Made by a program: the position numbers and the translations under genes
Notes under the pieces: generated by a model
What the model was told of the DNA's origin: nothing
Seen by the model: only the letters and a program-made list of their open reading frames with translations
Database searches by the model: none
Virus genome (UHGV): UHGV-0248180
From: a virus
Strand: one strand, 5' to 3'
DNA length: 37,455 nt
Shown: positions 1 through 37,455 of the stretch, piece after piece
Layout: the number at the start of each line of letters is the position of its first letter
Numbering within the stretch: the first letter of the stretch is position 1

Positions 1-93
1 AGGACCGATAACTTTAATATCATTCACTGTACGACCAAAATCTTCTGAAACACATTTCATAAAGAAGTTGAACAGTTCGCCGTAATTATCCAT
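1..93 (-). repeat. Left arm of a perfect inverted repeat; exact reverse complement of 137..229 (first 31 codons of the downstream ORF), truncated by the window edge
   Basis: Manual reverse-complement of 137..229 matches 1..93 base for base; 43-nt spacer at 94..136. Confidence 0.8.
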
Positions 94-136
94 TCAACTA
101 TCAACTACTGATACAGAAAACAACTTGGAGAATGAA

Positions 137-400
137 ATGGATAATTACGGCGAACTGTTCAACTTCTTTATGAAATGTGTTTCAGAAGATTTTGGTCGTA
201 CAGTGAATGATATTAAAGTTATCGGTCCTGACCATCCGATGTTTGAAACTTATGCAGTAATGGGTAATGAAGACGGTCAGTGGTATACTGTAAAGGTTGT
301 GATTAACATGTTCACTGCTGAAGGTTATGTTAAACTGTCTTCTAAAGTTTACCATGATAACGATGAAATCGCAGAAGAATATTTCAATAATATGAAATAA
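137..400 (+). CDS. hypothetical protein (87 aa)
   Basis: ORF with GGAG Shine-Dalgarno at 127-130; ORF-track start at 125 is a TTG, first ATG is 137. Confidence 0.5.
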   Translation: MDNYGELFNFFMKCVSEDFGRTVNDIKVIGPDHPMFETYAVMGNEDGQWYTVKVVINMFTAEGYVKLSSKVYHDNDEIAEEYFNNMK

Positions 401-469
401 TTGTGTACAAACACCAAGGACGGTGTTATTATAGACTTATCAAAACAAATACAGAAAACGGAGAAATAA

Positions 470-646
470 ATGACTACTTTAATTATTTGGTTTGACGAAA
501 ATGAAGAAACATACTGCGTGAACATTGGCGAAAGCCCAATGCCAGAATTTGAATCTTCAGATAAAAACTCGGTTGTATCTTGGGCTGAAGGTTATAAAGC
601 AGCAAAAGGCGATGTTGAAATAGTTTACAAACTATCCGGAGTATAA
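470..646 (+). CDS. hypothetical small protein (58 aa)
   Basis: ORF below track cutoff, GGAG RBS at 461-464 and ATG at 470. Confidence 0.4.
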   Translation: MTTLIIWFDENEETYCVNIGESPMPEFESSDKNSVVSWAEGYKAAKGDVEIVYKLSGV

Positions 647-689
647 TACTCTCGTGGATTTTAAATCTTAATTAACCTAAGGAAATACT

Positions 690-1283
690 ATGAACACACT
701 GAAGAAAATTGTTGAGTTTATTCGCACTAAACTTGGTTCTGCTATGGCTAAAAATCTATCTATTGAAGAGCAGTATACCGCTGCGGCAGCAAAACTACTT
801 GATAAGATTAAAGACCTAAAAACTGCTTCCGTTAAATCTATTAATGAAGAAAAACGTATTCGTGAACTTATTGTCGAAAAGAATCGACAAGCCGAATCAA
901 AAGAGCGCGAAATTCGCAAGCTTCTTTCCGAAGGTCAAGATGTAACAATGCATGCTAAACTTGGTTTACTATATCGTCGAACAGCTGAGCAGTTGACTAC
1001 TAAAGCTGATGGTTATGCTGAAATGCGAATTGAAATCGCCAAGAAAGTAGTTGAGTTAGATGATGCTCGCCAAGAACTTGCAGTTAAATTGGAATATATC
1101 CGTGAAACTCGTGCTGCGAATGCCCTCGGAATTAGTACTGCTGATGATGTAGTTGAAATTGCAGCACTGACTAAGGTTGATATTGAAGATACTCTTGCTC
1201 GAGTTGAAACCTTTAATGGCAATATTTCTGGGGTTGAAACTACCTCTGCCGATGTTCAGGAATACATTAATTCTCTGAAATAA
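690..1283 (+). CDS. hypothetical protein, predicted alpha-helical/coiled-coil (197 aa)
   Basis: ORF with AAGGAAA RBS; charged heptad-like sequence; followed by hairpin terminator. Confidence 0.6.
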
Positions 1284-1289
1284 TGATAA

Positions 1290-1311
1290 GGGGCTTCGGC
1301 CCCTATTACTT
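1290..1311 (+). terminator. UUCG-tetraloop hairpin (GGGGC-TTCG-GCCCC) followed by T-rich tract
   Basis: Stem-loop read directly from sequence. Confidence 0.6.
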
Positions 1312-1324
1312 GGAGTAAATAGGA

Positions 1325-1930
1325 ATGAAAATGCAAAGTGATTTCAATTCAATGTTTGAAGAGTTCCAAAGACAGGTTGATGTTCCAGATCAATTACTAA
1401 ATGCTCTTAAACGTATGGCAGAAGGACGTAATTACTATTGGGGGTCTTCATATGAAACTGATGAAAGTCTTTCTGGATTTTATAAAGGTAAAAAGTCTTT
1501 AATACGTCCTGGAATACTCATTAAAAGCATTGAATCAATTCATTCATTGACGTGTGATTTTGATGTTGAATTTACTGATTTCATTTCTCCTGAATGGACA
1601 GTTTGTTATTTAAACGACGATTATGATTATCTTGGCGTTTATAGTTTAAGTGACGCATGGTTTAAACGTAATTTACAAAAGTCAAATTTATTTTATATTG
1701 ATACTACGGTAAAATTTCAGGGAAAGAAATATTTCTTTACTCTTATAGTTGATTCTGAAACGAAGCATGAAAATAAACGTATTCTTAGTAAAAAGAATAT
1801 CTTAACTATTGTTGATGATCTTTTTGATAAATTCGTGGAAAATCCCAATTTTGAAAGCGATTTATTACTAGAAAAATTTGTGAAGGAATGCAGAGAATAT
1901 GTCAAAGCCATCAATGTATCTTCCAAGTAA
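1325..1930 (+). CDS. hypothetical protein (201 aa), C-terminal FVKECR tail motif
   Basis: ORF with GGAG RBS at 1312-1315. Confidence 0.6.
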   Translation: MKMQSDFNSMFEEFQRQVDVPDQLLNALKRMAEGRNYYWGSSYETDESLSGFYKGKKSLIRPGILIKSIESIHSLTCDFDVEFTDFISPEWTVCYLNDDYDYLGVYSLSDAWFKRNLQKSNLFYIDTTVKFQGKKYFFTLIVDSETKHENKRILSKKNILTIVDDLFDKFVENPNFESDLLLEKFVKECREYVKAINVSSK

Positions 1931-2291
1931 ACCCTTAAAGTATGAATTAAAGCGTCAGATAATTTCTACTGATGTATTAATAGGTCCTGTTATACTCATA
2001 TCATTTGTAATTCTATTGATTATTGGAGGTGTTTTAGATGTTATGACTGATATTGATTCTGGCGAAATACTTGTATTAATGCTAATTCTTCCATTAATAG
2101 TTCCACTTTTATTAGTACCTGTAAATTGGGTAGGATACTGGTATCAAGGAAGACATTATCGTAAACGCGTACGTGATTGGAAAGCACAGTGTGAAAAGAT
2201 TAAAAAGGAACACCAGCTTAAACTTGCTGCGTATGAATTTGATGAAATTATGAAATTTGTTAAGGAATCACGATGCAAAAGCCAAAACTAA
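1899..2291 (+). CDS. hypothetical membrane protein (130 aa), two predicted TM helices, C-terminal FVKESRCK motif
   Basis: ORF; hydrophobic segments; start uncertain (overlaps upstream gene by 32 nt). Confidence 0.5.
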   Translation: MSKPSMYLPSKPLKYELKRQIISTDVLIGPVILISFVILLIIGGVLDVMTDIDSGEILVLMLILPLIVPLLLVPVNWVGYWYQGRHYRKRVRDWKAQCEKIKKEHQLKLAAYEFDEIMKFVKESRCKSQN

Positions 2292-2647
2292 ATAAAGTCA
2301 AATATTCGCTTCCTGAGTCATTTTTAATTTTTGCTGTGGCGTTGGCTGCAGCTCTTGCTGGTAGTCTTATTGGATTAATGATTGATTGTATTATTTTAAA
2401 CATCCGCAGTAATGTCAGCGGTATAGTAGATATAATAGAAGTTTGGAGTGAACTTCATTATACTATAGCGATTTCATTATTTTCATTCTTTGGTATTATT
2501 TTATATTTTCATTATGATAATTTTAAAATAAATTGGCAAAGAAAAAAGGATTACAAAATACAATTAAAAGAATATAATAACTACATGTCTTATATTGAAA
2601 ATGAATCAATGAAAGAATTCGTGAATGATTGTAGGAAAATCAAATGA
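2273..2647 (+). CDS. hypothetical membrane protein (124 aa), C-terminal FVNDCRK motif
   Basis: ORF; hydrophobic segments; paralogous tail shared with neighbours. Confidence 0.55.
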   Translation: MQKPKLNKVKYSLPESFLIFAVALAAALAGSLIGLMIDCIILNIRSNVSGIVDIIEVWSELHYTIAISLFSFFGIILYFHYDNFKINWQRKKDYKIQLKEYNNYMSYIENESMKEFVNDCRKIK

Positions 2648-3128
2648 TTTTAAAAACTCGCTGGTATGATTTAGATGATGGGGATGATGGCATTTCAGTT
2701 GATAGAGTTGACTGGAATGGCTGTTCCGAAGATATGAAAAATTTGCTGATTAGGGAGTTTAGAATGGGATATCAACCAGTTAAGCCATCTACTGCAACAG
2801 ATGATAAATTCGTGTGTATTCATAATGGTCGCGCTAAATTAACGAACACTGATTGGTTCACAGATAAGATTATGATTCTGTGGTATATTATTAGTTTTCC
2901 TGTGACATCATTTATATTTTGCTTCTTTGGAGAAAGTCCAGTAGACAGAACGGGAGATTGGATTATTTTAACCATACTTGTTAATATTTTTACAGCAGCA
3001 ATATTATCTGGGATATGGTACACGTTCATTGAAATGCCATGGCGTTTACGCAGACAGCAAAAGATTTATGATGAAAAGAAATATGCTCAAAATTTAAATA
3101 GCTTTATCACTGAATGCAGGAAATTAAA

Positions 3129-3132
<4 letters not shown>
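2644..3132 (+). CDS. hypothetical membrane protein (162 aa), C-terminal ITECRK motif
   Basis: ORF; ATGA overlap with upstream gene; hydrophobic segments. Confidence 0.55.
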
Positions 3133-4101
<969 letters not shown>

Positions 4102-4105
4102 AGTT

Positions 4106-4135
4106 GTTTACTTTCTCCTAAAACTGTGATAGTAT
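4106..4135 (+). promoter_or_regulatory. T4 early-type promoter (GTTTAC-N18-TGaTAGTAT)
   Basis: -35-like GTTTAC 4106-4111, extended -10 TGn + TAGTAT 4127-4135. Confidence 0.55.
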
Positions 4136-4172
4136 ATTCACAGTTACTAATTAAAATATTTAAAGGAAACAC

Positions 4173-4490
4173 ATGAAAACGTATAAAGAATTTATTGCAG
4201 AATCTGCTGCAGGACAACGTGTAGAAGGCGGTTATATCTGGATTGAACAAGTTGAGCCGCCAAGTCGCACTTCTACAGGTAAATGGAAAATCACTGTTGA
4301 TGGTCCTGGTGGTAAACGTAGGACTCTTAAAGAAATTAACGGGTACTATGAAGAAGCTCTTTCTGACGCGGGTACTTATATGATGCAAATCATGATTAAA
4401 AACCCAGAAAATCGTTTTGCGGCTAGAGTTTTCCGCCGTATTGGAAATAAGCTTTATGATGCATATTCTAAAAACTTCCCTAAAGAATAA
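4173..4490 (+). CDS. Capsid-targeted internal protein (105 aa) with N-terminal CTS MKTYKEFIAE
   Basis: N-terminal capsid targeting sequence typical of T-even internal proteins; located in the ip locus next to e. Confidence 0.75.
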   Translation: MKTYKEFIAESAAGQRVEGGYIWIEQVEPPSRTSTGKWKITVDGPGGKRRTLKEINGYYEEALSDAGTYMMQIMIKNPENRFAARVFRRIGNKLYDAYSKNFPKE

Positions 4491-4506
4491 AAATTAAAGG
4501 ATACAC

Positions 4507-4980
4507 ATGAAAACATATCAAGAATTTATTACTGAAGCAGCTATTAATTCTCAAATTATTGCTGAATCTTTTACTGATCTTTTGAAATTTAAAAAAGGAC
4601 AGAAAATCACTGCTGTATTGGATGACGGTACAGAAGTTGAGATGGATGTACAAGGATATAATTATGCAGTAGATGGAAAACTGTATAATAAATCTCATGC
4701 TAAATTTGATTCATTTGACGACTTTGTTAATACAGTTGAAGATGAAAAAACTCGTAGATCCATTGCAACGGGTGATGCTAAGGTTCTTATGGCACATGGC
4801 CATGAACGCATTCGCGCTAAGCAGAATAAAATGGGTGAAGATAATTTTGCATTAGTTGGTTATCAATCTGGTAAACAAACTTATGGTTATCAACGTACTG
4901 CTACCATGTATAACAAAAATGGTAAAATTGCCTTTGTGAATAGTAAAGGTTCTATTCAGTACGTCAAATCATTCAAATAA
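4507..4980 (+). CDS. Capsid-targeted internal protein (157 aa) with N-terminal CTS MKTYQEFITE
   Basis: CTS motif; leader and RBS nearly identical to the preceding ip gene. Confidence 0.75.
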   Translation: MKTYQEFITEAAINSQIIAESFTDLLKFKKGQKITAVLDDGTEVEMDVQGYNYAVDGKLYNKSHAKFDSFDDFVNTVEDEKTRRSIATGDAKVLMAHGHERIRAKQNKMGEDNFALVGYQSGKQTYGYQRTATMYNKNGKIAFVNSKGSIQYVKSFK

Positions 4981-5073
4981 TATGGGAACAACCTGGACCT
5001 TATGATTCTATAAGGGATTCCCGCCAACCTGTAATAAGGTCGAGCCTGAGTGCGGTAATGGGTAAATACAGAA

Positions 5074-5661
5074 ATGGACAATTCATGCGCCATGGAATGG
5101 CCCAAATTTAGAGAGAATAAAATGAGAACATTTTTAACTGGCCCGTATCTATCCCTGATGAATGCTTTTACACACCATTCTGATGCTAGAGTAGAAGAAA
5201 TTTGTAAAAACGAATATATCCCGCCATTTGAAGAATTACTTAAACAGTACTGCACACTTCGTATAGATGGTGGACGTCAATCCGGTAAATCAATTGCTGT
5301 GACTAACTTTGCTGCTAATTGGCTGTATGATGGCGGAACAGTTATTGTTCTTTCTAATACTTCAGCTTACGCTAAAATTTCTGCAAATAACATTAAAAAG
5401 GAATTTTCGCGTTATTCTAATGATGATATACGTTTTCGTTTATTTACTGATTCTGTGCGCAGTTTTATTGGTAATAAAGGAAGTAAGTTCAGAGGTTTAT
5501 CGCTTTCGCGAATTTTGTATATAATTGATGAGCCTGTCAAATCTCCTGATATGGATAAGATTTATAGCGTCCATATTGACACTGTACACTACTGCTGTAA
5601 TAGTAAATGTTGCATTGGTGGTATTACTCGTCCGCAGTTTTTCGTAATCGGAATGCAATGA
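5074..5661 (+). CDS. hypothetical P-loop NTPase-like protein (Walker A GGRQSGKS, Walker B-like ILYIIDEP)
   Basis: ORF; motifs read from translation; alternative start at ATG 5122; occupies the position where T4 carries denV. Confidence 0.55.
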   Translation: MDNSCAMEWPKFRENKMRTFLTGPYLSLMNAFTHHSDARVEEICKNEYIPPFEELLKQYCTLRIDGGRQSGKSIAVTNFAANWLYDGGTVIVLSNTSAYAKISANNIKKEFSRYSNDDIRFRLFTDSVRSFIGNKGSKFRGLSLSRILYIIDEPVKSPDMDKIYSVHIDTVHYCCNSKCCIGGITRPQFFVIGMQ

Positions 5662-5987
5662 TGACAGACACACAGCTTTTCGAATATCTTTATTTTTCGC
5701 CAAAAACTATTAAAAATAAATTGGTGAATCATTTTGAAATTTTGGCAAATAACAACATTTTGAGCGAATTTTATCCCAAGCAATACAAATTACAAAAAGG
5801 CGTATTCAAAGGATGCAGAGTTTTGTGTACTGCTCCTAACGCGCAGTTAATGAATAAAATTCCATATTTTACCATGGAATTTATTGATGGACCTTTTAAA
5901 GGACTAATCACCCAAAGTTTAATGGCATATGATTCTGAGCCATTTTTAATTAAAGAACAATCTTGGATAAATTTATTTTCTAATTGA
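5658..5987 (+). CDS. hypothetical protein (109 aa)
   Basis: ORF starting in an ATGATGA overlap with upstream stop. Confidence 0.5.
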
Positions 5988-5994
5988 GGTTTAT

Positions 5995-6357
5995 ATGAAA
6001 GCATATCAAATTCTTGAAGGCACACATAAAGGTACTATTTATTTTGAAGATGGTATTCAAGCACGAATTATTGTCTCTAAAACCTTTAAAGAGGACTCTT
6101 TTGTAGACCCAGAAATTTTCTATGGTTTGCATGCCCGTGAAATTGAAATTGAGCAACAGCCTACAGTTAAAATTGAAGGTGGTCAACACCTGAACGTTAA
6201 CGTTCTGCGTCGCGAAACTCTGGAAGATGCAGTTAAGCATCCGGAAAAATATCCGCAGCTGACCATCCGTGTATCCGGTTATGCAGTTCGCTTTAACTCT
6301 CTGACTCCGGAACAGCAGCGCGACGTTATTGCTCGTACCTTTACTGAGAGTTTGTAA
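5995..6357 (+). CDS. Autonomous glycyl-radical cofactor, GrcA/YfiD-like (120 aa)
   Basis: C-terminal ~65 aa ([60 protein letters not shown]) match E. coli GrcA as I recall it, including glycyl-radical motif RVSGY; codon usage of that segment is host-like. Confidence 0.9.
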
Positions 6358-6578
6358 TGGCAAAGATAATTATTGAAGGTTCTAAAGATGTGCTAAATGC
6401 TTTCGCCGAGTGGTTTAGTAATTCAGGCGAACAGCAATTTAATGAAGCGTGGAACATAGGTGATATTGATGGAATTTATCCTACGACAGAAATTTCTGTT
6501 CAGGGATATGGCATTCATGAACCTATTCGTTTAGTTGAATATGATTTATGTACTGGTGAGGAAGTCAAATATGATTGA
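6357..6578 (+). CDS. hypothetical protein (73 aa)
   Basis: ORF, TAATG overlap with upstream gene. Confidence 0.45.
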   Translation: MAKIIIEGSKDVLNAFAEWFSNSGEQQFNEAWNIGDIDGIYPTTEISVQGYGIHEPIRLVEYDLCTGEEVKYD

Positions 6579-6837
6579 AGATATTAAGGGTTATAAACCA
6601 CATACTGAAGAGAAAATCGGTAAAGTGAATGCTATTAAAGACGCTGAAGTTCGTTTAGGACTTATCTTTGACGCTTTATACGATGAATTCTGGGAAGCAC
6701 TAGATAATTGTGAAGATGATGAACTCGCGAAGAATTATGCTGAAAGCCTCGATCAGTTAACTATTGCTAAAACGAAACTCAAAGAAGCCAGTATGTGGGC
6801 TTGTCGTGCAGTGTTCCAACCAGAGGAAAAATACTAA
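6571..6837 (+). CDS. hypothetical protein (88 aa)
   Basis: ORF with GAGGAA RBS before ATG 6571. Confidence 0.45.
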
Positions 6838-7115
6838 TGGCTCAATTAAGTGCAGGGTTTGGTTATGAGTATTATACTGCACCTCGTCGTGTATCTGCCG
6901 CTCCTAAGAAAATTCAAAGTCTTGATGACTTCCAGGAAGTAGTCCGTAAAGCTTTTCAGGACTATGCACGTTATCTTAAAGAAGATTCACAGGACTGTCT
7001 CGAAGAAGATGAAATTGCTTACTATGAGCAGCGTCTTGAACAGCTTAAAAACTTACATGAGGTTCGTGCAGAAGTTTCAAAGTCTATGAATAAATTGATT
7101 AGATTTAAAGAATAA
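6837..7115 (+). CDS. hypothetical protein (92 aa)
   Basis: ORF, TAATG overlap. Confidence 0.5.
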
Positions 7116-7117
7116 CT

Positions 7118-7147
7118 GTTTACTTTTCCTCTTGACTGTGGTATAAT
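7118..7147 (+). promoter_or_regulatory. T4 early promoter upstream of regB (GTTTAC-N18-TGgTATAAT)
   Basis: GTTTAC 7118-7123; TG 7139-7140; TATAAT 7142-7147. Confidence 0.65.
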
Positions 7148-7174
7148 TTTTCTATCAGTTAAGAGGAGAATAAC

Positions 7175-7636
7175 ATGACTATCAATACAGAAGTTTTTAT
7201 CCGTCGAAATAAGCTTCGTCGTCACTTTGAGTCGGAGTTTCGTCAAATTAACAATGAGATTCGTGAGGCATCAAAAGCAGCAGGAGTCTCATCGTTTCAT
7301 CTAAAATATTCTCAGCATCTTCTTGATCGTGCAATTCAACGGGAGATTGATGAGACATATGTTTTTGAATTATTCCATAAAATAAAAGACCATGTTTTAG
7401 AAGTTAATGAATTCCTGAGTATGCCTCCACGTCCTGACATTGACGAGGATTTTATTGATGGGGTTGAATATCGTCCTGGGCGTTTGGAAATTACAGATGG
7501 AAATCTTTGGCTTGGATTTACGGTTTGTAAACCTAATGAGAAGTTCAAAAACCCGTCACTTCAATGTAGGATGGCAATTATCAACAGTCGTCGTTTACCA
7601 GGAAAGGCTTCTAAAGCAGTAATTAAAACTCAATGA
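7175..7636 (+). CDS. regB: RegB sequence-specific endoribonuclease (153 aa)
   Basis: Translation matches T4 RegB from memory; own Shine-Dalgarno contains the RegB target GGAG (7164-7167). Confidence 0.92.
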   Translation: MTINTEVFIRRNKLRRHFESEFRQINNEIREASKAAGVSSFHLKYSQHLLDRAIQREIDETYVFELFHKIKDHVLEVNEFLSMPPRPDIDEDFIDGVEYRPGRLEITDGNLWLGFTVCKPNEKFKNPSLQCRMAIINSRRLPGKASKAVIKTQ

Positions 7637-7643
7637 GGTAAGC

Positions 7644-8189
7644 ATGAGAAAAGCACTACTCGCTGGTCTATTGGCCATTTCAATGATGGCACATAGCTCC
7701 GAGCATACTTTCAGTAATGTCCAACTCGATAACATGCGTTACGCGTATCAATTCGGGGAACAATTTTCTAAGGATGGAAAATATAAAACACACAAAAATA
7801 TCCACAAGAGCGGATTAGGTCATATAATGGCTGCTATTTTATGGCAAGAAAGCTCTGGCGGAGTTAATTTAAAATCTAAACCAAAGCATCACGCCTATGG
7901 AATGTTCCAAAATTATTTGCCTACTATGCGAGCAAGAGTTAAGGAACTTGGTTATAATATGACCGATGCTGAAATAAAAAGAATGTTGAATAAACGGTCC
8001 AATTCAGCTTCCTGGGCGTACATTGAACTTTCTTATTGGTTAAATATACATAAGGGCGATATAAGAAAAGCAATATCCTCTTATAATTCGGGATGGAATG
8101 TTAAAGCAGGTTCTAAATATGCTTCTGAAGTCCTAGAAAAGGCTAATTACCTTAAAAATAATAAACTTTTGGAAATAGTAAATGACTAA
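7644..8189 (+). CDS. Secreted lytic transglycosylase-like protein (SLT domain), signal peptide
   Basis: N-terminal signal peptide; SLT motifs ES (ILWQESSGG), GMFQ (GLMQ-like), YNSG (AYNAG-like). Confidence 0.75.
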   Translation: MRKALLAGLLAISMMAHSSEHTFSNVQLDNMRYAYQFGEQFSKDGKYKTHKNIHKSGLGHIMAAILWQESSGGVNLKSKPKHHAYGMFQNYLPTMRARVKELGYNMTDAEIKRMLNKRSNSASWAYIELSYWLNIHKGDIRKAISSYNSGWNVKAGSKYASEVLEKANYLKNNKLLEIVND

Positions 8190-8523
8190 AATTTTGGTTT
8201 TATGTATAGGATTAATTTCATTTTCTGCGTTAGCAGATACATCATATACTGAAATTAGAGAATATGTAAACCGTACTGCAGCGGATTATTGCGGGAAAAA
8301 TAAAGCATGTCAAGCTGAATTTGCGCAGAAATTAATATATGCATATAAAGACGGAGAAAGAGATAAATCAAGCAGATACAAAAATGATACATTGTTAAAA
8401 CGATATGCTAAAAAGTGGAATACCTTAGAATGTTCAGTTGCGAAGGAGAAAGATAAAGCCGCTTGTCATTCAATGGTTGACCGTTTGGTAGATTCTTATA
8501 ATCGAGGATTGAGTACTAGATGA
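8182..8523 (+). CDS. vs: hypothetical protein with N-terminal signal-like segment; positional candidate for vs (valyl-tRNA synthetase modifier)
   Basis: Synteny (regB - vs.1 - vs in T4) and size only; sequence identity not verified. Confidence 0.45.
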   Translation: MTKILVLCIGLISFSALADTSYTEIREYVNRTAADYCGKNKACQAEFAQKLIYAYKDGERDKSSRYKNDTLLKRYAKKWNTLECSVAKEKDKAACHSMVDRLVDSYNRGLSTR

Positions 8524-8987
8524 TTGTAAAATATATCAAGGGCGATATTGTCGCCCTTTTCGCTGAAGGTAAAAATATTGCGCATGGATGCAATTGTTTT
8601 CATACTATGGGTTCAGGCGTAGCGGGTCAATTAACCAAAGCTTTCCCTAAAATTTTGGAAGCTGATAAATTACAGACTGAATGGGGTGATGTAACTAAAC
8701 TCGGTTCTTACTCAGTCTATGAAAAATACTTTAGGACTCATAAAGCGTATTGCTTCAACCTTTATACTCAATTTCAACCAGGGCCAAATTTTGAGTATTC
8801 CGCTTTAATGAATTGTATGTTAGAATTAAATGAGTTTGGTGAAAATAAACTGATTAAACCTACAATCTATATGCCTAGGATTGGTGCAGGCATAGGTAAA
8901 GGGAACTGGGATATTATTGAGGGGATTTTAGATACATATTCCTCTAAATTAGAAATTGTGATTGTTGATTGGGAACCGTTATTATGA
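8520..8987 (+). CDS. Macro-domain protein (putative ADP-ribose binding/hydrolase)
   Basis: Motifs HGCNCFHTMGSGVAGQ and PRIGAGIGKGNW resemble macro-domain diphosphate-binding loops (NAAN..GGGV and GIGTGIYG). Confidence 0.7.
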   Translation: MIVKYIKGDIVALFAEGKNIAHGCNCFHTMGSGVAGQLTKAFPKILEADKLQTEWGDVTKLGSYSVYEKYFRTHKAYCFNLYTQFQPGPNFEYSALMNCMLELNEFGENKLIKPTIYMPRIGAGIGKGNWDIIEGILDTYSSKLEIVIVDWEPLL

Positions 8988-9196
8988 ATATACATTATCC
9001 ACATCCGTATGACCCAAAGAATAAGGCAGTAATTATTCGTCAATGGGAACGCATTTGCCGTACTAAATGTCCAATTAATAGTCCACATGATGTAGATAAA
9101 GACTACATTGGAACATTCGTTGAATATACCTTTATTGATAAGAAAGGTCGTAAACAGCATGTAGAAGAATACTGCTTAAAGGTGACATGGTTATGA
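8984..9196 (+). CDS. hypothetical protein (70 aa)
   Basis: ORF, ATGA overlap with upstream stop. Confidence 0.45.
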   Translation: MNIHYPHPYDPKNKAVIIRQWERICRTKCPINSPHDVDKDYIGTFVEYTFIDKKGRKQHVEEYCLKVTWL

Positions 9197-9399
9197 GCCA
9201 AACTAGTATTCTTAAAAATGCCCACTGTGAAAAGTGTAAATGGCCGGTTGTTTTTGCTTTATGCAACGATGAAATGGCTTGTGATTTCGATTATTGGTGC
9301 TATTGTTCTAATAAAGGATGCATCAATCATAAAGGTGAAGGATTTTATTCGGGATTTTATCCTTATCCAGATTTCGTTAAAGAAGGTAAACCGAAATGA
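9193..9399 (+). CDS. hypothetical Cys/His-rich small protein (possible zinc-binding)
   Basis: ORF; multiple Cys/His (CEKCKW..CNDEMACDFDYWCYCSNKGCINH). Confidence 0.45.
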   Translation: MSQTSILKNAHCEKCKWPVVFALCNDEMACDFDYWCYCSNKGCINHKGEGFYSGFYPYPDFVKEGKPK

Positions 9400-9569
9400 A
9401 TAGTTCTGAGTTACAATATGAAGTGTTACGTGAACTTGATAATTTAATTGAACTCGCTGTTAATAAAGGTTTTGCCATTGGAATTGGTCAAAAAGATACT
9501 GATCATTTAACTGTGGAAATATTTAAGCAAAAGCGAATTATTTTAAAACTTTTGGAAATTAATATATGA
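9396..9569 (+). CDS. hypothetical small protein (57 aa)
   Basis: ORF below track cutoff, ATGA overlaps at both ends. Confidence 0.4.
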   Translation: MNSSELQYEVLRELDNLIELAVNKGFAIGIGQKDTDHLTVEIFKQKRIILKLLEINI

Positions 9570-9751
9570 GTTTAAGCAAAGAACAAAAAGACAAACTCTT
9601 TTCTCTTATCCACGAAGTTATGGATAAAAACAGTGAATTGGAAAAAGTTTGTGATGAATGCGGTCCTTTTAATGCAAATGAATACGAAGAACTTTCTAAA
9701 GAATTCGATAATAAAGAACAAGAACTCATTGATTATATAAATTCTTTATGA
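9566..9751 (+). CDS. hypothetical small acidic helical protein (61 aa), member of a small paralog family
   Basis: ORF; shares N-terminal xxEQKxK(L/I)F motif and acidic C-terminus with 9748 ORF. Confidence 0.5.
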   Translation: MSLSKEQKDKLFSLIHEVMDKNSELEKVCDECGPFNANEYEELSKEFDNKEQELIDYINSL

Positions 9752-9936
9752 TTACTCGCGAACAAAAGAACGAAATATTATTTTTAGTTGGTGAAATTAT
9801 TAGTTTAGAAAAGGATTTGTCTTTTGAATTATCTTCTGATTATGGAGATGCCGAAACATATTACGAATTAGTAAAATTTATCGATAAAGCTGAAAATGAT
9901 TTAGAAACATATTTAGAAAATTTAACTAAGGACTAA
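9748..9936 (+). CDS. hypothetical small acidic helical protein (62 aa), paralog of 9566 ORF
   Basis: ORF; ATGA overlap. Confidence 0.5.
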   Translation: MITREQKNEILFLVGEIISLEKDLSFELSSDYGDAETYYELVKFIDKAENDLETYLENLTKD

Positions 9937-9937
9937 A

Positions 9938-10519
9938 ATGGCGAGTTTAATTTTTACTTATGCAGCAATGAATGCTGGAAAATCTGCTTCTCTTTTGACT
10001 GCTGCACATAATTATAAAGAACGCGGAATGGGTGTATTAGTTCTTAAACCTGCTATTGATACTCGCGATTCTGTCTGTGAAGTCGTTTCTCGCATTGGAA
10101 TTAAACAGGAAGCGAATATTATTACGGATGATATGGATATTTTTGAGTTCTATAAATGGGCTGAAGCACAAAAAGATATTCATTGCGTATTTGTAGATGA
10201 AGCTCAGTTTTTAAAAACTGAACAGGTGCACCAATTAAGCCGAATTGTTGATACATATAATGTTCCTGTTATGGCTTATGGATTAAGGACTGATTTCGCT
10301 GGAAAATTGTTTGAAGGTTCTAAAGAACTTTTAGCGATTGCAGATAAACTTATTGAACTAAAGGCAGTTTGTCATTGCGGCAAAAAAGCGATTATGACAG
10401 CTCGATTAATGGAAGATGGAACACCAGTTAAAGAAGGTAATCAAATCTGTATTGGTGATGAAATTTATGTTTCTTTGTGCAGAAAACATTGGAATGAATT
10501 AACTAAAAAGCTTGGTTAG
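9938..10519 (+). CDS. tk: Thymidine kinase (193 aa)
   Basis: P-loop MNAGKS, zinc ribbon CHCGKKA..CRKH; matches T4 Tk from memory. Confidence 0.95.
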   Translation: MASLIFTYAAMNAGKSASLLTAAHNYKERGMGVLVLKPAIDTRDSVCEVVSRIGIKQEANIITDDMDIFEFYKWAEAQKDIHCVFVDEAQFLKTEQVHQLSRIVDTYNVPVMAYGLRTDFAGKLFEGSKELLAIADKLIELKAVCHCGKKAIMTARLMEDGTPVKEGNQICIGDEIYVSLCRKHWNELTKKLG

Positions 10520-10528
10520 TGCAAAAGT

Positions 10529-10536
10529 TATAAATA
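10529..10536 (+). promoter_or_regulatory. Candidate T4 late promoter box TATAAATA
   Basis: Exact octamer 26 nt upstream of ATG 10562. Confidence 0.4.
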
Positions 10537-10561
10537 GGTTTATCTAACTAAAGGGGTATAT

Positions 10562-10774
10562 ATGCTACAATTAACTGAAAAGCAACTTCGCAATCTTACT
10601 GTGCTTCAATTAGATGAAATTCGTAGGGAAGTTGGAAATATCATTTCAGCTTTGCGTCGAGAAGTATCACTCAACCAATCTCCGGCAGACTATACTAGAT
10701 TGCGAAATTTTGAAAAATACCTTGATAAAGTTAAGGCCGTGCATCGGCATAAAGTAAATACAGGACAAAAATGA
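10562..10774 (+). CDS. hypothetical protein (70 aa)
   Basis: ORF; GGGG RBS. Confidence 0.5.
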
Positions 10775-10786
10775 TAGGAGGCCTTT

Positions 10787-11080
10787 ATGGCCTTAAAAGC
10801 AACGGCACTTTTTGCCATGCTAGGATTGTCATTTGTTTTATCTCCATCGATTGAAGCGAATGTCGATCCTCATTTTGATAAATTTATGGAATCTGGTATT
10901 AGGCACGTTTATACACTTTTTGAAAATAAAAGCGTAGAATCGTCTGAACAATTCTATAGTTTTATGAGAACGACCTATAAAAATGACCCGTGCTCTTCTG
11001 ATTTTGAATGTATAGAACGAGGCGCGGAGATGGCACAATCATACGCTAGAATTATGAACATTAAATTGGAGACTGAATGA
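10787..11080 (+). CDS. rI: Lysis-inhibition antiholin RI (97 aa) with N-terminal signal-anchor
   Basis: Translation MALKATALFAMLGLSFVLSPSIEANVDPHFDKFMESG... matches T4 RI as I recall it; position next to tk as in T4. Confidence 0.8.
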   Translation: MALKATALFAMLGLSFVLSPSIEANVDPHFDKFMESGIRHVYTLFENKSVESSEQFYSFMRTTYKNDPCSSDFECIERGAEMAQSYARIMNIKLETE

Positions 11081-11463
11081 AATTCAGCGACTTTTCACAA
11101 AGTGGAAAACCTTCAAAGGCAGATGAATACTTAGGTTTATTAATGGCTGCACAAGCTTATTTTCATTCTGCACATTTTGAAACTAAAAGTTATGCTAGAC
11201 ACAAAGCATACGATTTTATTTTCTCCGAGTTGCCAGATTTGATTGATAAATTTGGTGAGCAATATTTTGGGTATTCTGGTAGAAAATACACACCTTCAAT
11301 TCCAGATGCCAGTAAACTTCCTACCGACACAATTAAAATGATTGATCGCATACTAGACCAATCTAACAGCATTTATAAAGAAATGCCTCCAGCCATTCAA
11401 AGCACGATAGATGATATTACTGGAATGTTTTACCAGAGTAAGTATCTTCTTTCCCTCGAATAA
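11077..11463 (+). CDS. hypothetical protein (128 aa)
   Basis: ORF, ATGA overlap; followed by strong terminator. Confidence 0.55.
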
Positions 11464-11467
11464 CATT

Positions 11468-11490
11468 AGTCTCCTTCGGGAGACTTTTTT
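11468..11490 (+). terminator. Rho-independent terminator (AGTCTCC-TTCG-GGAGACT + T6)
   Basis: 7-bp stem, UUCG loop, T tract. Confidence 0.8.
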
Positions 11491-11500
11491 CATTTTACCG

Positions 11501-11530
11501 GTTTACTTTCCGTCTGAGCCGTGGTACTAT
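11501..11530 (+). promoter_or_regulatory. T4 early promoter (GTTTAC-N18-TGgTACTAT)
   Basis: GTTTAC 11501-11506; TGg TACTAT 11522-11530. Confidence 0.65.
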
Positions 11531-11558
11531 ACAACCATCGGATAAAGAGGAGAACATC

Positions 11559-11747
11559 ATGAAAATTGAAGCACTTAATCAAGAAGGAAATATCTACGTC
11601 ATCATTAATGGTGATTTTTTCGTCGACATGGATGAAGTTACTAGTGAAGAACTTGTAGAATTTCTTAAGAAACGTTATAATATGTGTGATGAAGTTGCAA
11701 CTCACATGGCGTGTGCAATATTCTCTCTTTCATATGTGGTGGAATAA
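11559..11747 (+). CDS. hypothetical protein (62 aa)
   Basis: ORF with GGAG RBS (11548-11551). Confidence 0.5.
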
Positions 11748-11950
11748 TGATTAGTATCGAACAAGCGGATAAAATTAAGGAATTGGTAGCTTTAATTCGT
11801 AAAGCAGACGAGGAACTTAGTGACTTTGCTTGGTTTTCGTCAGGCATTGCAAATAAAGGCATTGATGAACTTGAAGCTAAAGTTGATAATGCTTTAGAAG
11901 CGTTAGATATGTTTCTTGATGAAATTATCGATCATAATACGAGAGTTTAA
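11747..11950 (+). CDS. hypothetical small acidic helical protein (67 aa), paralog family
   Basis: ORF; TAATG overlap; junction GGTGGAATAATGA. Confidence 0.5.
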   Translation: MISIEQADKIKELVALIRKADEELSDFAWFSSGIANKGIDELEAKVDNALEALDMFLDEIIDHNTRV

Positions 11951-11952
11951 GT

Positions 11953-12147
11953 ATGCTGACACGTGAACAGTTTGAAAAAATCATTAAATTAGCACGTGAT
12001 ATTGAAATAGATTCATACCAATTAGCAGTTGAGCATTGTGAAGGATATTCATACGATGGTATAGAAGCAGCTAAAAAGGATTTGGATAAATCTAAAGCTA
12101 AGTTAGTTCAATATCTTGAAATGATTAGGTGGAATAATGAAAACTGA
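11953..12147 (+). CDS. hypothetical small acidic helical protein (64 aa), paralog family (MLTREQFEKIIKL)
   Basis: ORF. Confidence 0.5.
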   Translation: MLTREQFEKIIKLARDIEIDSYQLAVEHCEGYSYDGIEAAKKDLDKSKAKLVQYLEMIRWNNEN

Positions 12148-12310
12148 AAAGCAGATGTTTTTAATGAAGCTAATTGAAGAATATGCTAATGCAGTTTCTG
12201 ACTATGAGTATTCTTCTCGGGAAAGAGGTACAGCTTTCGCAAAGGAAGAAATGAAAATCATGGTTGATGCTCACACAAAGCTTCAAAATTTTATTGAAAA
12301 CAACATTTAA
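12137..12310 (+). CDS. hypothetical small protein (57 aa), paralog family
   Basis: ORF below track cutoff; same GGTGGAATAATGA junction as at 11735. Confidence 0.4.
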   Translation: MKTEKQMFLMKLIEEYANAVSDYEYSSRERGTAFAKEEMKIMVDAHTKLQNFIENNI

Positions 12311-12312
12311 CG

Positions 12313-12342
12313 GTTTACAAGTTGGCAAGGTTATGGTATAGT
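12313..12342 (+). promoter_or_regulatory. T4 early promoter (GTTTAC-N18-TGgTATAGT)
   Basis: GTTTAC 12313-12318; TGg TATAGT 12334-12342. Confidence 0.65.
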
Positions 12343-12370
12343 AATCTTGTCAACTGCCGAGGAGAAGAGA

Positions 12371-12475
12371 ATGAAAGTTTTGCTTGTTGTGTATGTGATG
12401 ATTCAATATAATTACCCAATGTTTACTTATAATTTGGTGAACAACATTATTGATATGGTTCAGAGGAGTATGTAA
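12371..12475 (+). CDS. possible small hydrophobic leader peptide (34 aa)
   Basis: Strong GAGGAG RBS 12361-12366 and ATG 12371 just downstream of promoter; very short. Confidence 0.3.
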   Translation: MKVLLVVYVMIQYNYPMFTYNLVNNIIDMVQRSM

Positions 12476-13020
12476 TGATGGGAGAGGCGAAACGATTAGT
12501 ATTAGAAGTTAGTTCACTTTTTGGTGAATTGGCTATAGAAAAAGTAAATAATATGTATCGTTTGACGCAAGAAGACGATATGCTATATTTTACGCCTAGT
12601 GAAATCATTCATTTAACCCAAATTGAAAATCCTTATACTGATAAAATTGTAAGCATTAATGATGAGCATAAAATTCATTTTTATTCTTCATGCCCAGGAT
12701 TTAATATTGAAAGCGAGTCAATATGCTTATCAGTTATCCATTGGGATAGTTTTATAGATAAGATTAAATATTTTTATTATTCTAATGAAAGAAAACACAG
12801 TTTAAAATGGTTTAAAAATTGCAATGCTATTATTACTAACGCTTGCAATCAGAATGATGAAACTGTTTTAAATGTATCAAAATGTTATGAAGATGGAGAT
12901 GTCTTAACTATTCGTCAAATTGATGATTTTCGATCGCATATTGTCACATTTACCAAAGACGAAGCTATTGCGCTAAAGACTTATCTTGATTCTGTCATTC
13001 CAACTATGATTTCAAAGTGA
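12475..13020 (+). CDS. hypothetical protein (181 aa), paralog of 13027 ORF
   Basis: ORF with GGAG RBS; C-terminal (A/E)AxALKTYLDSVIPTM resembles EAMIKYLTTVTPSM of the next gene. Confidence 0.6.
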   Translation: MMGEAKRLVLEVSSLFGELAIEKVNNMYRLTQEDDMLYFTPSEIIHLTQIENPYTDKIVSINDEHKIHFYSSCPGFNIESESICLSVIHWDSFIDKIKYFYYSNERKHSLKWFKNCNAIITNACNQNDETVLNVSKCYEDGDVLTIRQIDDFRSHIVTFTKDEAIALKTYLDSVIPTMISK

Positions 13021-13026
13021 GGAAAT

Positions 13027-13548
13027 ATGTATATTTCAAGTGAAAGTGGTTTAATTCGTGTTGAATTTAAAAATGATATTTTCCTTATTCAAGGAGATGA
13101 TATTATTAAAATGAGTTATGACGAAATCAAGAAAATTTGTCATACTCTTGAAAGCCGTGGAAACGTAAATGCTGTTATTGATATTGGTGATTTATGGGTA
13201 ACGCTTTATAAAGTATCCGAAGGATTTAACATTGAAGATGAAAATAACATTTTAGCTATTGATAAAAGAACTGATTTGTTTGATGTATTAAAAGCCTATG
13301 AACAGTCAAACGGTGGAAGAAAAGCTGCATTGATTTATCAAAAACCGCATTCATGTGGAACTGCTTCAATCATTTCAAATATTGAAGACGAATCTGATAC
13401 TTATATGTGTGTTTTAAAAGCTGGTGGTGACCGTCATCCGGATTTTATTTCTATTCGTCAAAACAATGGAGAAATTTCATTATCAAAATCAGAAGCTGAA
13501 GCCATGATTAAGTATTTAACAACCGTTACGCCTTCAATGAAAGGATAA
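13027..13548 (+). CDS. hypothetical protein (173 aa), paralog of 12475 ORF
   Basis: ORF; shared C-terminal motif. Confidence 0.6.
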   Translation: MYISSESGLIRVEFKNDIFLIQGDDIIKMSYDEIKKICHTLESRGNVNAVIDIGDLWVTLYKVSEGFNIEDENNILAIDKRTDLFDVLKAYEQSNGGRKAALIYQKPHSCGTASIISNIEDESDTYMCVLKAGGDRHPDFISIRQNNGEISLSKSEAEAMIKYLTTVTPSMKG

Positions 13549-13550
13549 TT

Positions 13551-13997
13551 ATGATTATTAATGAAAACTCTTGGCACGTTCGTATGCATGATTTCTTTTA
13601 CTGGCAGCGTCCGAATTCTTTGTGTAAATATTTCTGGAAAATGGCGTGGACGTTCTTAGTTATCGGTGTTATTTGCATATCGGGGCTATTAGGTAGTTGG
13701 GTGGTAGGACAAGCCATTTTAAGCCAATTTGGCGTTACAGGATTCTGGCTTCTACACGCAGGCGGAACCTTATTTGGTGTACTGATATTTGCTACGATTG
13801 TCATTATTGCAGTAGGTATAGCATATATTATAGCTAAGATTTCAGGTTTATGGGAAGGAGTCAGGTATGATAGAGAGTGGAAGCGTCAACAAGACGAAGA
13901 AAATGGTATTGAACATCCTAAGAGTGTAATCGTTGAATACCTTAAAGCTAGTAAATCTAAAATCTGCCCTATGATAGAATTTAAGGATGTTAAATGA
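13551..13997 (+). CDS. hypothetical integral membrane protein (148 aa)
   Basis: ORF; long hydrophobic segments (WTFLVIGVICISGLLGSWVV... GTLFGVLIFATIVIIAVGIAYII). Confidence 0.6.
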   Translation: MIINENSWHVRMHDFFYWQRPNSLCKYFWKMAWTFLVIGVICISGLLGSWVVGQAILSQFGVTGFWLLHAGGTLFGVLIFATIVIIAVGIAYIIAKISGLWEGVRYDREWKRQQDEENGIEHPKSVIVEYLKASKSKICPMIEFKDVK

Positions 13998-15004
13998 AAA
14001 CAGTAATGAAAAGTTATTTTGGTAGTCATCTTTATGGAACTTCTACCCCAGAATCTGATGTAGATTTTAAAGAAATCTTTGTTCCTCCTGCTCGCGATAT
14101 TCTTATCGGAAATGTTAAAGAGCATATGAGTAAAAACACTAACAACACATCATCTAAAAACACTAAAGATGATATTGACCATGAACTATACAGTCTTAAG
14201 TATTTCTTTAAATTAGCAGCAGATGGTGAAACTGTAGCATTGGATATGCTCCACACTCCACCTGAACTTGTAGTTAAATCTGATTTGCCTGATGTATGGA
14301 AGTTTATTCAAGACAACCGTTCTCGTTTTTATACGACTAACATGAAATCATATTTAGGATATGTCCGCAAGCAAGCTTCTAAATACGGTGTCAAGGGTTC
14401 TCGTTTGGCTGCATTACGTGATGTATTGAAAGTAGTTAATCAAATCCCCGAGCAATGGGTTGATTACCAAGAAGACGGTTCCATTAAGCAGCGTCGCACT
14501 AAAGTTGAAGATATTAAGCATCGTCTTCCAGAAAACGAATTCTGTGAATGGGTATTCCATAATCATGAGAAAACCGGTCCACAAACGTTCTACACTGTGT
14601 TGGGTCGTAAATATCAGACAACACTTTCTCTTATTGAGCTTAAGCAGTCTTTGAATAAACTTGATGCCGAATACGGTGAACGTGCTCGTAAGGCTGAAGC
14701 GAATGAGGGCATTGACTGGAAAGCTCTGAGTCATGCTTGCCGTGGTGGACTCCAACTATTGGAAATTTACAAAACTGGTGACTTGGTTTATCCACTCAAA
14801 GATGCTCCATTTATTCTCGACGTGAAGTTGGGTAAACATCCATTTAAAACGGTTCAAGAGTTTTTGGAAGATGTGGTCGATCAAGTAGAAGCAGCATCTA
14901 CTGAAGCTTCTAAGAACGGTATGCAGCAAAAAGTAGACATGGGTTTCTGGGATGACTTCCTTGAGAAGGTCTATCTTGAAAACCACCGAAGTTATTATAA
15001 ATGA
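13994..15004 (+). CDS. Predicted nucleotidyltransferase (Pol-beta-like fold), 336 aa
   Basis: N-terminal signature GSHLYGTSTPESDVDF (GS-x10-DxD); ATGA overlap; followed by strong terminator. Confidence 0.7.
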   Translation: MKTVMKSYFGSHLYGTSTPESDVDFKEIFVPPARDILIGNVKEHMSKNTNNTSSKNTKDDIDHELYSLKYFFKLAADGETVALDMLHTPPELVVKSDLPDVWKFIQDNRSRFYTTNMKSYLGYVRKQASKYGVKGSRLAALRDVLKVVNQIPEQWVDYQEDGSIKQRRTKVEDIKHRLPENEFCEWVFHNHEKTGPQTFYTVLGRKYQTTLSLIELKQSLNKLDAEYGERARKAEANEGIDWKALSHACRGGLQLLEIYKTGDLVYPLKDAPFILDVKLGKHPFKTVQEFLEDVVDQVEAASTEASKNGMQQKVDMGFWDDFLEKVYLENHRSYYK

Positions 15005-15006
15005 TA

Positions 15007-15031
15007 GGGAGCCTTCGGGCTCCCTTTTTTT
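15007..15031 (+). terminator. Rho-independent terminator (GGGAGCC-TTCG-GGCTCCC + T7)
   Basis: Perfect 7-bp GC-rich stem, UUCG loop, T tract. Confidence 0.85.
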
Positions 15032-15055
15032 ATTTCAAAAATTTTTCACAAAACT

Positions 15056-15085
15056 GTTTACAAGCATAAAGCTTTATGGTACTAT
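15056..15085 (+). promoter_or_regulatory. T4 early promoter (GTTTAC-N18-TGgTACTAT) with conserved leader ACAACTATCAACT
   Basis: GTTTAC 15056-15061; TGg TACTAT 15077-15085. Confidence 0.65.
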
Positions 15086-15119
15086 ACAACTATCAACTGA
15101 TACGGATTTGGAGAATAAA

Positions 15120-16088
15120 ATGAAAACTGTAACTATTAATAAGGGTATCTATTTCGGTAAAGAAATCTCTGGAACTTTTGAGCTCTTAGGCGAATGGTTC
15201 CCAGATAATGCTCCGGTAGATGCACAAGGAGATGGTAAAGTTTTTGTTGAAATTGACGGTAAACGTCGCGGTGTTTGGGTTTACAAATCCGATATTTCAT
15301 ATGATGGTGTAAAAGTTGAAGAAGTTAAAGAATCATATGAAGATATGAAAACCCGCATTAATAAAAGATTTAATGTTATGGGAATGATGACGAATGGTAT
15401 TATTAACGGAAACATTCGTTCATTAATTATCTCTGGTGCGGCAGGTATTGGTAAAACGTATTCTTTAGATAAAGCTTTAAATAAAGCAAATGATGTTGGA
15501 TACATTGAGTATAAAAGCATTAATGGTAAAATCTCTGGTATCGGTCTTTATGAGCAGCTCTGGAATAATCGTGAAGAGAATTCTGTCCTTTTGATTGATG
15601 ATGTGGATGTTTTCTCTGATATGGACATTCTTAATCTTCTAAAAGCTGCTCTGGACACTGGAGAGACCCGTAAAGTCTGCTGGAGCACTGCATCTTCTTA
15701 CTTAGAAGAAAAAGGCATTGACCGTGAGTTTGAATTTAAAGGAACGATTGTTTTTATCACAAACGTTGACATTGACCGCGAATTAGATCGCGGAACTAAA
15801 CTTGCTCCACACCTACAAGCATTAGTGTCCCGCTCAGTTTATTTAGATTTAGGTGTTCACACTAATGAAGAAATTATGGTCAGGGTTGAAGATGTTATTC
15901 TTTCAACTGACATGATGCAAAAGCGTGGTCTTTCTGATGAAGAAACTTATAAAGCATTATCATGGATGAAAGTTAATGTTAATCGTTTACGCAATGTTTC
16001 ACTGCGTACTGCTCTTTATCTTGCTGACTTTATTATGACCGACAAAAACGGTTGGGAAGAAATCGCTGAGGTTACTCTTCTGAAATAA
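15120..16088 (+). CDS. Predicted AAA+-type P-loop ATPase (322 aa)
   Basis: Walker A GAAGIGKT, Walker B VLLIDDVD, sensor-like FITN; GGAG RBS; track start 14952 reads through the promoter. Confidence 0.7.
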   Translation: MKTVTINKGIYFGKEISGTFELLGEWFPDNAPVDAQGDGKVFVEIDGKRRGVWVYKSDISYDGVKVEEVKESYEDMKTRINKRFNVMGMMTNGIINGNIRSLIISGAAGIGKTYSLDKALNKANDVGYIEYKSINGKISGIGLYEQLWNNREENSVLLIDDVDVFSDMDILNLLKAALDTGETRKVCWSTASSYLEEKGIDREFEFKGTIVFITNVDIDRELDRGTKLAPHLQALVSRSVYLDLGVHTNEEIMVRVEDVILSTDMMQKRGLSDEETYKALSWMKVNVNRLRNVSLRTALYLADFIMTDKNGWEEIAEVTLLK

Positions 16089-16177
16089 TTCATAAGAGGA
16101 CTTCTATGACAAAAAGGCAGTTCAGAAATAGATTATATGGACTGCCATTAAAAAGATGACTAGAATTAAACTGGTGA

Positions 16178-16492
16178 ATGGAGGTAATGATGTTATACTC
16201 AAAGGCTCGTGAAATTTACGAAACTAAAATTAAAGAAGCAGTATTCCAGTTCGCAACGACAATGCGATGGACAAATGATTGGGAGTATTCAAAAAATCAT
16301 AAGAAGCCCATGGTGACAAGAAAGGCTCATATGTTAGTGTTAATAGACCGTGAGCAGATTAAAGCCCGAGAAGCCCTCCAGAATCATAAAAAGGCTGCCT
16401 TTGAATGGTTTATGGATAACACTGCTCCTGAGACTAAGAAAGCAGTGAGCGCTTGGTTCAGTGGAAAAAATTGTGAAAGAAGTTTCTTTTAG
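16178..16492 (+). CDS. hypothetical protein (~100 aa; start ambiguous among ATG 16178/16187/16190)
   Basis: ORF with GGAGG RBS. Confidence 0.5.
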   Translation: MEVMMLYSKAREIYETKIKEAVFQFATTMRWTNDWEYSKNHKKPMVTRKAHMLVLIDREQIKAREALQNHKKAAFEWFMDNTAPETKKAVSAWFSGKNCERSFF

Positions 16493-16494
16493 TT

Positions 16495-16524
16495 GTTTAC
16501 AAGACTGTTCCTCTGTGGTACTAT
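16495..16524 (+). promoter_or_regulatory. T4 early promoter (GTTTAC-N18-TGgTACTAT) with conserved leader ACAACTATCAACT
   Basis: GTTTAC 16495-16500; TGg TACTAT 16516-16524. Confidence 0.65.
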
Positions 16525-16552
16525 ACAACTATCAACTACGGAGGAACAGAAA

Positions 16553-17080
16553 ATGAATGCTAAAGATATTTTCAACCTGGTAAATTACAACGATGGTAAA
16601 TTTAAATCAGAAGCACAAAGCAAGTTCTTTAATGACATCTCAATCGGAGGTGAAATCACGGTTGATGGAGGACAGATTTACAAATCCCGTTGGAATTGGA
16701 TCGTTATTATTGATGAGATTGGTATTGTAGAAATTTACAAAAATACGAATAAAAATCGTACATTGCACTGGTCTCGTGATACTAACGAACAGTACAAAAA
16801 GGATAAAGCATCTAAATTATCTCGTGTAACTCAAGAAGATATTGAGTTTATCAAGAAAGATATTTTAATGTATGATAACTTAATTGCTGAAGAGCAAGCT
16901 GTTATTGATAAATTTGACGAGATTAAAGCTTCTCGTGAAATTCCTGATTTTATGAAAGAATCAGTAAATGAACGATACACTCTCATTTCAGAGCGTATTG
17001 AAACTTACAAAAAGCAAAGAGCTGAACGCCAAAATACTCTTCGGAAGTTTGAAGAACGGTTAAAGACGGTACTCGCATAA
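16553..17080 (+). CDS. hypothetical protein (175 aa) with C-terminal coiled-coil-like region
   Basis: ORF with GGAGGA RBS; track start 16493 reads through promoter. Confidence 0.6.
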   Translation: MNAKDIFNLVNYNDGKFKSEAQSKFFNDISIGGEITVDGGQIYKSRWNWIVIIDEIGIVEIYKNTNKNRTLHWSRDTNEQYKKDKASKLSRVTQEDIEFIKKDILMYDNLIAEEQAVIDKFDEIKASREIPDFMKESVNERYTLISERIETYKKQRAERQNTLRKFEERLKTVLA

Positions 17081-17106
17081 CCGCTTTATACCAAGGATGG
17101 TATAAT
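17077..17106 (+). promoter_or_regulatory. Candidate extended -10 promoter (TGgTATAAT) lacking a good -35
   Basis: TGg TATAAT at 17098-17106. Confidence 0.3.
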
Positions 17107-17135
17107 GGTTCTAAGCCCTTTTAATTGAGATTATT

Positions 17136-17543
17136 ATGAAACAGTTGATAATTAAAAGATTGAATTTATTGATATGTTGTTTATGTGTAGTAATTGCATA
17201 TGGTTATTACGCAATTAATGATTATATGCATTATAAAGATTATGATGTTACTGTAGTTAATACCATTACAGGAACACAAGGAAAAGGGTCTAGTTTATTG
17301 TTTATTGCCGTATATGAACTCAAAGATGGTTATAGATTTAGTGAATATATTTCCCCAGAGATGTATTCTTCAATAGAAAAAGGTGATAATATTACTGTAA
17401 GTTTACGTCCTTTCGACGTAAAACAGACATTGTTTGATAATATTGTTTGGTTCTTTGGAATGGTATTAGTTCAATCTGTGTGTGGTGCTTATATAGTCTG
17501 TTCCATCTTATTCTGTATATTTAGTAAAATTGAAATTGAGTGA
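17136..17543 (+). CDS. hypothetical membrane protein (135 aa), N- and C-terminal TM segments
   Basis: ORF; hydrophobic termini. Confidence 0.55.
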   Translation: MKQLIIKRLNLLICCLCVVIAYGYYAINDYMHYKDYDVTVVNTITGTQGKGSSLLFIAVYELKDGYRFSEYISPEMYSSIEKGDNITVSLRPFDVKQTLFDNIVWFFGMVLVQSVCGAYIVCSILFCIFSKIEIE

Positions 17544-17550
17544 GGAAAAT

Positions 17551-18441
17551 ATGTCAGTAGTAATTAATAATGTCAATGCAGTAATTAAATCTTTAGTTAA
17601 TAAAAAAATGATGAATGAATGGACTGTATTTCGCAGTGCAGAGCCAGATAAATTTTTTCATAGATTTAACTCAACTTTGGATTTGAATGTTATTGACAGA
17701 GATGTTCATGCAGAAATTTTAGATAAGTTTAAAGTTGATATTGGATTTGGATTAGAAAAACATTTGCAGCGAACAAACGGATCTGGAATGAGTTTATCTA
17801 ATCGCATTATGAAAGCCCTTAATAAAATTGGAGCATTGTCTCGTATTAATGCGAGTGAAATCCTTCGTAATTATAATAAAGGATATGACCTTTATGGTCG
17901 ACTAATGCCAAAATTATCATTCGATCAAATGATTGCGGATTTGTGGGAAAATCAAAGACGATTATTAGCATTAGGCGCTCGATTAGCTAAAGGTCTAGAT
18001 AAACAAATGATTTTTAAGACCAATAATACAGAAGACCTTAAATGCTTTAAATTTAGTATTCGTGGCGATGATTATTACATCAGAGCTCGCTCTACAGATT
18101 ATGTTAATATGGGGCATCATCTCTGTTTAGCTTTTGAAGTTTTAAAAGAAGCTGGAACATTAGAATATTCATCTGGTGCAAAATGCCCTATTGGTTCAAG
18201 TTGTATTTTAATTTATCGCCCGGATGAATCCAGTTCAACTAAATTGCCTACGAAACCTGTACCAGTTCGTAGTAACGAAAAACACTCTGAACAAATTGAT
18301 TATTTTAATAAACAGATTGAAGAGCTGAATATTTCTATTCAACAATATGATGATGAAATTTTCAGACTATCTGGACTGAGTAGTAAAGCTAAATCTGAGC
18401 GTGAAAAGTTAATTAAAATTGTCGATTTACTTAAATCTTAA
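17551..18441 (+). CDS. hypothetical protein (296 aa), member 1 of a 4-gene paralog array, C-terminal coiled coil
   Basis: ORF with GAGGAAA RBS; shared architecture with following three genes. Confidence 0.6.
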   Translation: MSVVINNVNAVIKSLVNKKMMNEWTVFRSAEPDKFFHRFNSTLDLNVIDRDVHAEILDKFKVDIGFGLEKHLQRTNGSGMSLSNRIMKALNKIGALSRINASEILRNYNKGYDLYGRLMPKLSFDQMIADLWENQRRLLALGARLAKGLDKQMIFKTNNTEDLKCFKFSIRGDDYYIRARSTDYVNMGHHLCLAFEVLKEAGTLEYSSGAKCPIGSSCILIYRPDESSSTKLPTKPVPVRSNEKHSEQIDYFNKQIEELNISIQQYDDEIFRLSGLSSKAKSEREKLIKIVDLLKS

Positions 18442-18449
18442 GGAACACC

Positions 18450-19469
18450 ATGAAAACTCGTTCTCAAATTGAAGATATGGTTCGTAATGCCAGCTATACT
18501 CGTGATGTTATGACATTTTTGTGCCAAAATAATTTAGACCCTGATAAAGTTAATCGTGATATTCACTTTAAATATATGAATAGCAGTGAATGGTTACGTC
18601 ATTTTAGTAAAGCGGGGTATATTACACAAATGACGGCTCGTGAGCAGCTCACCGATTTCTGTAAAACTATTGATTATAAAAATCCTCTATTTGTTCAAGG
18701 CGTTGGTCAGAGTAAGGTTGATTTATCATCTGGATTTTTTAATCCAAATCATTATCGTATTGAGTGGAGATTTATTGCTCTATTCCGTAAACAATTAAAG
18801 CAAATTTTGTCGACGGCTAGTCGATTAAAAGGTTCTGATATTAACTTAAAGAATCTGAAATTTGATGGTTATACTCTTCAGATGGAAGTAAGACCATTAA
18901 AAGAAAATAACAGAACTGCACGAATTAGCTTTAAACCTAATACAAAAAATTCTCTTTCAATTTGTGAATGCCTTAAATCACAGTTGACAGAAGCATTTAA
19001 GTATATGGATGTAGTTGCCGCGGTTCAGTCTAAGATTTTACCTCATTTTGAGCGAAATTGGGAACATACAGCAACGTATGAACTTGATATGATCGTTTCA
19101 TTTAAATACGATTTTTTGAGAAAGGACGAAGTCCCGCAAGAGAAAAAGCAGGAAGTGCAAGATATCTTAAATTTATCCAATTACTCATCAAACGATCCTA
19201 AATTTTGGATGTATAGTTCAGGTAATAAAGATACATGGAAATTCAATAAAGTGAATTTTCTTCCTGTTGAAAATCCGAGTCTTAAACCTGTTGAAAAATG
19301 GCACGCGGATGCGATTGAGAAGTCTATCAAGGCAGTAGATGATGAACTCGTTAAAGCAACTAATGAAGTGTTAGAAGCTGAAAAGATGCTAGAAAAAGCT
19401 CAAGAAAAAGTCAAAAATCTTACGAAGCAACGTTCTAAACTGAACAACGCACTAAATGCACTAAACTAG
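18450..19469 (+). CDS. hypothetical protein (339 aa), paralog array member 2
   Basis: ORF with AGGA RBS; central motif WRFIALFRKQLKQILSTASRL; coiled-coil tail. Confidence 0.6.
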   Translation: MKTRSQIEDMVRNASYTRDVMTFLCQNNLDPDKVNRDIHFKYMNSSEWLRHFSKAGYITQMTAREQLTDFCKTIDYKNPLFVQGVGQSKVDLSSGFFNPNHYRIEWRFIALFRKQLKQILSTASRLKGSDINLKNLKFDGYTLQMEVRPLKENNRTARISFKPNTKNSLSICECLKSQLTEAFKYMDVVAAVQSKILPHFERNWEHTATYELDMIVSFKYDFLRKDEVPQEKKQEVQDILNLSNYSSNDPKFWMYSSGNKDTWKFNKVNFLPVENPSLKPVEKWHADAIEKSIKAVDDELVKATNEVLEAEKMLEKAQEKVKNLTKQRSKLNNALNALN

Positions 19470-19498
19470 TTTACTTTGCCACAAGGATGTGGTATAAT
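19469..19498 (+). promoter_or_regulatory. T4 early promoter (GTTTAC-N18-TGgTATAAT)
   Basis: GTTTAC 19469-19474; TGg TATAAT 19490-19498. Confidence 0.65.
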
Positions 19499-19526
19499 GT
19501 TCTTACTTTCTACTGAGGAGATTAAT

Positions 19527-20528
19527 ATGACTCGTAACGAATATATCAAATCATTCAATAGCGTTATTGATGATAAAGTTAAACCTGTGTTTAGTCAGAA
19601 TAGTGTTATTTCCATTATCAATCAATGGCTCAATAATATTGATGCAAGTATTGTTTCTTCAAGCAAATTTATTCATGAAGTTCATAAAATTTCTAGTCGC
19701 GAATATAAAGATGATATTAAGGAAACTTTTAAAGGTTCTCGTCTTCTTTCATATTTAGTTAATCAAGATATTCTTGGTAAATTTGGGAAAGAAATTAAAC
19801 GAACTAAAGATGTAGTAGGATACAGTTGGTTCGGTGATGTTAATTCTTATCATCTTAATAATAAAGAAGACCCTGAGAATATTTTTACTCGTCGTTGGAT
19901 TAGTAATTTTAGACTTTTCAAGAAGCAAATTCTAAAATCAGCTTCTAAATTATGCTATGGTGATTATCGTCAAATCCATCCTTGGGCTTCTGATATGATT
20001 ATCATAAAAGAATATGAGCTTGATAAAAATAAAGCAGCTATTTTTGTGAATTATGAATTTTTTACACCAGAAGCTAATCAAAAGAACATTAATAAATTTT
20101 TCTCAATTGCTAGCGATATAACTCGTCAGTTAGAGACCGCATTACTTTGTATGGAAACAGTAGAAAATATTTATACTTATCCTTTTAAGAATATATGCGG
20201 TTGGGAAGGATATAAAATTGTAGTTAGTCTCCGTGAAGTAAAGTGTGCGTACTCACCGACTGATAAAGAAATTTACCAACAAAAATGTGATGAAATTGTG
20301 AATACTCCTAAAGAAGAAACTACCCTTGAGGAACTAATGGAATGTCTTGACGATTCGCCTGAACCAGTAGAAATTCGTCCAGAAGTTATTGCACTAGAAA
20401 AAGCTTATAAAGAAGTTCTAGAAATTTCTAATAAAGCGCAGAAAGAATATGAGCAGGCTAAAAGGATTTGGGAAGAATCTGTTAATCGCCTGGATCGTCT
20501 TGAACAAGCTTTACAGTTAATTAAGTAA
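19527..20528 (+). CDS. hypothetical protein (333 aa), paralog array member 3
   Basis: ORF with GAGGAG RBS; central motif RRWISNFRLFKKQILKSASKL; coiled-coil tail. Confidence 0.6.
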   Translation: MTRNEYIKSFNSVIDDKVKPVFSQNSVISIINQWLNNIDASIVSSSKFIHEVHKISSREYKDDIKETFKGSRLLSYLVNQDILGKFGKEIKRTKDVVGYSWFGDVNSYHLNNKEDPENIFTRRWISNFRLFKKQILKSASKLCYGDYRQIHPWASDMIIIKEYELDKNKAAIFVNYEFFTPEANQKNINKFFSIASDITRQLETALLCMETVENIYTYPFKNICGWEGYKIVVSLREVKCAYSPTDKEIYQQKCDEIVNTPKEETTLEELMECLDDSPEPVEIRPEVIALEKAYKEVLEISNKAQKEYEQAKRIWEESVNRLDRLEQALQLIK

Positions 20529-20580
20529 TTTAAAGCCAAGGATGGCTCGGAGTATAAACCATTAACCAAGTGAGAAGAAT

Positions 20581-21510
20581 ATGAAAACTCGTAAACATTA
20601 TATTGATTATTTTGACAGTCTTATTACTAAACACCGTAATTATCAGATCGGGCACAGAGCAGTAATCAATAATATTCTTCGTGATTTCCTTCAATATGTT
20701 GGTCAGGAAAATCATATCTGTAAAGATACTCAAAACGCTTATTCTCATTCGTTAGGCAATTTGCTTGAATGGTTTAAACGTTCTCGTATGTTATCTTCTA
20801 CTGTAGCTCATGAGAACATTAAAAACTTTATGAAGCCGAGTTTCATTAAATCTGAGACATCTATAACCGATTTGGTTGAATTTACTATTGTTAATGATGT
20901 TAAAAAGACTCATTTGGCTGATTGGTTTTCTACCATTCCTGAAACTAAATTTGCTGATAAATTTGCTTGTCAATTCAATGACCAAGTGAATATGCTTTTT
21001 AAGCATGCTCGCAAACTATTTACCGCGGGCGATGACCGTACAAATACAGTTCATGTTAAGGACTGGGTTATTGCTGATGAAGTAACACACAAGCCAGGTG
21101 GTTCATCAGTATTAATTAATATCCAGGTTCCTTATTATTACTCACGTAATCTTGGCACCATGACAGCTAAAGAAATTAATAAGCACAACAAAACTATTCG
21201 TTCGTTGTCTTATAAACTCCGCATGATGTTAAAAATTATGGACGTAGTGGAAATGTATGACGAAACCGAAGATAATGGTTCAATGCTGTACAGTTCACGC
21301 ATTCTAATTAAACTGAAGAACCCTAATACATATAAGACAGTTGTAAAAGAGCCTAAAGTAGAAAAGGTTGATAATCTGAGTGAAGAACGTGAATATCTCA
21401 ATGCCCGTTTGATTGAAGTTGAAGCCCAAATTGCAGAACACACCAAATTGTTAAAAGCTCTTAATGCAAAAGCAAATGGTTTACGTAATGCTATTGAGGT
21501 ATTGAAATGA
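20581..21510 (+). CDS. hypothetical protein (309 aa), paralog array member 4
   Basis: ORF; N-terminus MKTRKHYIDYF resembles member 2 MKTRSQIEDMV; coiled-coil tail. Confidence 0.6.
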   Translation: MKTRKHYIDYFDSLITKHRNYQIGHRAVINNILRDFLQYVGQENHICKDTQNAYSHSLGNLLEWFKRSRMLSSTVAHENIKNFMKPSFIKSETSITDLVEFTIVNDVKKTHLADWFSTIPETKFADKFACQFNDQVNMLFKHARKLFTAGDDRTNTVHVKDWVIADEVTHKPGGSSVLINIQVPYYYSRNLGTMTAKEINKHNKTIRSLSYKLRMMLKIMDVVEMYDETEDNGSMLYSSRILIKLKNPNTYKTVVKEPKVEKVDNLSEEREYLNARLIEVEAQIAEHTKLLKALNAKANGLRNAIEVLK

Positions 21511-21896
21511 AAAAGCGTTTATTAGAAGACATTGCAGCTTCAAGTAATTCCAGTTTAATTAAAATTATTATGGCTGGTGAGGAAGATGATATGGAAATGC
21601 GTGGAAAGATTCACGGCTGCGACGATTTAGATTTTAAACCTCCAGCATGGGATGCTATTATGGCTATGGTTGAACGACGTGAAAGAGCTTCTAAAAACGT
21701 TCCTAATTGCCCTGAATGCGGTACTGAACAAGTTCAGTTGATTAACTGGCGTAAACCAGAGCTTGAATATAAATGCCGTCAATGTAAACATAAATTCAGT
21801 AAGCATGCTCCGGAAATGGTTAAATTGCCTGACTCTACTGAGTTCTTTAAAGAACTTGTGAGTGTTCAACCAATGCCTAATAATATTTTGGATTAA
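21507..21896 (+). CDS. hypothetical zinc-ribbon protein (129 aa)
   Basis: ORF; CPECG..17..CRQCKH four-cysteine ribbon; ATGA overlap. Confidence 0.55.
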
Positions 21897-21898
21897 AA

Positions 21899-22141
21899 AT
21901 GACCAAGCGTAAAGAATATATGGAGGCTGCTGAAAAGGCAGTCCGTGAATTAGCAATAGCTTATTATAATGAACACGGTAAATTTCCTGATAGATACAGC
22001 GTGCTTAAATCTGCTTTAACTCGTTCATATAAAAATATGCTATCAGAAGTAAGTGATATTATATACAAACATAAAGAACAAACGGGCCAAAGTCTTGATT
22101 ACGACGAGACTTTTAAACAAGTACTAGGAATTAAGGAATAA
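21899..22141 (+). CDS. hypothetical protein (80 aa)
   Basis: ORF. Confidence 0.5.
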
Positions 22142-22142
22142 T

Positions 22143-22406
22143 ATGTTTAAAGTATATGGTTATGATAGCAACATTCATAAATGCGTGTATTGCGATAATG
22201 CAAAACGTCTTTTGACTGTGAAGAAACAGCCGTTTGAATTTATCAACATTATGCCGGAAAAAGGTGTTTTTGATGATGAGAAAATCGCTGAGCTTCTGAC
22301 TAAACTAGGTCGTGATACTCAAATCGGCTTGACAATGCCTCAGGTATTTGCTCCTGATGGAAGTCATATTGGTGGATTTGACCAACTGCGAGAATATTTT
22401 AAATGA
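22143..22406 (+). CDS. nrdC: Glutaredoxin/thioredoxin NrdC (87 aa)
   Basis: CVYC active site; matches T4 NrdC from memory. Confidence 0.92.
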   Translation: MFKVYGYDSNIHKCVYCDNAKRLLTVKKQPFEFINIMPEKGVFDDEKIAELLTKLGRDTQIGLTMPQVFAPDGSHIGGFDQLREYFK

Positions 22407-22618
22407 TGCTCGAAGGAACTGACTATATTCATGATTACCGCAGAAGCGCGGTATATGTAGGTGATGAAGTTGCAGTTTATTATGGGTATGGAACTTTGAT
22501 GACAGCAAAGGTTATTCAAATTAAAAATAATCGTGCTAAACTTGAAGTTTATTATTCTAACGGTGAAAAGTCTATTTCTAAATGGAAATATGGTGATTGT
22601 ATGGTCAAACTGGGGTAA
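22403..22618 (+). CDS. hypothetical protein (71 aa)
   Basis: ORF, ATGA overlap. Confidence 0.5.
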   Translation: MMLEGTDYIHDYRRSAVYVGDEVAVYYGYGTLMTAKVIQIKNNRAKLEVYYSNGEKSISKWKYGDCMVKLG

Positions 22619-22620
22619 AT

Positions 22621-22791
22621 ATGATTTACGATATTAGCGTATCAAGAACTCCGTCAATGGTTACTATTCCTGCTGAAGAACTAAATCGTCTTCAGAAAAT
22701 TGAAGAGCTTCTTTGGGAAATTGAATCTGATTTGCCATCAGGACTAGAATCCTGGATTGATTATGAAGAACTTAATAAGCTTCGGGGTTAA
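22621..22791 (+). CDS. hypothetical protein (56 aa)
   Basis: ORF; track start 22597 is TTG, first ATG is 22621. Confidence 0.45.
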   Translation: MIYDISVSRTPSMVTIPAEELNRLQKIEELLWEIESDLPSGLESWIDYEELNKLRG

Positions 22792-22843
22792 ACCCTGGTG
22801 GGCGGCTAGATGGGAAACTGTAGAGCCAGAGCCGGAAGAACCG

Positions 22844-22873
22844 GTTTACACTGATGAAGAAACAGTATATAAT
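22844..22873 (+). promoter_or_regulatory. T4 early-type promoter upstream of pin (GTTTAC-N18-TATAAT)
   Basis: GTTTAC 22844-22849; TATAAT 22868-22873. Confidence 0.5.
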
Positions 22874-22913
22874 GAACCAACGATAAATGACTTAATTGAT
22901 ATGGAGATGGGAC

Positions 22914-23399
22914 ATGATTACAGTAGATAAGTGGTTTAGAATTAATCGTGTTGATACAGGGCTATGTAATTACTGGCCGGAACTTAGTGCAGGTACTGTC
23001 TTTAAAGTTCGTGAACTTACAAAAGAATGTGAAGATGATATAGAGCCTGATACTGGAATTATTGAAATTGAACTTTCCGACGGAAAGATTATTAACATCT
23101 ATGATAAGCCAATTACGTATTGGTGCTTGTGGAATGCTGAATCCGTTGAAAATGGCGAAATTGAAGAAGTTGTAGAGAGAACTAGCCAAGATGTTCAGAA
23201 GCCTAAAGCCGCTTTTCAAGGTGAACGTATTTCATATGCATTAGCTAAAGTGGCATTGAAAAAAGATATTGATGATTATGAAGGTAACCTGATGCAAGCT
23301 GCGGCAGAATATATTGAATGGCTTGAAACACAAAATTCTTTTTCTGACCAAATGATTCGGCAATATAAGCGATTGCATCAAATGTTTTATAATACTTGA
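22914..23399 (+). CDS. pin: Pin, inhibitor of host Lon protease (161 aa)
   Basis: Synteny nrdC-pin-49 and 161-aa size as in T4; GGAG RBS before ATG 22914 (track start 22896 is TTG). Confidence 0.8.
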   Translation: MITVDKWFRINRVDTGLCNYWPELSAGTVFKVRELTKECEDDIEPDTGIIEIELSDGKIINIYDKPITYWCLWNAESVENGEIEEVVERTSQDVQKPKAAFQGERISYALAKVALKKDIDDYEGNLMQAAAEYIEWLETQNSFSDQMIRQYKRLHQMFYNT

Positions 23400-23435
23400 A
23401 AAAACTCAAAATTCTTTTTCTGACAAGGCATTTTA

Positions 23436-23612
23436 ATGAAAACCGAATTGGTTTATACTGAAAAGTTAAATGGCGGTAAGGTTTGGAAACTTTTTATTAA
23501 AGGACATTCTACGGACCCTCATATGACCACTTGCGTAGGAACCTATTCTCGTCCTACTAAAAAGATGATTCGACAGTATAAACGATTGCATCGAATGTTT
23601 TACAATACTTAA
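23436..23612 (+). CDS. small ORF (58 aa) whose last 15 codons duplicate the C-terminus of Pin
   Basis: ORF below track cutoff; 48-nt segment 23565-23612 is ~87% identical to 23352-23399. Confidence 0.35.
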   Translation: MKTELVYTEKLNGGKVWKLFIKGHSTDPHMTTCVGTYSRPTKKMIRQYKRLHRMFYNT

Positions 23613-23623
23613 AAATAATAAAT

Positions 23624-23648
23624 ACCCTTATCTATTTAAGGTAAGGGT
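23624..23648 (+). promoter_or_regulatory. Hairpin (ACCCTTA / TAAGGGT) overlapping the gene 49 ribosome binding site
   Basis: 7-bp inverted repeat; 3' arm contains AAGGG just upstream of ATG 23655. Confidence 0.5.
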
Positions 23649-23654
23649 TTTATT

Positions 23655-24128
23655 ATGTTATTGACTGGCAAATTATATAAAGAAGAAAAACAGAAATTTT
23701 ATGATGCACAAAACGGTAAATGTTTAATTTGCCAACGAGAACTAAATCCTGATGTTCAAGCTAATCATCTTGATCATGACCATGAATTAAATGGACCAAA
23801 AGCAGGAAAGGTACGTGGATTGCTTTGTAATCTCTGCAATGCCGCAGAAGGTCAAATGAAGCATAAATTTAATCGTTCTGGATTAAAGGGACAAGGTGTT
23901 GATTATCTTGAATGGTTAGAAAATTTACTTACTTATTTAAAATCCGATTACACCCAAAATAATATTCACCCTAACTTTGTTGGAGATAAATCAAAGGAAT
24001 TTTCTCGTTTAGGAAAAGAGGAAATGATGGCCGAGATGCTTCAAAGAGGATTTGAATATAATGAATCTGACACCAAAACACAGTTAATAGCTTCATTTAA
24101 GAAGCAGCTTAGAAAGAGTTTAAAATGA
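23655..24128 (+). CDS. 49: Endonuclease VII, Holliday junction resolvase (157 aa)
   Basis: Translation matches T4 gp49 from memory; zinc motif CLICQ..CNLC. Confidence 0.95.
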   Translation: MLLTGKLYKEEKQKFYDAQNGKCLICQRELNPDVQANHLDHDHELNGPKAGKVRGLLCNLCNAAEGQMKHKFNRSGLKGQGVDYLEWLENLLTYLKSDYTQNNIHPNFVGDKSKEFSRLGKEEMMAEMLQRGFEYNESDTKTQLIASFKKQLRKSLK

Positions 24129-25942
24129 CAATTGAAAAAGAAATTGAAGGATTGATTCATAAAACTAATAAAGACCTTTTAAACGAGAATGCTAATAAAG
24201 ATTCTCGTGTTTTTCCAACTCAACGGGACCTTATGGCTGGTATTGTGTCTAAACACATTGCCAAAAATATGGTCCCGTCTTTTATTATGAAAGCGCATGA
24301 AAGCGGAATTATTCATTTCCATGATATTGATTATTCCCCTGCTCTTCCATTTACTAATTGTTGTTTAGTAGATTTAAAAGGAATGCTTGAAAACGGATTT
24401 AAGCTTGGTAATGCACAGATTGAAACTCCTAAATCAATTGGCGTTGCTACTGCAATTATGGCGCAAATTACTGCGCAAGTTGCTTCCCATCAATACGGCG
24501 GAACGACTTTTGCGAATGTAGATAAAGTACTTTCTCCTTATGTTAAACGCACCTATGCAAAACATATTGAGGATGCAGAAAAATGGCAAATCGCTGATGC
24601 GTTGAATTATGCTCAATCTAAAACAGAAAAAGACGTATACGATGCATTTCAAGCTTATGAATATGAAGTAAACACTCTCTTTAGTTCAAACGGACAAACG
24701 CCTTTTGTAACAATTACATTTGGTACGGGAACTGACTGGACTGAACGAATGATTCAGAAAGCAATTCTGAAAAATCGTATTAAAGGTCTTGGTCGTGATG
24801 GGATAACTCCTATTTTCCCTAAGCTTGTTATGTTCGTTGAAGAAGGCGTTAATCTTTATAAAGACGATCCGAATTACGACATTAAGCAACTTGCTCTAGA
24901 GTGTGCAAGCAAAAGGATGTATCCTGATATTATTTCAGCTAAGAACAATAAAGCTATCACTGGTTCATCTGTTCCTGTTTCTCCAATGGGTTGCCGTAGT
25001 TTCTTGAGCGTATGGAAAGATTCGACTGGTAATGAAATTCTTGATGGACGTAATAATCTTGGTGTTGTAACACTGAATCTTCCTCGCATCGCGTTAGATT
25101 CTTATATTGGAACACAGTTCAATGAACAGAAATTTGCTGAATTATTCAATGAACGAATGGATTTATGTTTTGAAGCTTTGATGTGTAGAATTAGTTCCTT
25201 AAAAGGAGTTAAAGCTACTGTTGCTCCTATTCTTTACCAAGAAGGTGCATTCGGGGTTCGTCTTAAACCTGATGACGACATAATTGAGTTATTTAAAAAC
25301 GGTAGAAGTTCAGTGTCTTTAGGATACATTGGTATTCACGAATTGAATATTCTTGTCGGTCGTGATATTGGACGAGAAATTTTAACTAAAATGAATGCTC
25401 ATCTTAAACAGTGGACTGAAAGAACTGGATTTGCTTTTAGCTTGTATTCTACTCCCGCTGAAAACCTTTGTTATCGCTTCTGTAAACTTGATACTGAAAA
25501 ATATGGAAGTGTAAAAGATGTTACTGATAAAGGCTGGTACACTAATAGTTTCCATGTTTCAGTAGAAGAAAATATTACTCCGTTTGAAAAGATTTCTCGC
25601 GAAGCCCCATATCATTTCATTGCGACAGGTGGTCACATTTCTTATGTTGAACTTCCTGATATGAAAAATAACTTAAAAGGTCTTGAGGCCGTGTGGGATT
25701 ATGCTGCACAGCATTTAGATTATTTTGGTGTTAATATGCCAGTAGATAAGTGTTTTACATGCGGAAGTACCCATGAAATGACTCCTACTGAAAACGGATT
25801 TGTTTGTTCTATTTGTGGAGAAACTGATCCTAAAAAGATGAACACAATAAGAAGAACATGTGGTTATTTGGGAAATCCGAACGAGCGCGGATTTAATCTT
25901 GGCAAAAATAAAGAAATCATGCATAGGGTTAAACACCAATGA
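24125..25942 (+). CDS. nrdD: Anaerobic ribonucleoside-triphosphate reductase NrdD (class III), 605 aa, uninterrupted
   Basis: C-terminal glycyl-radical motif RRTCGYLG and zinc ribbon CFTCGS..CSICG. Confidence 0.95.
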   Translation: MTIEKEIEGLIHKTNKDLLNENANKDSRVFPTQRDLMAGIVSKHIAKNMVPSFIMKAHESGIIHFHDIDYSPALPFTNCCLVDLKGMLENGFKLGNAQIETPKSIGVATAIMAQITAQVASHQYGGTTFANVDKVLSPYVKRTYAKHIEDAEKWQIADALNYAQSKTEKDVYDAFQAYEYEVNTLFSSNGQTPFVTITFGTGTDWTERMIQKAILKNRIKGLGRDGITPIFPKLVMFVEEGVNLYKDDPNYDIKQLALECASKRMYPDIISAKNNKAITGSSVPVSPMGCRSFLSVWKDSTGNEILDGRNNLGVVTLNLPRIALDSYIGTQFNEQKFAELFNERMDLCFEALMCRISSLKGVKATVAPILYQEGAFGVRLKPDDDIIELFKNGRSSVSLGYIGIHELNILVGRDIGREILTKMNAHLKQWTERTGFAFSLYSTPAENLCYRFCKLDTEKYGSVKDVTDKGWYTNSFHVSVEENITPFEKISREAPYHFIATGGHISYVELPDMKNNLKGLEAVWDYAAQHLDYFGVNMPVDKCFTCGSTHEMTPTENGFVCSICGETDPKKMNTIRRTCGYLGNPNERGFNLGKNKEIMHRVKHQ

Positions 25943-26409
25943 ATTACGATAGATTTTATCCCTGCGATTTTGTGAATGGCCCTGGATGCAGGGTCGTTCT
26001 TTTCGTTACAGGTTGTTTGCATAAATGTGAAGGGTGTTATAATAAATCAACATGGAATGCTAGAAATGGTATTCCATTCACTGGTGAAACACTAGAACAA
26101 TTAATTGAATGTTTGAATAATGATTATATAGAAGGATTAACTATAACTGGAGGAGACCCTCTCTATCCTGATAACCGAGATGTTATTCATTGCATCGTTC
26201 AAACAGTAAAAAATCTTTATCCCAATAAAAGCATTTGGTTGTGGACAGGATATAAGTTTGAAGATATTAAACAACTAGAAATGCTTAAATATGTTGATGT
26301 TATTATTGATGGGAAGTATGAGAAAAATCTTCCGACTAAAAAGCTGTGGCGAGGATCAGATAATCAGCGACTTTGGTCAAATACCGATGGGGTGTGGAAA
26401 CATGATTAA
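25939..26409 (+). CDS. nrdG: Anaerobic RNR activating enzyme NrdG (radical SAM), 156 aa
   Basis: Radical-SAM cluster motif CLHKCEGC; ATGA overlap with nrdD. Confidence 0.93.
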   Translation: MNYDRFYPCDFVNGPGCRVVLFVTGCLHKCEGCYNKSTWNARNGIPFTGETLEQLIECLNNDYIEGLTITGGDPLYPDNRDVIHCIVQTVKNLYPNKSIWLWTGYKFEDIKQLEMLKYVDVIIDGKYEKNLPTKKLWRGSDNQRLWSNTDGVWKHD

Positions 26410-26524
26410 ATTGAATTATATTATGGATACTATAAATGATATGATTTTTCATTTTGGTCCAGAATTTTATTCCCAATATAGTTTAGTGCTTATCAATGCT
26501 TGGTTAATTAATTAAGGGTAAAAT

Positions 26525-26737
26525 ATGTATAAATTTCGTAAAGGTTTAGCTGATTTTCTTACAACTGTAACATTCTTTTTGTTTATGGCAGTTGGAGCTA
26601 TTTTCCTTATTCCTTTTATTGCTATATTTTTCGTGATTAGTTTGATTTCTCCAGAAAAGGGCTTATCTTCTAGTGAGTTCAATGAACGTCTGGATAAAAT
26701 TACTAATAAGTTGAATGCTGCTCTTAGTAAGGAATAG
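26525..26737 (+). CDS. hypothetical small membrane protein (70 aa)
   Basis: ORF; central hydrophobic stretch. Confidence 0.45.
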   Translation: MYKFRKGLADFLTTVTFFLFMAVGAIFLIPFIAIFFVISLISPEKGLSSSEFNERLDKITNKLNAALSKE

Positions 26738-26739
26738 TT

Positions 26740-27048
26740 GTGAAACAAAATAAGATTGAAGTCTATGGAATTCCAGATGAAGTTGGTCGTTGTCCTGGAT
26801 GTCAATCAGTTACAAAACTTCTAAAGGAGCTCAATGCTCCTTTTACTTTCTATAAAGTTCTTACAAATAATGGTAAGATTGAGTATGATCGTCCACTGAT
26901 TGTATCTCTTGCTAAACGCGCCGGATTCACATCTCTTAACATTCGTTATCCAGTCATTTTCATTAATGATTCTAGACAAAAGAACATTAAACATTTCAAA
27001 GAAACTCTCATTTCACTTGGATATGATAGAGATATCATAGAAGACTAA
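26740..27048 (+). CDS. nrdH: Thioredoxin/glutaredoxin-like redoxin (NrdH-like), 102 aa, GTG start
   Basis: CPGC dithiol motif near N-terminus; adjacent to nrdD/nrdG; AGGAA RBS before GTG 26740. Confidence 0.55.
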   Translation: MKQNKIEVYGIPDEVGRCPGCQSVTKLLKELNAPFTFYKVLTNNGKIEYDRPLIVSLAKRAGFTSLNIRYPVIFINDSRQKNIKHFKETLISLGYDRDIIED

Positions 27049-27051
27049 GAC

Positions 27052-27075
27052 GGGCCCTCTGGGTCCTTCTTTCTC
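27052..27075 (+). terminator. Candidate terminator hairpin (GGGCC-CTCTG-GGTCC) + T-rich
   Basis: Imperfect stem with one G-U pair in RNA, T-rich tail. Confidence 0.4.
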
Positions 27076-27146
27076 ACATTCTGTATATTACCATTCTAAG
27101 CTATCGTTCCCTTCTTATCATTCCCTAAAATAATTTTCACAAAGTT

Positions 27147-27176
27147 GTTTACAACGAGCTCAAACTGTGGTATTAT
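27147..27176 (+). promoter_or_regulatory. T4 early-type promoter (GTTTAC-N18-TGgTATTAT)
   Basis: GTTTAC 27147-27152; TGg TATTAT 27168-27176. Confidence 0.5.
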
Positions 27177-27206
27177 TAACATATGAATTGCCTTTGAGGA
27201 ATTGAT

Positions 27207-27389
27207 ATGGTTATGGTTGATAAAGAAATTAAAAAGGGACAGTATTATCTCATTAATGGTAATGCTGTTCGTGTTACTCATGTAAATAGTTTTGAAGTTT
27301 GCTATATTATACTCAAGTTACATAAACGCATGATTTGCGATCGTGCTGCATTTAGTTCAGTTGCTAAGGAAATTAAACTCCATGGGTAA
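27207..27389 (+). CDS. hypothetical protein (60 aa)
   Basis: ORF with GAGGA RBS. Confidence 0.4.
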   Translation: MVMVDKEIKKGQYYLINGNAVRVTHVNSFEVCYIILKLHKRMICDRAAFSSVAKEIKLHG

Positions 27390-27675
27390 AACGTATCGTC
27401 GTAAAGACTTAAAAGTGCGTGATTATGACTATTTCGGAAAGCGTAAAGCTCCTGATGGTGTAAGTCATAAAGATATGGTTGAAAACATTTTTCGCTCAGA
27501 TAAATGGCGACGTATGCGAGGTGTTGATTCAGAGGTTAAGAATGAATTGAATCGTCAATTACGTGGTGAAGTAAGAAAGTTGAAAAAATCAGTTTACATT
27601 GACGATGATTTTGATTATAATACTTCTCAACGAGTTGCTAAACGCAAATCAAACGAGTGTTATCGTTACAGCTGA
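27382..27675 (+). CDS. hypothetical highly basic protein (97 aa)
   Basis: ORF; Arg/Lys-rich. Confidence 0.5.
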   Translation: MGKTYRRKDLKVRDYDYFGKRKAPDGVSHKDMVENIFRSDKWRRMRGVDSEVKNELNRQLRGEVRKLKKSVYIDDDFDYNTSQRVAKRKSNECYRYS

Positions 27676-27682
27676 GGAAAAT

Positions 27683-27814
27683 ATGAATATCAAACGAATG
27701 CTTTTTAAGCAAGGGCTATATACTTTAAATGCTACTCCAAAAGGCGATACAACTAAGTGGTCAGTAAATGACTGGATTAAATTTATTGATGAAAATGGTA
27801 ATTGGGAAATTTAA
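27683..27814 (+). CDS. hypothetical small protein (43 aa)
   Basis: GAGGAAA RBS then ATG 27683; track ORF 27599 extended upstream. Confidence 0.35.
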   Translation: MNIKRMLFKQGLYTLNATPKGDTTKWSVNDWIKFIDENGNWEI

Positions 27815-28015
27815 ATGAATCCTGAATCTAAATTATCGCAGCGAATTGCTGAAGAACGCGCCAAATTTTTCCAGAACATGAAACACAATGGTATTGAGGA
27901 TGAAGTTTTTCTAAATTGGTTCTGGAATAATAAGTATGCAGCATGTGAAGGAGCTTTGTCATTGTCAGTCGCAATGATGTACGAAGGCTGGAAGGGTGCC
28001 AAAAAGTTTAGCTAA
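27815..28015 (+). CDS. hypothetical protein (66 aa)
   Basis: ORF; followed by terminator. Confidence 0.45.
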   Translation: MNPESKLSQRIAEERAKFFQNMKHNGIEDEVFLNWFWNNKYAACEGALSLSVAMMYEGWKGAKKFS

Positions 28016-28017
28016 GG

Positions 28018-28037
28018 GCTTCGGCCCTTTTTGGATA
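28018..28037 (+). terminator. Rho-independent terminator (AAGGGC-TTCG-GCCCTT + T tract)
   Basis: UUCG hairpin and T5. Confidence 0.7.
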
Positions 28038-28067
28038 ATAAAATTTTAACGTAATTGAGGATAATGT

Positions 28068-28394
28068 ATGACTATTCAGATTAAAAACGTCATTAATTCT
28101 TACGCATATGATAAAGTAGTTTCTTTGCTAGAAAAAGGCGATATTGTAACTCCTCAAATTTTGGATAAATGGGAAAAAGAGCTTCATCAGACGATGAAAC
28201 AGAATGATCAGAAGATTGGACGCAATACTGTCCGTGAATTGTTGGTTCAATATATCTTGTCAGAATTTGATGTTAAAGCTTTTGGTGTAGAATCTAAAGC
28301 TTATCAAAAGCATGAAATTTCCGATAAAACTATTCGTCGTATGAAAAATCAACGCAAGAAAAAATTTGCAGACCTGAAAATTACTAAGGTATAA
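28068..28394 (+). CDS. hypothetical protein (108 aa)
   Basis: ORF with GAGGA RBS. Confidence 0.5.
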   Translation: MTIQIKNVINSYAYDKVVSLLEKGDIVTPQILDKWEKELHQTMKQNDQKIGRNTVRELLVQYILSEFDVKAFGVESKAYQKHEISDKTIRRMKNQRKKKFADLKITKV

Positions 28395-28396
28395 TT

Positions 28397-28612
28397 ATGA
28401 ACGAAGCTCTTATTAACGATTTACGTCTTGCTGGGTATGAAGTAAATACAAATGGCATTGGTTTAACTCAAATTGAAGGAAACGGATTCATCCTTGAGTA
28501 TGAATTTAGCCAATGGTGGTTATATGCCAATTACGGCGAATTGATTGAATATGTTGATCAATTTGATTCACTAGATGCAGCTCTTGAAGCGGCTAAGTTG
28601 ATGAATGTATGA
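28397..28612 (+). CDS. hypothetical protein (71 aa)
   Basis: ORF. Confidence 0.5.
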   Translation: MNEALINDLRLAGYEVNTNGIGLTQIEGNGFILEYEFSQWWLYANYGELIEYVDQFDSLDAALEAAKLMNV

Positions 28613-28878
28613 AATTTATTAATATTTCTATTACTATTGAAAATTATGGCATTTTCTATGTTGACCAATACATGAAAATTTCATTTTTCCCAAATAAGAC
28701 TGGTGTTGGATATTGGGAAAGTCATGTTTCTGAATTAAATGAAAGTGAATACGTTAGCACACATGAAAAGTTTTTAGACTTTTTATATCATGCTGATTTA
28801 ACTAGTCATTATATAGATATTCATGAATTTAAAAAGATGATGGAGAAAGTATTCCAAGCATATTGTTTACTTAGATAA
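28609..28878 (+). CDS. hypothetical protein (89 aa)
   Basis: ORF, ATGA overlap. Confidence 0.5.
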   Translation: MKFINISITIENYGIFYVDQYMKISFFPNKTGVGYWESHVSELNESEYVSTHEKFLDFLYHADLTSHYIDIHEFKKMMEKVFQAYCLLR

Positions 28879-28956
28879 CTGATATCCTCTATGCTTTAAG
28901 ATAGATCTTCAAATATTATGATATAATAGATCTATGAATTGAGCTAAGAGGTGAAA

Positions 28957-29514
28957 ATGTCAGAAACTAAGCCTAAATATAATTACGTAAACAATAAAGA
29001 GCTTTTACAAGCTATTATTGATTGGAAAACAGAATTAGCAAATAATAAAGACCCAAATAAAGTAGTTCGTCAGAATGATACTATCGGATTAGCCATTATG
29101 CTTATTGCAGAAGGCTTATCTAAACGTTTCAACTTTTCAGGATACACCCAGTCTTGGAAACAAGAAATGATTGCAGATGGTATAGAAGCTTCTATTAAGG
29201 GGCTTCACAATTTTGATGAAACGAAATATAAAAACCCGCATGCATATATAACTCAAGCTTGTTTTAATGCATTCGTCCAACGTATTAAAAAAGAACGTAA
29301 GGAAGTTGCAAAGAAATATAGTTACTTCGTTCACAATGTCTATGACAGCCGTGACGACGATATGGTTGCGTTAGTAGATGAAACTTTTATTCAAGACATC
29401 TACGATAAAATGACGCATTACGAAGAATCAACCTATAGAACACCGGGGGCTGAAAAGAAAAGTGTTGTAGACGATTCTCCTAGTTTGGATTTTTTATATG
29501 AGGCTAACGATTAA
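28957..29514 (+). CDS. 55: gp55, late-transcription sigma factor (185 aa)
   Basis: Translation [24 protein letters not shown]... matches T4 gp55 from memory; track start 28951 is GTG. Confidence 0.95.
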
Positions 29515-29716
29515 CCTCTCCGGATTCTTGGAAGAAATACCTGAAGTTGAAGCTATTCCCTATTTACTTAAAATGTATCTCAGGGAAGTTTTAGCTCTTG
29601 ACATTGATATTGATCCAGAAAATCCGTATGATACCGCTTTTAAATCTAATGGTGTAGAATTAAACTATCGGTATCATTTAACAGATGATGATTTTTATTT
29701 TATATTAGAGAAATAA
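29498..29716 (+). CDS. hypothetical protein (72 aa)
   Basis: ORF overlapping end of gene 55 by 17 nt. Confidence 0.45.
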
Positions 29717-29717
29717 T

Positions 29718-30035
29718 ATGACTGATAAACCCGAAATTAATGATGAAGTGGAAAAGCTTATTTCTTCTATTGAAGAAAAGAACCGTCTTGAAGCAGAAAG
29801 AAAAGCAAATAAGTTATTGTCTAAAAACAAACGCGAACTGAACCGTCTTTATAAACACGCTCAGATTGCAGCTGAAAACAATAATTTTGCTCAATACGAA
29901 TATGCTATCAAGAAAAGTCGGGATATTCTAAAACAGCCATATAACGATGAACTCATTAGTATTCTTTGGAAGACTACTAGATCGCAGATTGAGGATATGA
30001 TTGATGCTTACACGCGTAAAATTCAAGCGTCTTAA
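29718..30035 (+). CDS. hypothetical protein (105 aa)
   Basis: ORF. Confidence 0.5.
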   Translation: MTDKPEINDEVEKLISSIEEKNRLEAERKANKLLSKNKRELNRLYKHAQIAAENNNFAQYEYAIKKSRDILKQPYNDELISILWKTTRSQIEDMIDAYTRKIQAS

Positions 30036-30207
30036 AATTAATGCAGGATTTACTGAATCTTTGAATGGTCATCTTTGCGTGAAAATTTCTGAAAAGGAAT
30101 ACCATGATAGTTCAATTAAAGAAGTTAATCCTCCTATTGTAAGAGCAGACCCTAATATGAAAGTGTGGGTTGATTCCTATCAAGTCAAAAAATGGTGGCA
30201 GCTGTGA
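30001..30207 (+). CDS. hypothetical protein (68 aa)
   Basis: ORF; start uncertain. Confidence 0.4.
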   Translation: MMLTRVKFKRLKINAGFTESLNGHLCVKISEKEYHDSSIKEVNPPIVRADPNMKVWVDSYQVKKWWQL

Positions 30208-30210
30208 AAG

Positions 30211-30384
30211 ATGAACGCCCAGACTTGTGAAATAGATTATAATAAAATTCGTTCCTCTAAAGTAGAAATGATGAGACGCTTTAAAGAATCTCATGATAAA
30301 GCTAAAGCAGAAGGAACTATAACATATAAGCGTATTAAATTTAGAAGCTCTAATGAGCCTCTGTATGGTGTATTATGCGGATAG
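30211..30384 (+). CDS. hypothetical small protein (57 aa)
   Basis: ORF below track cutoff; weak RBS. Confidence 0.3.
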   Translation: MNAQTCEIDYNKIRSSKVEMMRRFKESHDKAKAEGTITYKRIKFRSSNEPLYGVLCG

Positions 30385-30399
30385 GAGCTTCGGCTCCTA
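30382..30399 (+). terminator. UUCG-tetraloop hairpin (TAGGAGC-TTCG-GCTCCTA), weak T tract
   Basis: Stem-loop read from sequence. Confidence 0.45.
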
Positions 30400-30402
30400 T
30401 AT

Positions 30403-30426
30403 TGCTTTACAAATTTTTGGTAAAAT
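30403..30426 (+). promoter_or_regulatory. Candidate MotA-dependent middle promoter (MotA box TGCTTTA, 11 nt, TAAAAT)
   Basis: TGCTTTA 30403-30409; -10-like TAAAAT 30421-30426; upstream of a-gt. Confidence 0.5.
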
Positions 30427-30450
30427 AAACCAAAACAATGAGGATATTAA

Positions 30451-31653
30451 ATGAAAGTATGCATTTTTATGGCTCGAGGTCTTGAAGGTTGCGGTGTAAC
30501 TAAATTTTCTCTTGAGCAACGTGATTGGTTTATTAAAAATGGTCATGAAGTGACTTTGGTTTATGCTAAAGATAAATCATTTACTCGTAATTGCGCGCAT
30601 GATTATAAATCATTTTCAATTCCGGTTTTATTGGCAAAAGAATACGATAAAACACTTAAGCTGGTAAATGATTGTGATATTCTAATTATCAATTCAGTTC
30701 CTGCTACTTCGGTTGAAGAAGACACTATTAATAACTATAAAAAAATTATTGATAACATTAAACCTTCTGTTCGTGTTGTAGTTTATCAGCATGACCATTC
30801 TTCTCTTTCTTTGCGTCGAAATTTGGGATTAGAAGAAACTGTTCGTCGAGCTGATGTTATTTTTAGTCATTCTGATAATGGTGATTTTAATAAAGTTCTG
30901 ATGAAAGAATGGTATCCAGAAACTGTTTCTCTGTTTGATGATATTGAAGAAGCACCGACAGTATATAACTTTCAGCCTCCTATGGATATTGCGAAGGTTC
31001 GGTCAACTTACTGGAAAGATGTTTCTGAAATTAACATGAATATCAACCGTTGGATTGGTCGTACGACTACATGGAAAGGTTTTTATCAGATGTTTGATTT
31101 TCACGAAAAACATCTTAAACCTGCAGGACTAAGTACTATTATGGAAGGTCTGGAACGTTCTCCAGCGTTCATTCCTATTAAAGAAAAAGGAATTCCATAC
31201 GAGTATTATCGTCTTCATCAAGTAGACCAAATTAAAATTGCTCCTAATTTGCCAACACAAATTCTTGACCGTTATGTAAATAGCGAAATGCTTGAACGCA
31301 TGAGTAAATCCGGTTTTGGTTATCAGCTGAGTAAGTTGGATAAAAAATATCTACAGCGCTCTTTAGAATATACTCATCTCGAGCTTGGTGCATGTGGAAC
31401 AATTCCAGTATTTTGGAAATCTACTGGCGAAAATTTAAAATTCCGTGTTGATAATACTCCTTTGACCTCGCATGATAGCGGTATCATTTGGTTTGATGAA
31501 AATGATATGGAATCAACATTTGAACGTATTAAAGAACTGTCATCTGACCGAACTCTTTATGACCGCGAACGTGAAAAAGCTTATGAATTTTTGTATCAGC
31601 ATCAAGATTCAAGCTTCTGCTTTAAAGAACAGTTTGACATTATTACAAAATAA
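30451..31653 (+). CDS. a-gt: DNA alpha-glucosyltransferase (400 aa)
   Basis: Translation matches T4 alpha-glucosyltransferase from memory (400 aa). Confidence 0.93.
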   Translation: MKVCIFMARGLEGCGVTKFSLEQRDWFIKNGHEVTLVYAKDKSFTRNCAHDYKSFSIPVLLAKEYDKTLKLVNDCDILIINSVPATSVEEDTINNYKKIIDNIKPSVRVVVYQHDHSSLSLRRNLGLEETVRRADVIFSHSDNGDFNKVLMKEWYPETVSLFDDIEEAPTVYNFQPPMDIAKVRSTYWKDVSEINMNINRWIGRTTTWKGFYQMFDFHEKHLKPAGLSTIMEGLERSPAFIPIKEKGIPYEYYRLHQVDQIKIAPNLPTQILDRYVNSEMLERMSKSGFGYQLSKLDKKYLQRSLEYTHLELGACGTIPVFWKSTGENLKFRVDNTPLTSHDSGIIWFDENDMESTFERIKELSSDRTLYDREREKAYEFLYQHQDSSFCFKEQFDIITK

Positions 31654-31669
31654 AGGGCTTCGGCCCTTT
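31652..31669 (+). terminator. UUCG-tetraloop hairpin (AAAGGGC-TTCG-GCCCTTT)
   Basis: Same 18-mer recurs at 36362-36379. Confidence 0.5.
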
Positions 31670-31692
31670 AGCTTTATACGGAGTTTGATATA

Positions 31693-31833
31693 ATGATATT
31701 TCTTGGATATGTGATACTTTTTCTTGCATTTTATCTATTCACTAGAGCATGTTGGATTGGGTTCTTTATCACTCCAGATGGATTTATTTCATTAATTTTA
31801 TTTTGCATTTCAATGACGGTTCTTGATATATGA
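31693..31833 (+). CDS. hypothetical small membrane protein (46 aa)
   Basis: ORF below track cutoff; hydrophobic; ATGA overlap with gene 47 start. Confidence 0.4.
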   Translation: MIFLGYVILFLAFYLFTRACWIGFFITPDGFISLILFCISMTVLDI

Positions 31834-32849
31834 AAATTTTAAATTTAGGTGATTGGCATTTAGGCGTTAAAGCCGATGATGAGTGGATTCGCGGTATTCA
31901 AATTGATGGAATTAAGCAAGCGATAGAATATTCTAAGAAAAATGGAATTACGGTATGGATTCAATACGGTGATATTTTTGATGTGCGAAAAGCGATCACG
32001 CATAAAACTATGGAGTTCGCCCGTGAAATAGTTCAAATGCTTGATGATGCTGGTATTACCCTACATACTGTTGTAGGAAATCACGATCTCCACTATAAAA
32101 ATGTAATGCATCCAAATGCCTCTACTGAGCTTTTGGCTAAATATCCTAATGTTAAAGTGTATGATAAGCCTACTACAGTAGATTTTGACGGGTGTTTGAT
32201 TGATTTGATTCCTTGGATGTGTGAAGAAAATACTGGTGAAATTCTCGAGCACATAAAAACTTCTTCTGCTTCTTTTTGTGTTGGTCACTGGGAACTGAAT
32301 GGATTTTATTTTTATAAAGGAATGAAATCTCACGGTCTTGAACCTGATTTCCTTAAGACTTATAAAGAAGTGTGGTCTGGTCACTTCCATACTATTTCTG
32401 AGGCTGCAAACGTCAAATATATTGGGACACCATGGACACTAACTGCAGGTGACGAGAATGACCCTCGTGGGTTCTGGATGTTTGACACAGAAACAGAACG
32501 AATGGAATTTATTCCAAACAATACTACATGGCATCGTAGAATTCATTATCCATTTAAAGGAAAAATTGACTATAAAGATTTTACAAATCTATCAGTACGT
32601 GTTATAGTAACTGAAGTAGACAAAAATCTAACGAAGTTCGAATCTGAACTAGAAAAAGTTGTGCATTCATTACGAGTTGTGTCAAAAATTGATAACTCTG
32701 TCGAGTCAGATGACAGTGAAGAAGTTGAAGTTCAATCTCTTCAGACGTTGATGGAAGAATACATTAATGCAATTCCAGACATTACTGATTCTGACCGTGA
32801 AGCACTTATTCAATATGCAAATCAGCTATATGTAGAGGCAACACAATGA
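31830..32849 (+). CDS. 47: gp47 recombination nuclease (Mre11-like), 339 aa
   Basis: Phosphoesterase motifs DWHLG, GDIFD, GNHD; matches T4 gp47 from memory. Confidence 0.95.
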   Translation: MKILNLGDWHLGVKADDEWIRGIQIDGIKQAIEYSKKNGITVWIQYGDIFDVRKAITHKTMEFAREIVQMLDDAGITLHTVVGNHDLHYKNVMHPNASTELLAKYPNVKVYDKPTTVDFDGCLIDLIPWMCEENTGEILEHIKTSSASFCVGHWELNGFYFYKGMKSHGLEPDFLKTYKEVWSGHFHTISEAANVKYIGTPWTLTAGDENDPRGFWMFDTETERMEFIPNNTTWHRRIHYPFKGKIDYKDFTNLSVRVIVTEVDKNLTKFESELEKVVHSLRVVSKIDNSVESDDSEEVEVQSLQTLMEEYINAIPDITDSDREALIQYANQLYVEATQ

Positions 32850-33109
32850 CTTTTGATGAATTTAAAAATGTTATGATGAGTCAGCATTTTGAATGCGAAG
32901 TAAAAGATGATATTGGTCATAAAGAAATTATTGAATATTGGTTTGAACCGTTAGAGGTTGAAGATAATTGTATTAAAAAGGTTACGGTCTGCACTGACTG
33001 GGCTGTATCTTTTAACTTCAACATTTTAGATAATGACACACCTAAATCATTACAAGATATGGCTGTATCTTGTATTAAGGATGCATACTGTGAAGTTTTC
33101 GACATTTGA
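32846..33109 (+). CDS. hypothetical protein (87 aa)
   Basis: ORF, ATGA overlap. Confidence 0.5.
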   Translation: MTFDEFKNVMMSQHFECEVKDDIGHKEIIEYWFEPLEVEDNCIKKVTVCTDWAVSFNFNILDNDTPKSLQDMAVSCIKDAYCEVFDI

Positions 33110-33296
33110 CATTAATGATGAATTCATAGCAAATATTGATTATACCGAAGAAGATTCTAGATATGTTGGAATAATTTATATCACATCAAAAGCAGCACAA
33201 GGTGTTGTTTGCATGGCTGAATTTGATGAATACTTTTTAGATTATGATGATATGATAGAATGGTCTAAAAGATACATTAAAAGGAATCTTTTGTGA
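33081..33296 (+). CDS. hypothetical protein (71 aa)
   Basis: ORF; TAAGG RBS before ATG 33081 (track start 33033 lies inside upstream gene). Confidence 0.45.
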   Translation: MHTVKFSTFDINDEFIANIDYTEEDSRYVGIIYITSKAAQGVVCMAEFDEYFLDYDDMIEWSKRYIKRNLL

Positions 33297-34975
33297 AGAA
33301 TTTTAAACTAAACCGAGTTAGGTATCAAAATATAATGTCAGTAGGTGGAAATCCTATTGACATTCAACTAGATAAGGTTCAAAAAACTCTTATTACTGGA
33401 CGAAATGGCGGTGGTAAGTCTACTATGCTAGAAGCCATCACATTTGGGCTTTTTGGAAAGCCATTTCGTGATGTAAAGAAAGGCCAATTAATAAACAGCA
33501 CAAATAAGAAAGAACTTTTAGTTGAACTGTGGATGGAATATGATGAGAAAAAGTACTATATCAAAAGAGGACAAAAACCAAACGTTTTCGAAATCACCGT
33601 TAACGGTACACGTCTTAATGAATCTGCCAGCAGTAAAGATTTCCAAGCAGAATTTGAACAGCTTATCGGAATGTCATATGCCAGTTTCAAGCAGATTGTT
33701 GTCCTTGGTACAGCAGGGTATACCCCTTTCATGGGTTTGTCGACCCCTGCGCGAAGAAAGCTTGTGGAAGACCTGCTTGAGGTAGGAACATTAGCTGAAA
33801 TGGATAAGCTTAATAAAGCACTAATACGTGAATTAAATTCGCAGAACCAAGTGCTTGATGTTAAAAAAGATAGTATTATCCAACAAATTAAAATATATAA
33901 TGATAACGTTGAACGCCAGAAAAAATTAACTGGTGACAACCTTACTCGTCTGCAAAATATGTATGATGATTTGGCAAAAGAAGCTAGAACGCTAAAATCG
34001 GAAATAGAAGAAGCTAACGAAAGATTAGTTAATATTGTTTTGGATGAAGACCCTACTGATGCATTTAATAAAATCGGTCAAGAAGCATTTTTAATTAAAT
34101 CGAAAATTGATTCGTATAATAAAGTCATTAATATGTATCACGAAGGTGGATTATGTCCAACCTGTTTGTCACAATTGAGTTCCGGTGATAAAGTTGTTTC
34201 TAAAATTAAAGATAAAGTTTCTGAATGCACGCATTCGTTTGAACAGCTTTCAACACACCGTGATAATTTAAAAGTTCTTGTTGATGAATACCGAGATAAT
34301 ATTAAAACCCAGCAGTCGTTGGCAAATGATATTCGCAATAAAAAGCAATCTCTAATCACGACGGTAGATAAAGCTAAAAAAGTTAAAGCAGCTATAGAAA
34401 AAGCATCATCCGAGTTTATTGACCATGCTGATGAAATAGCACTGCTTCAAGAAGAACTTGATAAAATTGTTAAGACAAAAACTAATTTAGTAATGGAAAA
34501 ATACCACAGAGGAATTTTGACTGACATGCTCAAAGATTCTGGTATTAAAGGTGCTATTATTAAAAAGTGCATTCCATTATTTAATAAGCAGATTAACCAT
34601 TATCTTAAAATAATGGAAGCGGATTATGTGTTTACATTAGATGAAGAATTTAATGAGACAATTAAATCCCGTGGTCGCGAAGATTTTAGTTATGCTTCAT
34701 TTAGTGAAGGTGAAAAAGCAAGAATTGATATTGCTCTTTTATTTACTTGGCGTGATATTGCTTCTATTGTATCTGGTGTTAGTATTAGTACATTAATACT
34801 CGATGAAGTGTTTGATGGGTCATTTGATGCCGAAGGTATTAAAGGTGTAGCTAATATTATAAATTCAATGAAAAACACTAATGTTTTTATAATTTCGCAT
34901 AAAGACCATGACCCGCAAGAATATGGTCAGCATCTTCAAATGAAGAAAGTTGGTCGATTTACTGTAATGGTTTAA
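33293..34975 (+). CDS. 46: gp46 recombination ATPase (Rad50/SbcC-like), 560 aa, GTG start
   Basis: Walker A GRNGGGKST, zinc hook CPTC, C-terminal signature/Walker B LILDEVFDGS; AAGGAA RBS. Confidence 0.95.
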   Translation: MKNFKLNRVRYQNIMSVGGNPIDIQLDKVQKTLITGRNGGGKSTMLEAITFGLFGKPFRDVKKGQLINSTNKKELLVELWMEYDEKKYYIKRGQKPNVFEITVNGTRLNESASSKDFQAEFEQLIGMSYASFKQIVVLGTAGYTPFMGLSTPARRKLVEDLLEVGTLAEMDKLNKALIRELNSQNQVLDVKKDSIIQQIKIYNDNVERQKKLTGDNLTRLQNMYDDLAKEARTLKSEIEEANERLVNIVLDEDPTDAFNKIGQEAFLIKSKIDSYNKVINMYHEGGLCPTCLSQLSSGDKVVSKIKDKVSECTHSFEQLSTHRDNLKVLVDEYRDNIKTQQSLANDIRNKKQSLITTVDKAKKVKAAIEKASSEFIDHADEIALLQEELDKIVKTKTNLVMEKYHRGILTDMLKDSGIKGAIIKKCIPLFNKQINHYLKIMEADYVFTLDEEFNETIKSRGREDFSYASFSEGEKARIDIALLFTWRDIASIVSGVSISTLILDEVFDGSFDAEGIKGVANIINSMKNTNVFIISHKDHDPQEYGQHLQMKKVGRFTVMV

Positions 34976-34989
34976 TTTATAAGAGATTA

Positions 34990-35013
34990 TGCTTTAATTT
35001 ATTAGAGTATAAT
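34990..35013 (+). promoter_or_regulatory. Candidate MotA-dependent middle promoter (TGCTTTA, 11 nt, TATAAT)
   Basis: TGCTTTA 34990-34996; TATAAT 35008-35013. Confidence 0.55.
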
Positions 35014-35030
35014 CTCTATGGAGGAAAAAC

Positions 35031-35219
35031 ATGGAATATTCAACTGGACAGCATCTATTAACTATTCCTGAAATAAAACGATATATTCTGAGAAATAATT
35101 TTTCTAATGAAGAGCATATAGTTACTGAATCTATGCTTAGGAATGCATTTAAAGCAGAATATACAAAAATAATGTCCAATAGAAATGAAGCTTGGACTGT
35201 TACTGATTATTATGACTAA
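35031..35219 (+). CDS. hypothetical protein (62 aa)
   Basis: ORF with GGAGG RBS. Confidence 0.5.
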   Translation: MEYSTGQHLLTIPEIKRYILRNNFSNEEHIVTESMLRNAFKAEYTKIMSNRNEAWTVTDYYD

Positions 35220-35228
35220 AGGTGTATT

Positions 35229-35618
35229 ATGACTAAAATTACTGTGAATTATACTGTTGATGTAAAAGATATTCAGCCAAAACACGTGCGTTCTGAATCA
35301 AATCCACAAAACCAAAATAAAATTCGTCGAGCATGGGTTTTGTCTCTTTCTGATAACGCAATGGAAGTTATTCAGAACAAAATTAAATCTGCACCTGCTC
35401 GTCATGCGTATTATGAAGCTATCGATCGTGAAGTAAGTAATAAATGGATTGAACTAATGCGCAAACATACTACAGAATCCCTAAACGCTGGTGCTAAATT
35501 TATTATGACTTCATGTGGTGAACGCCTTGAAGATGAATATTGCGGCAATGCAGATGAACGTCTGATTGTTGCTGCTCAAATTGTTGCCGAAACAATCGCA
35601 GCTGATTTTAATCGTTAA
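35229..35618 (+). CDS. rpbA: RNA polymerase binding protein RpbA (129 aa)
   Basis: Size and position immediately upstream of gene 45 as in T4. Confidence 0.8.
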
Positions 35619-35619
35619 T

Positions 35620-35644
35620 TGCTTTATTAAATTAGTTATAAAAT
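35620..35644 (+). promoter_or_regulatory. Candidate MotA-dependent middle promoter upstream of gene 45 (TGCTTTA, 12 nt, TAAAAT)
   Basis: TGCTTTA 35620-35626; TAAAAT 35639-35644. Confidence 0.5.
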
Positions 35645-35673
35645 TAAATCTCATTTGAATTGAAGGAAATTAC

Positions 35674-36360
35674 ATGAAACTGTCTAAAGATACTACTGCT
35701 CTGCTTAAAAATTTCGCTACTATTAACTCTGGTATTATGCTTAAATCCGGTCAATTTATTATGACTCGCGCAGTTAATGGTACAACTTATGCGGAAGCAA
35801 ATATTTCTGACGTTATTGATTTTGATGTAGCAATTTACGATTTGAACGGTTTTCTCGGTATTCTGTCTCTAGTTAATGATGATGCAGAAATTTCCCAGTC
35901 AGAAGATGGAAATATTAAAATTGCTGATGCTCGTTCAACAATTTTTTGGCCAGCAGCCGATCCGAGTACAGTAGTTGCTCCTAATAAACCAATTCCATTC
36001 CCGGTAGCATCTGTTGTTACTGAAATTAAAGCTGAAGACCTTCAACAACTGTTACGTGTATCTCGTGGTCTGCAAATTGATACAATTGCTATCACAGTAA
36101 AAGAAGGTAAAATCGTAATTAACGGTTTTAATAAAGTAGAAGATTCTGCTCTGACCCGTGTTAAATATTCTTTGACTCTTGGTGATTATGATGGTGAAAA
36201 TACATTTAATTTCATTATCAATATGGCAAATATGAAAATGCAACCAGGAAATTATAAACTTCTGCTCTGGGCAAAAGGTAAACAAGGTGCTGCTAAATTT
36301 GAAGGTGAACACGCGAATTATGTAGTAGCTCTTGAAGCTGATTCTACCCACGATTTTTAA
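35674..36360 (+). CDS. 45: gp45 sliding clamp (228 aa)
   Basis: Translation matches T4 gp45 from memory. Confidence 0.97.
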   Translation: MKLSKDTTALLKNFATINSGIMLKSGQFIMTRAVNGTTYAEANISDVIDFDVAIYDLNGFLGILSLVNDDAEISQSEDGNIKIADARSTIFWPAADPSTVVAPNKPIPFPVASVVTEIKAEDLQQLLRVSRGLQIDTIAITVKEGKIVINGFNKVEDSALTRVKYSLTLGDYDGENTFNFIINMANMKMQPGNYKLLLWAKGKQGAAKFEGEHANYVVALEADSTHDF

Positions 36361-36361
36361 T

Positions 36362-36379
36362 AAAGGGCTTCGGCCCTTT
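36362..36379 (+). terminator. UUCG-tetraloop hairpin (AAAGGGC-TTCG-GCCCTTT), weak T tract; possibly an mRNA stability element
   Basis: Identical to hairpin at 31652-31669. Confidence 0.45.
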
Positions 36380-36414
36380 AATTGTAAATTTAATGAAATT
36401 TGAATGAGGAAATT

Positions 36415-37374
36415 ATGATTACTGTAAATGAAAAAGAACACATTCTTGAACAGAAATATCGTCCATCTACTATCGATGAATGTATTCTTCCCGCCTTTGA
36501 TAAAGAAACCTTTAAATCTATTACAAGTAAAGGTAAGATTCCACATATTATTCTTCATTCTCCTTCTCCAGGAACAGGTAAAACAACTGTAGCAAAAGCA
36601 TTATGTCATGACGTAAATGCTGATATGATGTTCGTGAATGGGTCAGATTGTAAAATTGATTTCGTTCGTGGTCCTTTGACTAATTTTGCCAGTGCAGCTT
36701 CATTTGATGGTCGTCAAAAAGTAATCGTTATTGATGAATTTGACCGTTCAGGGTTAGCAGAGTCTCAGCGACATCTTCGTTCCTTTATGGAAGCTTATAG
36801 TTCAAACTGTAGTATTATTATTACTGCTAACAATATTGATGGTATTATTAAACCACTTCAGTCACGCTGCCGAGTTATTACATTCGGTCAACCGACCGAT
36901 GAAGATAAAATTGAAATGATGAAGCAGATGATTCGTCGATTGACTGAAATCTGCAAGCGTGAAGGAATTGCTATAGCTGATATGAAAGTTGTAGCAGCTT
37001 TGGTTAAAAAGAATTTTCCTGATTTTCGTAAAACTATTGGCGAGCTCGATAGTTATTCATCTAAAGGTGTTTTGGATGCTGGTATTTTATCACTGGTTAC
37101 TAACGATCGTGGTGCTATTGATGATGTTCTTGAGTCTCTCAAAAATAAAGATGTTAAACAACTCAGAGCTTTAGCACCAAAATATGCAGCCGATTATTCG
37201 TGGTTCGTGGGTAAACTTGCCGAAGAAATCTATTCACGTGTAACTCCACAGAGTATTATTCGTATGTACGAAATTGTCGGCGAAAATAATCAGTATCATG
37301 GTATTGCAGCTAACACTGAATTACATTTAGCTTATCTTTTCATTCAATTAGCATGTGAAATGCAGTGGAAGTGA
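36415..37374 (+). CDS. 44: gp44 clamp-loader ATPase subunit (319 aa)
   Basis: Walker A SPSPGTGKTT, SRC motif; matches T4 gp44; GAGGA RBS before ATG 36415 (track start 36400 is TTG). Confidence 0.97.
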   Translation: MITVNEKEHILEQKYRPSTIDECILPAFDKETFKSITSKGKIPHIILHSPSPGTGKTTVAKALCHDVNADMMFVNGSDCKIDFVRGPLTNFASAASFDGRQKVIVIDEFDRSGLAESQRHLRSFMEAYSSNCSIIITANNIDGIIKPLQSRCRVITFGQPTDEDKIEMMKQMIRRLTEICKREGIAIADMKVVAALVKKNFPDFRKTIGELDSYSSKGVLDAGILSLVTNDRGAIDDVLESLKNKDVKQLRALAPKYAADYSWFVGKLAEEIYSRVTPQSIIRMYEIVGENNQYHGIAANTELHLAYLFIQLACEMQWK

Positions 37375-37375
37375 T

Positions 37376-37455
37376 ATGAGCTTATTTGAAGATGATATTC
37401 AATTAAACGAGCATCAAGTTGCTTGGTATTCAAAAGATTGGACAGCTGTCCAATC
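37376..37455 (+). CDS. 62: gp62 clamp-loader small subunit, 5' partial (continues past window end)
   Basis: MSLFEDDIQLNEHQVAWYSKDWTAVQ matches the T4 gp62 N-terminus from memory; ATG 37376 one nt after gene 44 stop. Confidence 0.85.
   Translation, partial: MSLFEDDIQLNEHQVAWYSKDWTAVQ

What the first reader, a model, noticed from the sequence alone, without database searches (positions are those of the whole stretch)
9396..12310. Small acidic helical protein family in two clusters flanking tk and rI
At least five ORFs of 57-67 aa (9566, 9748, 11747, 11953, 12137) share an N-terminal pattern (x(S/T)xEQxxKIxxL) and acidic helical C-termini. Two junctions use the identical sequence GGTGGAATAATGA. 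Small acidic helical phage proteins are frequently DNA mimics or inhibitors of host nucleic-acid enzymes.
Basis: inference. Interest (0 to 1): 0.5.

Follow-up and report, generated by a model that had tools for sequence, protein, structure and literature searches.

The report
Five-copy T4 helical-hairpin protein family

Summary
The window is a Tequatrovirus (T4-like) genome segment, 98% identical to Shigella phage Sf24. The five ORFs are the annotated T4 genes tk.2, tk.1, mobD.4, mobD.3 and mobD.2a. All five pass the gathering threshold of Pfam DUF7438. PHROGs independently groups four of them. A profile built without any mobD.2a-type sequence still finds mobD.2a as the only extra hit in the window. 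AlphaFold2 gives confident two-helix hairpins (pLDDT 94-96). The 13-mer GGTGGAATAATGA occurs twice (0.07 expected by chance) and is a ribosome-binding site plus start codon.

The genes are real. dN/dS is 0.06-0.5, and published T4 proteomics detects Tk.1, Tk.2, MobD.3 and MobD.4 as early or middle proteins. A family member sits directly upstream of tk in five, and weakly a sixth, of the Tevenvirinae genera sampled. Copy number ranges from 1 to 6.

No function is known, and no solved structure matches specifically. Acidity is a trend rather than a rule: two of the five have pI 5.0-5.3, and 38% of the window's small ORFs have pI below 4.5.

My best guess, by inference, is that these are non-essential early protein-binding modules for host takeover or counter-defence. 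The DNA-mimic idea is untested. The family is known, the function is open, and interest is low to moderate.

The parts
9566..9751 (+). tk.2 orthologue: 61 aa, pI 4.34, DUF7438 member. Its ATG overlaps the stop of ORF 9396-9569 (ATGA).
   Evidence: ORF. RB32/T4 annotation. Pfam PF24219 E = 5.3e-19, 68.8 bits. phrog_653. AF2 pLDDT 93.6, helices 5-30 and 37-60.
9748..9936 (+). tk.1 orthologue: 62 aa, pI 4.15, DUF7438 member. Its ATG overlaps the tk.2 stop (ATGA), and its stop lies 1 nt before the tk start codon.
   Evidence: Pfam E = 4e-14, 53.1 bits. phrog_653. hhalign to the tk.2 group E = 1.3e-5.
11747..11950 (+). mobD.4 orthologue: 67 aa from the ATG, pI 4.27, DUF7438 member. Its start overlaps the mobD.5 stop (TAATG). 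This is the long-loop allele; T4 itself has a 60-aa allele.
   Evidence: Pfam E = 2.5e-15, 57 bits. phrog_653. hhalign to the mobD.3 group E = 1.6e-5.
11953..12147 (+). mobD.3 orthologue: 64 aa, pI 5.04, DUF7438 member. The loop CEGYSY is conserved into Dhakavirus.
   Evidence: Pfam E = 1.5e-17, 64.1 bits. phrog_653.
12137..12310 (+). mobD.2a orthologue: 57 aa and intact (truncated to 38 aa in T4), pI 5.27. It is the most divergent DUF7438 member and overlaps the mobD.3 end by 11 nt.
   Evidence: Pfam E = 3.9e-16, 59.6 bits. PHROGs places it in phrog_2758. A leave-out profile gives E = 1.9e-4. AF2 pLDDT 95.6, helices 4-30 and 36-56.
11738..11750 (+). GGTGGAATAATGA at the mobD.5/mobD.4 junction: a Shine-Dalgarno-like GGTGGA, a 4-nt spacer and the ATG. 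The upstream stop (TAA) overlaps the ATG.
   Evidence: 2 matches, 0.07 expected. Sequence read directly.
12128..12140 (+). The same 13-mer at the mobD.3/mobD.2a junction. It lies in a different frame relative to the upstream gene, which runs on to 12147.
11468..11493 (+). Intrinsic-terminator-like hairpin AGTCTCC-TTCG-GGAGACT followed by a T run, after rI.-1. It separates the tk-rI unit from the mobD.5-mobD.2a unit.
11501..11530 (+). T4-early-type promoter-like site: GTTTAC, an 18-nt spacer, then TGG-TACTAT, upstream of mobD.5. It is the presumed promoter of the mobD.5-mobD.4-mobD.3-mobD.2a unit.
   Evidence: Read directly from the sequence. A mobD.5 promoter transcript is reported in T4 (PMC1702504).
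12314..12342 (+). The next promoter-like site (TTTACA, 17 nt, TATAGT, with TG) immediately after mobD.2a. It marks the 3' limit of the four-gene unit.

Best explanation
Shown:
- The five ORFs are the tk.2, tk.1, mobD.4, mobD.3 and mobD.2a genes of a T4-type (Tequatrovirus) phage.
- They are paralogues of one family, catalogued as Pfam DUF7438 and PHROG 653/2758.
- Each is predicted to fold as a single antiparallel two-helix hairpin of 57-67 residues.
- The conserved features are an N-terminal helix-capping motif M-(I/L)-(T/S)-x-E-Q..(K)(I/L)..L and a C-terminal L..(Y/F)(L/I)(E/N)x(I/L).
- They lie in two tightly packed co-directional gene strings with overlapping or abutting stop and start codons.
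- In T4 they are transcribed early, and four of the five are detected as proteins.
- They evolve under purifying selection but faster than tk.
- mobD.3, mobD.2a and the genes downstream of them to nrdC.11 were lost together in viable genome-reduced T4 mutants.
- Adjacent copies are the most similar to each other, which indicates origin by tandem duplication. The copy next to tk is the most widely conserved.

Inferred mechanism: these are non-enzymatic accessory proteins that work by binding other proteins. The hairpins probably pair into four-helix bundles, as homo- or hetero-dimers. Each paralogue would present a different loop and surface to a different host target, or possibly a phage target, during early host takeover or counter-defence. 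Overlap in function among the copies would hide single-gene phenotypes.
For: - Identity: 98.4% DNA identity to Shigella phage Sf24 and 96-98% to T4, T6 and RB32, with the gene names taken from RB32 and T4.
- Family membership: Pfam, PHROGs, and my leave-out profiles and hhalign comparisons.
- Fold: AF2 pLDDT 93.6 and 95.6, two helices each.
- Not an enzyme fold: only generic helical hairpins match, and the only whole-chain analogue of the same size is the dimeric Rop.
- Expression: T4 transcriptome and proteome classes, the mobD.5 promoter transcript, and the promoter and terminator sites.
- Selection: dN/dS 0.06-0.53, against 0.01-0.15 for tk.
- Dispensability: the nrdC.11-mobD.3 block is deleted in viable genome-reduced T4 mutants.
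- Turnover typical of accessory, arms-race genes: 1-6 copies per genome, a sixth copy in some tequatroviruses, tk.2/tk.1 chimeras, a truncated mobD.2a in T4, and loop indel alleles of mobD.4.
- Neighbourhood: tk.4, 0.6 kb upstream, is the anti-DarTG2 factor AdfM.
- Narrow distribution: only 37 hits at E <= 1e-3 among 1.84 billion representative proteins, nearly all about 60 aa.
Against: - No binding partner, oligomeric state or phenotype is known for any member.
- The main text of the HIDEN-SEQ transposon study of T4 on several defence systems and clinical isolates does not name any of these genes among its hits.
- Dimerisation is inferred only from size and fold.
- The conserved position directly upstream of tk could point to a role in nucleotide metabolism instead.
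- Guilt by association with anti-defence neighbours is weak in a genome where most early genes are uncharacterised.
Confidence: 0.5

Rival explanations
1. DNA mimics. Acidic hairpin dimers imitate the phosphate backbone of duplex DNA and block a host DNA-binding enzyme such as a restriction enzyme or nuclease, in the manner of T7 Ocr, T7 Gp5.9 or T4 Arn.
For: - tk.2, tk.1 and mobD.4 carry net charges of -9 to -10.5 and have 24-26% Asp+Glu, the highest fractions in the window.
- The family median net charge is -8.4, and 76% of members are at or below -6.
- The genes are early and dispensable.
Against: - mobD.3 and mobD.2a have net charges of only -3.4 and -2.4.
- 14% of family members are above -4, and one is slightly positive.
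- 38% of small ORFs in the window have a pI below 4.5, so acidity does not discriminate.
- No sequence or fold link to any known mimic was found.
- The surface charge geometry was not examined.
Confidence: 0.15
2. Partners or regulators of thymidine kinase or the phage deoxynucleotide-synthesis machinery. The tk-proximal copy is co-translated with Tk and binds it or its complex.
For: - A family member is the gene immediately upstream of tk in Tequatro-, Mosig-, Dhaka-, Gelderland- and Jiaodavirus, and weakly (E = 0.003) in Tegunavirus.
- Its stop overlaps or abuts the tk start in the window and in the Gelderlandvirus and Jiaodavirus loci; gaps of about 10 and 50 nt separate them in Mosig-/Dhakavirus and in Tegunavirus.
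- Other small ORFs of the region come and go.
- Tk.1, Tk.2 and Tk share the same RNA and protein timing class in T4.
Against: - The mobD-side copies and distant metagenomic members are not next to tk.
- Four other T4-like genera (Krischvirus, Slopekvirus, Biquartavirus, Muldoonvirus) have tk but no member within 5-8 kb.
- Gene order in this region is broadly conserved anyway.
Confidence: 0.1
3. Rop-like nucleic-acid binders: hairpins that dimerise into a four-helix bundle and bind structured RNA.
Against: - There is no Pfam Rop match at E <= 1, and identity is 7-14%.
- The loop is 5-10 residues rather than a tight turn.
- The strong negative charge of most members argues against RNA binding.
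Confidence: 0.04
4. The database labels are correct: the proteins are 'helicase loaders' or 'molybdopterin-guanine dinucleotide biosynthesis protein MobD'.
For: - Some GenBank records label all copies 'helicase loader'.
- mobD.4 and mobD.2a hit phrog_4859 'helicase loader' weakly, at 7e-6 and 3e-3.
- RefSeq names mobD.4 orthologues 'MobD'.
Against: - Neither Pfam nor NCBIfam matches any helicase-loader or Mob family at E <= 1.
- A 60-residue hairpin cannot contain those domains.
- In T4, mobD names a homing-endonuclease gene, so the molybdopterin label is a confusion of gene symbols.
- The loader label appears only as the name of phrog_4859 and as product names in some GenBank records. No paper found here supports it.
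Confidence: 0.01
5. The protein products do not matter. The ORFs are filler, or serve only to couple translation along the operon.
For: - The stops and starts are tightly coupled.
- The mobD.3 and mobD.2a genes are dispensable.
- Truncated and chimeric alleles circulate.
Against: - dN/dS is 0.06-0.53 across tequatroviruses and between genera.
- The sequence motifs are conserved down to 20-30% identity.
- The hairpin predictions are confident.
- The proteins are detected in infected cells.
Confidence: 0.05

Closest known systems
T4 Tk.1, Tk.2, MobD.4, MobD.3 and MobD.2a (Pfam PF24219 DUF7438; PHROG 653 and 2758)
   Same: The window's genes are orthologues with the same order and spacing and 96-98% DNA identity. 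They pass the family threshold. Function is unknown in both.
   Different: The window carries an intact 57-aa mobD.2a and a 67-aa long-loop mobD.4. T4 has a 38-aa truncated mobD.2a and a 60-aa mobD.4. The window also has two extra ORFs (9187-9399 and 9396-9569) between tk.3 and tk.2 that T4 lacks.
ColE1 Rop (repressor of primer), a 63-aa helical hairpin that forms a homodimeric four-helix bundle
   Different: There is no sequence relation. The loop is longer. The oligomeric state is unknown. There is no evidence of RNA binding, and most members are strongly acidic.
Small acidic phage DNA mimics and inhibitors (T7 Ocr, T7 Gp5.9, T4 Arn), recalled from my own knowledge
   Same: They are small, early, dispensable phage proteins, and three of the five here have a comparably low pI.
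   Different: No homology or specific fold match was found. Acidity is not uniform in the family. No target is known.
T4 Tk.4 (AdfM), the macrodomain anti-DarTG2 factor encoded 0.6 kb upstream
   Same: It lies in the same early transcription region and is likewise a dispensable accessory gene. In the window it is at 8520-8987.
   Different: It is an enzyme domain of 155 aa, unrelated in sequence and fold. Only proximity links it to the hairpin family.

Membership tests
Pfam PF24219 (DUF7438) | Whole-protein HMM score at or above the gathering cut-off (25 bits) | tested here: met
   The scores are 68.8, 53.1, 57.0, 64.1 and 59.6 bits for the ORFs starting at 9566, 9748, 11747, 11953 and 12137. 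ORF 9396, rI.1 and mobD.5 give no match.
Pfam PF24219 (DUF7438) | The relationship holds when a member's own orthologues are left out of the profile, so it is not circular | tested here: met
   hhalign between orthologue-group profiles gives 1.3e-5 (tk.2-tk.1), 1.6e-5 (mobD.4-mobD.3), 2.9e-5 (tk.1-mobD.3) and 1.3e-4 (tk.1-mobD.4). A profile with no mobD.2a-type sequence scores mobD.2a at E = 1.9e-4, and by hhalign at 2.5e-4 against 0.51 for its reversed sequence.
Pfam PF24219 (DUF7438) | A single domain spanning the whole protein of about 57-67 aa, folding as a two-helix hairpin | tested here: met
   The matches cover profile positions 1-57 of 57. AF2 gives helices 5-30 and 37-60 for tk.2, and 4-30 and 36-56 for mobD.2a, with pLDDT 93.6 and 95.6.
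PHROG phrog_653 | Best PHROG match for tk.2, tk.1, mobD.4 and mobD.3 | tested here: met
   E = 1.2e-24, 8.3e-22, 2.3e-22 and 2.2e-25.
PHROG phrog_653 | Best PHROG match for mobD.2a | tested here: not met
   mobD.2a falls in phrog_2758 (2.9e-35) and does not hit phrog_653 at E <= 0.01. PHROGs splits what Pfam merges.
DNA-mimic proteins (Ocr, Arn, Gp5.9 type) | Strong, uniform negative charge | tested here: inconclusive
   Three of the five have pI 4.15-4.34, and two have pI 5.04 and 5.27. The family median charge is -8.4, but 14% of members are above -4. Among the window's small ORFs, 38% have a pI below 4.5.
DNA-mimic proteins (Ocr, Arn, Gp5.9 type) | Surface carboxylates arranged like DNA phosphates, and binding in the DNA site of a target enzyme | not testable with these tools
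DNA-mimic proteins (Ocr, Arn, Gp5.9 type) | Sequence or fold relation to a known mimic | tested here: not met
Rop (ColE1 repressor of primer) | Match to the Rop sequence family | tested here: not met
   No Pfam Rop hit at E <= 1, and 7-14% identity in the structural alignments.
Rop (ColE1 repressor of primer) | Helical hairpin of about 60 aa | tested here: met
Rop (ColE1 repressor of primer) | Homodimeric four-helix bundle that binds RNA | not testable with these tools
Helicase loader (database label; phrog_4859) | Match to a characterised helicase-loader family | tested here: not met
   No such Pfam or NCBIfam hit at E <= 1. There are only weak hits of mobD.4 (7e-6) and mobD.2a (3e-3) to the 61-residue phrog_4859, which carries that label.
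MobD / molybdopterin-guanine dinucleotide biosynthesis (RefSeq label) | Match to Mob protein families | tested here: not met
   No Pfam or NCBIfam hit. In T4, mobD is a homing-endonuclease gene.

The most novel reading that the evidence does not exclude
The DUF7438 hairpins are a diversifying, partly redundant battery of inhibitors of host defence or nucleic-acid enzymes. The strongly acidic members (tk.1, tk.2, mobD.4) would act as DNA-mimicking four-helix-bundle dimers, and the milder ones (mobD.3, mobD.2a) would bind other targets through their conserved loops. Redundancy among the 5-6 copies would explain why single-gene screens have not flagged them.
Probability: 0.2. Interest if true: 0.6.

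Novelty: already known. Interest (0 to 1): 0.25.

Why it matters
About a third of T4 proteins, and about 70% of its early proteins, are still uncharacterised (PMC9697503). This family supplies five of those genes in one phage and is conserved next to tk across at least five Tevenvirinae genera.

If the copies prove to be counter-defence or host-takeover binders, they would add a compact two-helix inhibitor scaffold with natural paralogue diversity.

As it stands, the practical value is tidying. The five genes are one family. The labels 'helicase loader' and 'molybdopterin-guanine dinucleotide biosynthesis protein MobD' attached to them in public records are unfounded. Functional screens should delete all copies together.

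Tried and rejected
- Pairwise phmmer among the five proteins gives only weak scores (best 15 bits), so pairwise similarity alone would not have settled the question. Profiles were needed.
- Reversed-sequence controls for hhalign are imperfect for helical hairpins. One reversed pair reached 4e-4. I therefore relied on the leave-out HMM ranking within the window and on two independent libraries.
- Extra members were tested and rejected: ORF 9396-9569 (hhalign 0.14), rI.1 (0.012, probability 3.7%) and mobD.5 (0.13). Each belongs to a different PHROG.
- DNA-level repeats between paralogues: none beyond the 13-mer and a few short, chance-level matches. The duplications are therefore old.
- The search for related loci with the divergent alignment failed because no stretch was conserved enough.
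- Literature: no paper mentions DUF7438, mobD.4 or mobD.2a. The search for 'tk.1' and 'tk.2' was swamped by unrelated uses. Neither the HIDEN-SEQ nor the CRISPRi-ART main text names these genes. The Miller et al. T4 genome review is not held.
- No family member lies within 5-8 kb of tk in RB49, Slopekvirus, Biquartavirus or Muldoonvirus.
- The idea that loops are generally hypervariable was rejected. It holds for mobD.4 and tk.1, but the mobD.3 loop is more conserved than its helices.


Full report
**Where the window comes from**

The stretch 9300-12400 matches 549 phage records. Of these, 478 match at 95-99% identity, nearly all of them Tequatrovirus (T4, T6, RB32, Sf24 and others). The best match is Shigella phage Sf24 at 98.4% over the full length.

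Transferring the RB32 and T4 annotation gives the gene order on the + strand:
- tk.4 (8520-8987)
- tk.3 (8984-9196)
- two ORFs that T4 lacks (9187-9399 and 9396-9569)
- tk.2 (9566-9751)
- tk.1 (9748-9936)
- tk (9938-10519)
- rI.1 (10562-10774)
- rI (10787-11080)
- rI.-1 (11077-11463)
- mobD.5 (11559-11747)
- mobD.4 (11747-11950)
- mobD.3 (11953-12147)
- mobD.2a (12137-12310)

The five ORFs of the finding are therefore long-annotated T4 genes of unknown function.

**Checking the observation**

The N-terminal pattern is real. [13 protein letters not shown] (mobD.4) and M-L-T-R-E-Q-F-E-K-I-I-K-L (mobD.3) fit it exactly. tk.2 and tk.1 fit with conservative changes. mobD.2a (M-K-T-E-K-Q-M-F-L-M-K-L) fits only loosely.

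Pairwise scores between the proteins are weak, at most 15 bits, so I used profiles:
- Pfam DUF7438 (PF24219) matches all five over its whole 57-position model, at 53-69 bits against a 25-bit threshold. It matches none of ORF 9396, rI.1, mobD.5, rI or rI.-1.
- The Pfam seed may contain the T4 orthologues, so I ran independent tests. PHROGs, which is built differently, puts tk.2, tk.1, mobD.4 and mobD.3 into phrog_653 and mobD.2a into phrog_2758.
- Profiles made from one orthologue group at a time find the other groups as their best non-self hits in the window.
- Profile-profile comparison gives 1.3e-5 (tk.2-tk.1), 1.6e-5 (mobD.4-mobD.3), 2.9e-5 (tk.1-mobD.3), 1.3e-4 (tk.1-mobD.4) and 3e-4 (tk.2-mobD.3).
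- mobD.2a is the weak link. Its best pairwise value is 0.01. However, a broad profile with no mobD.2a-type sequence scores it at E = 1.9e-4. It is the only additional hit among the window's 540 six-frame segments, with the next at 0.48. hhalign gives 2.5e-4, against 0.51 for its reversed sequence.

A full-family profile finds exactly five members in the window.

The 13-mer GGTGGAATAATGA occurs at 11738 and 12128, with 0.07 expected by chance. It consists of a Shine-Dalgarno-like GGTGGA, four bases and the ATG. The two copies sit in different frames relative to the upstream gene. The motif is therefore a translation-initiation signal, not a remnant of coding sequence. No other DNA-level repeat links the paralogues.

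**Structure**

AlphaFold2 was run with family alignments.
- tk.2: pLDDT 93.6, pTM 0.74, helices 5-30 and 37-60.
- mobD.2a: pLDDT 95.6, pTM 0.79, helices 4-30 and 36-56.

Each protein is a single antiparallel helical hairpin. The conserved (S/T)-x-E-Q lies exactly at the start of helix 1, where a Ser/Thr cap and acidic residues stabilise a helix N-terminus. This reading is inference from established helix-capping rules.

Fold searches give nothing specific:
- Foldseek against PDB has a best E of 0.6, to ZraP, FrmR/CsoR, Rop and AcrIIC4 among others.
- BFVD returns only uncharacterised ~60-aa proteins of T4-like phages.
- No PDB sequence relative exists.

**Are the genes expressed and selected?**

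The published T4 time-course data (PMC9697503, supplementary files 4 and 6) give these classes:
- MobD.3 and MobD.4 are 'early RNA, early protein'.
- Tk.1 and Tk.2 are 'early RNA, middle protein', together with Tk, Tk.3 and Tk.4.
- mobD.2a, which is truncated to 38 aa in T4, and mobD.5 have early RNA but no protein class.

A transcript from a mobD.5 promoter is seen 3 min after infection and is insensitive to RegB (PMC1702504).

In the window, the mobD unit is laid out as follows:
- A terminator-like hairpin at 11468-11485 with a T run follows rI.-1.
- A T4-early-type promoter-like site follows at 11501-11530: GTTTAC, 18 nt, then TGG-TACTAT. I read this directly from the sequence; it falls below the scan tool's threshold.
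- The four genes come next.
- Another promoter-like site lies at 12314-12342.

All gene junctions are tight:
- ATGA overlaps at 9566 and 9748.
- A 1-nt gap between tk.1 and tk.
- A TAATG overlap at 11747.
- A 2-nt gap before mobD.3.
- An 11-nt overlap at 12137.

dN/dS against RB32, T4, Dhakavirus JS10, Mosigvirus PhAPEC2 and a Gelderlandvirus is 0.06-0.53 wherever dS is measurable. For tk it is 0.01-0.15. Amino-acid divergence is about two to three times that of Tk.

**Distribution and dynamics**

An exhaustive HMMER search of 1.84 billion representative proteins finds only 37 hits at E <= 1e-3. Nearly all are 57-67 aa.

I scanned the tk neighbourhood in other genera with the family profile.

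| Genus (phage) | Family members near tk |
|---|---|
| Tequatrovirus | two directly upstream of tk, three in the mobD cluster, and a sixth between mobD.2 and mobD.1 in some phages |
| Mosigvirus | one upstream of tk, plus a mobD.2a-like copy after rI |
| Dhakavirus | one upstream of tk, plus a mobD.3-like copy |
| Gelderlandvirus | two upstream of tk |
| Jiaodavirus | one upstream of tk |
| Tegunavirus | one weak hit upstream of tk (E = 0.003) |
| Krischvirus (RB49), Slopekvirus, Biquartavirus, Muldoonvirus | none within 5-8 kb of tk |

Two divergent metagenomic members lie in runs of small ORFs. One is on a T4-like contig that also carries terminase, gp32 and a RecA-type (UvsX-like) recombinase gene. 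Neither is next to tk.

Adjacent copies are the most alike. This fits tandem duplication from an ancestral copy beside tk.

Public sequences also show several signs of ongoing turnover:
- tk.2/tk.1 fusion genes (P0005 in phage UFV-AREG1, and P0008).
- The truncated T4 mobD.2a.
- Several loop-length alleles of mobD.4.

Loop variability is not a general property. The mobD.3 loop (CEGYSY) is more conserved than its helices.

**Function**

No study assigns a function to any member.
- No paper in the library mentions DUF7438, mobD.4 or mobD.2a.
- nrdC.11-mobD.3 is among the blocks lost in viable genome-reduced T4 mutants (PMC9825161).
- A transposon study of T4 on several defence systems and clinical isolates identifies tk.4 as an anti-DarTG2 macrodomain (AdfM), vs as needed in minimal medium, and nrdC.1 as anti-Septu. 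Its main text names none of the hairpin genes.

Given a 60-residue hairpin with no catalytic fold, early expression, dispensability, paralogue expansion and allele turnover, I think the most likely mechanism is stoichiometric binding to other proteins. The hairpins probably act as four-helix-bundle dimers, in host takeover or counter-defence, with partial redundancy. This is inference. I put about 0.4 on the mechanism and above 0.95 on the identity and family assignment.

**The DNA-mimic proposal**

Three of the five are strongly acidic, with net charges of -9 to -10.5 and 24-26% Asp+Glu, the highest in the window. mobD.3 and mobD.2a carry only -3.4 and -2.4. Across 118 sampled family members the median charge is -8.4, but 14% are above -4. 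Among the window's small ORFs, 38% have a pI below 4.5. Acidity is thus a family tendency that does not discriminate in this genome. The proposal remains possible for the acidic subset but is untested.

**Other rivals**

- A link to Tk is suggested by the conserved, translationally coupled position upstream of tk. Against it are the non-tk copies and the tk-bearing genera that lack the family.
- The Rop resemblance is one of generic fold only.
- The public labels 'helicase loader' (from phrog_4859) and 'molybdopterin-guanine dinucleotide biosynthesis protein MobD' have no support in Pfam or NCBIfam. The second is a gene-symbol confusion, because T4 mobD is a homing endonuclease.

**Verdict**

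However, it rediscovers a catalogued family (DUF7438) in a genome 98% identical to known phages. Novelty: already known. Interest: low to moderate. The interest lies mainly in the family being an unstudied, multi-copy, early-expressed scaffold sitting among recently discovered counter-defence genes.

Noticed in passing
window 8520-8987 (+): This is the tk.4 orthologue, a 155-aa macrodomain protein just upstream of the family. In T4 it was recently shown to be the anti-DarTG2 factor AdfM (bioRxiv 10.1101/2025.11.20.689424). The same paper finds the neighbouring vs gene (8182-8523) conditionally needed in minimal medium.
   Followed up: partly
window 9187-9399 and 9396-9569 (+): Two small ORFs lie between tk.3 and tk.2: a 70-aa Cys-rich one (phrog_2306) and a 57-aa one (phrog_3452). 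Both are present in RB32 and Sf24 but absent from T4, whose match to the window starts only at 9565. This is an insertion/deletion polymorphism inside the tk operon. Neither ORF is a DUF7438 member.
   Followed up: partly
public records of orthologues (e.g. L002 5184-5366; L011 3123-6220): Wrong product names are propagating. RefSeq calls mobD.4 orthologues 'molybdopterin-guanine dinucleotide biosynthesis protein MobD'. Some GenBank records call all six copies 'helicase loader'. No domain evidence supports either name.
   Followed up: yes
L011 6038-6220 (Shigella phage vb_GEC_SH_GT); absent from the window: Some tequatroviruses carry a sixth DUF7438 paralogue, 60 aa, starting MTREQANKLMDLI. 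It lies between mobD.2 and mobD.1 and is related to RB69 'Tk.1'. The window goes from mobD.2 straight to mobD.1.
   Followed up: partly
proteins P0005, P0008, P0100, and L002 5184-5366: Natural rearranged alleles exist. There are in-frame tk.2/tk.1 fusion genes: P0005 (UFV-AREG1), joined in register in the loop, and the shorter P0008. T4's mobD.2a is cut to 38 aa. T4's mobD.4 has a 7-residue shorter loop than the window's.
   Followed up: partly
window 12475-13020 and 13027-13548 (+): Two adjacent ORFs of 181 and 173 aa are both mobD.1-like. RB32 annotates the second as 'similar to mobD.1'. Both end in ...EA.A.K.YL..V.P.M, so this is another tandem duplication right next to the hairpin cluster. 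In RB32 the following ORF is noted as replacing the mobD homing endonuclease.
   Followed up: no
window 10573-10584 and 12142-12153 (+): An identical 12-mer, AACTGAAAAGCA, encodes the N-terminal T-E-K-Q of both rI.1 and mobD.2a. rI.1 is basic (pI 10.2) and is not supported as a family member (hhalign E = 0.012), so the match is probably chance.
   Followed up: partly
window 11077-11463 (+): rI.-1 (Pfam DUF5856, E = 9e-33) is labelled 'starvation-inducible transcriptional regulator' in RefSeq and 'metalloregulation DNA-binding stress protein' (Dps-like) in a Slopekvirus record. A published study links rI.-1 and rI.1 to lysis inhibition (PMC2962797, listed).
   Followed up: no
window 11547-11552 (+): The mobD.5 ribosome-binding site GAGGAG contains a GGAG, the core of the RegB cleavage motif. 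Yet the T4 mobD.5 transcript is reported as RegB-insensitive and is used as an internal control (PMC1702504).
   Followed up: no

Follow-up and report, generated by a model that had tools for sequence, protein, structure and literature searches.

The DNA analysed here, referred to as the window, is a stretch of 37,455 nucleotides from the virus genome UHGV-0248180 and derives from a T4-like phage (Tequatrovirus), the 6 kb surrounding the genes of interest being 95-97% identical to hundreds of Tequatrovirus genomes. The genes of this region run in the order tk, rI.1, rI, rI.-1, mobD.5, mobD.4, mobD.3, a 57-aa ORF, mobD.2, mobD.1, ORF2, a membrane-protein gene, nrdC.11 and nrdC.10. ORF1, corresponding to MobD.1 (y05I), occupies positions 12475-13020 of the + strand and encodes 181 aa; ORF2, its paralog, lies at 13027-13548 (+) and encodes 173 aa. 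The coordinates and lengths of both, together with their related C-terminal strings, EAIALKTYLDSVIPTM in ORF1 and EAMIKYLTTVTPSM in ORF2, agree with the original prediction, and these strings turn out to be the hallmark of a family, (F/L)TKxEAxAL..YL..V(I/T)P(T/S)M. The membrane protein (13551-13997) and the nucleotidyltransferase (NTase; 13994-15004) which had been placed beside the pair were likewise recovered from translations, Pfam and hydropathy.

A T4-type early promoter motif, GTTTACAAGTTGGCAAGGTTATGGTATAGT, comprising a sigma-70 -35 hexamer and an extended -10 element, is found at 12313-12342 (+). It is a perfect match (GTTTAC-N15-TGGTATAGT / GTTTAC-N15-TGGTATANT), one of three perfect T4 early-promoter matches in the window, and scored 10/12 with the TG in a consensus scan; when up to two mismatches were allowed the pattern was found nine times in the window, always on the + strand, against 0.46 expected. 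As the element is also present upstream of mobD.2 in T4, the early promoter proposed to lie ahead of the pair stands at the level of the motif. A weaker early-promoter motif is located at 11501-11530 (+) and no terminator is predicted between it and 15006, so that read-through from this motif could enter the unit and the pair heads a transcription unit only if the promoter at 12313 fires. A further early-promoter motif, at 15056-15085 (+), precedes nrdC.10. Only two terminators were predicted near the pair: one at 11468-11485, after rI.-1 and also annotated in relatives, and an intrinsic terminator at 15006-15025 (+), found by a terminator scan as AGGGAGCCTTCGGGCTCCCT followed by a T-run directly after nrdC.11; phages NR1 and SA20RB carry a terminator annotation at this position too. 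Searches of 12300-15100 for middle and late promoter motifs gave none.

The early-promoter motif and the terminator thereby bracket exactly five genes, namely mobD.2, mobD.1, ORF2, the membrane gene and nrdC.11, whose junctions range from a 4-nt overlap to a 6-nt gap. The last A of the TAA stop of mobD.2 is the first A of the mobD.1 ATG, the 6 nt between ORF1 and ORF2 contain a GAGG Shine-Dalgarno sequence, 2 nt separate ORF2 from the membrane gene, and the latter runs into the NTase gene through an ATGA overlap of 4 nt. The hydrophobic small ORF at 12371-12475 (+), which had been put forward as a possible leader peptide, is the 34-aa T4 gene mobD.2 (T4 annotation; PHROG 3515, E=1e-21). Attenuation by a leader peptide was rejected: this is a conserved small-protein family whose place is taken by other genes in some relatives, it is translationally coupled to mobD.1 through the shared A of stop and start, and the region between the promoter and mobD.1 (12343-12480) contains no terminator-like, attenuator-like hairpin, so a regulatory leader peptide is without support.

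The suggestion that ORF1 and ORF2 are tandem paralogs was borne out by similarity over their full length. The two proteins share 30% identity and 51% positives over 176 aa (BLASTP, E=3e-11), and their Smith-Waterman score of 116 compares with 31.1 +/- 5.4 for 2000 shuffles (z=15.7). This likeness is not confined to the C-terminal dozen residues, since removal of the last ~20 residues, and with them the C-terminal motif, still gave a score of 89 against 30.4 +/- 5.2 (z=11.4). Both proteins exceed the gathering cut-offs of two Pfam families, PF24449 (T4_y05I_N; 130.3 bits for ORF1 and 112.7 bits for ORF2, cut-off 24.9) and PF24448 (T4_y05I_C; 75.1 and 84.3 bits, cut-off 27), and both match PHROG 1502 over the whole profile (E=5e-81 and E=2e-66, respectively). 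The dN/dS ratio was 0.08-0.22 for both genes in every pair with dS > 0.1, and each is under purifying selection. Given the full-length homology, the Pfam and PHROG matches and this selection, the pair is genuine, its likeness far exceeding what chance would give. The window has no further copy of the family, and none of the five proteins of the unit has a match in NCBIfam.

ORF1 was 84.5% identical to T4 MobD.1 (UniProt Y05I_BPT4) by tblastn and 85% in an alignment. It lies directly downstream of mobD.2, as does T4 MobD.1, and occupies the same interval between the small genes mobD.2-mobD.5 and nrdC.11; judged by sequence and gene order, it is the orthologue of T4 MobD.1. ORF2, which T4 does not possess, is 28% identical to MobD.1. 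In a neighbour-joining tree ORF2 and a T2-type relative fell outside the MobD.1 orthologues of three genera, to which this paralog clade is only 22-31% identical. On this branching order ORF2 is an anciently diverged, deeply branching paralog of MobD.1, and either the duplication is old or the second copy was imported; recent tandem copying did not produce it. Pfam and PHROGs already list the family, whose fold type is known. Its distribution is narrow: when 1.84 billion representative proteins, a library without source names, were searched exhaustively with profiles, only 28 clusters were returned, and those members whose source could be traced all came from T-even-type phages. Full-length members are found in Tequatrovirus, Mosigvirus and Dhakavirus, and stand-alone proteins of 67-87 aa corresponding to the C-terminal part, repeat III (see below; PHROG 7763), in Gelderlandvirus and Klebsiella T4-like phages. 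A search of the literature on the y05I/mobD.1 family, including DUF7438, returned only a 2010 review of T4 mobile elements, and no functional data were found.

The absence of ORF2 from T4 can be traced to a single segment. Homology between the window and T4 ends at 13045 and resumes at 13993 (blastn), and the intervening 13046-13992 (+), comprising the body of ORF2 and the membrane gene, is replaced in T4 by a cassette carrying the HNH homing endonuclease gene mobD. As T4 retains the ribosome-binding site of ORF2 and its first six codons (MFISSG), it is the mobD cassette that displaced ORF2 and the membrane gene, and T4 is naturally deleted for both. mobD was found in 47 phage records, all with at least 99% identity, and ORF2 in about 444-480 records; the 2010 review describes mobD as free-standing, located between nrdC.11 and mobD.1, and with a target that is not known. 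Other rearrangements are also present. In six contigs a hybrid gene, made of the N-terminal part of MobD.1 and the C-terminal part of the paralog, stands in place of the pair, so that parts of the two proteins are interchangeable. There is also a MobD.1/NrdC.11 fusion apparently left by a deletion, phages NR1 and ECO4 carry ORF2 split into pieces, and some T2 records seem to show both genes as fragments. Taken with the replacement in T4, the hybrid, the fusion and the split or fragmented copies indicate that the module is dispensable and plastic, and since T4 keeps MobD.1 without the membrane protein, MobD.1 may be able to act alone.

The membrane gene (13551-13997, +) encodes a small inner-membrane protein of 148 aa with hydrophobic blocks at residues ~31-55 and ~66-101, apparently a two-TM protein, which matches PHROG 944 ('membrane protein') at E=1.4e-43. 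It carries a conserved N-terminal motif, MIINxNSWH..RPxSLCxYFW, and a conserved, basic C-terminal motif, KSIIVEFLKARKxKVCP. The allele in the window is rare, being shared at the DNA level by only 8 of 444 records, and is 33% identical to the common Tequatrovirus allele; a word-indexed search for wider homologues returned only two close relatives. The PHROG 944 profile has 84 extra N-terminal positions, from which a fused repeat-III/membrane protein was suspected; this is not supported, as the stand-alone repeat-III proteins do not match PHROG 944 and no such fusion turned up when one was looked for.

Conservation of the neighbourhood was examined in 22 mobD-free loci, the window and 21 relatives, from Tequatrovirus, Mosigvirus, Dhakavirus, Gelderlandvirus and unclassified Klebsiella T4-like phages, with their ORFs searched using profiles. 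In all 22 the membrane gene is immediately preceded by a gene bearing repeat III (y05I_C), and in the cases checked the junction ranges from an 11-nt overlap to a gap of ~10 nt. Each locus examined also has the NrdC.11 NTase gene downstream, where it overlaps the membrane gene in some cases and in others follows it after 0.5-1.2 kb of small inserted genes, and the AAA-type gene nrdC.10 comes next in most loci (it was undetected in three). The order of y05I-family gene, membrane gene and NTase is therefore kept throughout, and this, along with the tight junctions and the bracketing promoter motif and terminator, lends support to the functionally linked operon of the original prediction. The tightest conserved partner of the pair, however, is the membrane protein and not the NTase. 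Copy number is variable: Tequatrovirus carries two full-length tandem genes, Gelderlandvirus-type loci often have two tandem stand-alone repeat-III genes (L005, L019 and L022), Salmonella phage SEA1 has the repeat III-membrane gene pair twice, and only one copy is present in Mosigvirus, Dhakavirus and several Klebsiella-phage loci. Tandem copies recur independently, as full-length genes in Tequatrovirus and as repeat III in Gelderlandvirus-type loci.

The last gene of the unit, nrdC.11 (13994-15004, +), encodes a 336-aa NTase of the Pol-beta superfamily. It scores 44 bits against PF10127 (RlaP; cut-off 23), also matches PHROG 388, and contains the Pol-beta catalytic motif GS-x11-DVD, present in the translation as GSHLYGTSTPESDVD; with the profile match above the cut-off and the catalytic motif both in place it can be assigned to the RlaP family. 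A 2025 preprint names T4 NrdC.11 as a member of this family and reports that RlaP enzymes add one to two NMPs onto the 3'-OH of damaged RNAs, whereby tRNA function is restored (PMC12776372).

Structure prediction points to a common architecture for the two proteins encoded upstream. For ORF2, an alignment of 27 sequences gave an AF2 model with a mean pLDDT of 87.8 and the secondary structure order bbbba-bbbba-bbbbba (DSSP), whilst the model of ORF1 was confident for residues 10-100, its C-terminal domain being of low confidence (pLDDT 51-69). Profiles of repeats I and III were related (hhalign probability 94%, E=1.5e-7); for repeat II no significant hhalign relation to repeat I or III was found, so that I/III is the only detectable relationship. 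From the repeat pattern of the models and this I/III match, each protein is predicted to consist of three beta-beta-beta-beta-alpha repeats in the layout of eukaryotic Pur-alpha. Repeats I and II would be packed within the chain as one PC4-like/PUR-type domain (PF24449; residues 8-104 of ORF1, nt 12496-12786, +, and residues 3-95 of ORF2, nt 13033-13311, +), and repeat III would form a half-domain (PF24448; residues 109-178 of ORF1, nt 12799-13008, +, and residues 102-171 of ORF2, nt 13330-13539, +). The predicted models have the PC4-like/PUR domain fold (CATH 2.30.31) of the Pur-alpha type, including a third repeat, repeat III, which is related to repeat I; the top fold matches were Pur-alpha, the guide-RNA matchmakers MRP1/2, Whirly and PC4. 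Within the family conservation is highest in repeat III, which is also the part most strongly conserved between the two paralogs. The proteins did not match the Pfam PurA profile (PF04845) at E<=0.1, and the Whirly profile (PF08536) match and KGKAAL motif were not found; PDB sequences searched with profiles of the whole family or of repeat III by itself gave nothing below E=0.3. The link with Pur-alpha, as far as the models show, is therefore a resemblance at the level of the fold, without a sequence-level relation to PUR, Whirly or solved structures.

The charge of the family is a second feature of these proteins. All aligned members except one are acidic (pI 4.1-5.8, net charge -1.5 to -22), the exception being the stand-alone protein P0058 with a pI of 9.2. 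The near-invariant residues include E22, Q32, D35, E43, E81 and D142, and in repeats I-II they are mostly Glu, Asp and Gln. In this respect the family is unlike the well-studied nucleic-acid binders of the PC4-like/PUR fold. The acidity and the conserved acidic residues appear to argue against binding of ssDNA or ssRNA by the family, and the products of ORF1 and ORF2 are best read as small, acidic, cytoplasmic proteins.

Taking these observations together, we tentatively propose, with a rough probability of 0.45 for the composite reading, that the locus encodes an early accessory module in which repeat III pairs into dimers that act with the membrane protein. By analogy with Pur-alpha and with single-repeat PC4-like proteins, the half-domain repeat III would have to pair with another repeat III, giving dimers, and with the two copies adjacent a MobD.1/paralog heterodimer could form. 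In Pur-alpha, repeat III is the dimerisation half-domain and Pur-alpha/Pur-beta heterodimers through repeat III are allowed (PMC7549692). We infer dimerisation, and with it the heterodimer, from this analogy of fold; the heterodimer would not be required for function, given that Mosigvirus, Dhakavirus and several Klebsiella-phage loci are single-copy. A stand-alone repeat III resembles the homodimeric Borrelia Pur-alpha and PC4. The site of action of the dimer would be the inner membrane, its partner there being the small protein always encoded directly downstream; with the RlaP-type NrdC.11 added, this would make up an early, dispensable host-interaction module transcribed from the promoter at 12313 to the terminator at 15006. 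As ligand, free nucleic acid would be less likely than a basic protein surface of the host or the phage, for which the basic tail of the membrane protein is one candidate, in view of the acidity of the family and the prevalence of Glu, Asp and Gln among its conserved residues. Against this composite reading stand the single-copy loci, the retention of MobD.1 by a T4 that has no membrane gene, the low confidence of the C-terminal domain in the ORF1 model and the failure to find a fused repeat-III/membrane protein. Two further facts favour an RNA-binding role: almost every characterised PC4-like, PUR or Whirly protein is a binder of single-stranded nucleic acid, and RNA 3' ends are what the NTase family next door acts on.

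Such a role is the alternative that survives best, although we consider it unlikely. The pair would serve as RNA-binding cofactors of the NTase, binding ssRNA (the ends of damaged tRNAs) and presenting it to NrdC.11 so that lost 3' nucleotides are restored, as part of the tRNA repair with which T-even phages would counter anticodon or acceptor nucleases of the host. The fold is indeed overwhelmingly one of ssDNA/ssRNA-binding proteins (Pur-alpha, MRP1/2, Whirly, PC4), the NTase lies downstream in each locus, and RlaP enzymes, among which T4 NrdC.11 is placed, add nucleotides to the 3'-OH of damaged RNAs according to the preprint cited above (PMC12776372). However, acidity extends to repeats I-II, and the conserved residues are acidic or polar, not basic or aromatic. 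Small unrelated genes part the NTase from the pair in several genera whereas the membrane gene is never parted from it, and an RNA cofactor leaves this obligatory partner without explanation. In addition, many phages carry repeat III alone, which in Pur-alpha is the minor nucleic-acid-binding part (PMC7549692).

Somewhat less probable again is that the two paralogs have independent specificities, each forming an acidic homodimer that would inhibit, or act as a decoy for, a target of its own in the host or a competitor, such as a defence protein or a mimicked nucleic-acid-binding protein; the duplication would then reflect arms-race diversification and not a partnership of subunits. Phage mimic and inhibitor proteins are typically strongly negative, as is this pair, and the old divergence, with the paralog clade outside the MobD.1 orthologues and only distantly similar to them, would be consistent with such a history, as would the change in copy number from one to two among phages, the frequent losses, pseudogenes and hybrids, and a unit with early-promoter motifs only and no middle or late ones. 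Known anti-defence proteins were nevertheless not prominent in the fold and sequence searches (the PDB sequence match to AcrIIC5, E=0.36, is insignificant), the strict adjacency of the membrane gene is again left without explanation, and repeat III is the part best conserved between the paralogs, as a shared interface would predict. That the proteins bind DNA and regulate promoters of the phage or the host, in the manner of Pur-alpha, Whirly or Borrelia Bpur, as the Pfam name 'y05I-like putative transcription factor' and structural neighbours described as transcription regulators (Pur-alpha, PBF-2 p24, PC4) would have it, is very improbable, and the label was not adopted, mainly because the charge of these acidic proteins is unlike that of known binders of the fold, and also because the label apparently derives from fold resemblance alone with no literature found on the family, no helix-turn-helix or other DNA-reading motif was detected with Pfam, and the genes are dispensable, often lost and coupled to a membrane protein.

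The accessory module acting with the membrane protein can be taken one step further, in a form that we regard as rather doubtful: a viral Pur-alpha-like protein, whose single chain combines PC4-like domains of type I and type II, might serve as an acidic adaptor, homo- or heterodimeric, docked on its dedicated small inner-membrane protein and controlling or localising NrdC.11. If true, this would be a membrane-tethered RNA-repair or host-takeover module, lost from classical T4 to the mobD homing endonuclease and for that reason never seen in T4 genetics. As laboratory T4 is a natural deletion by way of mobD, mutant work belongs in mobD-free T-even phages.

Until now MobD.1 has had only a fold-derived Pfam name as its assignment, and the rI-nrdC region of T4 is rich in uncharacterised early genes. 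The analysis provides a concrete predicted architecture for the family, that of three PUR-like repeats, and connects the module with NrdC.11, an RNA-repair NTase of the RlaP family according to a recent preprint (PMC12776372). New here are the Pur-alpha-like reading of the architecture, the strict link with the membrane protein and the recognition of T4 as a natural deletion of half of the module. Established knowledge is not overturned; the results are leads for research on T-even accessory genes and phage RNA repair.

Set against known systems, the locus shares with the RNA-repair operons (RtcB-RlaP-RtcA and relatives) an RlaP-family gene, nrdC.11, but there are no genes for RNA ligase, RtcA or kinase-phosphatase in the stretch examined, and the literature consulted (PMC12776372) lists neither PUR-like proteins nor a membrane protein among the components of such operons. 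The resemblance to the actinomycete SsgA-like proteins (PDB 3cm1) is one of analogy only, these being one-domain proteins without a repeat III, without sequence relationship and with unrelated biology. Borrelia Bpur (3n8b/3nm7), human PC4, the PC4 homologue of phage T5 (4bg7) and YdbC are single-repeat PC4-like dimers which bind ssDNA or RNA through well-described surfaces; the phage repeat III differs from them in being usually acidic and in having its own conserved YL..VIPTM(K) tail. A 2020 review of PC4-like domains sets out the three-repeat layout for Pur-alpha and names it as the sole reported protein combining both domain types (PMC7549692). Compared with eukaryotic Pur-alpha (PURA; PDB 3k44, 5fgo, 8chw), the phage proteins show no detectable sequence relationship, are acidic and roughly half as large, and have a genetic link to a membrane protein. 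The closest comparison remains that with T4 itself: ORF2 is likewise a two-domain member of the T4 MobD.1 family (PF24449 + PF24448, PHROG 1502), above both cut-offs, and at the T4 MobD.1 locus the mobD homing-endonuclease cassette stands where the window has ORF2 and the membrane gene.

The membrane protein gene that follows the tandem pair (13551-13997, plus strand) is a rare allele, with a DNA-level match in only 8 of 444 phage records, and it shares 33% identity with the usual Tequatrovirus allele and 39% with the Dhakavirus allele. The region around it is otherwise 95-97% identical, a pattern which suggests that the gene was exchanged as a cassette within this stretch. In Salmonella phage SEA1 the module of repeat-III gene(s) plus membrane gene occurs twice, at 3501-4460 and 5763-6487. 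The first SEA1 membrane copy has an rI.-1/DUF5856-type sequence at its C-terminal end (...FYQLKYLLTLE; PHROG 858 match), which suggests a recombination junction.

Rearrangements were also found in metagenomic relatives. Three contigs (L023, L024 and L025) carry, in place of the tandem pair, a single 179-aa hybrid gene (L023:3001-3540) comprised of approximately residues 1-130 of MobD.1 (ORF1) followed by the last 50 or so residues of its paralog (ORF2); presumably it arose by deletion through recombination between the MobD.1 and paralog copies. At the position of mobD.2 these contigs instead have two genes, one of the DUF7438 family and one of the Phage_tudor family. A 210-aa metagenome protein, P0045, in which MobD.1 residues 1-51 are fused to the C-terminal half of the nucleotidyltransferase NrdC.11, looks like a deletion variant with most of the module removed. 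Across their junction in the window (13018-13029) ORF1 and ORF2 share a reading frame, with only TGA GGA AAT between them. This shared frame is probably a coincidence; read-through is without support.

Just 5' of the ORF1/ORF2 pair lies a second tandem paralog array, made up of three small ORFs (11747-12310; 67, 64 and 57 aa) corresponding to T4 mobD.4, mobD.3 and a mobD.2a-like gene, all of which match Pfam DUF7438 (E 1e-15 to 1e-17), and additional DUF7438 copies are present in relatives. A scan of the whole window with the T4 early-promoter pattern GTTTAC-N15-TGGTATANT returned nine matches against 0.46 expected, all on the plus strand, at 3997, 7118, 11501, 12313, 15056, 16495, 19469, 27147 and 32579; as a motif-based prediction, these provide a window-wide map of likely early transcription starts. 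The mechanical ORF list placed nrdC.10 at 14952-16088 by extending it to the ATG at 14952, from which the gene would overlap a terminator (15006-15025) as well as a promoter motif (15056-15085). In relatives nrdC.10 is annotated from the equivalent of 15117 (323 aa), and 15117 is more likely to be the start than 14952.

Comparison with T4 (NC_000866) shows that the exact segment 13046-13992 of the window is swapped in T4 for the mobD homing-endonuclease cassette (56447-57257), with the first six codons of ORF2 retained. The mobD gene was found in 47 phage records at an identity of at least 99%, and the cleavage target at its site is listed as unknown. As this segment is replaced by the mobD cassette in T4, the window therefore represents the mobD-free allele of that site.

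Follow-up and report, generated by a model that had tools for sequence, protein, structure and literature searches.

The 13-mer ACAACTATCAACT, which occurs twice in the stretch of viral DNA analysed here (UHGV virus genome UHGV-0248180, 37,455 nucleotides, referred to below as the window), probably represents positions -6 to +7 of T4-type early promoters used by the host sigma-70 RNA polymerase, and would be held by selection together with cassette recombination. We put the probability of this reading at about 0.6. Judged by sequence comparison, the window is the early region of a T4-like (Tequatrovirus) phage, with 97-98% identity to Tequatrovirus genomes over the nrdC region and the T4 gene order from e.8 to gene 44. 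The repeat itself is real and non-random, yet it is ordinary, because it would correspond to -6 to +7 of well-known T4-type early promoter cassettes.

An earlier note on this DNA had claimed that the early promoters at 15056 and 16495 are followed by an identical 13-mer right after the -10 element, and this observation is confirmed, except that the shared block is longer. Exactly two exact matches to ACAACTATCAACT are present on the + strand of the window, at 15086-15098 and 16525-16537, against 0.00 expected from 100 dinucleotide shuffles of the window, and with up to two mismatches there are 4 against 1.47 expected, a non-significant excess. The extended -10 TGGTACTAT (TGG + TACTAT) lies immediately 5' of both copies, with TACTAT 17 bp after TTTACA. 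The two sites are identical over 22 nt (15077-15098 and 16516-16537), with the sequence TGGTACTATACAACTATCAACT. The 44-nt promoters at 15056 and 16495 are 82% identical and constitute the largest direct-repeat family within the window, and the 13-mer contains no G. The features of the two sites are as follows.

15006..15032, + strand: intrinsic terminator hairpin and T-run at the end of the nrdC.11 orthologue (8-bp stem with 6 G-C pairs, then TTTTTTTATTT)
15033..15055, + strand: A/T-rich UP-element-like block TTTCAAAAATTTTTCACAAAACT, kept among cassette copies
15056..15061, + strand: -35 GTTTAC of the nrdC.10 early promoter, orthologous to the T4 promoter with its -10 end at T4 coordinate 55355
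15077..15085, + strand: extended -10 of the nrdC.10 promoter, TGG + TACTAT (TACTAT at 15080-15085)
15086..15098, + strand: 13-mer ACAACTATCAACT, -6 to +7 of the nrdC.10 promoter, with the start probably at A15092 by spacing
15110..15120, + strand: SD GGAG within GGAGAATAAAA, a perfect RegB/S1 consensus match; ATG of the nrdC.10 orthologue at 15120
16495..16500, + strand: -35 GTTTAC of the nrdC.8 early promoter, orthologous to the T4 promoter with its -10 end at T4 coordinate 53914
16505..16549, + strand: 15-bp hairpin, possible in read-through RNA only (-23.2 kcal/mol, z = -5.96, 0/200 shuffles as stable)
16516..16524, + strand: extended -10 of the nrdC.8 promoter, TGG + TACTAT (TACTAT at 16519-16524)
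16525..16537, + strand: 13-mer ACAACTATCAACT, -6 to +7 of the nrdC.8 promoter, with the start probably at A16531 by spacing
16540..16544, + strand: SD GGAGG of nrdC.8, whose ATG is at 16553

Both sites show GTTTAC (TTTACA for TTGACA), a 17-bp spacer and TAnnnT, with TGG abutting TACTAT. An A/T-rich UP-like region occupies -40 to -60, with AAAAATTTTTCACAAAAC 5' of 15056 and GAAAGAAGTTTCTTTTAGTT 5' of 16495; in the T4 profile, A stands at -40 in 90% of promoters, with which the UP-like regions of both sites agree, and the UP-like block TTTCACAAAACNGTTTAC is present at 6 T4 cassettes as well as in other genera. Near-identical sequence is located 5' of T4 nrdC.10 and nrdC.8, which are early-strand genes with an SD. 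No essential difference separates the window promoters from the T4 early promoters, which belong to the same phage group, include their orthologues (T4 nrdC.10 and nrdC.8) and share the same anatomy of UP block, GTTTAC, 17-bp spacer, TGn and TAnnnT. T4 early promoters with an extended consensus were reportedly described by Liebig and Rueger in 1989 and by Miller et al. in 2003.

The start coordinates of three T4 early promoters, Pe35.3, Pe40.4 and Pe148.6, have been given (PMC6024815), and a 7-nt spacing from the -10 to the start was calibrated on them. By this spacing, the transcripts would begin at A15092 and A16531, that is, at the seventh base of the 13-mer, and therefore the leader RNA would carry ATCAACT only, the other six of the 13 nt being untranscribed promoter DNA. 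The description of the block as a 13-nt 5' leader thus stands as to the repeat and falls as to its length, since the last 7 nt alone are expected in RNA. Aligned from -6 to +7, 40 candidate T4 early promoters (a few being pattern false positives) give the 13-mer as their consensus, and their information profile displays a secondary conserved block from -3 to +8, with about 0.1 bit per position in the spacer. C-2 and T-1, which would lie outside the RNA, are among the best-conserved positions, and the motif is still present in 27 T4 promoters outside the exact-copy subfamily. It has been noted that T4 early promoters contain 'additional regions of consensus' besides UP, -35, TGn and -10 (PMC2988021); the start-site block is neither spelled out nor given a function in the accessible reviews, and a literature search with the motif sequence itself returned unrelated primer sequences only.

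The earlier note had proposed to check the enrichment of the 13-mer relative to -10 elements genome-wide, and this check was run on the T4 genome. All six T4 copies are on the early strand and at offset 0 after the TGGTACTAT of early-type promoters, 5' of ndd.6, motA, e.8, nrdC.10, nrdC.8 and imm.1, compared with 0 copies in Markov-random genomes. Over the whole T4 genome the 13-mer is found nowhere else in transcripts and is confined to promoters. In addition, CTATCAAC occurs 17 times in T4 against about 6 expected, 9 of them at an offset of exactly 4.

The conservation extends to other genera, where loci were chosen only by the sequence 5' of the motif. In JS98, Serratia phage Muldoon, Aeromonas phage 44RR2.8t and Acinetobacter phage Acj61, early-type promoters carry the core YYATCAAM (-2 to +6) at an identical offset; JS98 has AGACCTATCAACT at the motif position, and the other three have C(T/C)ATCAA. 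Among 113 distinct promoter-pattern segments with a gene start following, ATCA is found at +1 to +4 in 47% and at any other offset in no more than 3%, compared with 0% among 50 controls; this fixed-offset cross-genus statistic is our own count and not taken from the literature. The motif accompanies 46/64 TACTAT promoters versus 18/81 promoters with another -10, an association that could reflect co-adaptation but equally shared ancestry. The motif is missing from many candidate T4 early promoters, for instance from the candidate at 19470 of the window, with TATAAT + GTTCTTACTTTCT. Therefore, the exact 13-mer is dispensable for an early-type promoter.

Based on these features, ACAACT would be the gap from the -10 (TACTAT) to the start, A the start nucleotide and TCAACT positions +2 to +7, and the exact copies would form one subfamily of a dispersed promoter-leader cassette. 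The cassette would run in the order of terminator or T-run, A/T-rich UP block, GTTTAC, 15 variable nt, TGGTACTAT, 13-mer, short leader, GGAG ribosome-binding site and ATG. The start-site core YYATCAAM may be under selection, chiefly as DNA: it would fix the start at the A seven bases past the -10 and provide a G-free, unstructured initial transcribed region favouring strong initiation and promoter escape. The accessible literature yielded no report that -6 to +7 influences initiation or escape. Conserved initially transcribed regions have reportedly been described by Gentz and Bujard in 1985 and Kammerer et al. in 1986 for the strong early promoters of coliphage T5, such as PN25. These are likewise strong host-sigma-70 phage promoters conserved past +1, whose transcribed region is said to act on late initiation steps, and they may serve as a working analogy for how the T4-type block acts, although they have another sequence and belong to another phage.

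The second component of the proposed explanation is recombination. A 96-nt cassette query matched 3399 places, or about 6 per genome, in 551 records that are mostly of Tequatrovirus. The cassettes are mosaic, with pairwise exact runs from -55 to +3 for frd.3/nrdC.10, from -15 to +28 for ndd.6/imm.1 and from -25 to +15 for e.8/imm.1, which would be due to frequent recombination between the copies. In the six exact T4 copies, the block from -15 to +7, the segment exactly common to all of them, is 100% identical, the 15-nt spacer between -35 and -10 is 40% identical and +8 to +20 is 50% identical. Different 2-ORF modules are inserted at the nrdC.10 cassette in vB_SsoM_113 and BW-1, with junctions in the SD-ATG segment or the terminator/UP segment, and in other phages the same promoter halves are joined to other leaders and to genes without a T4 homologue; in two cases of promoter halves driving non-T4 genes, the homology ends after +5. 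Consequently, cassette duplication and recombination are supported as the origin of the copies by the dispersed family, the mosaic cassettes and the module insertions in relatives, which upholds the second half of the two-way interpretation offered earlier (factor site or cassette duplication) and leaves that interpretation partly supported. Duplication alone is insufficient, because the 22-nt block has stayed invariant and the 15-nt spacer has fallen to 40% identity. Against the proposed explanation, none of 675 records covers at least 80% of a chimeric junction query for natural deletion by recombination between the two window copies. The 64% match of ECp13 to this query is probably a mere extension through the mismatched spacer of an ordinary nrdC.8 promoter.

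Such recombining cassettes would therefore also offer stretches of homology through which gene modules move, in line with the PeSL model (Arbiol et al. 2010, PMC2839356; Comeau et al. 2014, PMC4122927). PeSL cassettes span the stem-loop to the start codon, and their mapped crossovers fall in the segment from the -10 to the SD or ATG (PMC2839356, PMC4122927), which is where the window 13-mer sits, and T4 recombination uses microhomologies of 6-10 bp (PMC9391042). As in PeSL, the regions are hyperplastic and lie beside indels, the AT-rich region, early promoter, SD and start codon form one conserved unit, insertions or replacements between close relatives have their junctions within the cassette, and module insertions are carried by the nrdC.10 cassette of relatives. 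A stem-loop just 5' of the promoter is present at nrdC.10 (15006-15025 plus T-run) and at 11468-11485; the terminator at 15006..15032 is the upstream stem-loop of the PeSL-type cassette at nrdC.10. The nrdC.8 copy differs in being without an upstream terminator stem-loop, and instead the hairpin at 16505..16549 spans the promoter. In its stem, the promoter spacer would pair with ACT + ACGGAGGAACAG, so that the nrdC.8 SD is hidden, and its loop would contain the -10 and most of the 13-mer. As a proxy for the mini-circles that PeSL cassettes would form when flanking copies recombine, the chimeric junction query likewise gave no natural deletion between the two window copies.

Three further places in the window carry related sequences.

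95..106, + strand: truncated e.8 early promoter cassette, CAACTATCAACT; the T4 orthologue has its -10 end at 70667
402..445, + strand: early-type promoter with GTGTAC, TGTTATTAT and AGACTTATCAAAA with start-site core CTTATCAA; third member of repeat family D1
11501..11543, + strand: early promoter of the mobD.5 orthologue, with GTTTAC, 15 nt, TGGTACTAT and ACAACCATCGGAT; the T4 orthologue has its -10 end at 58751

The partial copy reported 3' of the 11501 promoter is indeed there, as ACAACCATCGGAT at 11531-11543 with 9/13 positions matching. The near copy at 94-106 exists too, but it does not begin a spacer as had been described. The single mismatch, T94, belongs to an inverted duplication of 94 nt and is its final base. 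This duplication (1-94, the reverse complement of 136-229) occupies the place of the e.8 promoter, and therefore this copy is a truncated e.8 cassette. The 94-nt inverted duplication, probably an artefact of the assembly, was found in 0/527 records of related phages.

Then, could the identity of the copies be neutral? The 13-mer may be functionless, hitch-hiking on recent copying or gene conversion in a highly recombinogenic phage, which we regard as unlikely. The mosaic cassettes swapping segments, the roughly six cassette places per genome in 551 records, and T4 recombination at very short homologies (PMC9391042) are in line with this idea, as are the existence of motif-less candidate early promoters and the strong tie of the motif to one -10 variant. 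However, the 15-nt spacer, flanked on both sides by an invariant block, has diverged to 40% identity, and therefore the copies are not recent whole-cassette duplicates. Moreover, YYATCAAM keeps a constant offset between differing flanks (ACAA, AGAC, TACC, TGTC) in Escherichia, Serratia, Aeromonas and Acinetobacter phages, and 22% of the promoters that have a different -10 hexamer contain the core, compared with about 0.6% by base composition according to our estimate. Gene conversion may account for more of the 100% identity of the six copies than selection does.

Alternatively, the signal could be read in RNA, the 5'-terminal AUCAAC(U) (5'-ppp-AUCAACUACUGAUAC) setting stability or translation through a host or phage factor, for which a 5'-end-dependent nuclease or pyrophosphohydrolase, S1 or the ribosome, and a phage early-mRNA factor are candidates. 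The motif would be at the extreme RNA 5' end because of its fixed distance from the -10, that offset is kept in about 47% of early-type promoters of several genera, and the primary leaders, that is, RNAs beginning at the predicted start, are unstructured (MFE 0). RegB/S1 cleavage of motA RNA is also faster with sequences 5' of GGAG, although these are not required (PMC1702504). Among the T4 leaders that carry the 13-mer is that of motA. Nevertheless, only 7/13 nt are predicted to be RNA, the other 6/13 and with them the conserved C-2 and T-1 being untranscribed by spacing, the motif is absent at other positions of T4 transcripts, and about half of early promoters lack it. RegB cuts GGAG with its determinants 3' of the cut motif, GGAGRAYARAA (PMC3014915), no specific upstream information is needed, and motA RNA truncated to begin at GGAG is still cleaved (PMC1702504). 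The RegB/S1 target (Durand et al. 2006, PMC1702504; Uzan and Miller 2010, PMC3014915) is a nuclease site in the same leaders, where GGAGAATAAAA is a perfect match; it lies, however, 12 nt 3' of the window 13-mer, which is G-free and does not conform to GGA(G/U) + RAYARAA, a pattern present only downstream, at 15110-15120. A search of the whole window with Rfam covariance models at gathering score gave 0 matches, which rules out a known RNA family. Consequently, the earlier suggestion of a site for an RNA-binding factor or nuclease is unsupported, and we consider an RNA-level signal of any such kind doubtful.

It is very improbable that the double-stranded motif is an operator, on which a phage or host DNA-binding protein shuts off or modulates some of the early promoters. 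The motif covers the start, the usual repressor position, and is restricted to promoters, it forms a tandem heptad CAACTAT-CAACTAC when AC follows the 13-mer (the 16525 copy and most T4 copies), and the mechanism of early-promoter shut-off has been stated as unknown (PMC2988021, PMC3014915). However, it is present in part of the early promoters only and without dyad symmetry, other genera keep YYATCAAM alone without the tandem heptad, and neither a candidate binding protein nor an experimental hint was found.

Some other candidates were rejected. A 5'-terminal hairpin TATCA...TGATA in the primary transcript is dismissed because the leaders fold at MFE 0 and the nrdC.8 copy is without the 3' arm. 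A sigma-dependent pause element (AACTAT resembling a -10) was set aside because its position, -4 to +2, would overlap the start and lie outside the transcribed region. C at -2 and T at +2 of the 13-mer promoters do not fit the reported NAD-capping consensus. A NAD-cap-favouring start is also rejected on the T at -1, whereas a T4 NAD-cap preprint reports a purine as favouring.

Returning to the preferred reading, a promoter segment held by selection and cassette recombination, the feature is already known, and the biological gain is little: both sites have T4 early promoters at the orthologous positions, and cassettes of this kind have been published. The point of interest is the conservation of the bases around the start across genera without an assigned function. 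There is a slim chance that YYATCAAM, at a fixed offset in roughly 40-45% of T4-like early-type promoters of Escherichia, Serratia, Aeromonas and Acinetobacter phages, is a dedicated, uncharacterised element. If so, it might make up for the non-consensus TACTAT by contacting host RNA polymerase in the manner of an initiator. It might also be an operator or a 5'-terminal AUCAA tag through which a phage factor singles out some of the immediate-early promoters or transcripts, for instance in shutting off early transcription, a step as yet unexplained. In annotating T4-like genomes, one early-promoter subfamily can be recognised reliably by the 13-mer or, better still, by the 22-mer TGGTACTATACAACTATCAACT, which also points to likely recombination joints and to break points in assemblies.

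The 13-mer ACAACTATCAACT has two exact matches in the 37,455-nt window, both on the + strand, while none is expected in dinucleotide-preserving shuffles. Both are directly preceded by TACTAT, with TGG before it and TTTACA 17 bp upstream, and the block identical at both sites is 22 nt long (TGGTACTATACAACTATCAACT), longer than the 13-mer itself. When two mismatches are allowed, 4 copies are found against 1.47 expected, which is not significant, so it is the exact copies that carry the signal. The copies and the related repeats are as follows.

15086-15098, + strand: exact copy, at the orthologue of the T4 promoter upstream of nrdC.10
16525-16537, + strand: exact copy, at the orthologue of the T4 promoter upstream of nrdC.8
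11531-11543: partial copy ACAACCATCGGAT, after the promoter at 11501
94-106: near copy with one mismatch
402-445: weaker third member of the 44-nt promoter repeat family
1-94: reverse complement of 136-229, a 94-nt inverted duplication at the 5' end of the window

The earlier note had described the identical pair directly after the -10 elements, the partial copy and the near copy, all of which are present. The 44-nt promoter pair (82% identical) forms the largest direct-repeat family of the window. As for the near copy, its single mismatch, T94, is the final base of the perfect inverted duplication, which takes the place of the e.8 early promoter, the junction being the first base of its 13-mer copy. 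This duplication is absent from 527 related phage records, whose alignments start at 92-95, and is probably a fold-back artefact at the contig end. Consequently, the copy at 94-106 is the stump of another promoter cassette.

Other repeats were also found. Identical 22-nt terminator-like stems (AATAAAGGGCTTCGGCCCTTTA) lie at 31649-31670 and 36359-36380, each after a different gene, with diverged copies at 28010-28031 and 1285-1306. A 54-nt direct repeat (83% identical, 4155-4208 and 4489-4542) spans the Shine-Dalgarno sequence (SD), the ATG and the opening codons of two small neighbouring genes located 3' of the lysozyme gene; these correspond to the conserved starts of the T4 internal-protein genes. 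A 23-nt direct repeat (96% identical, 23326-23348 and 23402-23424, 76-nt spacing) precedes the gene 49 orthologue.

Many Tequatrovirus (T4-like) genomes match the window at 97-98% identity, and the window's + strand corresponds to the T4 early strand from e.8 to gene 44. Between mobD.1 and nrdC.11, in place of the homing-endonuclease gene mobD of T4, lie two ORFs (173 and 148 aa; 13027-13997). In the complete T4 genome, reassembled from four stretches, the exact 13-mer occurs six times, always on the early strand and directly behind (offset 0) the TGGTACTAT of an early-type promoter (downstream genes ndd.6, motA, e.8, nrdC.10, nrdC.8 and imm.1), while Markov-random genomes contain no copy. For the 8-mer core CTATCAAC the count is 17, where about 6 would be expected, and in 9 cases it follows a -10 at an offset of exactly 4. 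The genome-wide enrichment downstream of promoters, which the earlier note had named as its own check, is thus observed, and the repetition is far from chance.

To what part of the promoter does the 13-mer correspond? We aligned 40 candidate T4 early promoters, a few of which are pattern false positives, on the -10. Apart from the UP block and the GTTTAC, TGn and TAnnnT elements, the profile has a secondary block of conservation spanning -3 to +8 (0.2-0.6 bit per position, against about 0.1 bit in the spacer), and the 13-mer is the consensus of -6 to +7. The T-A-T-C-A-A motif persists in the 27 promoters outside the 13-mer subfamily. Three published T4 early start coordinates, 35,662, 41,225 and 150,727 (PMC6024815), each fall 7 nt past the last -10 base found by our scan; by this spacing, we infer starts at A15092 and A16531. 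Only ATCAACT would then be transcribed, while ACAACT would lie between the -10 and the start. The repeated block stands, a leader of 13 nt would overstate its RNA part, and the 13-mer is really the stretch from -6 to +7 in T4-type early promoters, whose extended consensus has been noted before (PMC2988021).

The start-site core extends beyond T4. Loci were drawn from a viral contig collection by upstream-only patterns (either the UP/-35 block or a -35 with TGnTACTAT), and searches confirmed the identity of the four phages. The sequence following the -10 is AGACCTATCAACT in Escherichia phage JS98, T(T/A)nnC(T/C)ATCAAC in Serratia phage Muldoon and CTTATCAAC in Acinetobacter phage Acj61; in Aeromonas phage 44RR2.8t, two of the three promoters sampled have CCATCAAAT. 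Of 113 distinct promoter-pattern segments with a gene start after them, 47% have ATCA at +1 to +4 and at most 3% have it at any other given offset, against 0% in 50 control segments with no gene start. The association of the motif with the TACTAT -10 is strong but incomplete (46/64 promoters, against 18/81 with other hexamers). The lineage-specific part is thus -6 to -3 (ACAA, AGAC, TACC, TGTC), and the broadly conserved part is YYATCAAM, which straddles the start from -2 to +6.

Could the repetition merely reflect cassette duplication, as the earlier note had also suggested? The six exact T4 copies were compared by segment.

Mean pairwise identity among the six exact T4 copies
-15 to +7 block: 100%
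UP block: 65%
+8 to +20: 50%
15-nt spacer, GTTTAC to TGG: 40%

Since these identities differ sharply, the copies are not recent whole-cassette duplicates. Pairwise exact runs show that the copies are mosaic: they extend from -55 to +3 (frd.3/nrdC.10 copies), -15 to +28 (ndd.6/imm.1) and -25 to +15 (e.8/imm.1).

The 96-nt cassette around 15086 was found 3399 times across 551 phage records, nearly all of them Tequatrovirus, which makes about 6 per genome. When window 15000-15125 was compared with loci of two close relatives, vB_SsoM_113 (L183:1190-1810) and BW-1 (L184:1190-1955), different two-ORF modules were found inserted exactly at the nrdC.10 cassette. In vB_SsoM_113 the module lies 3' of the cassette, and the GGAGAATAAAATGAAAACT junction before nrdC.10 is re-formed by a second early promoter; in BW-1 a promoter-ORFs-terminator module lies 5' and is joined within the repeated T-run/UP stretch. 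For the BW-1 ORFs the annotation reads RNA polymerase ADP-ribosylase fragments. In loci L037 and L046 (IMGVR_UViG_3300045988_128797), motA-type and nrdC.10-type promoter halves, spacers included, are joined after +5 to other leaders; the three ORFs read, those after the L046, L028 and L009 cassettes, have no T4 homologue by tblastn. These insertions and leader swaps match the published behaviour of promoter-early stem-loop (PeSL) cassettes, which comprise a stem-loop, AT-rich region, early promoter (TTTACW N17 TAYWAT in the PST/T4 pair), SD and start codon, and whose mapped crossovers fall in the interval from the -10 to the SD or ATG (PMC4122927; PMC2839356). T4 recombines at 6-10 bp microhomologies (PMC9391042), so the 22-nt block is ample homology; no natural deletion joining both window copies was found among 675 records.

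Part of the spacer variation between copies can be explained by complementarity to the downstream ribosome-binding site. At the nrdC.8 copy, read-through RNA is predicted to pair the promoter spacer with the ribosome-binding region of the downstream gene in a hairpin of 15 bp (16505-16549, -23.2 kcal/mol, z = -5.96), while RNA begun at the local promoter folds as unstructured. The regB promoter at 7119 behaves likewise (7124-7170, z = -5.0), and a weaker spacer-RBS hairpin is predicted at 11507-11553; folding gave no such hairpin for the nrdC.10 copy. The -10 and start-site motif lie in the loop of the predicted hairpins, in which the SD would be buried.

For the role of the start-site core, the less likely readings are neutral gene conversion, a 5'-terminal RNA signal and an operator. 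Recognition of AUCAAC specifically at the 5' end is improbable, since nothing points to it; that -2 and -1, although untranscribed, are conserved favours a role at the DNA level. A site for an RNA-binding factor or nuclease is not supported: the early-leader nuclease RegB cuts GGAG with determinants 3' of the cut (GGAGRAYARAA; PMC3014915), the 13-mer has no G, and no Rfam family matched in the window. A perfect match to this RegB/S1 consensus, GGAGAATAAAA at 15110-15120, lies at the nrdC.10 ribosome-binding site 12 nt downstream of the 13-mer. RegB still cuts a motA RNA shortened to begin at GGAG (PMC1702504), and the T4 motA leader is among those bearing the 13-mer.

Because the extended consensus and the mobile-cassette idea are both published, the feature is already known. 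The repetition reflects both a family of promoter-leader cassettes that is dispersed and recombines, and a motif at the start site that is conserved among T4-like genera. In the preferred reading, the start-site core would set the choice of start site and provide a G-free, unstructured initial transcribed region, which would favour strong initiation and escape.

Follow-up and report, generated by a model that had tools for sequence, protein, structure and literature searches.

Dsr1 is a host SIR2-domain immune protein that is thought to deplete NAD+. When supplied in trans, the phage T4 gene nrdC.5 allows a T4 deletion clone to plate again on cells that carry dsr1 of ECOR17 (Srikant, Guegler and Laub, eLife 2022, PMC9391042). 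This functional support is restricted to the T4 allele of NrdC.5 and comes from genetics, through rescue in trans, rather than from biochemistry; no later paper on NrdC.5 was found in the literature. Two further phage proteins with a role of the same kind, anti-defence, are encoded within approximately 1–2 kb downstream of the nrdC.6–nrdC.3 array in T4, in an accessory region of early genes that the phage can do without. T6 gp49.2 inhibits OLD (PMC13096335) and T4 nrdC.1 inhibits Septu (bioRxiv 10.1101/2025.11.20.689424). Both differ from the proteins described below in being small and unrelated to them. A further parallel is provided by DSAD1 of Bacillus phage SPbeta, a non-enzyme phage protein neutralizing the SIR2-domain NAD+-depleting defence DSR2. 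DSAD1 differs in its target, which is DSR2 rather than Dsr1, and in its host clade, and the abstracts of the DSAD1 papers describe no tandem paralogue array for it. When all PDB chains were searched by profile, neither DSAD1 nor a chain from a DSR complex came up at E <= 10, the DSR2–DSAD1 complexes being assumed to be in the version of the PDB used.

The window that we analysed comprises 37,455 nucleotides of the virus genome UHGV-0248180 and derives from a Tequatrovirus, with 99.7% identity to Escherichia phage BW-1. It contains four consecutive open reading frames of 296, 339, 333 and 309 amino acids, exactly as given in the initial annotation, all on the + strand and all with good Shine–Dalgarno sequences. 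In order, they are the orthologues of T4 nrdC.6, nrdC.5, nrdC.4 and nrdC.3, and the gene order nrdC.7-nrdC.6-nrdC.5-nrdC.4-nrdC.3-nrdC.2-nrdC.1-nrdC matches that of T4. Member 1 (nrdC.6; 17551–18441, +) is the most diverged paralogue and belongs to PHROG 2257 (E = 7e-152); the precomputed Pfam assignment PF26899 is present on all of its homologues. Member 2 (nrdC.5; 18450–19469, +) belongs to PHROG 2351 and matches the Pfam DUF7235 (PF23882) HMM over residues 1–339, its full length, with 418.5 bits (cut-off 30; E = 2.3e-125). It shares 92–93% amino-acid identity with T4 NrdC.5, both lying between nrdC.6 and nrdC.4, and it is by this sequence likeness that the rescue on Dsr1 cells, published for the T4 allele, would extend to member 2. 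Member 3 (nrdC.4; 19527–20528, +) falls in PHROG 1435 (E = 2e-165) and is 91% identical to T4 NrdC.4. Member 4 (20581–21510, +), an nrdC.3 allele also in PHROG 1435 and with the precomputed Pfam assignment PF26897, shares only 61% identity with T4 NrdC.3 and 75% with its Mosigvirus counterpart.

Databases place nrdC.3, nrdC.4 and nrdC.6 in separate families with function unassigned, and only nrdC.3 and nrdC.4 had previously been merged (PHROG 1435). The initial annotation described the four genes of the array as diverged tandem paralogues. Pairwise BLASTP recovers this relationship for members 3 and 4 only (25% identity over 229 aa, E = 2e-5), whereas members 2 and 3 have only a 24-residue basic motif in common (50% identity, E = 0.045), and member 1 gave no BLASTP match to the other array members. 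Profile–profile comparison, in contrast, connects all four from end to end through remote relatives. Using hhalign, nrdC.4 and nrdC.3 match at a probability of 97.9% (E = 3e-13), and nrdC.6 matches the other three families at 95.4–96.7% (E = 1.7e-8 to 3.9e-10). When each family was compared with a profile built from remote relatives only, the values were 95.4% (E = 1.7e-8) for nrdC.6, 98.8% (E = 4.5e-17) for nrdC.5, 96.8% (E = 3.1e-10) for nrdC.4 and 97.4% (E = 1.4e-11) for nrdC.3, with alignments collinear across 270–286 columns; reversed-profile controls of equal composition gave E values of 0.06–0.66. Within the window, an HMM built without any nrdC.6 sequence matches only these four open reading frames, nrdC.6 included. 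Kanagawavirus has a single copy, CIP9_194, and this protein hits two of the profiles, that of nrdC.6 (94%, E = 1e-7) and that of nrdC.5 (92%, E = 7e-7).

If the four genes were unrelated, with nothing in common beyond a coiled-coil composition and a basic motif that arose by chance, the non-significant BLASTP results for most pairs and the division into three separate families by Pfam and PHROGs would be expected. We regard this as extremely improbable in view of collinear full-length matches down to E = 4.5e-17, against at least 0.06 for the reversed controls, of the bridging single-copy sequences that match several families, of an identical order of secondary-structure elements in the nrdC.6 and nrdC.5 models and of the occupation of the same locus by all members in all genera. 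We propose on the basis of these profile alignments that nrdC.3, nrdC.4 and nrdC.6 be joined with NrdC.5 in one superfamily. The genes themselves were already known, and their unification into one family is modestly new.

The profile alignments and two AlphaFold2 models (nrdC.6, pLDDT 77; nrdC.5, of modest quality, pLDDT 64) bear out the shared architecture that had been proposed from the sequence. After a poorly conserved helical N-terminus come a conserved basic helix and then a β-β-α-β-β core, from which a disordered linker leads to a C-terminal helix with a heptad pattern. Both models match the BFVD entries for Cronus (A0A2S1GM98) and Mineola (A0A2Z4QAR2). The basic motif aligns across all four members. 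It lies at approximately residues 127–150 of member 1 (17929–18000, +; IADLWENQRRLLALGARLAKGLDK), in whose family it is the most conserved block, and at residues 104–127 of member 2 (18759–18830, +; IEWRFIALFRKQLKQILSTASRLK), where the alignments coincide with a modelled helix spanning the same residues. In members 3 and 4 the alignments place it at residues 122–142 (19890–19952, +; RRWISNFRLFKKQILKSASKL) and 124–146 (20950–21018, +; FADKFACQFNDQVNMLFKHARKL), respectively. With a pI of ~9.2, three of the proteins are basic and may therefore bind nucleic acid.

Long C-terminal helices are present in both modelled members. In member 1 they form a helical hairpin at residues 243–295 (18277–18435, +; modelled helices 243–272 and 278–295) that ends in EREKLIKIVDLLKS, and in member 2 a single long helix at residues 283–338 (19296–19463, +; pLDDT 81–91) that ends in QRSKLNNALNALN. 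The corresponding tails comprise approximately residues 284–333 of member 3 (20376–20525, +; ending in NRLDRLEQALQLIK), as placed by the heptad test and alignments, and approximately residues 262–309 of member 4 (21364–21507, +; ending in a stretch of 12 residues), as placed by the heptad test. The tail is the most conserved block of the member 4 family, with a mean pairwise identity of 0.95. The heptad pattern in the last 42 residues exceeds that of composition shuffles in all four proteins (p = 0.02, <0.0005, 0.004 and 0.004 for members 1–4), in agreement with the heptad-repeat tails of about 40 residues noted previously, and it suggests that the tail may mediate oligomerization. The alignment also reveals a conserved C-terminal tip, QRxKLxxAhxxLK (variants QR/NR-x-K/R-L-x-x-A/I-h-x-x-L-K).

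The absence of a recognizable enzymatic motif is likewise upheld. Pfam and NCBIfam searches returned only DUF-type or sub-threshold matches and no enzyme domain above threshold, and no catalytic-type residue set is conserved in the family alignment, the conserved columns of which are mostly hydrophobic together with two arginines. Profile searches of the PDB found neither a sequence homologue nor a solved NrdC.5 structure. The array proteins do not qualify as NAD+ reconstitution enzymes of the NARP1, NARP2 or NARP3 kind, since these searches and the alignment show no domain of NAD+ salvage or synthesis above threshold and no catalytic-type residue set. A Foldseek search with the central domain of the nrdC.5 model gave many weak matches (E = 3e-3 to 6e-2, from a model with a pLDDT of 64), among them tail-completion proteins, terminators and connectors of phages.

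An internal early promoter between members 2 and 3 had also been suggested. A sigma-70/T4 early-type promoter is present at 19469–19498 (+), reading GTTTAC-N18-TGgTATAAT with a small hairpin (CCACAAGGATGTGG) in the spacer, and a consensus scan gives ten of 12 matches plus the TG extension. Bare consensus matches number 32 versus 28.7 expected, a count not above chance. The promoter upstream of the third array gene is, however, conserved in Tequatro-, Gapriver-, Dhaka- and Mosigvirus. Its GTTTAC −35 element, extended TGnTATAAT −10 element, intergenic position and conservation are those of a T4 early promoter, as which we predict it to act. The array would be transcribed early, the conserved internal promoter keeping the distal genes expressed.

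The family is extremely narrow: 1.84 billion proteins yield 27 cluster representatives, and its members are confined to T4-like phages. Marfavirus and Kanagawavirus carry a single copy, whereas Mosig-, Dhaka- and Gaprivervirus carry three and Tequatrovirus carries four; two or three copies also arise through natural fusions and deletions, and natural isolates lose members individually, such that one, two, three or four copies are found across related phages. The in-frame paralogue fusions include nrdC.6::nrdC.4 in Manna and nrdC.5::nrdC.3 in P0056. At nrdC.3, replacement by a deeply diverged allele has taken place (dS ~1.0). The nrdC.3 alleles fall into two classes across phages, that of the window differing from that of T4, and the nucleotide identity of member 4 to T4 is 0.69 compared with 0.93–0.975 in the neighbouring genes. 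The dN/dS values for nrdC.5, nrdC.4 and nrdC.3 are 0.15–0.30, against 0.03–0.07 in most neighbours. The nrdC.6 gene is under strong purifying selection (dN/dS 0.05; 95–97% identity across hundreds of Tequatroviruses), a pattern no less compatible with a conserved cellular target than with an arms race. Flux in copy number, fusions and the replacement of alleles are what accessory genes engaged in an arms race typically show. According to the HIDEN-SEQ supplement, T4 can dispense with all four genes. The window retains nrdC.1 and lacks 49.2, and the surroundings of the array behave as an anti-defence island.

In our view, the most consistent interpretation, to which we would give a probability of about 0.6, is that the array arose anciently by tandem duplication of a single accessory early gene in T4-like phages and encodes a battery of non-enzymatic immune inhibitors. 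Proteins of about 300–340 residues, with the basic helix packed on the β-β-α-β-β core, would bind host immune sensors or effectors stoichiometrically and so block them. Target specificity would reside in the variable body, and oligomerization or a shared docking contact in the conserved C-terminal helix. Suppression of DSR2 itself by DSAD1, as described in published papers, is the mechanistic model that we borrow here by analogy. Members 1, 3 and 4 may then be inhibitors of further targets, and the increase from one to three or four copies in coliphage lineages would allow more host defences or defence alleles to be disarmed per phage. The initial annotation had called the function unknown while favouring host interaction or counter-defence. 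The former no longer holds for member 2, given the published anti-Dsr1 activity of T4 nrdC.5; the latter is supported for member 2 by the T4 rescue, and for the other three we infer it from homology, genomic position and evolutionary behaviour. Because they are paralogous to nrdC.5, the genes nrdC.3, nrdC.4 and nrdC.6 are good candidates for immune evasion.

It is possible, although somewhat unlikely, that NrdC.5 is the sole counter-defence member and that the other three serve different host-takeover roles dispensable in laboratory hosts, such as binding of host or phage nucleic acid or modulation of host metabolism. The basic character of three of the proteins and their conserved basic helix would suit such roles, as would the low dN/dS of nrdC.6, and the HIDEN-SEQ text and supplement, in the passages covered, report no conditional phenotype for nrdC.3, nrdC.4 or nrdC.6. 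However, the three have their full-length architecture and C-terminal tip in common with a proven anti-defence protein, they lie within an island of other anti-defence genes, and the changes in copy number, fusions and allele replacement described above point to an arms race. NrdC.5 could also overcome Dsr1 indirectly, by masking or sequestering the phage trigger or by otherwise preventing activation. The Dsr1 sensor is reported to recognize the phage major capsid protein, the trigger of E. coli Dsr1 in Drexlerviridae phages (PMC13581612), and the Foldseek matches hint at a virion-protein-like fold; these matches are weak and come from a model of modest quality, and DSAD1, the only precedent known to us, is described in published structural papers as suppressing DSR2 itself, so that we consider an indirect route to be doubtful.

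The similar C-terminal helices might instead assemble the four proteins into one hetero-oligomeric complex, a single multi-subunit machine. The tip is conserved in all paralogues and is among the best-conserved blocks within families, and the natural chimeras retain the tail in frame. Related phages with one, two or three members nonetheless show that a fixed stoichiometric set is not required, members are lost individually in natural isolates and the T4 reference nrdC.6 has no C-terminal tail, all of which make such a machine decidedly improbable. Returning to the battery of inhibitors, a more specific form of it, which we put forward as speculative and on the whole unlikely, is that the constant C-terminal helix docks the paralogues on a shared feature, for example an oligomeric SIR2-type effector or a common host hub, while the divergent bodies jam different sensors, for example different capsid sensors of the Dsr1 or Avs7 type. 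Were this correct, the coliphage expansion from one to four copies would mirror how diverse that family of sensors is in Enterobacteria. The products of nrdC.3, nrdC.4 and nrdC.6 would then be three anti-defence proteins that have so far escaped notice, and the family would represent a new structural class of immune inhibitor.

Most accessory early genes of T4, the best-studied lytic phage, are still without a function. Placing the three uncharacterized neighbours of NrdC.5 in the same narrow family makes them concrete candidates for new counter-defence activities, and the domain map, with its variable body and constant C-terminal helix, helps in dissecting how NrdC.5 blocks sirtuin-based immunity. 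The array is also a clean example of accessory gene expansion from one to three to four copies, of recombination between paralogues and of allele swapping. These results do not overturn current ideas, but extend a known anti-defence island.

The four genes of the array lie on the + strand of the window, which is the early-transcription strand and corresponds to the minus strand of the T4 reference. Position and similarity to T4 identify them as the orthologues of nrdC.6 (17551-18441, 296 aa), nrdC.5 (18450-19469, 339 aa), nrdC.4 (19527-20528, 333 aa) and nrdC.3 (20581-21510, 309 aa); the coordinates and lengths in the initial annotation were exact. The glutaredoxin gene nrdC (22143-22406) follows downstream of nrdC.3. 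Across the 5.5 kb surrounding the array, Escherichia phage BW-1 is 99.7% identical to the window, and 743 phage records match this region, nearly all of them from Escherichia, Shigella, Yersinia and Salmonella phages. The relatives studied closely here are T4-like phages, for the most part members of the subfamily Tevenvirinae. Several T4 features are missing from the window: two homing-endonuclease genes (mobD and mobC), the intron of nrdD together with I-TevII, and genes 49.2 and 49.3. These differences fall at 13046-13992, at 22407-22790 and at junctions near 24660 and 25940, with other small ORFs replacing the T4 genes at 13027-13997 and 22403-22791. We also note that nrdC.6 of the T4 reference (locus L001, NC_000866, 12067-12894) encodes 275 aa, with a frameshifted C-terminus and no coiled-coil tail. 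The full 296-aa form was found in all other phages examined when compared with window 17551-18441, and the HIDEN-SEQ preprint gives the gene as the full 891 bp in its resequenced T4 (bioRxiv 10.1101/2025.11.20.689424). The short form probably reflects either an error in the reference sequence or a mutation of the laboratory strain.

The four genes had been described as diverged tandem paralogs, a relationship of which plain BLASTP recovers only part. In an all-against-all comparison the only significant pair is nrdC.4 and nrdC.3 (25% identity over 229 aa, E = 2e-5); the similarity between nrdC.5 and nrdC.4 consists of the 24-residue basic motif alone, and nrdC.6 has no match among the other three. 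The division into database families matches this incomplete result: in PHROGs, nrdC.4 and nrdC.3 share phrog_1435 and nrdC.5 and nrdC.6 are in two separate families, while Pfam assigns nrdC.5 to DUF7235, and nrdC.3 and nrdC.6 to the newer, precomputed accessions PF26897 and PF26899. Profile comparison with hhalign, using small eight-phage alignments that included the orthologues of T4 and of six phages belonging to three other genera, connected nrdC.4 with nrdC.3 (97.7%) and nrdC.5 with nrdC.4 (78%, E = 1.7e-5), and left nrdC.6 unlinked (E = 0.03-0.3). Linking nrdC.6 required merged profiles and remote members from an exhaustive search; with the larger merged profiles it matches nrdC.4 plus nrdC.3 at 85% (E = 6e-6).

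A word-indexed protein search with nrdC.5 as the sole query returned almost solely relatives above 80% identity, and a merged alignment recovered the nrdC.5 and nrdC.3 families and no nrdC.4 family. When a combined nrdC.5/nrdC.4/nrdC.3 profile was searched exhaustively with HMMER against 1.84 billion cluster representatives, only 27 proteins were recovered at E <= 1e-3, six of which are remote full-length relatives of 315-349 aa. A profile built from these six proteins only matches all four families over 270-286 collinear columns: nrdC.6 at 95.4% (E = 1.7e-8), nrdC.5 at 98.8% (E = 4.5e-17), nrdC.4 at 96.8% (E = 3.1e-10) and nrdC.3 at 97.4% (E = 1.4e-11). Reversed-profile controls, which keep composition and coiled-coil character, gave E values of 0.06-0.66, and set against these the remote-only matches essentially exclude convergence, rather than homology, as the source of the resemblance. 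In addition, Enterobacter phage CIP9 has a single-copy protein that matches the profile of nrdC.6 as well as that of nrdC.5, and an HMM containing no nrdC.6 sequences, when run on all ORFs of the window, found nrdC.6 and the other three array ORFs and nothing else. The remote-only matches, the reversed controls, the CIP9 bridge and the nrdC.6-less HMM therefore establish the common ancestry of all four at the level that sequence analysis allows, and the profile-profile matches bear out the proposed paralogy.

AlphaFold2 models of nrdC.6 (pLDDT 77) and nrdC.5 (pLDDT 64) have an identical order of elements: N-terminal helices, the basic-motif helix, a β hairpin, a helix, a second β hairpin, a low-confidence linker and a long C-terminal helix. 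The C-terminal helix spans residues 283-338 in the nrdC.5 model, and the corresponding element of the nrdC.6 model is a helical hairpin (243-295). Both models match the same two uncharacterised proteins in the predicted-structure database BFVD, from the distant T4-like phages Cronus (Erwinia) and Mineola (Klebsiella). The conserved blocks of the superfamily alignment are an N-terminal M-x-T-R-x-E-Y, which is missing in nrdC.6, an 'LSRxNAxxILxNF'-like helix, a basic helix F..N...hL....R-L..G..R, a helix 'l..AL..M..V', a 'P...P-h-E' turn preceding the tail and the extreme C-terminus QR-x-K-L-x-x-A-h-x-x-L-K. The central basic motif noted in the initial annotation is this basic helix, its nrdC.6 version being NQRRLLALGARLAKGLDKQ. 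Profile searches of the PDB and a search of NCBIfam gave no match for the array proteins, and a DNA-mimic reading was dropped because three of the four are basic. The core of the nrdC.5 model (m5a696da7b7fb; about residues 140-220, window ~18870-19110) is a β-β-α-β-β arrangement for which Foldseek returned many weak matches to phage tail-completion, tail-terminator and connector proteins (E = 3e-3 to 6e-2, probability <=0.9) from a model of modest confidence. A 378-aa Sf25 protein was rejected as a new architecture, as it is an internal duplication. The database protein P0092 (173 aa) has an unrelated N-terminus of 120 aa, after which the final 53 residues of NrdC.5 follow unchanged, and could have arisen by shuffling of modules or by chimeric assembly; we do not rely on it as evidence of shuffling, since nothing in the phage collection matches its N-terminal part and its ENA contig is 803 bp long.

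The array family is confined to T4-like phages, namely Straboviridae and the genus Marfavirus, whose record carries no family. As counted by HMM in the fetched loci, there is one member in Klebsiella phage Marfa (Marfavirus) and in CIP9 (Kanagawavirus), both single copies lying in the syntenic site between nrdC.11 and nrdC. Three members are found in ATK48 (Mosigvirus; nrdC.6, nrdC.5-like and nrdC.3-like), in JS98 and MX01 (Dhakavirus; nrdC.6, nrdC.5-like and nrdC.4) and, with the latter composition, in UPEC01, VR26 and RZ (Gaprivervirus); T4 and the window (Tequatrovirus) have four. In Marfa and CIP9, the 257-aa genes adjoining the single copy were rejected as extra members (E = 0.05-0.19). 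The array is unstable among Tequatrovirus phages. In Salmonella phage Manna (locus L008, 3215-4252), nrdC.6 is fused in frame to nrdC.4 (nrdC.6::nrdC.4) at a QQxxDEI microhomology that the two genes share, and nrdC.5, the anti-Dsr1 gene, is lost; phage Pinarejo (locus L009, 3938-4153) retains only a frameshifted nrdC.6 remnant, and the metagenomic protein P0056 is an nrdC.5::nrdC.3 fusion. The nrdC.3 genes of the window and T4 share 69% DNA identity, compared with 93-97.5% for neighbouring genes, and the nrdC.3 alleles of different phages group into classes at >=90% and 60-80% identity. In pairwise comparison with T4, dN/dS is 0.15 for nrdC.5, 0.17 for nrdC.4 and 0.30 for nrdC.3, and only 0.05 for nrdC.6, with 0.03-0.07 for nrdC.8 to nrdC.11. 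The highest value in the region (0.41, at 91% amino-acid identity) belongs to nrdC.7 (17136-17543), a predicted membrane protein.

The internal promoter proposed between the second and third members is present at 19469-19498 (GTTTAC-N18-TGgTATAAT), within the 57-bp gap upstream of nrdC.4. Promoter-like sites in the region are as numerous as in shuffles, and the consensus match is not significant by itself. The same element is found upstream of the third array gene in Tequatro-, Gapriver-, Dhaka- and Mosigvirus, and this conservation in four genera argues that the promoter is functional. Upstream of nrdC.3 there is a degenerate copy of the promoter spacer, CCAAGGATGG ... TATAAA. Promoter-like sites upstream of nrdC.7 (17091-17100), nrdC.4 (19481-19494, as the hairpin form CCACAAGGATGTGG) and nrdC.3 (20536-20545), and near position 414 (414-423), carry the short motif CCAAGGATGG in their spacers. 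The motif has five matches against 1.0 expected and is kept in the equivalent promoter of the four genera.

The defence protein Dsr1 contains a SIR2 domain. [quoted passage not shown] The Dsr1 sensor is reported to recognise the phage major capsid protein (PMC13581612). According to the supplement of the T4 transposon-mapping preprint, nrdC.3, nrdC.4, nrdC.5 and nrdC.6 are non-essential (bioRxiv 10.1101/2025.11.20.689424). Genes adjoining the array include published inhibitors of Septu (nrdC.1 of T4) and OLD (49.2 of T6). In our literature search, no publication addressed how NrdC.5 works or any function of nrdC.3, nrdC.4 or nrdC.6.

The four array genes are homologous, non-essential and early, and one is orthologous to a gene shown genetically to neutralise Dsr1. 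We infer that the array proteins act as non-enzymatic, stoichiometric inhibitors of host immune proteins, in which the divergent body would select the target, the constant C-terminal helix would serve oligomerisation or docking, and expansion in gene number would widen the range of defences covered. The other three paralogues may instead serve non-defence roles, for which the basic character of the proteins and the high conservation of nrdC.6 in particular can be cited, and NrdC.5 may act on the trigger and not on Dsr1. The paralogues may also assemble into a single hetero-oligomer, but a copy number that varies from one to four disfavours this.

The suspicion of a host-interaction or counter-defence role in the initial annotation was right, and the genes and the function of one member were already known. 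The present analysis adds the demonstration that NrdC.5, the protein that counteracts Dsr1, belongs with the three uncharacterised proteins beside it to a single narrow superfamily, which has a defined domain plan and whose history can be traced through expansion, fusion and allele replacement. This result is useful, though it will not surprise a specialist: membership of a superfamily with NrdC.5 turns nrdC.3, nrdC.4 and nrdC.6 into explicit candidates for novel anti-defence roles.

Follow-up and report, generated by a model that had tools for sequence, protein, structure and literature searches.

Direct repeats between pin and gene 49 of a T4-like phage as probable scars of two successive recombinations with pin as the recipient

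The 3' end of pin, the gene for the Lon protease inhibitor PinA, recurs in two pieces just downstream of the gene in the virus genome UHGV-0248180. Comparison of this locus among T4-like phages indicates, with good confidence, that the repeats are scars of two successive recombinations in the variable interval between pin and gene 49, with pin as the recipient. By sequence comparison, the chimera is Pin and not the 58-aa open reading frame beside it (ORF58), with the C-terminal tail of Pin lying outside the Pin family domain. The window, by which we mean the whole stretch of 37,455 nt that was analyzed, carries nrdC, pin, gene 49 and nrdD here and belongs to a T4-like phage (genus Tequatrovirus); over positions 22800-23800 it shares 99.9% identity with Escherichia phages ES12 and ES26 and 96.8% with RB32. 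We place the start of pin at the ATG at 22914, following the annotation of T4 and RB32; the ORF listing opened the frame at the TTG at 22896. The features of the locus are as follows.

22143-22406: nrdC, followed by three small ORFs, upstream of pin.
22914-23399, plus strand: pin, coding for the Lon protease inhibitor PinA (161 aa), in its fused, T4-type allele.
23326-23348, plus strand: repeat D2, copy 1, made up of native pin codons (..ETQNSFSD) at the end of the Pin core.
23349-23351, plus strand: junction codon CAA, Gln146, with the joint of the 137-nt in-frame deletion, by which pin was fused to the ORF58 tail, between 23351 and 23352.
23352-23399, plus strand: repeat D1, copy 1, the captured tail, Pin codons 147-161 and stop, from ORF58 codons 44-58.
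23396-23406, no strand assigned: the W joint, TTGAAAAAACT, where post-pin sequence ..ACTTGAAAA meets the 3' end of the ancestral pin, AACTCAAAATTC..
23402-23424, plus strand: repeat D2, copy 2, in the relic of the ancestral pin 3' end.
23404-23436, plus strand: relic of the ancestral pin 3' end, ACT CAA AAT TCT TTT TCT GAC AAG GCA TTT TAA, reading TQNSFSDKAF and stop.
23436-23612, plus strand: ORF58, between pin and the gene 49 hairpin.
23565-23612, plus strand: repeat D1, copy 2, the native ORF58 C-terminal helix, codons 44-58 and stop, the kind of sequence from which the pin tail derives.
23615-23656, plus strand: hairpin directly 5' of gene 49, its 3' arm over the gene 49 Shine-Dalgarno region.
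23655-24128, plus strand: gene 49 (endonuclease VII), the same in all locus types, with nrdD beyond.

Two repeats had been claimed in a sequence-only reading of this DNA, of 18 nt and of 48 nt at about 87% identity, each at the pin 3' end and again downstream, and both are present at the positions listed above. The shorter, D2, is in fact 23 nt long (23326-23348 versus 23402-23424, 22 of 23 identical). The longer, D1 (23352-23399 versus 23565-23612), is identical at 42 of 48 nt (87.5%) and extends without gaps to 51 nt (45/51). With matches scored +1 and mismatches -2, the ungapped scores are 33 for D1 and 20 for D2, compared to a mean of 10.7 (sd 1.5, maximum 16) for 60 dinucleotide-preserving shuffles of 22800-23800; the scores exceed those of all shuffles, and the repeats are therefore not chance matches. 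The near identity reported for the two protein ends is likewise real, with Pin ending in MIRQYKRLHQMFYNT and ORF58 in MIRQYKRLHRMFYNT. An 86-nt query running from the pin tail to D2 copy 2 was matched with full coverage and at least 95% identity in 108 phage records, and an assembly artefact was ruled out because the tail-to-D2 junction is common to these records.

Family models place the tail of Pin outside its own family. Pfam Inhibitor_I24 (PF10465) matches Pin at 155.1 bits (cut-off 27, E 1.3e-45) over residues 4-140 only, and PHROG 2167 covers residues 1-146, with PHROG 3272, which matches ORF58 at E 3.4e-34, appearing as a second match on Pin residues 146-161 (E 0.001). When a profile of ten ORF58 homologues was run against the six-frame translation of the window, it found only ORF58 (E 1.7e-42) and the end of Pin, where profile positions 43-58 lie on the last 16 residues (E 2.3e-7). 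The window Pin is collinear with T4 Pin AAD42641.1, the 15-residue tail included.

The polarity of the exchange is apparent from related genera, in which the locus reads as follows.

RZ (Gaprivervirus): Pin ends in RFADKAF and stop, with a TGATG overlap with the next gene; the ORF58 homologue ends in ..RPTKKMIRQFKRLHRSFYNI.
JS98 and ESCO10 (Dhakavirus): Pin ends in RFSDEAF and stop; the tail of the ORF58 homologue is of the RZ type.
JS09 and O157 typing phage 3 (Mosigvirus): Pin ends in YLERRLS and stop; the ORF58 homologue reads ..RPTKRMIRQYKRFHRDFYN..

In these three genera the tail is on ORF58 and none is on Pin, with a single exception that is an independent fusion with a different joint. 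As outgroup ORF58 has the tail and outgroup Pin does not, the tail is native to ORF58 and derived on Pin in Tequatrovirus. Within Tequatrovirus itself the locus occurs in the following types.

Z type (ZCEC14, HY01, pSs-1 and KNP5): 148-aa Pin ending in SFSDRAF and stop, TAATG overlap, ORF58 with the tail.
T4 type (T4, ECML-134 and IMG/VR loci L011-L014): 161-aa tailed Pin, ORF58 absent.
132 type (phage 132, GiZh and ESh17): 148-aa Pin, ORF58 absent.
W type (the window, RB32, ZN18, which is locus L010, and SG1): 161-aa tailed Pin and an intact, tailed ORF58.

Exact junction strings tell the types apart: the fusion carries GACC[GA]AA[TA]GATTC, W carries TTGAAAAAACTCAAAATTC, Z has GC[AG]TTTTAATGAAAAC and the 132 type has TTTTAATACTTGAAAAT. 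An IMG/VR scan with Pin returned 5 loci, and type counts were therefore taken from the GenBank phage collection, giving about 108 records for W, about 260 for the T4 type, about 80 for Z and at least 60 for the 132 type. These counts derive from BLAST coverage heuristics, with about 20 loci read base by base, and are rough, as the database is redundant and short partial matches lie near the E-value limit.

The layout of the Z type matches that of the outgroups, which makes it the ancestral type, and the types are related by single gaps. Alignment of Z-type pSs-1 with T4 leaves one gap of 137 nt (GAC CGA / GCGTTTTAATG...AAAAAG / ATGATTC), which eliminates the pin stop along with codons 1-43 of ORF58 while keeping the tail in frame, with no visible microhomology at its ends. 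Z and the 132 type differ by one gap of 169 nt (TTTTAAT / ... / ACTTGAAAA), W and Z by one 76-nt gap bounded by D2, and W and the T4 type by one 213-nt gap bounded by D1. D2 copy 1 is single in every locus type. These single-gap relations bear out the suggestion, made from the window, of a footprint of illegitimate recombination or module shuffling. The comparison with related phages that had been called for confirms the repeat arrangement, which recurs in W, and not the polarity with pin as donor.

From these relations we propose the following history. The starting state, still represented by Z genomes, is a 148-aa Tequatrovirus Pin ending in SFSD(R/K)AF, its stop overlapping the ATG of an ORF58 with the helix ..RPTKKMIRQYKRLHRMFYNT. 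As judged by sequence comparison, a 137-nt in-frame deletion, its mechanism conjectural, then removed the last 3 pin codons, the stop and ORF58 codons 1-43, so that Pin residue 146 was joined to the last 15 ORF58 codons, producing the 161-aa T4 Pin with ORF58 gone. The second event would have been an unequal crossover with next to no homology, which joined a genome of this fused kind, at a point just past its pin stop (..ACTTGAAAA), to one of the ancestral type. The crossover point in the Z-type partner would lie in the pin 3' end (..GAAACTCAAAATTC..), at the codons L-E-T (..CTTGAAACTCAAAATTC), with an overlap at the joint of at most 1 nt of an A run. Its product would carry the fused pin, then 11 codons left over from the old pin end, which still supply the ORF58 ribosome-binding site, and an intact ORF58; an unequal crossover of this kind would explain why the pin tail (D1) and a 23-nt piece of the 3' end of pin (D2) are each present twice.

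The joint and the relic can both be read in the window. The pin stop TGA lies at 23397-23399 and the joint TTGAAAAAACT follows, identical in the window, RB32, ZN18 and SG1, whose pin and ORF58 alleles otherwise differ; the same joint in four differing W genomes points to a single origin and subsequent spread. The TAA of the relic overlaps the ATG of ORF58, with a Shine-Dalgarno-like AAGG at 23425-23428, 7 nt before that ATG, and the relic sequence is the true pin end in Z-type ZCEC14, HY01 and pSs-1 and in Gaprivervirus and Dhakavirus. The downstream 18-nt segment, initially taken for a copied piece of pin, is better described as this ancestral pin end (TQNSFSDKAF and stop) than as an inserted copy, and it likely now serves as the ORF58 leader with a likely ribosome-binding site.

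The W arrangement would be metastable, with recombination between the D1 copies expected to remove 213 nt and give the T4 type, and recombination between the D2 copies to remove 76 nt and give the ancestral type. Both predicted products exist. T-even phages have very active recombination, and collapse of W through D1 or D2 is thus to be expected, whichever order of events gave rise to it.

We infer that the deletion came first and the crossover second, although W may also have arisen first and given the T4 type by D1 recombination. One such order, possible if rather unlikely, begins with a tandem duplication in a Z genome, from the pin 3' end through ORF58, and continues with the 137-nt deletion in the first copy to give W, from which the T4 type and some Z types would descend through D1 or D2. 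The gaps that separate W from the T4 type and from Z, of exactly 213 and 76 nt and each bounded by a repeat, fit this order, as does the very active recombination of T4-like phages, and T4-type ECML-134 carries the exact pin-tail haplotype of the window. However, this route takes one extra step to reach the T4 type, and no genome with two full ORF58 copies was seen, ORF58-type sequence occupying one place per record in the 329 records found in the phage collection, except for one record with two. Some D1 crossovers would also be expected to leave hybrid pin tails with the ORF58-type codon CGA. In every pin tail read, from T4, ECML-134, the four W genomes, four IMG/VR loci and six database cluster representatives, CAA (Gln) stands where ORF58 has CGA (Arg), and a query combining the pin junction with CGA matched no record without a mismatch, so that hybrid tails from D1 crossover or gene conversion were not found. 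The Arg-to-Gln change common to all inspected pin tails suggests a single origin of the tail.

Further rearrangements are found at the same locus. Phage Ec_YwIITB1 has a Z-type left half, and after the body of its ORF58 comes (..ACTAAAAAGAT / TCTTTTTCTGACCAAACGATTCGG..) a pin-type segment of D2, Gln and tail, joined out of frame, giving an 86-aa ORF that runs into gene 49. The independent fusion noted above, on the Mosigvirus-like contig Logan SRR20302901, is in frame (..YLERR / FHRDFYNVY and stop), has CGTTT microhomology and has lost ORF58. By its sequence variants the pin-gene 49 interval is recombination prone. The gene 49 hairpin (RNA fold -18.2 kcal/mol, z -3.3, with a terminator-like site at 23624-23648) is the constant right-hand edge of every rearrangement, itself outside the duplication, and is kept in all genera inspected. 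Hairpins that sequester the ribosome-binding sites of T4 late genes have been reviewed, with gene 49 among those listed (PMC2988022, citing Barth et al. 1988). Like them, the hairpin at 23615-23656 is a conserved element lying over the Shine-Dalgarno region of gene 49; unlike the pin and ORF58 repeats, it is not duplicated and merely marks a fixed right boundary.

Whether the tail does anything for Pin can be addressed through its variation. The pin tail of the window matches the ORF58 tails of Z-type pSs-1 and KNP5 (ATGATTCGGCAATATAAGCGATTGCATCGAATGTTTTACAATACTTGA) at 46 of 48 nt, and pin tails vary by M1K, R3Q, H9N and one synonymous site, while Tequatrovirus ORF58 tails vary at synonymous sites only. 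The ratio of nonsynonymous to synonymous changes is 4-5:1 in pin tails and 0:3 in these ORF58 tails (Fisher test by hand, p about 0.05-0.1), which, with very few substitutions on either side, suggests that the ORF58 tail is constrained and the Pin tail under relaxed constraint. Purifying selection on both tails, which a count of 4 synonymous to 1 nonsynonymous difference between the window copies might imply, was rejected, as the pSs-1 and KNP5 ORF58 genes carry most of the pin-type states. The synonymous differences CGG/CGA, CAA/CAG and AAG/AAA between the window copies are already allelic among ORF58 genes, and TAT/TAC is absent from the ORF58 alleles read; since the same variants segregate among ORF58 genes, the differences between the copies mostly reflect allelic variation of the donor gene.

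The tail of Pin is, on this sequence evidence, most likely a tolerated passenger rather than a selected binding peptide. That it is instead a portable functional peptide, binding Lon, Pin or another partner and selected in Pin, we consider doubtful. No part of the DUF7279 family, to which ORF58 belongs, is more conserved than the tail, and the tail is predicted to form an amphipathic basic helix; about 366 records retain it in frame on Pin, and the second, independent fusion, which attaches the last 9 residues of the ORF58 homologue to Pin, could hint at selection. Moreover, the Pin core is acidic (pI 4.3, net charge about -15) and ORF58 basic (pI 10.2, about +9), and in the ancestral type translation of the two genes is coupled. 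Yet Pin as a rule lacks the tail outside Tequatrovirus, and at least 140 records within the genus lack it as well, which indicates that Pin does not need it. The changes in pin tails are mostly nonsynonymous, the founder R10Q among them, random deletions are in frame at one in three, and the AlphaFold2 model of Pin, built from 24 homologues, is too poor (pLDDT 57.7) to show docking of the tail. The Lon N-domain is known to recognize exposed aromatic and hydrophobic residues at the C terminus of Sul20 (PMC8087443), and the Pin tail, ..HQMFYNT, may be said to resemble this aromatic terminus loosely. Quite improbably, ORF58 could be a second, translationally coupled component of an anti-Lon module, its basic C-terminal helix contacting Lon or the acidic Pin core. 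If so, the 161-aa T4 PinA would be a natural single-chain form that retains the ORF58 helix alone, and results obtained with it, the form in all biochemical work, may misdescribe an ancestral two-protein system.

ORF58 itself has the properties of an intact gene. It matches Pfam DUF7279 (PF23945) at 62.7 bits (cut-off 24.5, E 3e-17), residues 7-56 covering model positions 1-53 of 53, tail included, and is 100% identical to RB32 ORF078c. The family, which comprises RB32 ORF078c, RB69 ORF087c and JS98 orf76, occupies the pin-gene 49 interval in at least four genera of Tevenvirinae. Values of dN/dS for ORF58 between genera are 0.05-0.27, and by this measure ORF58 is a real gene under purifying selection. 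It is probably also expressed, judging from its conservation and the AAGG site. Among 10 homologues the invariant columns are R39, P40, T41, K42, I45, R46, K49, R50, H52, R53 and F55, with the tail stretch from I45 to F55 (I45, R46, K49, R50, H52, R53 and F55) as the densest run. The conserved C-terminal basic motif RPTK.xIRxxKRxHRxF is present in ORF58 and, in related versions, in a Mosigvirus upstream paralogue and in the three other genera. In the best of the AlphaFold2 models (pLDDT 81.7, against 52-63 for the other four) the predicted fold is beta-beta-beta-alpha, three strands and then a C-terminal helix, residues 42-56, that corresponds to the tail. That the small ORF is the chimera, made by duplication of the pin 3' end downstream and its grafting onto the ORF, as the sequence-only reading held, is scarcely credible: the window by itself, with both repeats at the pin 3' end and again downstream, is compatible with either polarity, but ORF58 is a full-length DUF7279 protein with the tail inside the model, its homologues in Gaprivervirus, Dhakavirus and Mosigvirus keep the tail beside a tail-less Pin, Pin family models end short of the tail, and about 80 Tequatrovirus genomes have a tailed ORF58 beside a tail-less Pin.

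Searches for distant relatives returned little. Sequence searches of PDB chains with ORF58 and Pin gave nothing usable, and a fold search of the PDB with the ORF58 model gave no match with E < 0.1, the top ones being dsRNA-binding-domain-like and not significant. Against BFVD the model matched only uncharacterized phage proteins, the best a 54-aa protein of Salmonella phage S16; neither fold search yielded a functional lead. PADLOC matched neither Pin nor ORF58, and an ORF58 HMMER profile run against 1.84 billion representatives found nine hits, three with E < 1e-10 and the others weak or fragmentary. By the last of these searches, the ORF58 family is narrow and has no informative distant relatives. 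A literature search for DUF7279 found no paper that mentions the family.

Lon binding and inhibition are known for the 161-aa T4 PinA (PMC8835725). Compared to T4 pin (PF10465), the window pin is a close orthologue that shares its length of 161 aa and its tail, and the window adds ORF58 and the relic of the old pin 3' end, both missing in T4. With RB32 ORF078c, RB69 ORF087c and JS98 orf76, ORF58 shares both its family and its location, flanked by pin and gene 49. The GenBank note on RB32 ORF078c reads 'similar to RB69ORF087c, JS98orf087clike, pin' and does not name the donor gene. The similarity of ORF58 to pin was thus on record, and our addition is the modest one of a direction of transfer. 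We found no statement of that direction, or of the T4 PinA C terminus being foreign to the Pin family, and a limited search of the PinA literature found no discussion of the C terminus.

The process is ordinary phage mosaicism, combining events of a well-known kind, a deletion fusion of adjacent cistrons and an unequal crossover. Neighboring T4 cistrons can be deleted or fused at short or no homology, as in the classical rII deletion r1589, which fuses rIIA to rIIB. As in T4 cistron fusions of that type, an in-frame deletion has connected the front of one gene with the back of its neighbor, and short direct repeats bound indels both there and at the pin locus. Unlike r1589, the pin fusion is a natural polymorphism, fixed in hundreds of wild phage genomes, and a later unequal crossover would have put the deleted gene back beside it. 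All of the types that mark this remodelling of a T-even accessory locus, ancestral, fusion, gene loss and unequal crossover, are still circulating, and the example is clean and can be traced in full.

For work on PinA, these comparisons imply that the reference T4 protein took its last 15 residues from a neighboring gene and that they are not part of the Pin family domain. This is relevant to mapping of the Pin-Lon interface and to the use of PinA as a tool, as natural 148-aa tail-less Pins are common and a conserved, basic and translationally coupled DUF7279 gene adjoins pin in many relatives. Tail-less Pins and their DUF7279 neighbors are natural, ready constructs for probing the role of the tail. 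A frameshift splits the ORF58 homologue of O157 typing phage 3. RZ and ESCO10 have at the pin locus just a 57-aa C-terminal module, and JS98 has this module followed by a separate 100-aa gene that resembles the N-terminal part of Pin (E 3e-4), so that Pin, as read from these sequences, is itself modular.

Pin, the Lon protease inhibitor, is modular, and Pin modules are present at the following loci in other phages:

JS98 (locus L006), 529-1004, Pin-module locus
RZ (L005), 762-935, Pin-module locus
ESCO10 (L009), 828-1001, Pin-module locus

At the pin locus of Gaprivervirus RZ and Dhakavirus ESCO10 we find only a 57-aa protein, which corresponds to the C-terminal third of T4 Pin. In JS98, the gene for the C-terminal third is followed by a separate 100-aa gene resembling the N-terminal part of Pin (E 3e-4), an order of parts that is the reverse of that in T4 Pin. 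Within the window, pin carries a divergent patch at 23230-23290, reading ..ALAKVALKKDIDDYEGN where T4 has ..ALAKLAAQENNDGYEGN. Because this patch is also present in some tail-less Pins, including the GiZh Pin and P0025, pin alleles are mosaics that recombine independently of tail status.

Members of the family of ORF58, the small DUF7279 gene between pin and gene 49, also lie on the other side of pin in Mosigviruses: a second paralogue, of the RB69 ORF089c type and 41% identical to ORF58, is located directly upstream of pin, which thus has a family member on each side:

JS09 (L007), 406-576, DUF7279 paralogue
Logan SRR20302901 contig (L018), 1329-1499, DUF7279 paralogue

In the 191-aa database protein P0046, an ORF089c-type paralogue looks to be fused to Pin.

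Another fusion, a recombinant and a split homologue of ORF58 were detected:

SRR20302901 contig, 1501-1926, in-frame Pin-tail fusion
Ec_YwIITB1 (L017), 775-1035, rare recombinant joining the ORF58 body, out of frame, to a pin-type segment of D2 (the end of the pin core), junction Gln codon and tail
O157 typing phage 3 (L008), 963-1141, ORF58 homologue split by a frameshift into 29-aa and 30-aa ORFs

The SRR20302901 fusion, in which a Mosigvirus-type Pin ending in ..YLERR runs into the last 9 residues of an ORF58 homologue (FHRDFYNVY, then stop), is an independent event, with its joint at a CGTTT microhomology and ORF58 deleted; the quality of this locus is uncertain, since it comes from one contig only, in which several unusual D-to-G substitutions occur. 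The Ec_YwIITB1 recombination results in an 86-aa ORF that continues through the hairpin and enters the beginning of gene 49. The split in the O157 typing phage 3 homologue either marks a pseudogene or results from an error in sequencing.

This hairpin is retained across all locus types and genera inspected:

Window, 23615-23656, hairpin directly 5' of gene 49 (-18.2 kcal/mol, z -3.3)

The gene 49 Shine-Dalgarno region lies within its 3' arm, which extends to the ATG, an arrangement resembling the known control of T4 late genes by sequestration of the ribosome-binding site. The 5' arm holds AATAAATA, which is late-promoter-like.

Upstream of pin, two further features were noted:

Window, 22845-22873, near-consensus sigma-70-type promoter (TTTACA, 17-nt spacer, TATAAT; 11/12 matches)
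Window, 22621-22791, 56-aa ORF (PHROG 3402, annotated 'antitoxin from a toxin-antitoxin system')

The promoter-like site, within the gene 49.1 homologue and ~40 nt 5' of the pin ATG, may be an early promoter of pin and ORF58. The 56-aa ORF weakly resembles the RecBCD-inhibitor family of phage T7 gp5.9 (Pfam PF25708; E 0.001); at 19.4 bits, this match falls below the cut-off of 24.5.

Follow-up and report, generated by a model that had tools for sequence, protein, structure and literature searches.

A leader hairpin with an embedded late promoter as a very probable temporal translational switch of gene 49 in a T4-type phage

The window, a 37,455-nt stretch of the virus genome UHGV-0248180, is assigned by its sequence to a T4-type myovirus (Tequatrovirus). 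Over 23300-24300 the sequence matches Escherichia phages ES12 and ES26 at 100% identity, and RB32, RB33 and many others at 98-99%. The gene order runs from nrdC through pin and a 58-aa ORF to gene 49, with the whole series on the plus strand. The genes and promoter-like site around gene 49 are as follows.

22845-22873, plus strand: sigma-70-like promoter (TTTACA-17-TATAAT, 11/12 match) before pin, from a pattern scan only
22896-23399, plus strand: pin, Lon protease inhibitor, upstream of gene 49 and co-oriented with it; its transcripts would enter the hairpin
23436-23612, plus strand: 58-aa ORF (phrog_3272) of unknown function, between pin and gene 49 and co-oriented
23655-24128, plus strand: gene 49, an ORF for endonuclease VII of 157 aa; 157/157 residues are identical to T4 gp49
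24125-25942, plus strand: nrdD, adjoining gene 49 downstream

The stop codon of the 58-aa ORF occupies 23610-23612, and only two nucleotides (23613-23614) separate it from the base of a hairpin at 23615. RNAs reading through this ORF would consequently carry the full hairpin. The promoter-like site at 22845-22873 is a candidate origin of such long, masked transcripts, a function that we infer from its sequence. T4 does not contain the phrog_3272 ORF, and the upstream neighbor of gene 49 is pin in T4 but the 58-aa ORF here. The 58-aa ORF carries at its 3' end a duplicate of the pin 3' end (23352-23416 versus 23565-23629, 82% identity), with a second duplicated pin segment at 23326-23348 versus 23402-23424 (96% identity), and the C-terminus of the 58-aa product is the pin-derived peptide MIRQYKRLHRMFYNT. 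Owing to this duplication around the 58-aa ORF, the gene 49 leader has retained its pin-derived upstream context. On the downstream side, nrdD is a single uninterrupted 605-aa ORF, whereas T4 nrdD is split by a group I intron carrying I-TevII. A MotA-type middle-promoter-like site (TGCTTCA-N12-TATAAT) lies at 24037-24062, within the 3' end of gene 49 and 62 nt upstream of the nrdD ATG; the window as a whole is enriched in TGCTT-type sites, with 13 found versus 4.6 +/- 2.2 expected.

A first-pass annotation had reported a 7-bp inverted repeat immediately before gene 49. The repeat is present (ACCCTTA at 23624-23630, TAAGGGT at 23642-23648), and the ATG at 23655 starts the 157-aa ORF. The size of the stem had been understated: the seven pairs do form, but within an 18-bp hairpin of -18.1 kcal/mol, and a 7-bp stem with an 11-nt loop would reach only -6.1 kcal/mol. 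The hairpin is built from the following elements.

23615-23656, plus strand: whole leader RNA hairpin, 18 bp and one bulged U, -18.1 kcal/mol (RNAfold)
23615-23622, plus strand: 5' arm of the lower A-U stem, overlapping the late-promoter box; T4-like subgroup only
23624-23633, plus strand: 5' arm of the upper stem, ACCCUUAUCU (RNAfold), covarying with the 3' arm in relatives; present only in RNAs started upstream
23634-23638, plus strand: loop, AUUUA (RNAfold)
23639-23648, plus strand: 3' arm of the upper stem, AGGUAAGGGU, which holds the Shine-Dalgarno (SD) sequence (RNAfold)
23642-23647, plus strand: SD sequence of gene 49, UAAGGG, 7 nt before the AUG (8 nt for the AAGG core), wholly in the 3' arm
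23649-23656, plus strand: 3' arm of the lower stem, consisting of the spacer UUUUAUU and the A and U of the AUG (RNAfold)

In the RNAfold structure of 23613-23657, the 10-bp upper stem (23624-23633 with 23639-23648, ACCCUUAUCU/AGGUAAGGGU) includes one U.G pair. It is followed by the bulged U23623 and an all-A-U lower stem of 8 bp (23615-23622 with 23649-23656), in which the first two nucleotides of the start codon, A and U, are paired. The folding energy of -18.1 kcal/mol compares with -6.0 +/- 2.2 for 200 dinucleotide shuffles (z = -5.5), none of which folds as well; a second RNAfold run on the hairpin gave z = -4.1. The 10-bp upper stem alone accounts for -12.4 kcal/mol. The hairpin stays the dominant structure in contexts of 160-400 nt, where the partition function gives the SD at 23643-23647 an unpaired probability of 0.001. 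The folding energy is therefore far from negligible, and the SD does not lie outside the stem; UAAGGG is fully contained in the 3' arm just before ATG 23655, as the annotation had claimed for the ribosome-binding site. An upstream AAGG (23638-23641, 13-nt spacing) is three-quarters paired. The copy at 23642-23647 is the conserved one, and relatives L007-L011 keep no other. With automatic SD choice, accessibility on "long" RNAs in the T4 subgroup came out at an inflated 0.41, because the TAAGG chosen there was the upstream, partly looped one.

For an internal background, positions -45 to +6 were folded for each of the 71 plus-strand ORF starts of the window. Gene 49 showed the lowest local folding energy (-18.1 kcal/mol; median -5.0, s.d. 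3.7) and the lowest mean unpaired probability over -13 to +3 (0.07), followed in the latter by gene e (0.13). Other structured leaders in the window precede a 175-aa phrog_2274 protein (16508-16558, -15.7 kcal/mol), a 155-aa phosphatase-like protein (8475-8525, -12.1) and a RegB-like endoribonuclease (7130-7180, -11.0). An Rfam 15 scan at E <= 1 found no family at its gathering threshold; the best matches, ohsC_RNA (26.5 bits) and rnk_leader (21.6 bits), are at chance level against thresholds of 50 for both.

The 5' arm of the hairpin also contains a late-promoter box, which is absent from the account of the first-pass annotation and whose position there is what makes the proposed switch work.

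23617-23624, plus strand: gp55-type late-promoter box AATAAATA, 7/8 match to TATAAATA, taken as -13 to -6; overlaps the 5' arm
23630, plus strand: predicted late +1 (A), inferred from the box at -13 to -6; an invariant alignment column inside the 5' arm

In T4, the late consensus TATAAATA spans -13 to -6, and position -13 is T or A in T4-like phages (PMC1524935). The box here, AATAAATA, thus differs from the canonical sequence. WATAAATA occurs six times in the 37-kb window versus 15.1 +/- 3.6 expected, with four occurrences on the plus strand, one of which is the gene 49 box. Since the motif is avoided in the window, this box is unlikely to be background. The predicted T4 counterpart of the late start lies at about 46879 on the complement of NC_000866; no promoter is annotated at the gene 49 locus in the GenBank and RefSeq entries of T4. 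A T4 dRNA-seq preprint (10.1101/2024.04.04.588121) reports 150 T4 TSSs.

An RNA started at 23630 would lose the entire 5' arm of the lower stem and six of the ten nucleotides of the upper-stem 5' arm. In the partition function, the predicted unpaired probability of the SD (23643-23647) is 0.70 for this RNA and 0.67-0.70 for starts from 23629 to 23632. The minimum free energy of the late leader is -4.9 kcal/mol for a start at 23630 and -4.9 to -6.1 kcal/mol across the same starts; weak predicted structure persists near the AUG, with an unpaired probability of 0.22. The first-pass annotation had proposed a T4-type mechanism, in which masking of the ribosome-binding site distinguishes long from short transcripts. 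This model is favored by folding, predicted accessibility and covariation, which agree with one another, and by the complete identity of gp49 to its T4 counterpart.

To define the conservation of the leader, viral contigs were scanned for gp49, yielding 44 loci with 50-100% protein identity and 41 distinct upstream sequences; 36 distinct leaders from these 44 loci plus T4 were aligned with MAFFT. A hairpin lies directly before the ATG in the minimum-free-energy fold of nearly all 44 loci. The 41 sequences have a common layout, in which (N)NTAAATA is followed by a 5' arm, a loop, an SD-bearing 3' arm, 0-7 nt and the ATG. TAAATA is invariant in 36/36 leaders, immediately 5' of the stem, and the predicted +1 A is likewise invariant. 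The stem sequences themselves vary by lineage (ACCCUUAUC/GGUAAGGGU, GGUUCAUCU/AGGUGAACC, CUCUUAUC/GGUAAGAG, ACCUCUAUA/UAUAGGGGU and GAGUCAU/AUGACUC), and so does the SD in the 3' arm, which reads UAAGG, GAGGUG, GGGGUG or GGAA among the relatives.

The pairing is maintained through these changes. RNAalifold on the MAFFT alignment returned only three pairs, with loop-length gaps breaking the consensus; pair counts were therefore made on the single-sequence-fold structure and then on an alignment fitted to a covariance model. In the MAFFT alignment of 36 leaders, 91.3% of the upper-stem cells are paired, compared with 35-56% in controls that slide the 3' partner by 1-3 columns. Compensatory changes occur at six of the ten upper-stem pairs, several of them with all four Watson-Crick types (CG, GC, AU and UA), and amount to 71 double-change cells. 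The covariation score of 0.479 exceeds that of shuffles (0.165), and 0/500 reach it. The alignment fitted to the covariance model gives 92.2% pairing, with 7/9 pairs compensatory, and the model also found the leader of Acinetobacter phage Abraxas, which lies outside the training set (E = 7.5e-4). In 30 sequences a U.G pair is present, which would be C.A on the opposite strand, indicating that the pairing acts on the sense-strand RNA.

The lower A-U stem occurs only in the T4-like subgroup and may be partly a by-product of the promoter sequence; most relatives have just the upper stem, of 9-12 bp. The box-stem-SD-AUG layout is also found in Pseudotevenvirus (EC-W1), Lazarusvirus (Abraxas), Krischvirus (MIZ6) and Aeromonas phage AS4. 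At the Aeh1-like loci the box reads CTAAATA, which is the divergent late consensus reported for Aeromonas phage Aeh1. The box thus tracks the late promoter of each lineage. Vibrio phage nt-1 (L051, NC_021529.2 241906-243095) has neither the late box nor the hairpin, and its gene 49 neighbors are divergently oriented. With divergent neighbors there would be no read-through from upstream, so the absence of the masking hairpin serves as a natural negative control for the read-through-masking logic. The gene 49 leader of the autographivirus PhiM1 has no box and no hairpin. Within the window, the gene 49 leader model also matches 10520-10567 weakly (25.8 bits, E = 0.28). There, TATAAATA at 10529 precedes a 70-aa ORF (10562-10774, phrog_1826), which itself comes after a 193-aa ORF taken here as thymidine kinase. 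Folding predicts no stable hairpin at this site (z = +0.69), which looks like a plain late promoter with an SD.

These comparisons bear on what the hairpin does. That it serves mainly as a Rho-independent terminator for the pin and 58-aa-ORF transcripts, with SD masking incidental, appears improbable. A permissive pattern scan did classify 23624-23648 together with TTTATTATGT as terminator-like, a stem followed by a U-rich stretch, but the stem is weak and rich in A-U, with only 4/10 pairs G-C or C-G, and the U run of four (three in T4) is interrupted (UUUU-A-UU). The RefSeq record of phage vB_EcoM_G9062 labels the orthologous hairpin "putative transcriptional terminator, -10.70" (L001 1826-1848; NC_054920.1 44922-44944), and the MotA-type promoter-like site at 24037-24062 could make read-through unneeded for nrdD. 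In other lineages, however, the ATG lies 0-4 nt after the covarying stem with no U tract (GGTGAACCTATG, GGTGAACTTATG, ATGACTCTAATG), and outside the CCCTTATC subgroup the U tract is not conserved with the stem. The alignment was used for this comparison, since counting T residues over the 8 nt that follow the stem is uninformative about a U tract: the ATGTTATT coding sequence also gives 5/8. Because the U tract is missing where the stem covaries, the conserved set consists of the stem, SD, AUG and late box, not of a stem with a U tract. A terminator would, moreover, leave the invariant TAAATA at its fixed position in the 5' arm unexplained. Given the comparative evidence, the label in G9062 is probably a mis-annotation; a leaky or minor terminator role besides masking is possible in the T4 subgroup.

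Still less probable is an RNA processing or stability element, such as an RNase III-type site or a 3' protective hairpin, through which cleavage and not masking would stop translation. In most relatives the helix is limited to the upper stem of 9-12 bp, a length insufficient for RNase III, and the covarying element always includes the SD, although the 18-bp helix of the window nears the length of RNase III substrates. A 1988 abstract on T4 gene 49 by Barth and colleagues is also said to describe the SD on long transcripts as sequestered in a hairpin and/or removed by processing. Chance pairing of an A/T-rich late promoter beside a purine-rich SD, without selection on pairing, deserves hardly any credence. 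It could account for the lower stem, which is all A-U, arises from AATAAA (promoter) opposite UUUAUU (spacer) and is confined to the T4-like subgroup. It is at odds with the failure of all 200 shuffles to fold as well, the rank of the gene 49 start (1/71 in the window), the compensatory double changes at 6-7 stem positions and the pairing of 91-92% against at most 56% in the slid controls.

We thus consider that the gene 49 leader is very probably a temporal translational switch of a T4-type phage that combines an RNA hairpin with a late promoter embedded in it. This reading draws on the structure, its statistical excess, the box-stem-SD-AUG geometry and its conservation with compensatory changes across genera. 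In the proposed mechanism, RNAs initiated ahead of pin and the 58-aa ORF, at early or middle promoters, would contain both arms. Such long RNAs would fold over 23615-23656, burying UAAGGG and the AU of the AUG, and initiation by the 30S subunit would be blocked. Once DNA replication begins, the gp55-RNA polymerase would use the AATAAATA box (23617-23624) and start at about A23630. The resulting late RNA, without the lower 5' arm and six of the ten upper 5'-arm nucleotides, would leave the SD free, and full-length endonuclease VII would be made late, when branched DNA needs resolving for packaging. That this phage makes long and late transcripts, where precisely the late RNA starts and how translation responds are expectations drawn from orthology to T4 and from the literature.

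In T4, work by Barth, Powell, Trupin and Mosig in 1988 reportedly found that long early gene 49 transcripts are not translated from the first AUG, their SD being held in a hairpin, and that late transcripts begin within this hairpin. The same study is said to describe an internal GUG of gene 49 as the start of a nested 12-kDa protein. In the T4 GenBank record this product, gp49' (105 aa), is annotated as a demonstrated internal start. At codon 53 of gene 49 (23811-23813), the window has GTA as against GTG in T4. Among eight T4-like leaders, codon 53 is GTG in two, GTA in five and ATA in one, and only 5/47 related sequences have GTG at this position. Judged from these sequences, nested gp49' is probably not a conserved feature. 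The internal GUG of T4 is accordingly missing from the window, which leaves the hairpin switch itself unaffected. With moderate confidence, we regard the gene 49 box-hairpin as an old regulatory RNA that has been kept by compensatory evolution in at least six Straboviridae lineages (Tequatrovirus and relatives, Pseudotevenvirus, Lazarusvirus, Krischvirus, and the Aeh1-like and AS4-like Aeromonas phages) and lost where there is no read-through, as in nt-1. Under the same view, early RNAs would be without any gene 49 product where the internal GUG is absent, and gp49' would be an oddity of the T4 strain.

The hairpin would explain how the gene of a junction-cutting nuclease can lie in an early-transcribed region and yet be translated only late, a classic T4 solution common to lysozyme, soc and the intron endonucleases. 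Annotations should avoid the terminator label that at least one RefSeq record gives this hairpin. The comparisons leave the understanding of the mechanism unchanged. What they add is the family-wide picture of covariation, the natural control provided by nt-1, the probable mis-annotation of the hairpin as a terminator in that record and the finding that the internal GUG is not conserved.

The leader shares with a known class of switches a stable hairpin over the SD and start codon, a late box with its predicted +1 in the 5' arm and a late RNA predicted to be unmasked. PMC3014915 groups T4 gene 49 with e, soc and I-TevI in this class of translational control, and for gene e it describes late promoters just upstream that produce RNAs without the 5' strand. 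PMC2988022 describes the arrangement of late promoter and masking hairpin for I-TevI, I-TevII, I-TevIII, segB and mobE, and cites Barth et al. 1988 (Genetics 120:329) for other T4 genes, printing "39", apparently for 49. In the window, gene e (T4 lysozyme, 164 aa) together with its leader lies at 3571-4101, with the leader at about 3571-3610 and the start at 3607, and represents the textbook case of the mechanism. As in the gene 49 leader, read-through RNAs of gene e have the SD (GGAGG) and the surroundings of the AUG hidden in a hairpin (McPheeters et al. 1986). Gene e is a different gene whose leader is unrelated in sequence and has two tandem canonical TATAAATA boxes (3573 and 3586), in and before the 5' arm. 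The leaders of I-TevI, I-TevII, I-TevIII, segB and Aeh1 mobE likewise have a late promoter placed so that late RNAs are without the 5' strand of the SD-masking hairpin; these are homing endonuclease genes in introns or between genes, and they have no sequence in common with the gene 49 leader. The closest counterpart is the T4 gene 49 leader itself, an orthologous locus with the same AATAAATA box, upper stem, loop and SD, preceding an identical gp49. The proposed logic is also the same, in that the ribosome-binding site would be masked on long RNAs and freed by a late promoter within the hairpin. Two changes set the leader of the window apart from that of T4, a T inserted in the GGGTTT(T)ATT run and an A/G substitution that lies upstream of the hairpin. 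The insertion places an extra U in the SD-AUG spacer of the window (GGGUUUUAUU versus GGGUUUAUU in T4) and makes the spacing 1 nt longer, a variant that also occurs in the related loci L003, L004 and L006. The lower stem consequently has 8 bp and a 1-nt bulge here but 7 bp and a 2-nt bulge in T4, with total energies of -18.1 and -16.3 kcal/mol, respectively. The switch described here is thus the already known T4 gene 49 element in a near-identical relative, and it is real and conserved, not new.

Follow-up and report, generated by a model that had tools for sequence, protein, structure and literature searches.

An uninterrupted nrdD gene with an empty intron insertion site in a T4-like phage genome

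The nrdD locus and its gene content

The DNA considered here, referred to as the window, is the whole 37,455-nt stretch of the virus genome UHGV-0248180. Megablast identifies it as the early region of a Tequatrovirus (T4-like) phage, and the 25-kb surroundings of nrdD are ~97.5% identical to phage YUEEL01 and others. The nrdD gene, assigned from its ORF, Pfam and comparison with T4, encodes the large subunit of the anaerobic (class III) ribonucleoside-triphosphate reductase. It is a single ATG-initiated ORF of 605 codons on the plus strand (24125..25942), with no stop or frameshift in the ORF list. An ORF of this length in DNA of 36% G+C that also matches Pfam and T4 is beyond chance. The Pfam family NRDD (PF13597) matches residues 21-604 of the protein with an E value of 3.3e-171 and a score of 571 bits (the cut-off is 26.2), and profile positions 1-562 of 562 are covered. 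A glycine-radical domain (Gly_radical) is found at E 1.2e-25, and the glycyl-radical motif RTCGY occupies residues 577-581, with a four-cysteine zinc ribbon (CFTC...CSIC, residues 543-564) just upstream. The predicted product is thus a full-length class III anaerobic ribonucleotide reductase. Spliced T4 NrdD, also 605 aa long, differs from it at only 2 residues, and this 603/605 identity points to anaerobic NTP reductase activity in the window's protein as well.

The genes on either side are packed tightly against nrdD. Gene 49, encoding the recombination endonuclease VII (23655..24128, plus strand; Pfam Endonuclease_7 and Endonuc-dimeris), has a stop codon that overlaps the nrdD start codon (ATGA), which leaves no room for a free-standing homing endonuclease gene between the two. 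Downstream, nrdG encodes the radical-SAM activase of NrdD (25939..26409, plus strand; Pfam Fer4_12, E 2.3e-48, and Radical_SAM). Because the start codon of nrdG overlaps the stop codon of nrdD, neither mobC, as in T4, nor segH, as in phage HY03, is found between these two genes. The nrdD gene is probably cotranscribed with gene 49 upstream and the activase gene downstream. A synteny map of the window against T4, spanning e.6 to gene 44, shows extra DNA in T4 at four places: mobD, the nrdD intron, mobC and mobB. Together, mobD, I-TevII, mobC and mobB are all four of the homing-endonuclease genes in this interval of T4.

A preliminary description of this DNA, made from the sequence alone, held that no intron-like or endonuclease sequence was present anywhere in the window. 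The part concerning introns stands. A search with Rfam found no group I intron (RF00028) on either strand of the 37,455 nt, whether with the gathering cut-off or with a limit of E<=1, and the permissive run (E<=1) returned only mir-977 and L20_leader, both at chance level. This negative result is meaningful because the same search applied to the T4 locus, as a positive control, finds Intron_gpI at 105.3 bits (E 7e-28).

The part concerning endonucleases stands for homing enzymes but fails if taken literally. No member of the GIY-YIG, HNH or LAGLIDADG families was found with Pfam and PHROGs among the 41 plus-strand ORFs of at least 110 aa; Pfam was run on 40 of these, and PHROGs on the ORF of gene 44 plus nine ORFs lacking a Pfam match. 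ORFs shorter than 110 aa were covered by tblastn only, in which eight T-even proteins were compared with the window. Here the best E value for MobB, MobC, MobD, I-TevII, the HY03 intron endonuclease, SegH and the endonuclease encoded between gene 49 and nrdD in phage G8 was 0.047. Endonuclease VII (gene 49), gp46/gp47 and RegB are all present in the window, though none is a homing enzyme.

The insertion site and its occupancy among relatives

In T4, nrdD (sunY) is 2851 nt long and is interrupted after ORF nt 538 by a 1033-nt intron that holds the I-TevII ORF. The T4 record gives the gene as a two-piece join with I-TevII inside, in keeping with the preliminary description. BLASTN aligns nt 1-536 and 539-1818 of the window's ORF without gaps to nt 1-536 and 1572-2851 of T4. 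This alignment to both exons, the check that had been proposed, agrees with the ORF list in showing a gene uninterrupted over its 605 codons, and it locates the insertion site with no insertion and no frame disruption there. The T4 intron would sit between positions 24662 and 24663 of the window (ORF nt 538 and 539), and the junction at this exact point is seamless, confirming an intron-minus allele. Apart from the intron, the T4 gene is collinear with the window's in its exons and ~97% identical. The T4 locus differs from the window in having a group IA intron, the 258-aa GIY-YIG enzyme I-TevII, and mobC between nrdD and nrdG.

The empty intron insertion site, the equivalent of the I-TevII homing site, lies at 24653..24684 on the plus strand and was placed by alignment to the T4 exons. 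It reads GCTTATGAAT up to the insertion point and ATGAAGTAAACACTCTCTTTAG after it. In T4, exon 1 ends in ...GCTTATGAGT, the intron ends in ...ACATTG and exon 2 starts with ATGAAGTGAACACG..., which makes the spliced junction GCTTATGAGT followed by ATGAAGTGAACACGTTATTCAG. This spliced junction is the I-TevII site as published, and the enzyme cuts it 13-15 nt past the point of insertion, which corresponds to ~24675-24677 in the window. No other I-TevII substrate is known to have been characterised. As to the recognition sequence, which was also to be checked, the window matches the spliced T4 junction at 26/32 positions, and the canonical site is not present as such. Identity over the same 32 positions is 31/32 to T2 and 32/32 to Escherichia phage ES12. 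The six differences from T4, all synonymous, fall at -2, +8, +14, +15, +17 and +20, and three of them are at or beside the cleavage position.

The closest alleles are all intron-less. Those of the Shigella phages Sf22 and KRT47 are 98.6% identical to the window's nrdD, and that of ES12 is 98.0% identical overall and 100% identical over 300 nt spanning the site. No nrdD identical over the whole gene was found in the phage collection. The window is thus one more isolate or variant of the kind represented by Sf22, KRT47 and ES12. Phage T2 (NC_054931.1) provides the classical intron-less T-even allele. Like the window, it has an uninterrupted 605-codon ORF and the order 49-nrdD-nrdG, in which neighbouring stop and start codons overlap, and it lacks mobC. 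Its nrdD shows 97.5% nucleotide identity to the window's, with 46 scattered mismatches and a single synonymous difference at the site (AAC in the window, AAT in T2).

Occupancy of the site was surveyed with a 300-nt query centred on the insertion point, which matched 695 phage records. The sequence is continuous across the site in 620/695 records and split in ~68 (763 places in 695 records). The split records agree with separate counts of the two introns found at this position: the exact T4 intron in 25 records and an HY03-type intron in 44. The T4 type is carried by T4 stocks, RB55, RB59, PST, U5, G8, fPS-2, EC128, Manna and RPN226. Among the 695 records, ~4% thus have a T4-type intron, ~6% an HY03-type intron and ~89% an empty site. 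One apparent further case, Sf25, where the match runs 177 nt over the query length, has no nrdD insertion; its nrdD is an intact 1818 nt, with a 173-nt spacer before nrdG.

The preliminary description had taken T4 as the norm, and these figures reverse that view, since T4 is the exception among its relatives. An intron-free nrdD is the majority and ordinary state, already known and shared by hundreds of sequenced Tequatroviruses. That some T-even phages have the T4 introns and others do not was, from the late 1980s, the original hint that these introns are mobile (PMC2988022). The nrdD intron is among the mobile ones, and T4 has been described as an outlier in its endonuclease load (PMC2988022). 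The T4-like phage UFV13 has been reported to lack I-TevI, II and III (PMC5931544). What is mildly new here is descriptive: how often the site is occupied, that an HY03-type variant exists and how common it is, and a short co-conversion tract with sharp boundaries, described in the next section, which sets the laboratory homing site apart from natural targets.

The HY03-type intron is also a group I intron. It occupies positions 2018-3062 of the HY03 locus, exactly at the T4 nrdD insertion site, and the gene and the point of insertion (after ...TATGAGT) are those of the window. The HY03 locus differs from the window in carrying a diverged 1045-nt intron, an endonuclease 56% identical to I-TevII, and SegH downstream of nrdD. 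The exon signature flanking this intron is its own, GCG TAT GAG T followed by ATGAAGTAAATACACTTTTCAGC. It outnumbers the T4 type in the database, and the gene that carries it is usually annotated as two separate nrdD genes.

Other relatives differ from the window upstream of nrdD. G8 and fPS-2 have an 822-nt annotated homing endonuclease gene between gene 49 and nrdD (locus positions 51-872), and Manna has a 651-nt ORF there (locus positions 222-872) annotated only as a hypothetical protein. In all three phages, nrdD departs strongly from T4 over its first 225 nt, with ~85 mismatches. As many as three endonuclease genes can therefore be present at the nrdD locus (one upstream, one within the intron and one downstream); the window has none of them.

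Co-conversion at the site and the status of the window as a probable homing recipient

The insertion site is conserved among phages that lack the intron. Across 18 intron-less alleles that are 93-98% identical overall, nucleotide diversity (pi) is 0.025 at the site and 0.052 as the gene mean, and the window's site is the consensus of the intron-less phages. Diversification of the site to escape the endonuclease was considered and rejected, because the site varies less than the gene does on average. The divergence lies instead with T4. It differs from all 18 intron-less alleles at nine positions, six of which fall at nt 537-558, and these six substitutions are common to T4 and the other carriers of its intron and private to intron-bearing phages.

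The other carriers show how this signature is distributed. In PST, Manna, G8, fPS-2, EC128 and RPN226, the intron differs from that of T4 by 0-8 nt in 1033 nt, while the exons differ by 34-168 nt in 1818 nt. In all six, the T4 exon signature is confined to nt 511-566 (outer limits), and by nt 567-576 they regain sequence of the intron-less type, including the window's GGACAAACG. As judged from these alignments, the short shared T4-type signature is a co-conversion tract, with 22-56 nt of donor exon. Nearly identical introns accompanied by a short T4 exon signature in diverse backbones imply recent homing into alleles like the window's. Since the intron-less site is nearly invariant, the recipient alleles of these six carriers most probably had the window's site or a version one base away from it. 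The laboratory I-TevII substrate differs in a consistent way from the natural target sites.

One of the signature positions is predicted to matter for splicing. In the P1 helix of the intron carriers, the G at -2 pairs with C15, a base of the intron's internal guide sequence (exon AUGAGU, intron GCUCAU). In folding calculations, the P1-only structure has an energy of -3.9 kcal/mol with G at -2 and +1.4 kcal/mol with the window's A, and with A the helix is lost from the minimum-free-energy fold. The -2 G is therefore probably needed for the P1 splice-site helix, and the destabilising effect of A would explain why the intron always carries the -2 position along with it.

Taken together, the locus is best explained as a functional, never-interrupted nrdD of a T4-like phage. 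It would encode a glycyl-radical class III ribonucleotide reductase, and the site that a mobile group I intron fills in T4 and a minority of relatives is here empty, in its consensus form. If a phage with the intron coinfected the cell, the GIY-YIG enzyme I-TevII would be expected to cleave this allele ~14 nt past the insertion point. Repair of the double-strand break on the donor template would bring in the intron together with some adjoining donor exon, no less than ORF nt 537-558 and no more than about nt 511-572, and the -2 G for P1 would come with it. We give this explanation as a whole, with the gene as an expected target of I-TevII homing, a probability of about 0.85, and, on the indirect evidence of the co-conversion tracts in other phages, the window's nrdD is a likely potential homing recipient to the same degree.

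The most serious alternative is that the allele is free of the intron through resistance to I-TevII, the synonymous differences in the target (6 in 22 nt) blocking binding or cleavage, so that the phage would be immune and not a naive recipient. Just downstream of the insertion site, the window and T4 differ at 7 positions in 32 nt, more densely than anywhere else in the gene, as this would predict. The exact T4 site is found in 0/20 IMG/VR and 0/18 close intron-less alleles, each of which differs from it at 5-7 positions, and some nine-tenths of relatives are still intron-free. However, the divergence is on the intron-bearing side, with the six differences private to carriers and the intron-less site conserved. 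In addition, the presence of one intron in six backbones that are 2-9% apart, and that return to the intron-less type within ~30 nt of the site, requires recent homing into alleles of just this type. I-TevII has also been reported to cut a merely similar sequence assembled from the intron DNA flanking its ORF (PMC3984707), which indicates that the enzyme tolerates substitutions. Resistance is therefore unlikely, and I-TevII would be expected to cleave the window's own sequence.

A related possibility concerns efficiency. The laboratory I-TevII site may be the co-converted exon of the donor, with natural sites, a conserved variant that differs at 6/22 positions around the cleavage point, being cut much less well. 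This idea is doubtful, on a par with resistance. Such poor cleavage of natural sites could underlie the low frequency of the intron (~10% of records) and, if real, could help explain why ~90% of Tequatroviruses are intron-free despite the high frequency of homing in the laboratory. The finding on the window carries little weight alone, and the data on occupancy, tract and site could inform experiments on homing efficiency and on using phages of this kind as clean chassis free of endonucleases.

Far less probable is that an intron was once present and precisely lost, for example by recombination with cDNA of the spliced mRNA. Such losses belong to the accepted cyclical model for homing endonuclease genes (PMC2988022), and nothing specific favours one here. 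Precise loss would leave the donor exon signature GAG...GTG AAC ACG TTA TTC, and the window is of the intron-less type at 6/6 diagnostic positions, with no trace of past occupancy at any of them. At the level of sequence, replacement of an occupied allele by recombination with an intron-less phage would look the same as never having been invaded.

Other features of the window

Several features outside nrdD also vary among the T4-like phages. Between pin and gene 49, a 213-nt segment is inserted (window 23352-23629) that carries a 58-codon ORF (23436..23612). A direct repeat of 65 nt (82% identity), corresponding to the 3' end of pin, flanks the segment, and as a result the small ORF ends like Pin, in ...MIRQYKRLH(Q/R)MFYNT. 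T4, T2 and RB3 lack the insertion, whereas RB33, NHEP36 and YUEEL01 have an ORF of 177-180 nt there. It looks like a small cassette that is gained or lost by recombination at the duplicated junction.

At window 4209-4980, 771 nt are found where T4 has ipIII, ipII and denV (T4 64942-66379). An ORF at 4507..4980 encodes a 157-aa DUF7412 protein with an N terminus weakly like the ipII/ipIII leader (tblastn E 1e-4). The close relative YUEEL01 has a homologue of denV (endonuclease V), but none was detected in the window.

At the position of T4 mobD (T4 56446-57261), window 13027-13997 has a second y05I-like gene and a 148-aa ORF. This y05I-like gene (13027..13548) is a paralogue of the neighbouring ORF at 12475..13020. 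The latter was suspected of being a homing endonuclease through its homologue in YUEEL01, which is annotated as 'molybdopterin-guanine dinucleotide biosynthesis protein MobD'. Pfam shows it to be y05I-like, without an HNH domain, and the name given in YUEEL01 is a mistake that stems from the T4 gene names mobD.1-mobD.4.

The window also encodes a second glycyl-radical protein beside NrdD. The ORF at 5995..6357 specifies a 120-aa autonomous glycyl-radical cofactor of the GrcA/YfiD type (Pfam Gly_radical, E 2.5e-18) and is the homologue of vs.6, known from T4.

Follow-up and report, generated by a model that had tools for sequence, protein, structure and literature searches.

Sense-strand C(UUCG)G hairpins at the ends of cistrons in a T4-like phage genome

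UUCG loops are common in the terminators of E. coli, and the hairpins of bacteriophage T4 are the original example behind the definition of the UUCG tetraloop. Intercistronic hairpins that stabilise 3' ends are also known from polycistronic mRNAs, as in the REP sequences of malE-malF and in the Rhodobacter puf operon. The CUUCGG hairpins of T4 intercistronic regions go back to Tuerk et al. (1988; PNAS 85:1364, PMID 2449689), whose work is cited in PMC8948821 and PMC7165471; marked heat stability and a block to reverse transcriptase also belong to the definition of this class. Two Virology Journal reviews of T4 do not discuss these hairpins. For neither T4 nor this phage did the searchable literature yield data on transcript 3' ends, half-lives or termination, nor did it yield anything relevant from T4 Term-seq, nanopore or 3'-end mapping. 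Stem-loops also form part of two composite elements. In the PeSLs of T4-like phages, a stem-loop lies just upstream of an early promoter, a Shine-Dalgarno sequence and an ATG; the early promoter consensus of the PST/T4 PeSLs is TTTACW-N17-TAYWAT (Comeau et al. 2014, PMC4122927), and in reporter assays the stem-loops of PeSLs bring about termination (Arbiol et al. 2010, PMC2839356). In the PmSLs, a Mot box and a -10 element come after the stem-loop. Their only described source is vibriophage nt-1, and none has been reported from T-even phages (Comeau et al. 2014, PMC4122927).

The window analysed here is the whole 37,455-nt stretch of virus genome UHGV-0248180. Between positions 30000 and 37455 it shares 95-99% identity with more than 500 Tequatrovirus genomes, Shigella phage Sf23 being the best match (97.9%). 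The window as a whole is colinear with T4 read in reverse complement, between about 68.0 kb and 30.8 kb, its first 2.6 kb corresponding to the T4 region with e.8 to e.3. Judged by its sequence, it is a T4-like Tequatrovirus. The gene order on the + strand runs from the e.6 region through regB, tk, rI, the nrdC cluster, nrdD/G, 55 and a-gt, then through 47, 46, rpbA and 45 into 44. Owing to the colinearity with T4, the + strand is the one that encodes the early and middle genes. Every gene in the window lies on one strand, and the G+C content is 34%.

Seven hairpins in this window share with those of Tuerk et al. (1988) the C(UUCG)G loop and closing pair, the short G+C-rich stems, the sense strand, the intergenic position and the phage group. 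Loop, stem and sense intercistronic site, the testable defining features of the T4-type class, were found at all seven, and nothing essential sets them apart from the T4 set; the hairpin between genes 45 and 44 (45|44) is perfectly paired here and equal to the a-gt hairpin, whereas the T4 copy is weaker. The first-pass annotation had noted that such hairpins were first characterised in T4 intercistronic regions, and the comparison is apt, T4 being a relative with an orthologue of all seven. The phenomenon is already known (Tuerk et al. 1988), from the same phage group and from orthologous sites, and with its T4 source named from the outset it carries little weight as a discovery. We consider it probable that the seven belong to the C(UUCG)G hairpins known from the mRNA of T4-type phages, stable 3'-proximal structures at cistron ends that act as RNA in three settings. 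The data show that the hairpins exist, which rules their strand and position follow, that their structure is under selection, and which promoters accompany them; what is said below of termination efficiency and of RNA stabilisation is read from the sequence.

Sense-strand hairpins at cistron ends

Scanning for TTCG with complementary arms on either side, in a Watson-Crick stem of at least 6 bp, returned seven hairpins on the + strand and none on the - strand. All are perfect C(UUCG)G hairpins with G+C-rich stems of 6-8 bp:

1289..1304, + strand: hairpin AGGGGC[TTCG]GCCCCT, 6 bp, between e.6 (stop 1281-1283) and e.5 (ATG 1325); -12.6 kcal/mol; T4 orthologue at 69306
11468..11485, + strand: hairpin AGTCTCC[TTCG]GGAGACT, 7 bp, 4 nt after the rI.-1 stop; -10.8 kcal/mol; T4 orthologue at 58814
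15006..15025, + strand: hairpin AGGGAGCC[TTCG]GGCTCCCT, 8 bp, 1 nt after the nrdC.11 stop; -16.2 kcal/mol; T4 orthologue at 55433
28014..28029, + strand: hairpin AAGGGC[TTCG]GCCCTT, 6 bp, overlapping the 55.3 stop TAA (28013-28015); -9.3 kcal/mol; T4 orthologue at 40838
30381..30400, + strand: hairpin ATAGGAGC[TTCG]GCTCCTAT, 8 bp, containing the a-gt.2 stop TAG (30382-30384); -16.0 kcal/mol; T4 orthologue at 38734
31651..31670, + strand: hairpin TAAAGGGC[TTCG]GCCCTTTA, 8 bp, its first 3 bases being the a-gt stop TAA (31651-31653); -11.8 kcal/mol; T4 orthologue at 36626, identical
36361..36380, + strand: hairpin TAAAGGGC[TTCG]GCCCTTTA, 8 bp, adjoining the gene 45 stop (36358-36360) on its 3' side; -11.8 kcal/mol; T4 orthologue weaker (GAGGGC/GCCTTT)

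The seven UUCG hairpins listed by the first-pass annotation are thereby all accounted for, each 0-4 nt from where it had been placed. The start of each hairpin is 0-5 nt away from a stop codon, in every case that of a gene for which T4 has a homologue, and at 28014, 30381 and 31651 the stop codon lies within or overlaps the stem. Chance origin is ruled out by the hairpin and hexamer shuffles: 300 dinucleotide-preserving shuffles, scanned on both strands, gave a mean of 0.12 TTCG hairpins (maximum 2), and the hexamer CTTCGG has 18 occurrences where 7.0 are expected, a count that none of 100 shuffles reached. Seven of its ten sense-strand copies sit in hairpins, and none of the eight antisense copies does. 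No G+C-rich tetraloop hairpins other than these seven occur in the window; another 24 tetraloop palindromes have stems of 6 bp or more, but these are mainly A+T-rich and their number is near the shuffle expectation.

Folding energies, which the first-pass annotation had proposed as a check, are predicted at -9.3 to -16.2 kcal/mol for the seven RNAs, with minimum-free-energy structures that match the stems, versus -2.3 +/- 2.2 kcal/mol for the background of 30-nt windows on the same strand. Relative to shuffles of their own composition, the z-scores are modest at some sites (-1.05 at 28014). The window has no Rfam match at gathering thresholds. Describing the family as near-identical turns out to suit the AAGGGC/GCCCTT subset only. 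The reported identity of the 18-mers at 31652 and 36362 in fact extends to a 22-mer, AATAAAGGGCTTCGGCCCTTTA, at 31649-31670 and 36359-36380. Beyond the hairpin edges the likeness ends and the flanks differ; a dispersed repeat or mobile element was rejected on this ground, only the early-promoter parts recurring elsewhere.

Since all genes of the window lie on one strand, the window alone cannot separate a preference for the sense strand from a bias between the DNA strands. The complete T4 genome was assembled and rescanned for G+C-rich UUCG hairpins. It contains about 21, all in the sense of the local genes and none antisense. Three of them closely follow the late genes 18, 23 and 37, on the + strand like these genes, and the remainder are on the - strand, after or within - strand genes. 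The hairpin count published for T4 by the Gold laboratory agrees with this result (PMC7165471). As the sense-strand rule holds in both directions of T4 transcription, the element is selected as RNA; on the opposite strand, each UUCG hairpin would bear a CGAA loop.

Tails and promoters downstream of the hairpins

Clear T-runs come after two hairpins (11468 and 15006) and a shorter one after the hairpin at 28014, and the remaining four hairpins have none, in line with the earlier division into hairpins with terminator-like T tracts and hairpins without; among relatives, the nrdC.11 T-run is kept and 45|44 never has one. With full stems, the tail scores at 1289, 30381, 31651 and 36361 are 2.4-3.3, compared with a background of 2.27 +/- 0.65. 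By the sequence definition, two hairpins, perhaps three with 28014, would count as intrinsic terminators. The proposed location at operon boundaries fits four of the seven, two standing before early promoters and two abutting MotA-dependent middle promoters, but not the three that lie between genes without a nearby promoter. We propose one general purpose for all, that of forming a very stable 3'-proximal structure where a cistron ends, in three settings.

In the first setting (11468 and 15006), the hairpin carries a U-run and an early promoter begins 16-31 nt further on:

11486..11496, + strand: U-rich tail TTTTTCATTTT, putative rI.-1 terminator; tail score 5.1-5.5
11502..11530, + strand: early promoter TTTACT-N17-TACTAT upstream of mobD.5; repeat family D5
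15026..15035, + strand: U-run TTTTTTATTT, putative strong nrdC.11 terminator; tail score 5.6-6.0
15057..15085, + strand: early promoter TTTACA-N17-TACTAT upstream of nrdC.10; repeat family D1

Both tails have 6-7 T in their first 8 nt and both hairpins are flagged as terminator-like by a consensus scan. Both promoters fit the PST/T4 PeSL consensus, and a Shine-Dalgarno sequence and an ATG follow them, so that the order of elements is that of the PeSLs; the PeSL promoter is present at these two sites and at none of the other five, and the three hairpins inside operons, having no promoter, are not PeSLs. The G+C-rich hairpin followed by U's is likewise that of the Rho-independent terminators of E. 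coli and its phages, although the U-run that defines this class is missing at four of the seven hairpins. We assign the 11468 and 15006 hairpins with good confidence to intrinsic terminators in PeSL-type cassettes, each of which would close one early transcription unit before the next starts. A terminator label appears safe for these two sites and perhaps for 28014. Immediately before nrdC.11, the mobD region is variable.

The second setting (30381 and 31651) couples the hairpin to a middle promoter:

30404..30426, + strand: MotA-box middle promoter GCTTTA-N11-TAAAAT, 3 nt after the hairpin; equivalent to T4 PmobB (Pa-gt.1)
31671..31694, + strand: MotA-box middle promoter GCTTTA-N12-TATAAT, adjoining the hairpin directly; equivalent to T4 P47

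In T4, the mapped start sites of PmobB and P47 are 38682 and 36576 (Hinton 2010, Table 1, PMC2988021), 33 nt and 31 nt beyond the ends of the T4 hairpins at 38715 and 36607, respectively, and the same arrangement of hairpin and middle promoter is found at T4 P39 (5349). As in the PmSLs of vibriophage nt-1, a stem-loop is followed at both sites by a Mot box with a TGCTT core and a correctly spaced -10 element. The gene a-gt is thus flanked on both sides by a hairpin and MotA-promoter unit. This coupling in a T-even phage, with a-gt between two units, is a small addition of the present analysis, and for annotation the two hairpins can now be tied to P47 and PmobB, middle promoters already known. 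The tails are only moderately U-rich (score 2.7-3.3 at 30381). Most likely, the hairpin would attenuate read-through from upstream and/or cap the 3' end of the upstream message, the new middle transcript beginning about 30 nt downstream of it. In T4, mobB is inserted just after the first hairpin and promoter unit, and it is absent from this phage; in phages without a-gt, the a-gt.2 hairpin and promoter stand directly before 47.1/47.

The third setting (1289, 28014 and 36361) comprises hairpins between co-transcribed genes, with no promoter near any of them. The 1289 hairpin is without a U-run (tail score 2.6-3.3), and a GGAG Shine-Dalgarno sequence (1312-1315) lies 8 nt downstream of it. At 28014, the short U-run CCCUUUUUGG gives an intermediate score of 3.7-4.7. 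The 36361 hairpin, which also has no U-run, stands 34 nt before the gene 44 ATG (36415); a single G-to-A change relative to the common variant (that of L003-L007) makes its pairing perfect and its sequence identical to the a-gt hairpin. The 45|44 spacer of this phage has no identical copy among 50,697 phage records, in which its best match is 93% over 141 nt. In this setting, most RNA polymerase would be expected to read through.

Conservation and covariation in relatives

Loci with relatives of gp45, NrdC.11, e.6 and gp47 were taken from viral contigs. Every relative fetched, down to 53% gp45 identity, has a stable hairpin after the gene 45 stop codon; the stems differ, and the loops are mostly UUCG, with UACG, UUUG and GAAA also occurring. 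In an ungapped alignment of 11 distinct 45|44 sequences, seven of the eight stem pairs have changed on both sides, and 88.6% of the cells are paired versus 65.7% in shuffles, a comparison in which the segments were centred on the best hairpin of each spacer and pairing is to that extent favoured, such G+C-rich hairpins being very rare by chance. The covariation score was reached by none of 500 shuffles, and pairing is lost in slid registers. These compensatory substitutions provide formal covariation support for the 45|44 hairpin and are a second small addition made here.

Among nrdC.11 relatives with the same gene order, the stem is AAAAGGCC, AAGGAACC, AAGGACCC or AAGGGCC, and the loop is always UUCG. 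The T-run is kept except in the AAGGGCC variant (L035), whose tail is TAGGGG. In one natural relative (L026), the 3' arm, the T-run and the -35 element are gone from the nrdC.11 terminator and promoter; the element is dispensable at least in that phage. UACG "hairpins" found downstream of nrdC.11 in some relatives (L039 and L043) were left out, as an inserted ORF apparently contains them. Stems also vary at e.6|e.5, where UUCG, UCCG, UUU and AAA loops occur. Upstream of gene 47, the hairpin and Mot box are kept in phages with 70-74% gp47 identity.

Varied stems with stable loops indicate that structure and stability are conserved rather than the sequence of the stem. The pattern of selection read from the 45|44 sequences recurs at nrdC.11, at e.6|e.5 and upstream of gene 47. 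Nor is the exact loop strictly conserved, the sequence comparison pointing to stability as what is kept and not to a sequence-specific contact. The comparative data lend clean covariation support to hairpins with a candidate in vivo role in attenuation or in the protection of RNA 3' ends.

Termination, 3'-end protection and other readings

The absence of a U-run at four sites bears on the alternative that survives best, according to which all seven hairpins are intrinsic terminators of graded efficiency, those without a U-run being weak attenuators with no role in RNA stability. We regard this as possible but rather doubtful. In its favour, the 45|44 hairpin is annotated as an ARNOLD-predicted terminator in the RefSeq relative NC_054918, the hairpins upstream of gene 47 in relatives often have a true U-run (CUUUUUUGCUUUA), and a simple scan calls the 30381 hairpin terminator-like. 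The stems of the four hairpins also have A-U pairs at their base. If these opened, a 4-bp GGGC/GCCC stem would be left with a UUUA... tail, for which the hand-computed score is about 3.9-4.0 (about 4.0 for the 45|44 tail UUUAAUUGU), and the four could then be ordinary weak terminators only. With full stems, however, tail scores do not rise above the background (2.4-2.7 versus 2.27 +/- 0.65), and the relatives at e.6|e.5 are without a U-run, save one with four U's (L094). Moreover, the 45|44 hairpin is strictly kept and yet is followed by a U-run in no relative, down to 53% gp45 identity. It therefore probably serves as a weak attenuator or else as a 3'-exonuclease barrier, and the combination of a kept hairpin with a consistently absent U-run favours a role that does not need efficient release of the polymerase.

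For the hairpins outside the PeSL-type cassettes, weak attenuation and protection of the upstream 3' end are suggested by the sequence as two readings that do not exclude each other, and a role in 3' stability or processing is plausible. Within operons, the hairpin most likely would combine a weak attenuator with a block to 3'-to-5' exonucleases after endonucleolytic cleavage downstream, PNPase, RNase II and RNase R being the candidate enzymes. The upstream cistron, for example gene 45, would then be more abundant or longer-lived than the downstream 44/62. The REP and puf hairpins offer a parallel, in that a stable hairpin stands between co-transcribed genes whose products are needed unequally (here the gp45 trimer versus gp44/62). 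Unlike those, the hairpins of this phage are much smaller and depend on the tetraloop for their stability, and their stabilising role is a putative one. For annotation, 45|44 and e.6|e.5 should not be labelled terminators on sequence alone.

We tentatively raise a more specific version, which we hold to be somewhat less probable than its opposite. The 45|44 and e.6|e.5 hairpins, which have neither U-run nor promoter and are kept by covariation in T4-like phages as far as 53% protein identity without gaining a U-run, may form a distinct class, not of terminators but of dedicated 3'-exonuclease barriers, or "decay insulators", and the composites that flank a-gt may be T-even "PmSL" cassette borders. 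If so, insulators such as that at 45|44 would fix the stoichiometry of neighbouring cistrons, for instance of the clamp versus the clamp loader, and PmSL borders, for which vibriophage nt-1 is the one source reported to date, would occur in a T-even phage.

A role at the DNA level, in which the PeSL and PmSL composites are recombination substrates that move gene cassettes and the likeness of the hairpins is maintained by recombination or gene conversion, appears unlikely. PeSLs do mediate indels and form mini-circles in RB49/phi1 (PMC2839356), and they are present in PST/T4 (PMC4122927). The surroundings of a-gt are also compatible with cassette movement, this gene lying between two hairpin and MotA-promoter units, with the a-gt.2 unit directly before 47.1/47 where a-gt is missing and mobB just after the first unit in T4 and not in this phage. 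Further points on the same side are the loss in L026, a 51-nt deletion between GCT repeats inside the nrdC.11 element, and the 22-mer common to the a-gt and 45 hairpins. The strict sense orientation in both directions of T4 transcription and the compensatory evolution of the stems argue instead for selection on RNA. In addition, the identity between copies ends at the hairpin edges, about 20 bp being very short for homologous recombination, and the gene pairs that enclose the 45|44 and e.6|e.5 hairpins are conserved, neither promoters nor indels being found around these hairpins.

Least probable is that the hairpins are specific protein-binding or translational control sites, such as the operator of a phage RNA-binding protein or an uncoupler of neighbouring cistrons. 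T4 RNA hairpins do serve as operators (gene 43) or mask start sites (genes e and 49; PMC3014915), and each of the seven is in contact, or almost so, with a stop codon. Against this, the stems differ freely between sites and phages and the loop can be replaced by GAAA, UACG, UCCG or triloops, so that a protein would find no conserved surface to recognise. The next start codon is 20-90 nt downstream of the hairpin, its Shine-Dalgarno sequence uncovered, and RegA sites are unstructured (PMC3014915).

Reading the GCTTCG at the hairpin tops as a MotA box was dropped as a coincidence after inspection by eye; a TAnnnT motif 11-13 nt downstream is present at 36361 only (TAAATT) and is absent from the 45|44 hairpin of T4. 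The strongest local fold of the window, at 25974-25999 (-18.7 kcal/mol), is not a member of the family: it lies inside nrdG, where it encodes FVNGPGCRVVLF, and is therefore a coding coincidence.

Regulatory units around a-gt and mobile genes of T4

A unit made of a UUCG hairpin and a MotA-box promoter lies on either side of a-gt (window 30381-31694), two units in all, while in relatives that lack a-gt (loci L073-L075, L080-L082 and L089) genes 47.1/47 are directly preceded by the hairpin and promoter of a-gt.2. Because two units flank the gene here and the a-gt.2 unit stands before 47.1/47 in its absence, a-gt has the appearance of an inserted cassette bordered by duplicated regulatory units, in the style of the PeSL and PmSL cassettes, which join a stem-loop to an early or a middle promoter.

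The homing-endonuclease gene mobB, located between a-gt.2 and a-gt in T4 (T4 38679-37817), is absent from the window at 30436-30459. The window likewise lacks mobC, as well as the I-TevII-containing intron of nrdD; the alignment with T4 jumps at 24660/24663 and 25939-25959. Two unrelated ORFs occupy the place of the mobD region (13045-13993).

Variation at and around UUCG hairpins

In a relative (L026, IMGVR_UViG_2974787500_000001), a natural deletion of 51 nt between two GCT repeats downstream of nrdC.11 has taken out the UUCG hairpin's 3' arm together with the T-run and the early promoter's -35 element, leaving the 5' arm of the hairpin fused to the -10 region. Judged from this natural loss, the nrdC.11 terminator/promoter is dispensable in that phage.

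Gene 55.3 of the window (27815-28015) encodes 66 aa and terminates at the hairpin, whereas T4 55.3 as annotated (T4 40799-41038) encodes 80 aa and continues through it. Relative to the window, T4 has one additional C ahead of the hairpin and one C fewer in its 3' arm.

In the 45-44 spacer, the sequence 3' of the hairpin (36381-36414) is ATTGTAAATTTAATGAAATT, compared with TAATTTACACTAAAACT in the close relatives inspected (L003-L008). Comparison by eye suggests that the spacer may contain a small inversion, TGTAAATT versus AATTTACA. The 141-nt 45-44 junction had no match above 93% in the collection of 50,697 phage records.

UUCG hairpins of T4 outside the window

The T4 hairpin after regA (T4 29969-29952, locus L001) is located 19-36 nt 5' of position 29933, where the start site of P43 has been mapped, and its DNA thus overlaps the -30 region of this middle promoter. 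The top of this hairpin, GGCTTCGG, includes a GCTTC Mot-box-like core with unusual spacing. The UUCG census also returned a hairpin at T4 2857-2834 (L105), ATGGATAGCC[UUCG]GGCTATCTAT, which overlaps the annotated translational-bypass region of gene 60 and shows that the same loop serves a quite different purpose.

Other hairpins and the internal-protein locus

Two strong hairpins without the UUCG loop, which correspond to the known T4 translational masking structures of early transcripts, are located just 5' of start codons:
3577-3606, before e (lysozyme), pairing across the e Shine-Dalgarno sequence
23624-23648, before gene 49

Just 3' of nrdH, the hairpin GGGCCC[TCT]GGGTCC with a U-rich tail (27052-27066) forms a terminator-like site lacking the UUCG loop; an early-type promoter (27148-27176) follows about 80 nt further on.

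At 4155-4980, two adjacent ORFs (4173-4490, starting MKTYKEFIAE, and 4507-4980, starting MKTYQEFITE) have a 54-nt repeated leader in common and look like internal-protein (IP) genes with a capsid-targeting leader. They stand in place of T4 ipII/ipIII, at the IP locus known to be polymorphic.
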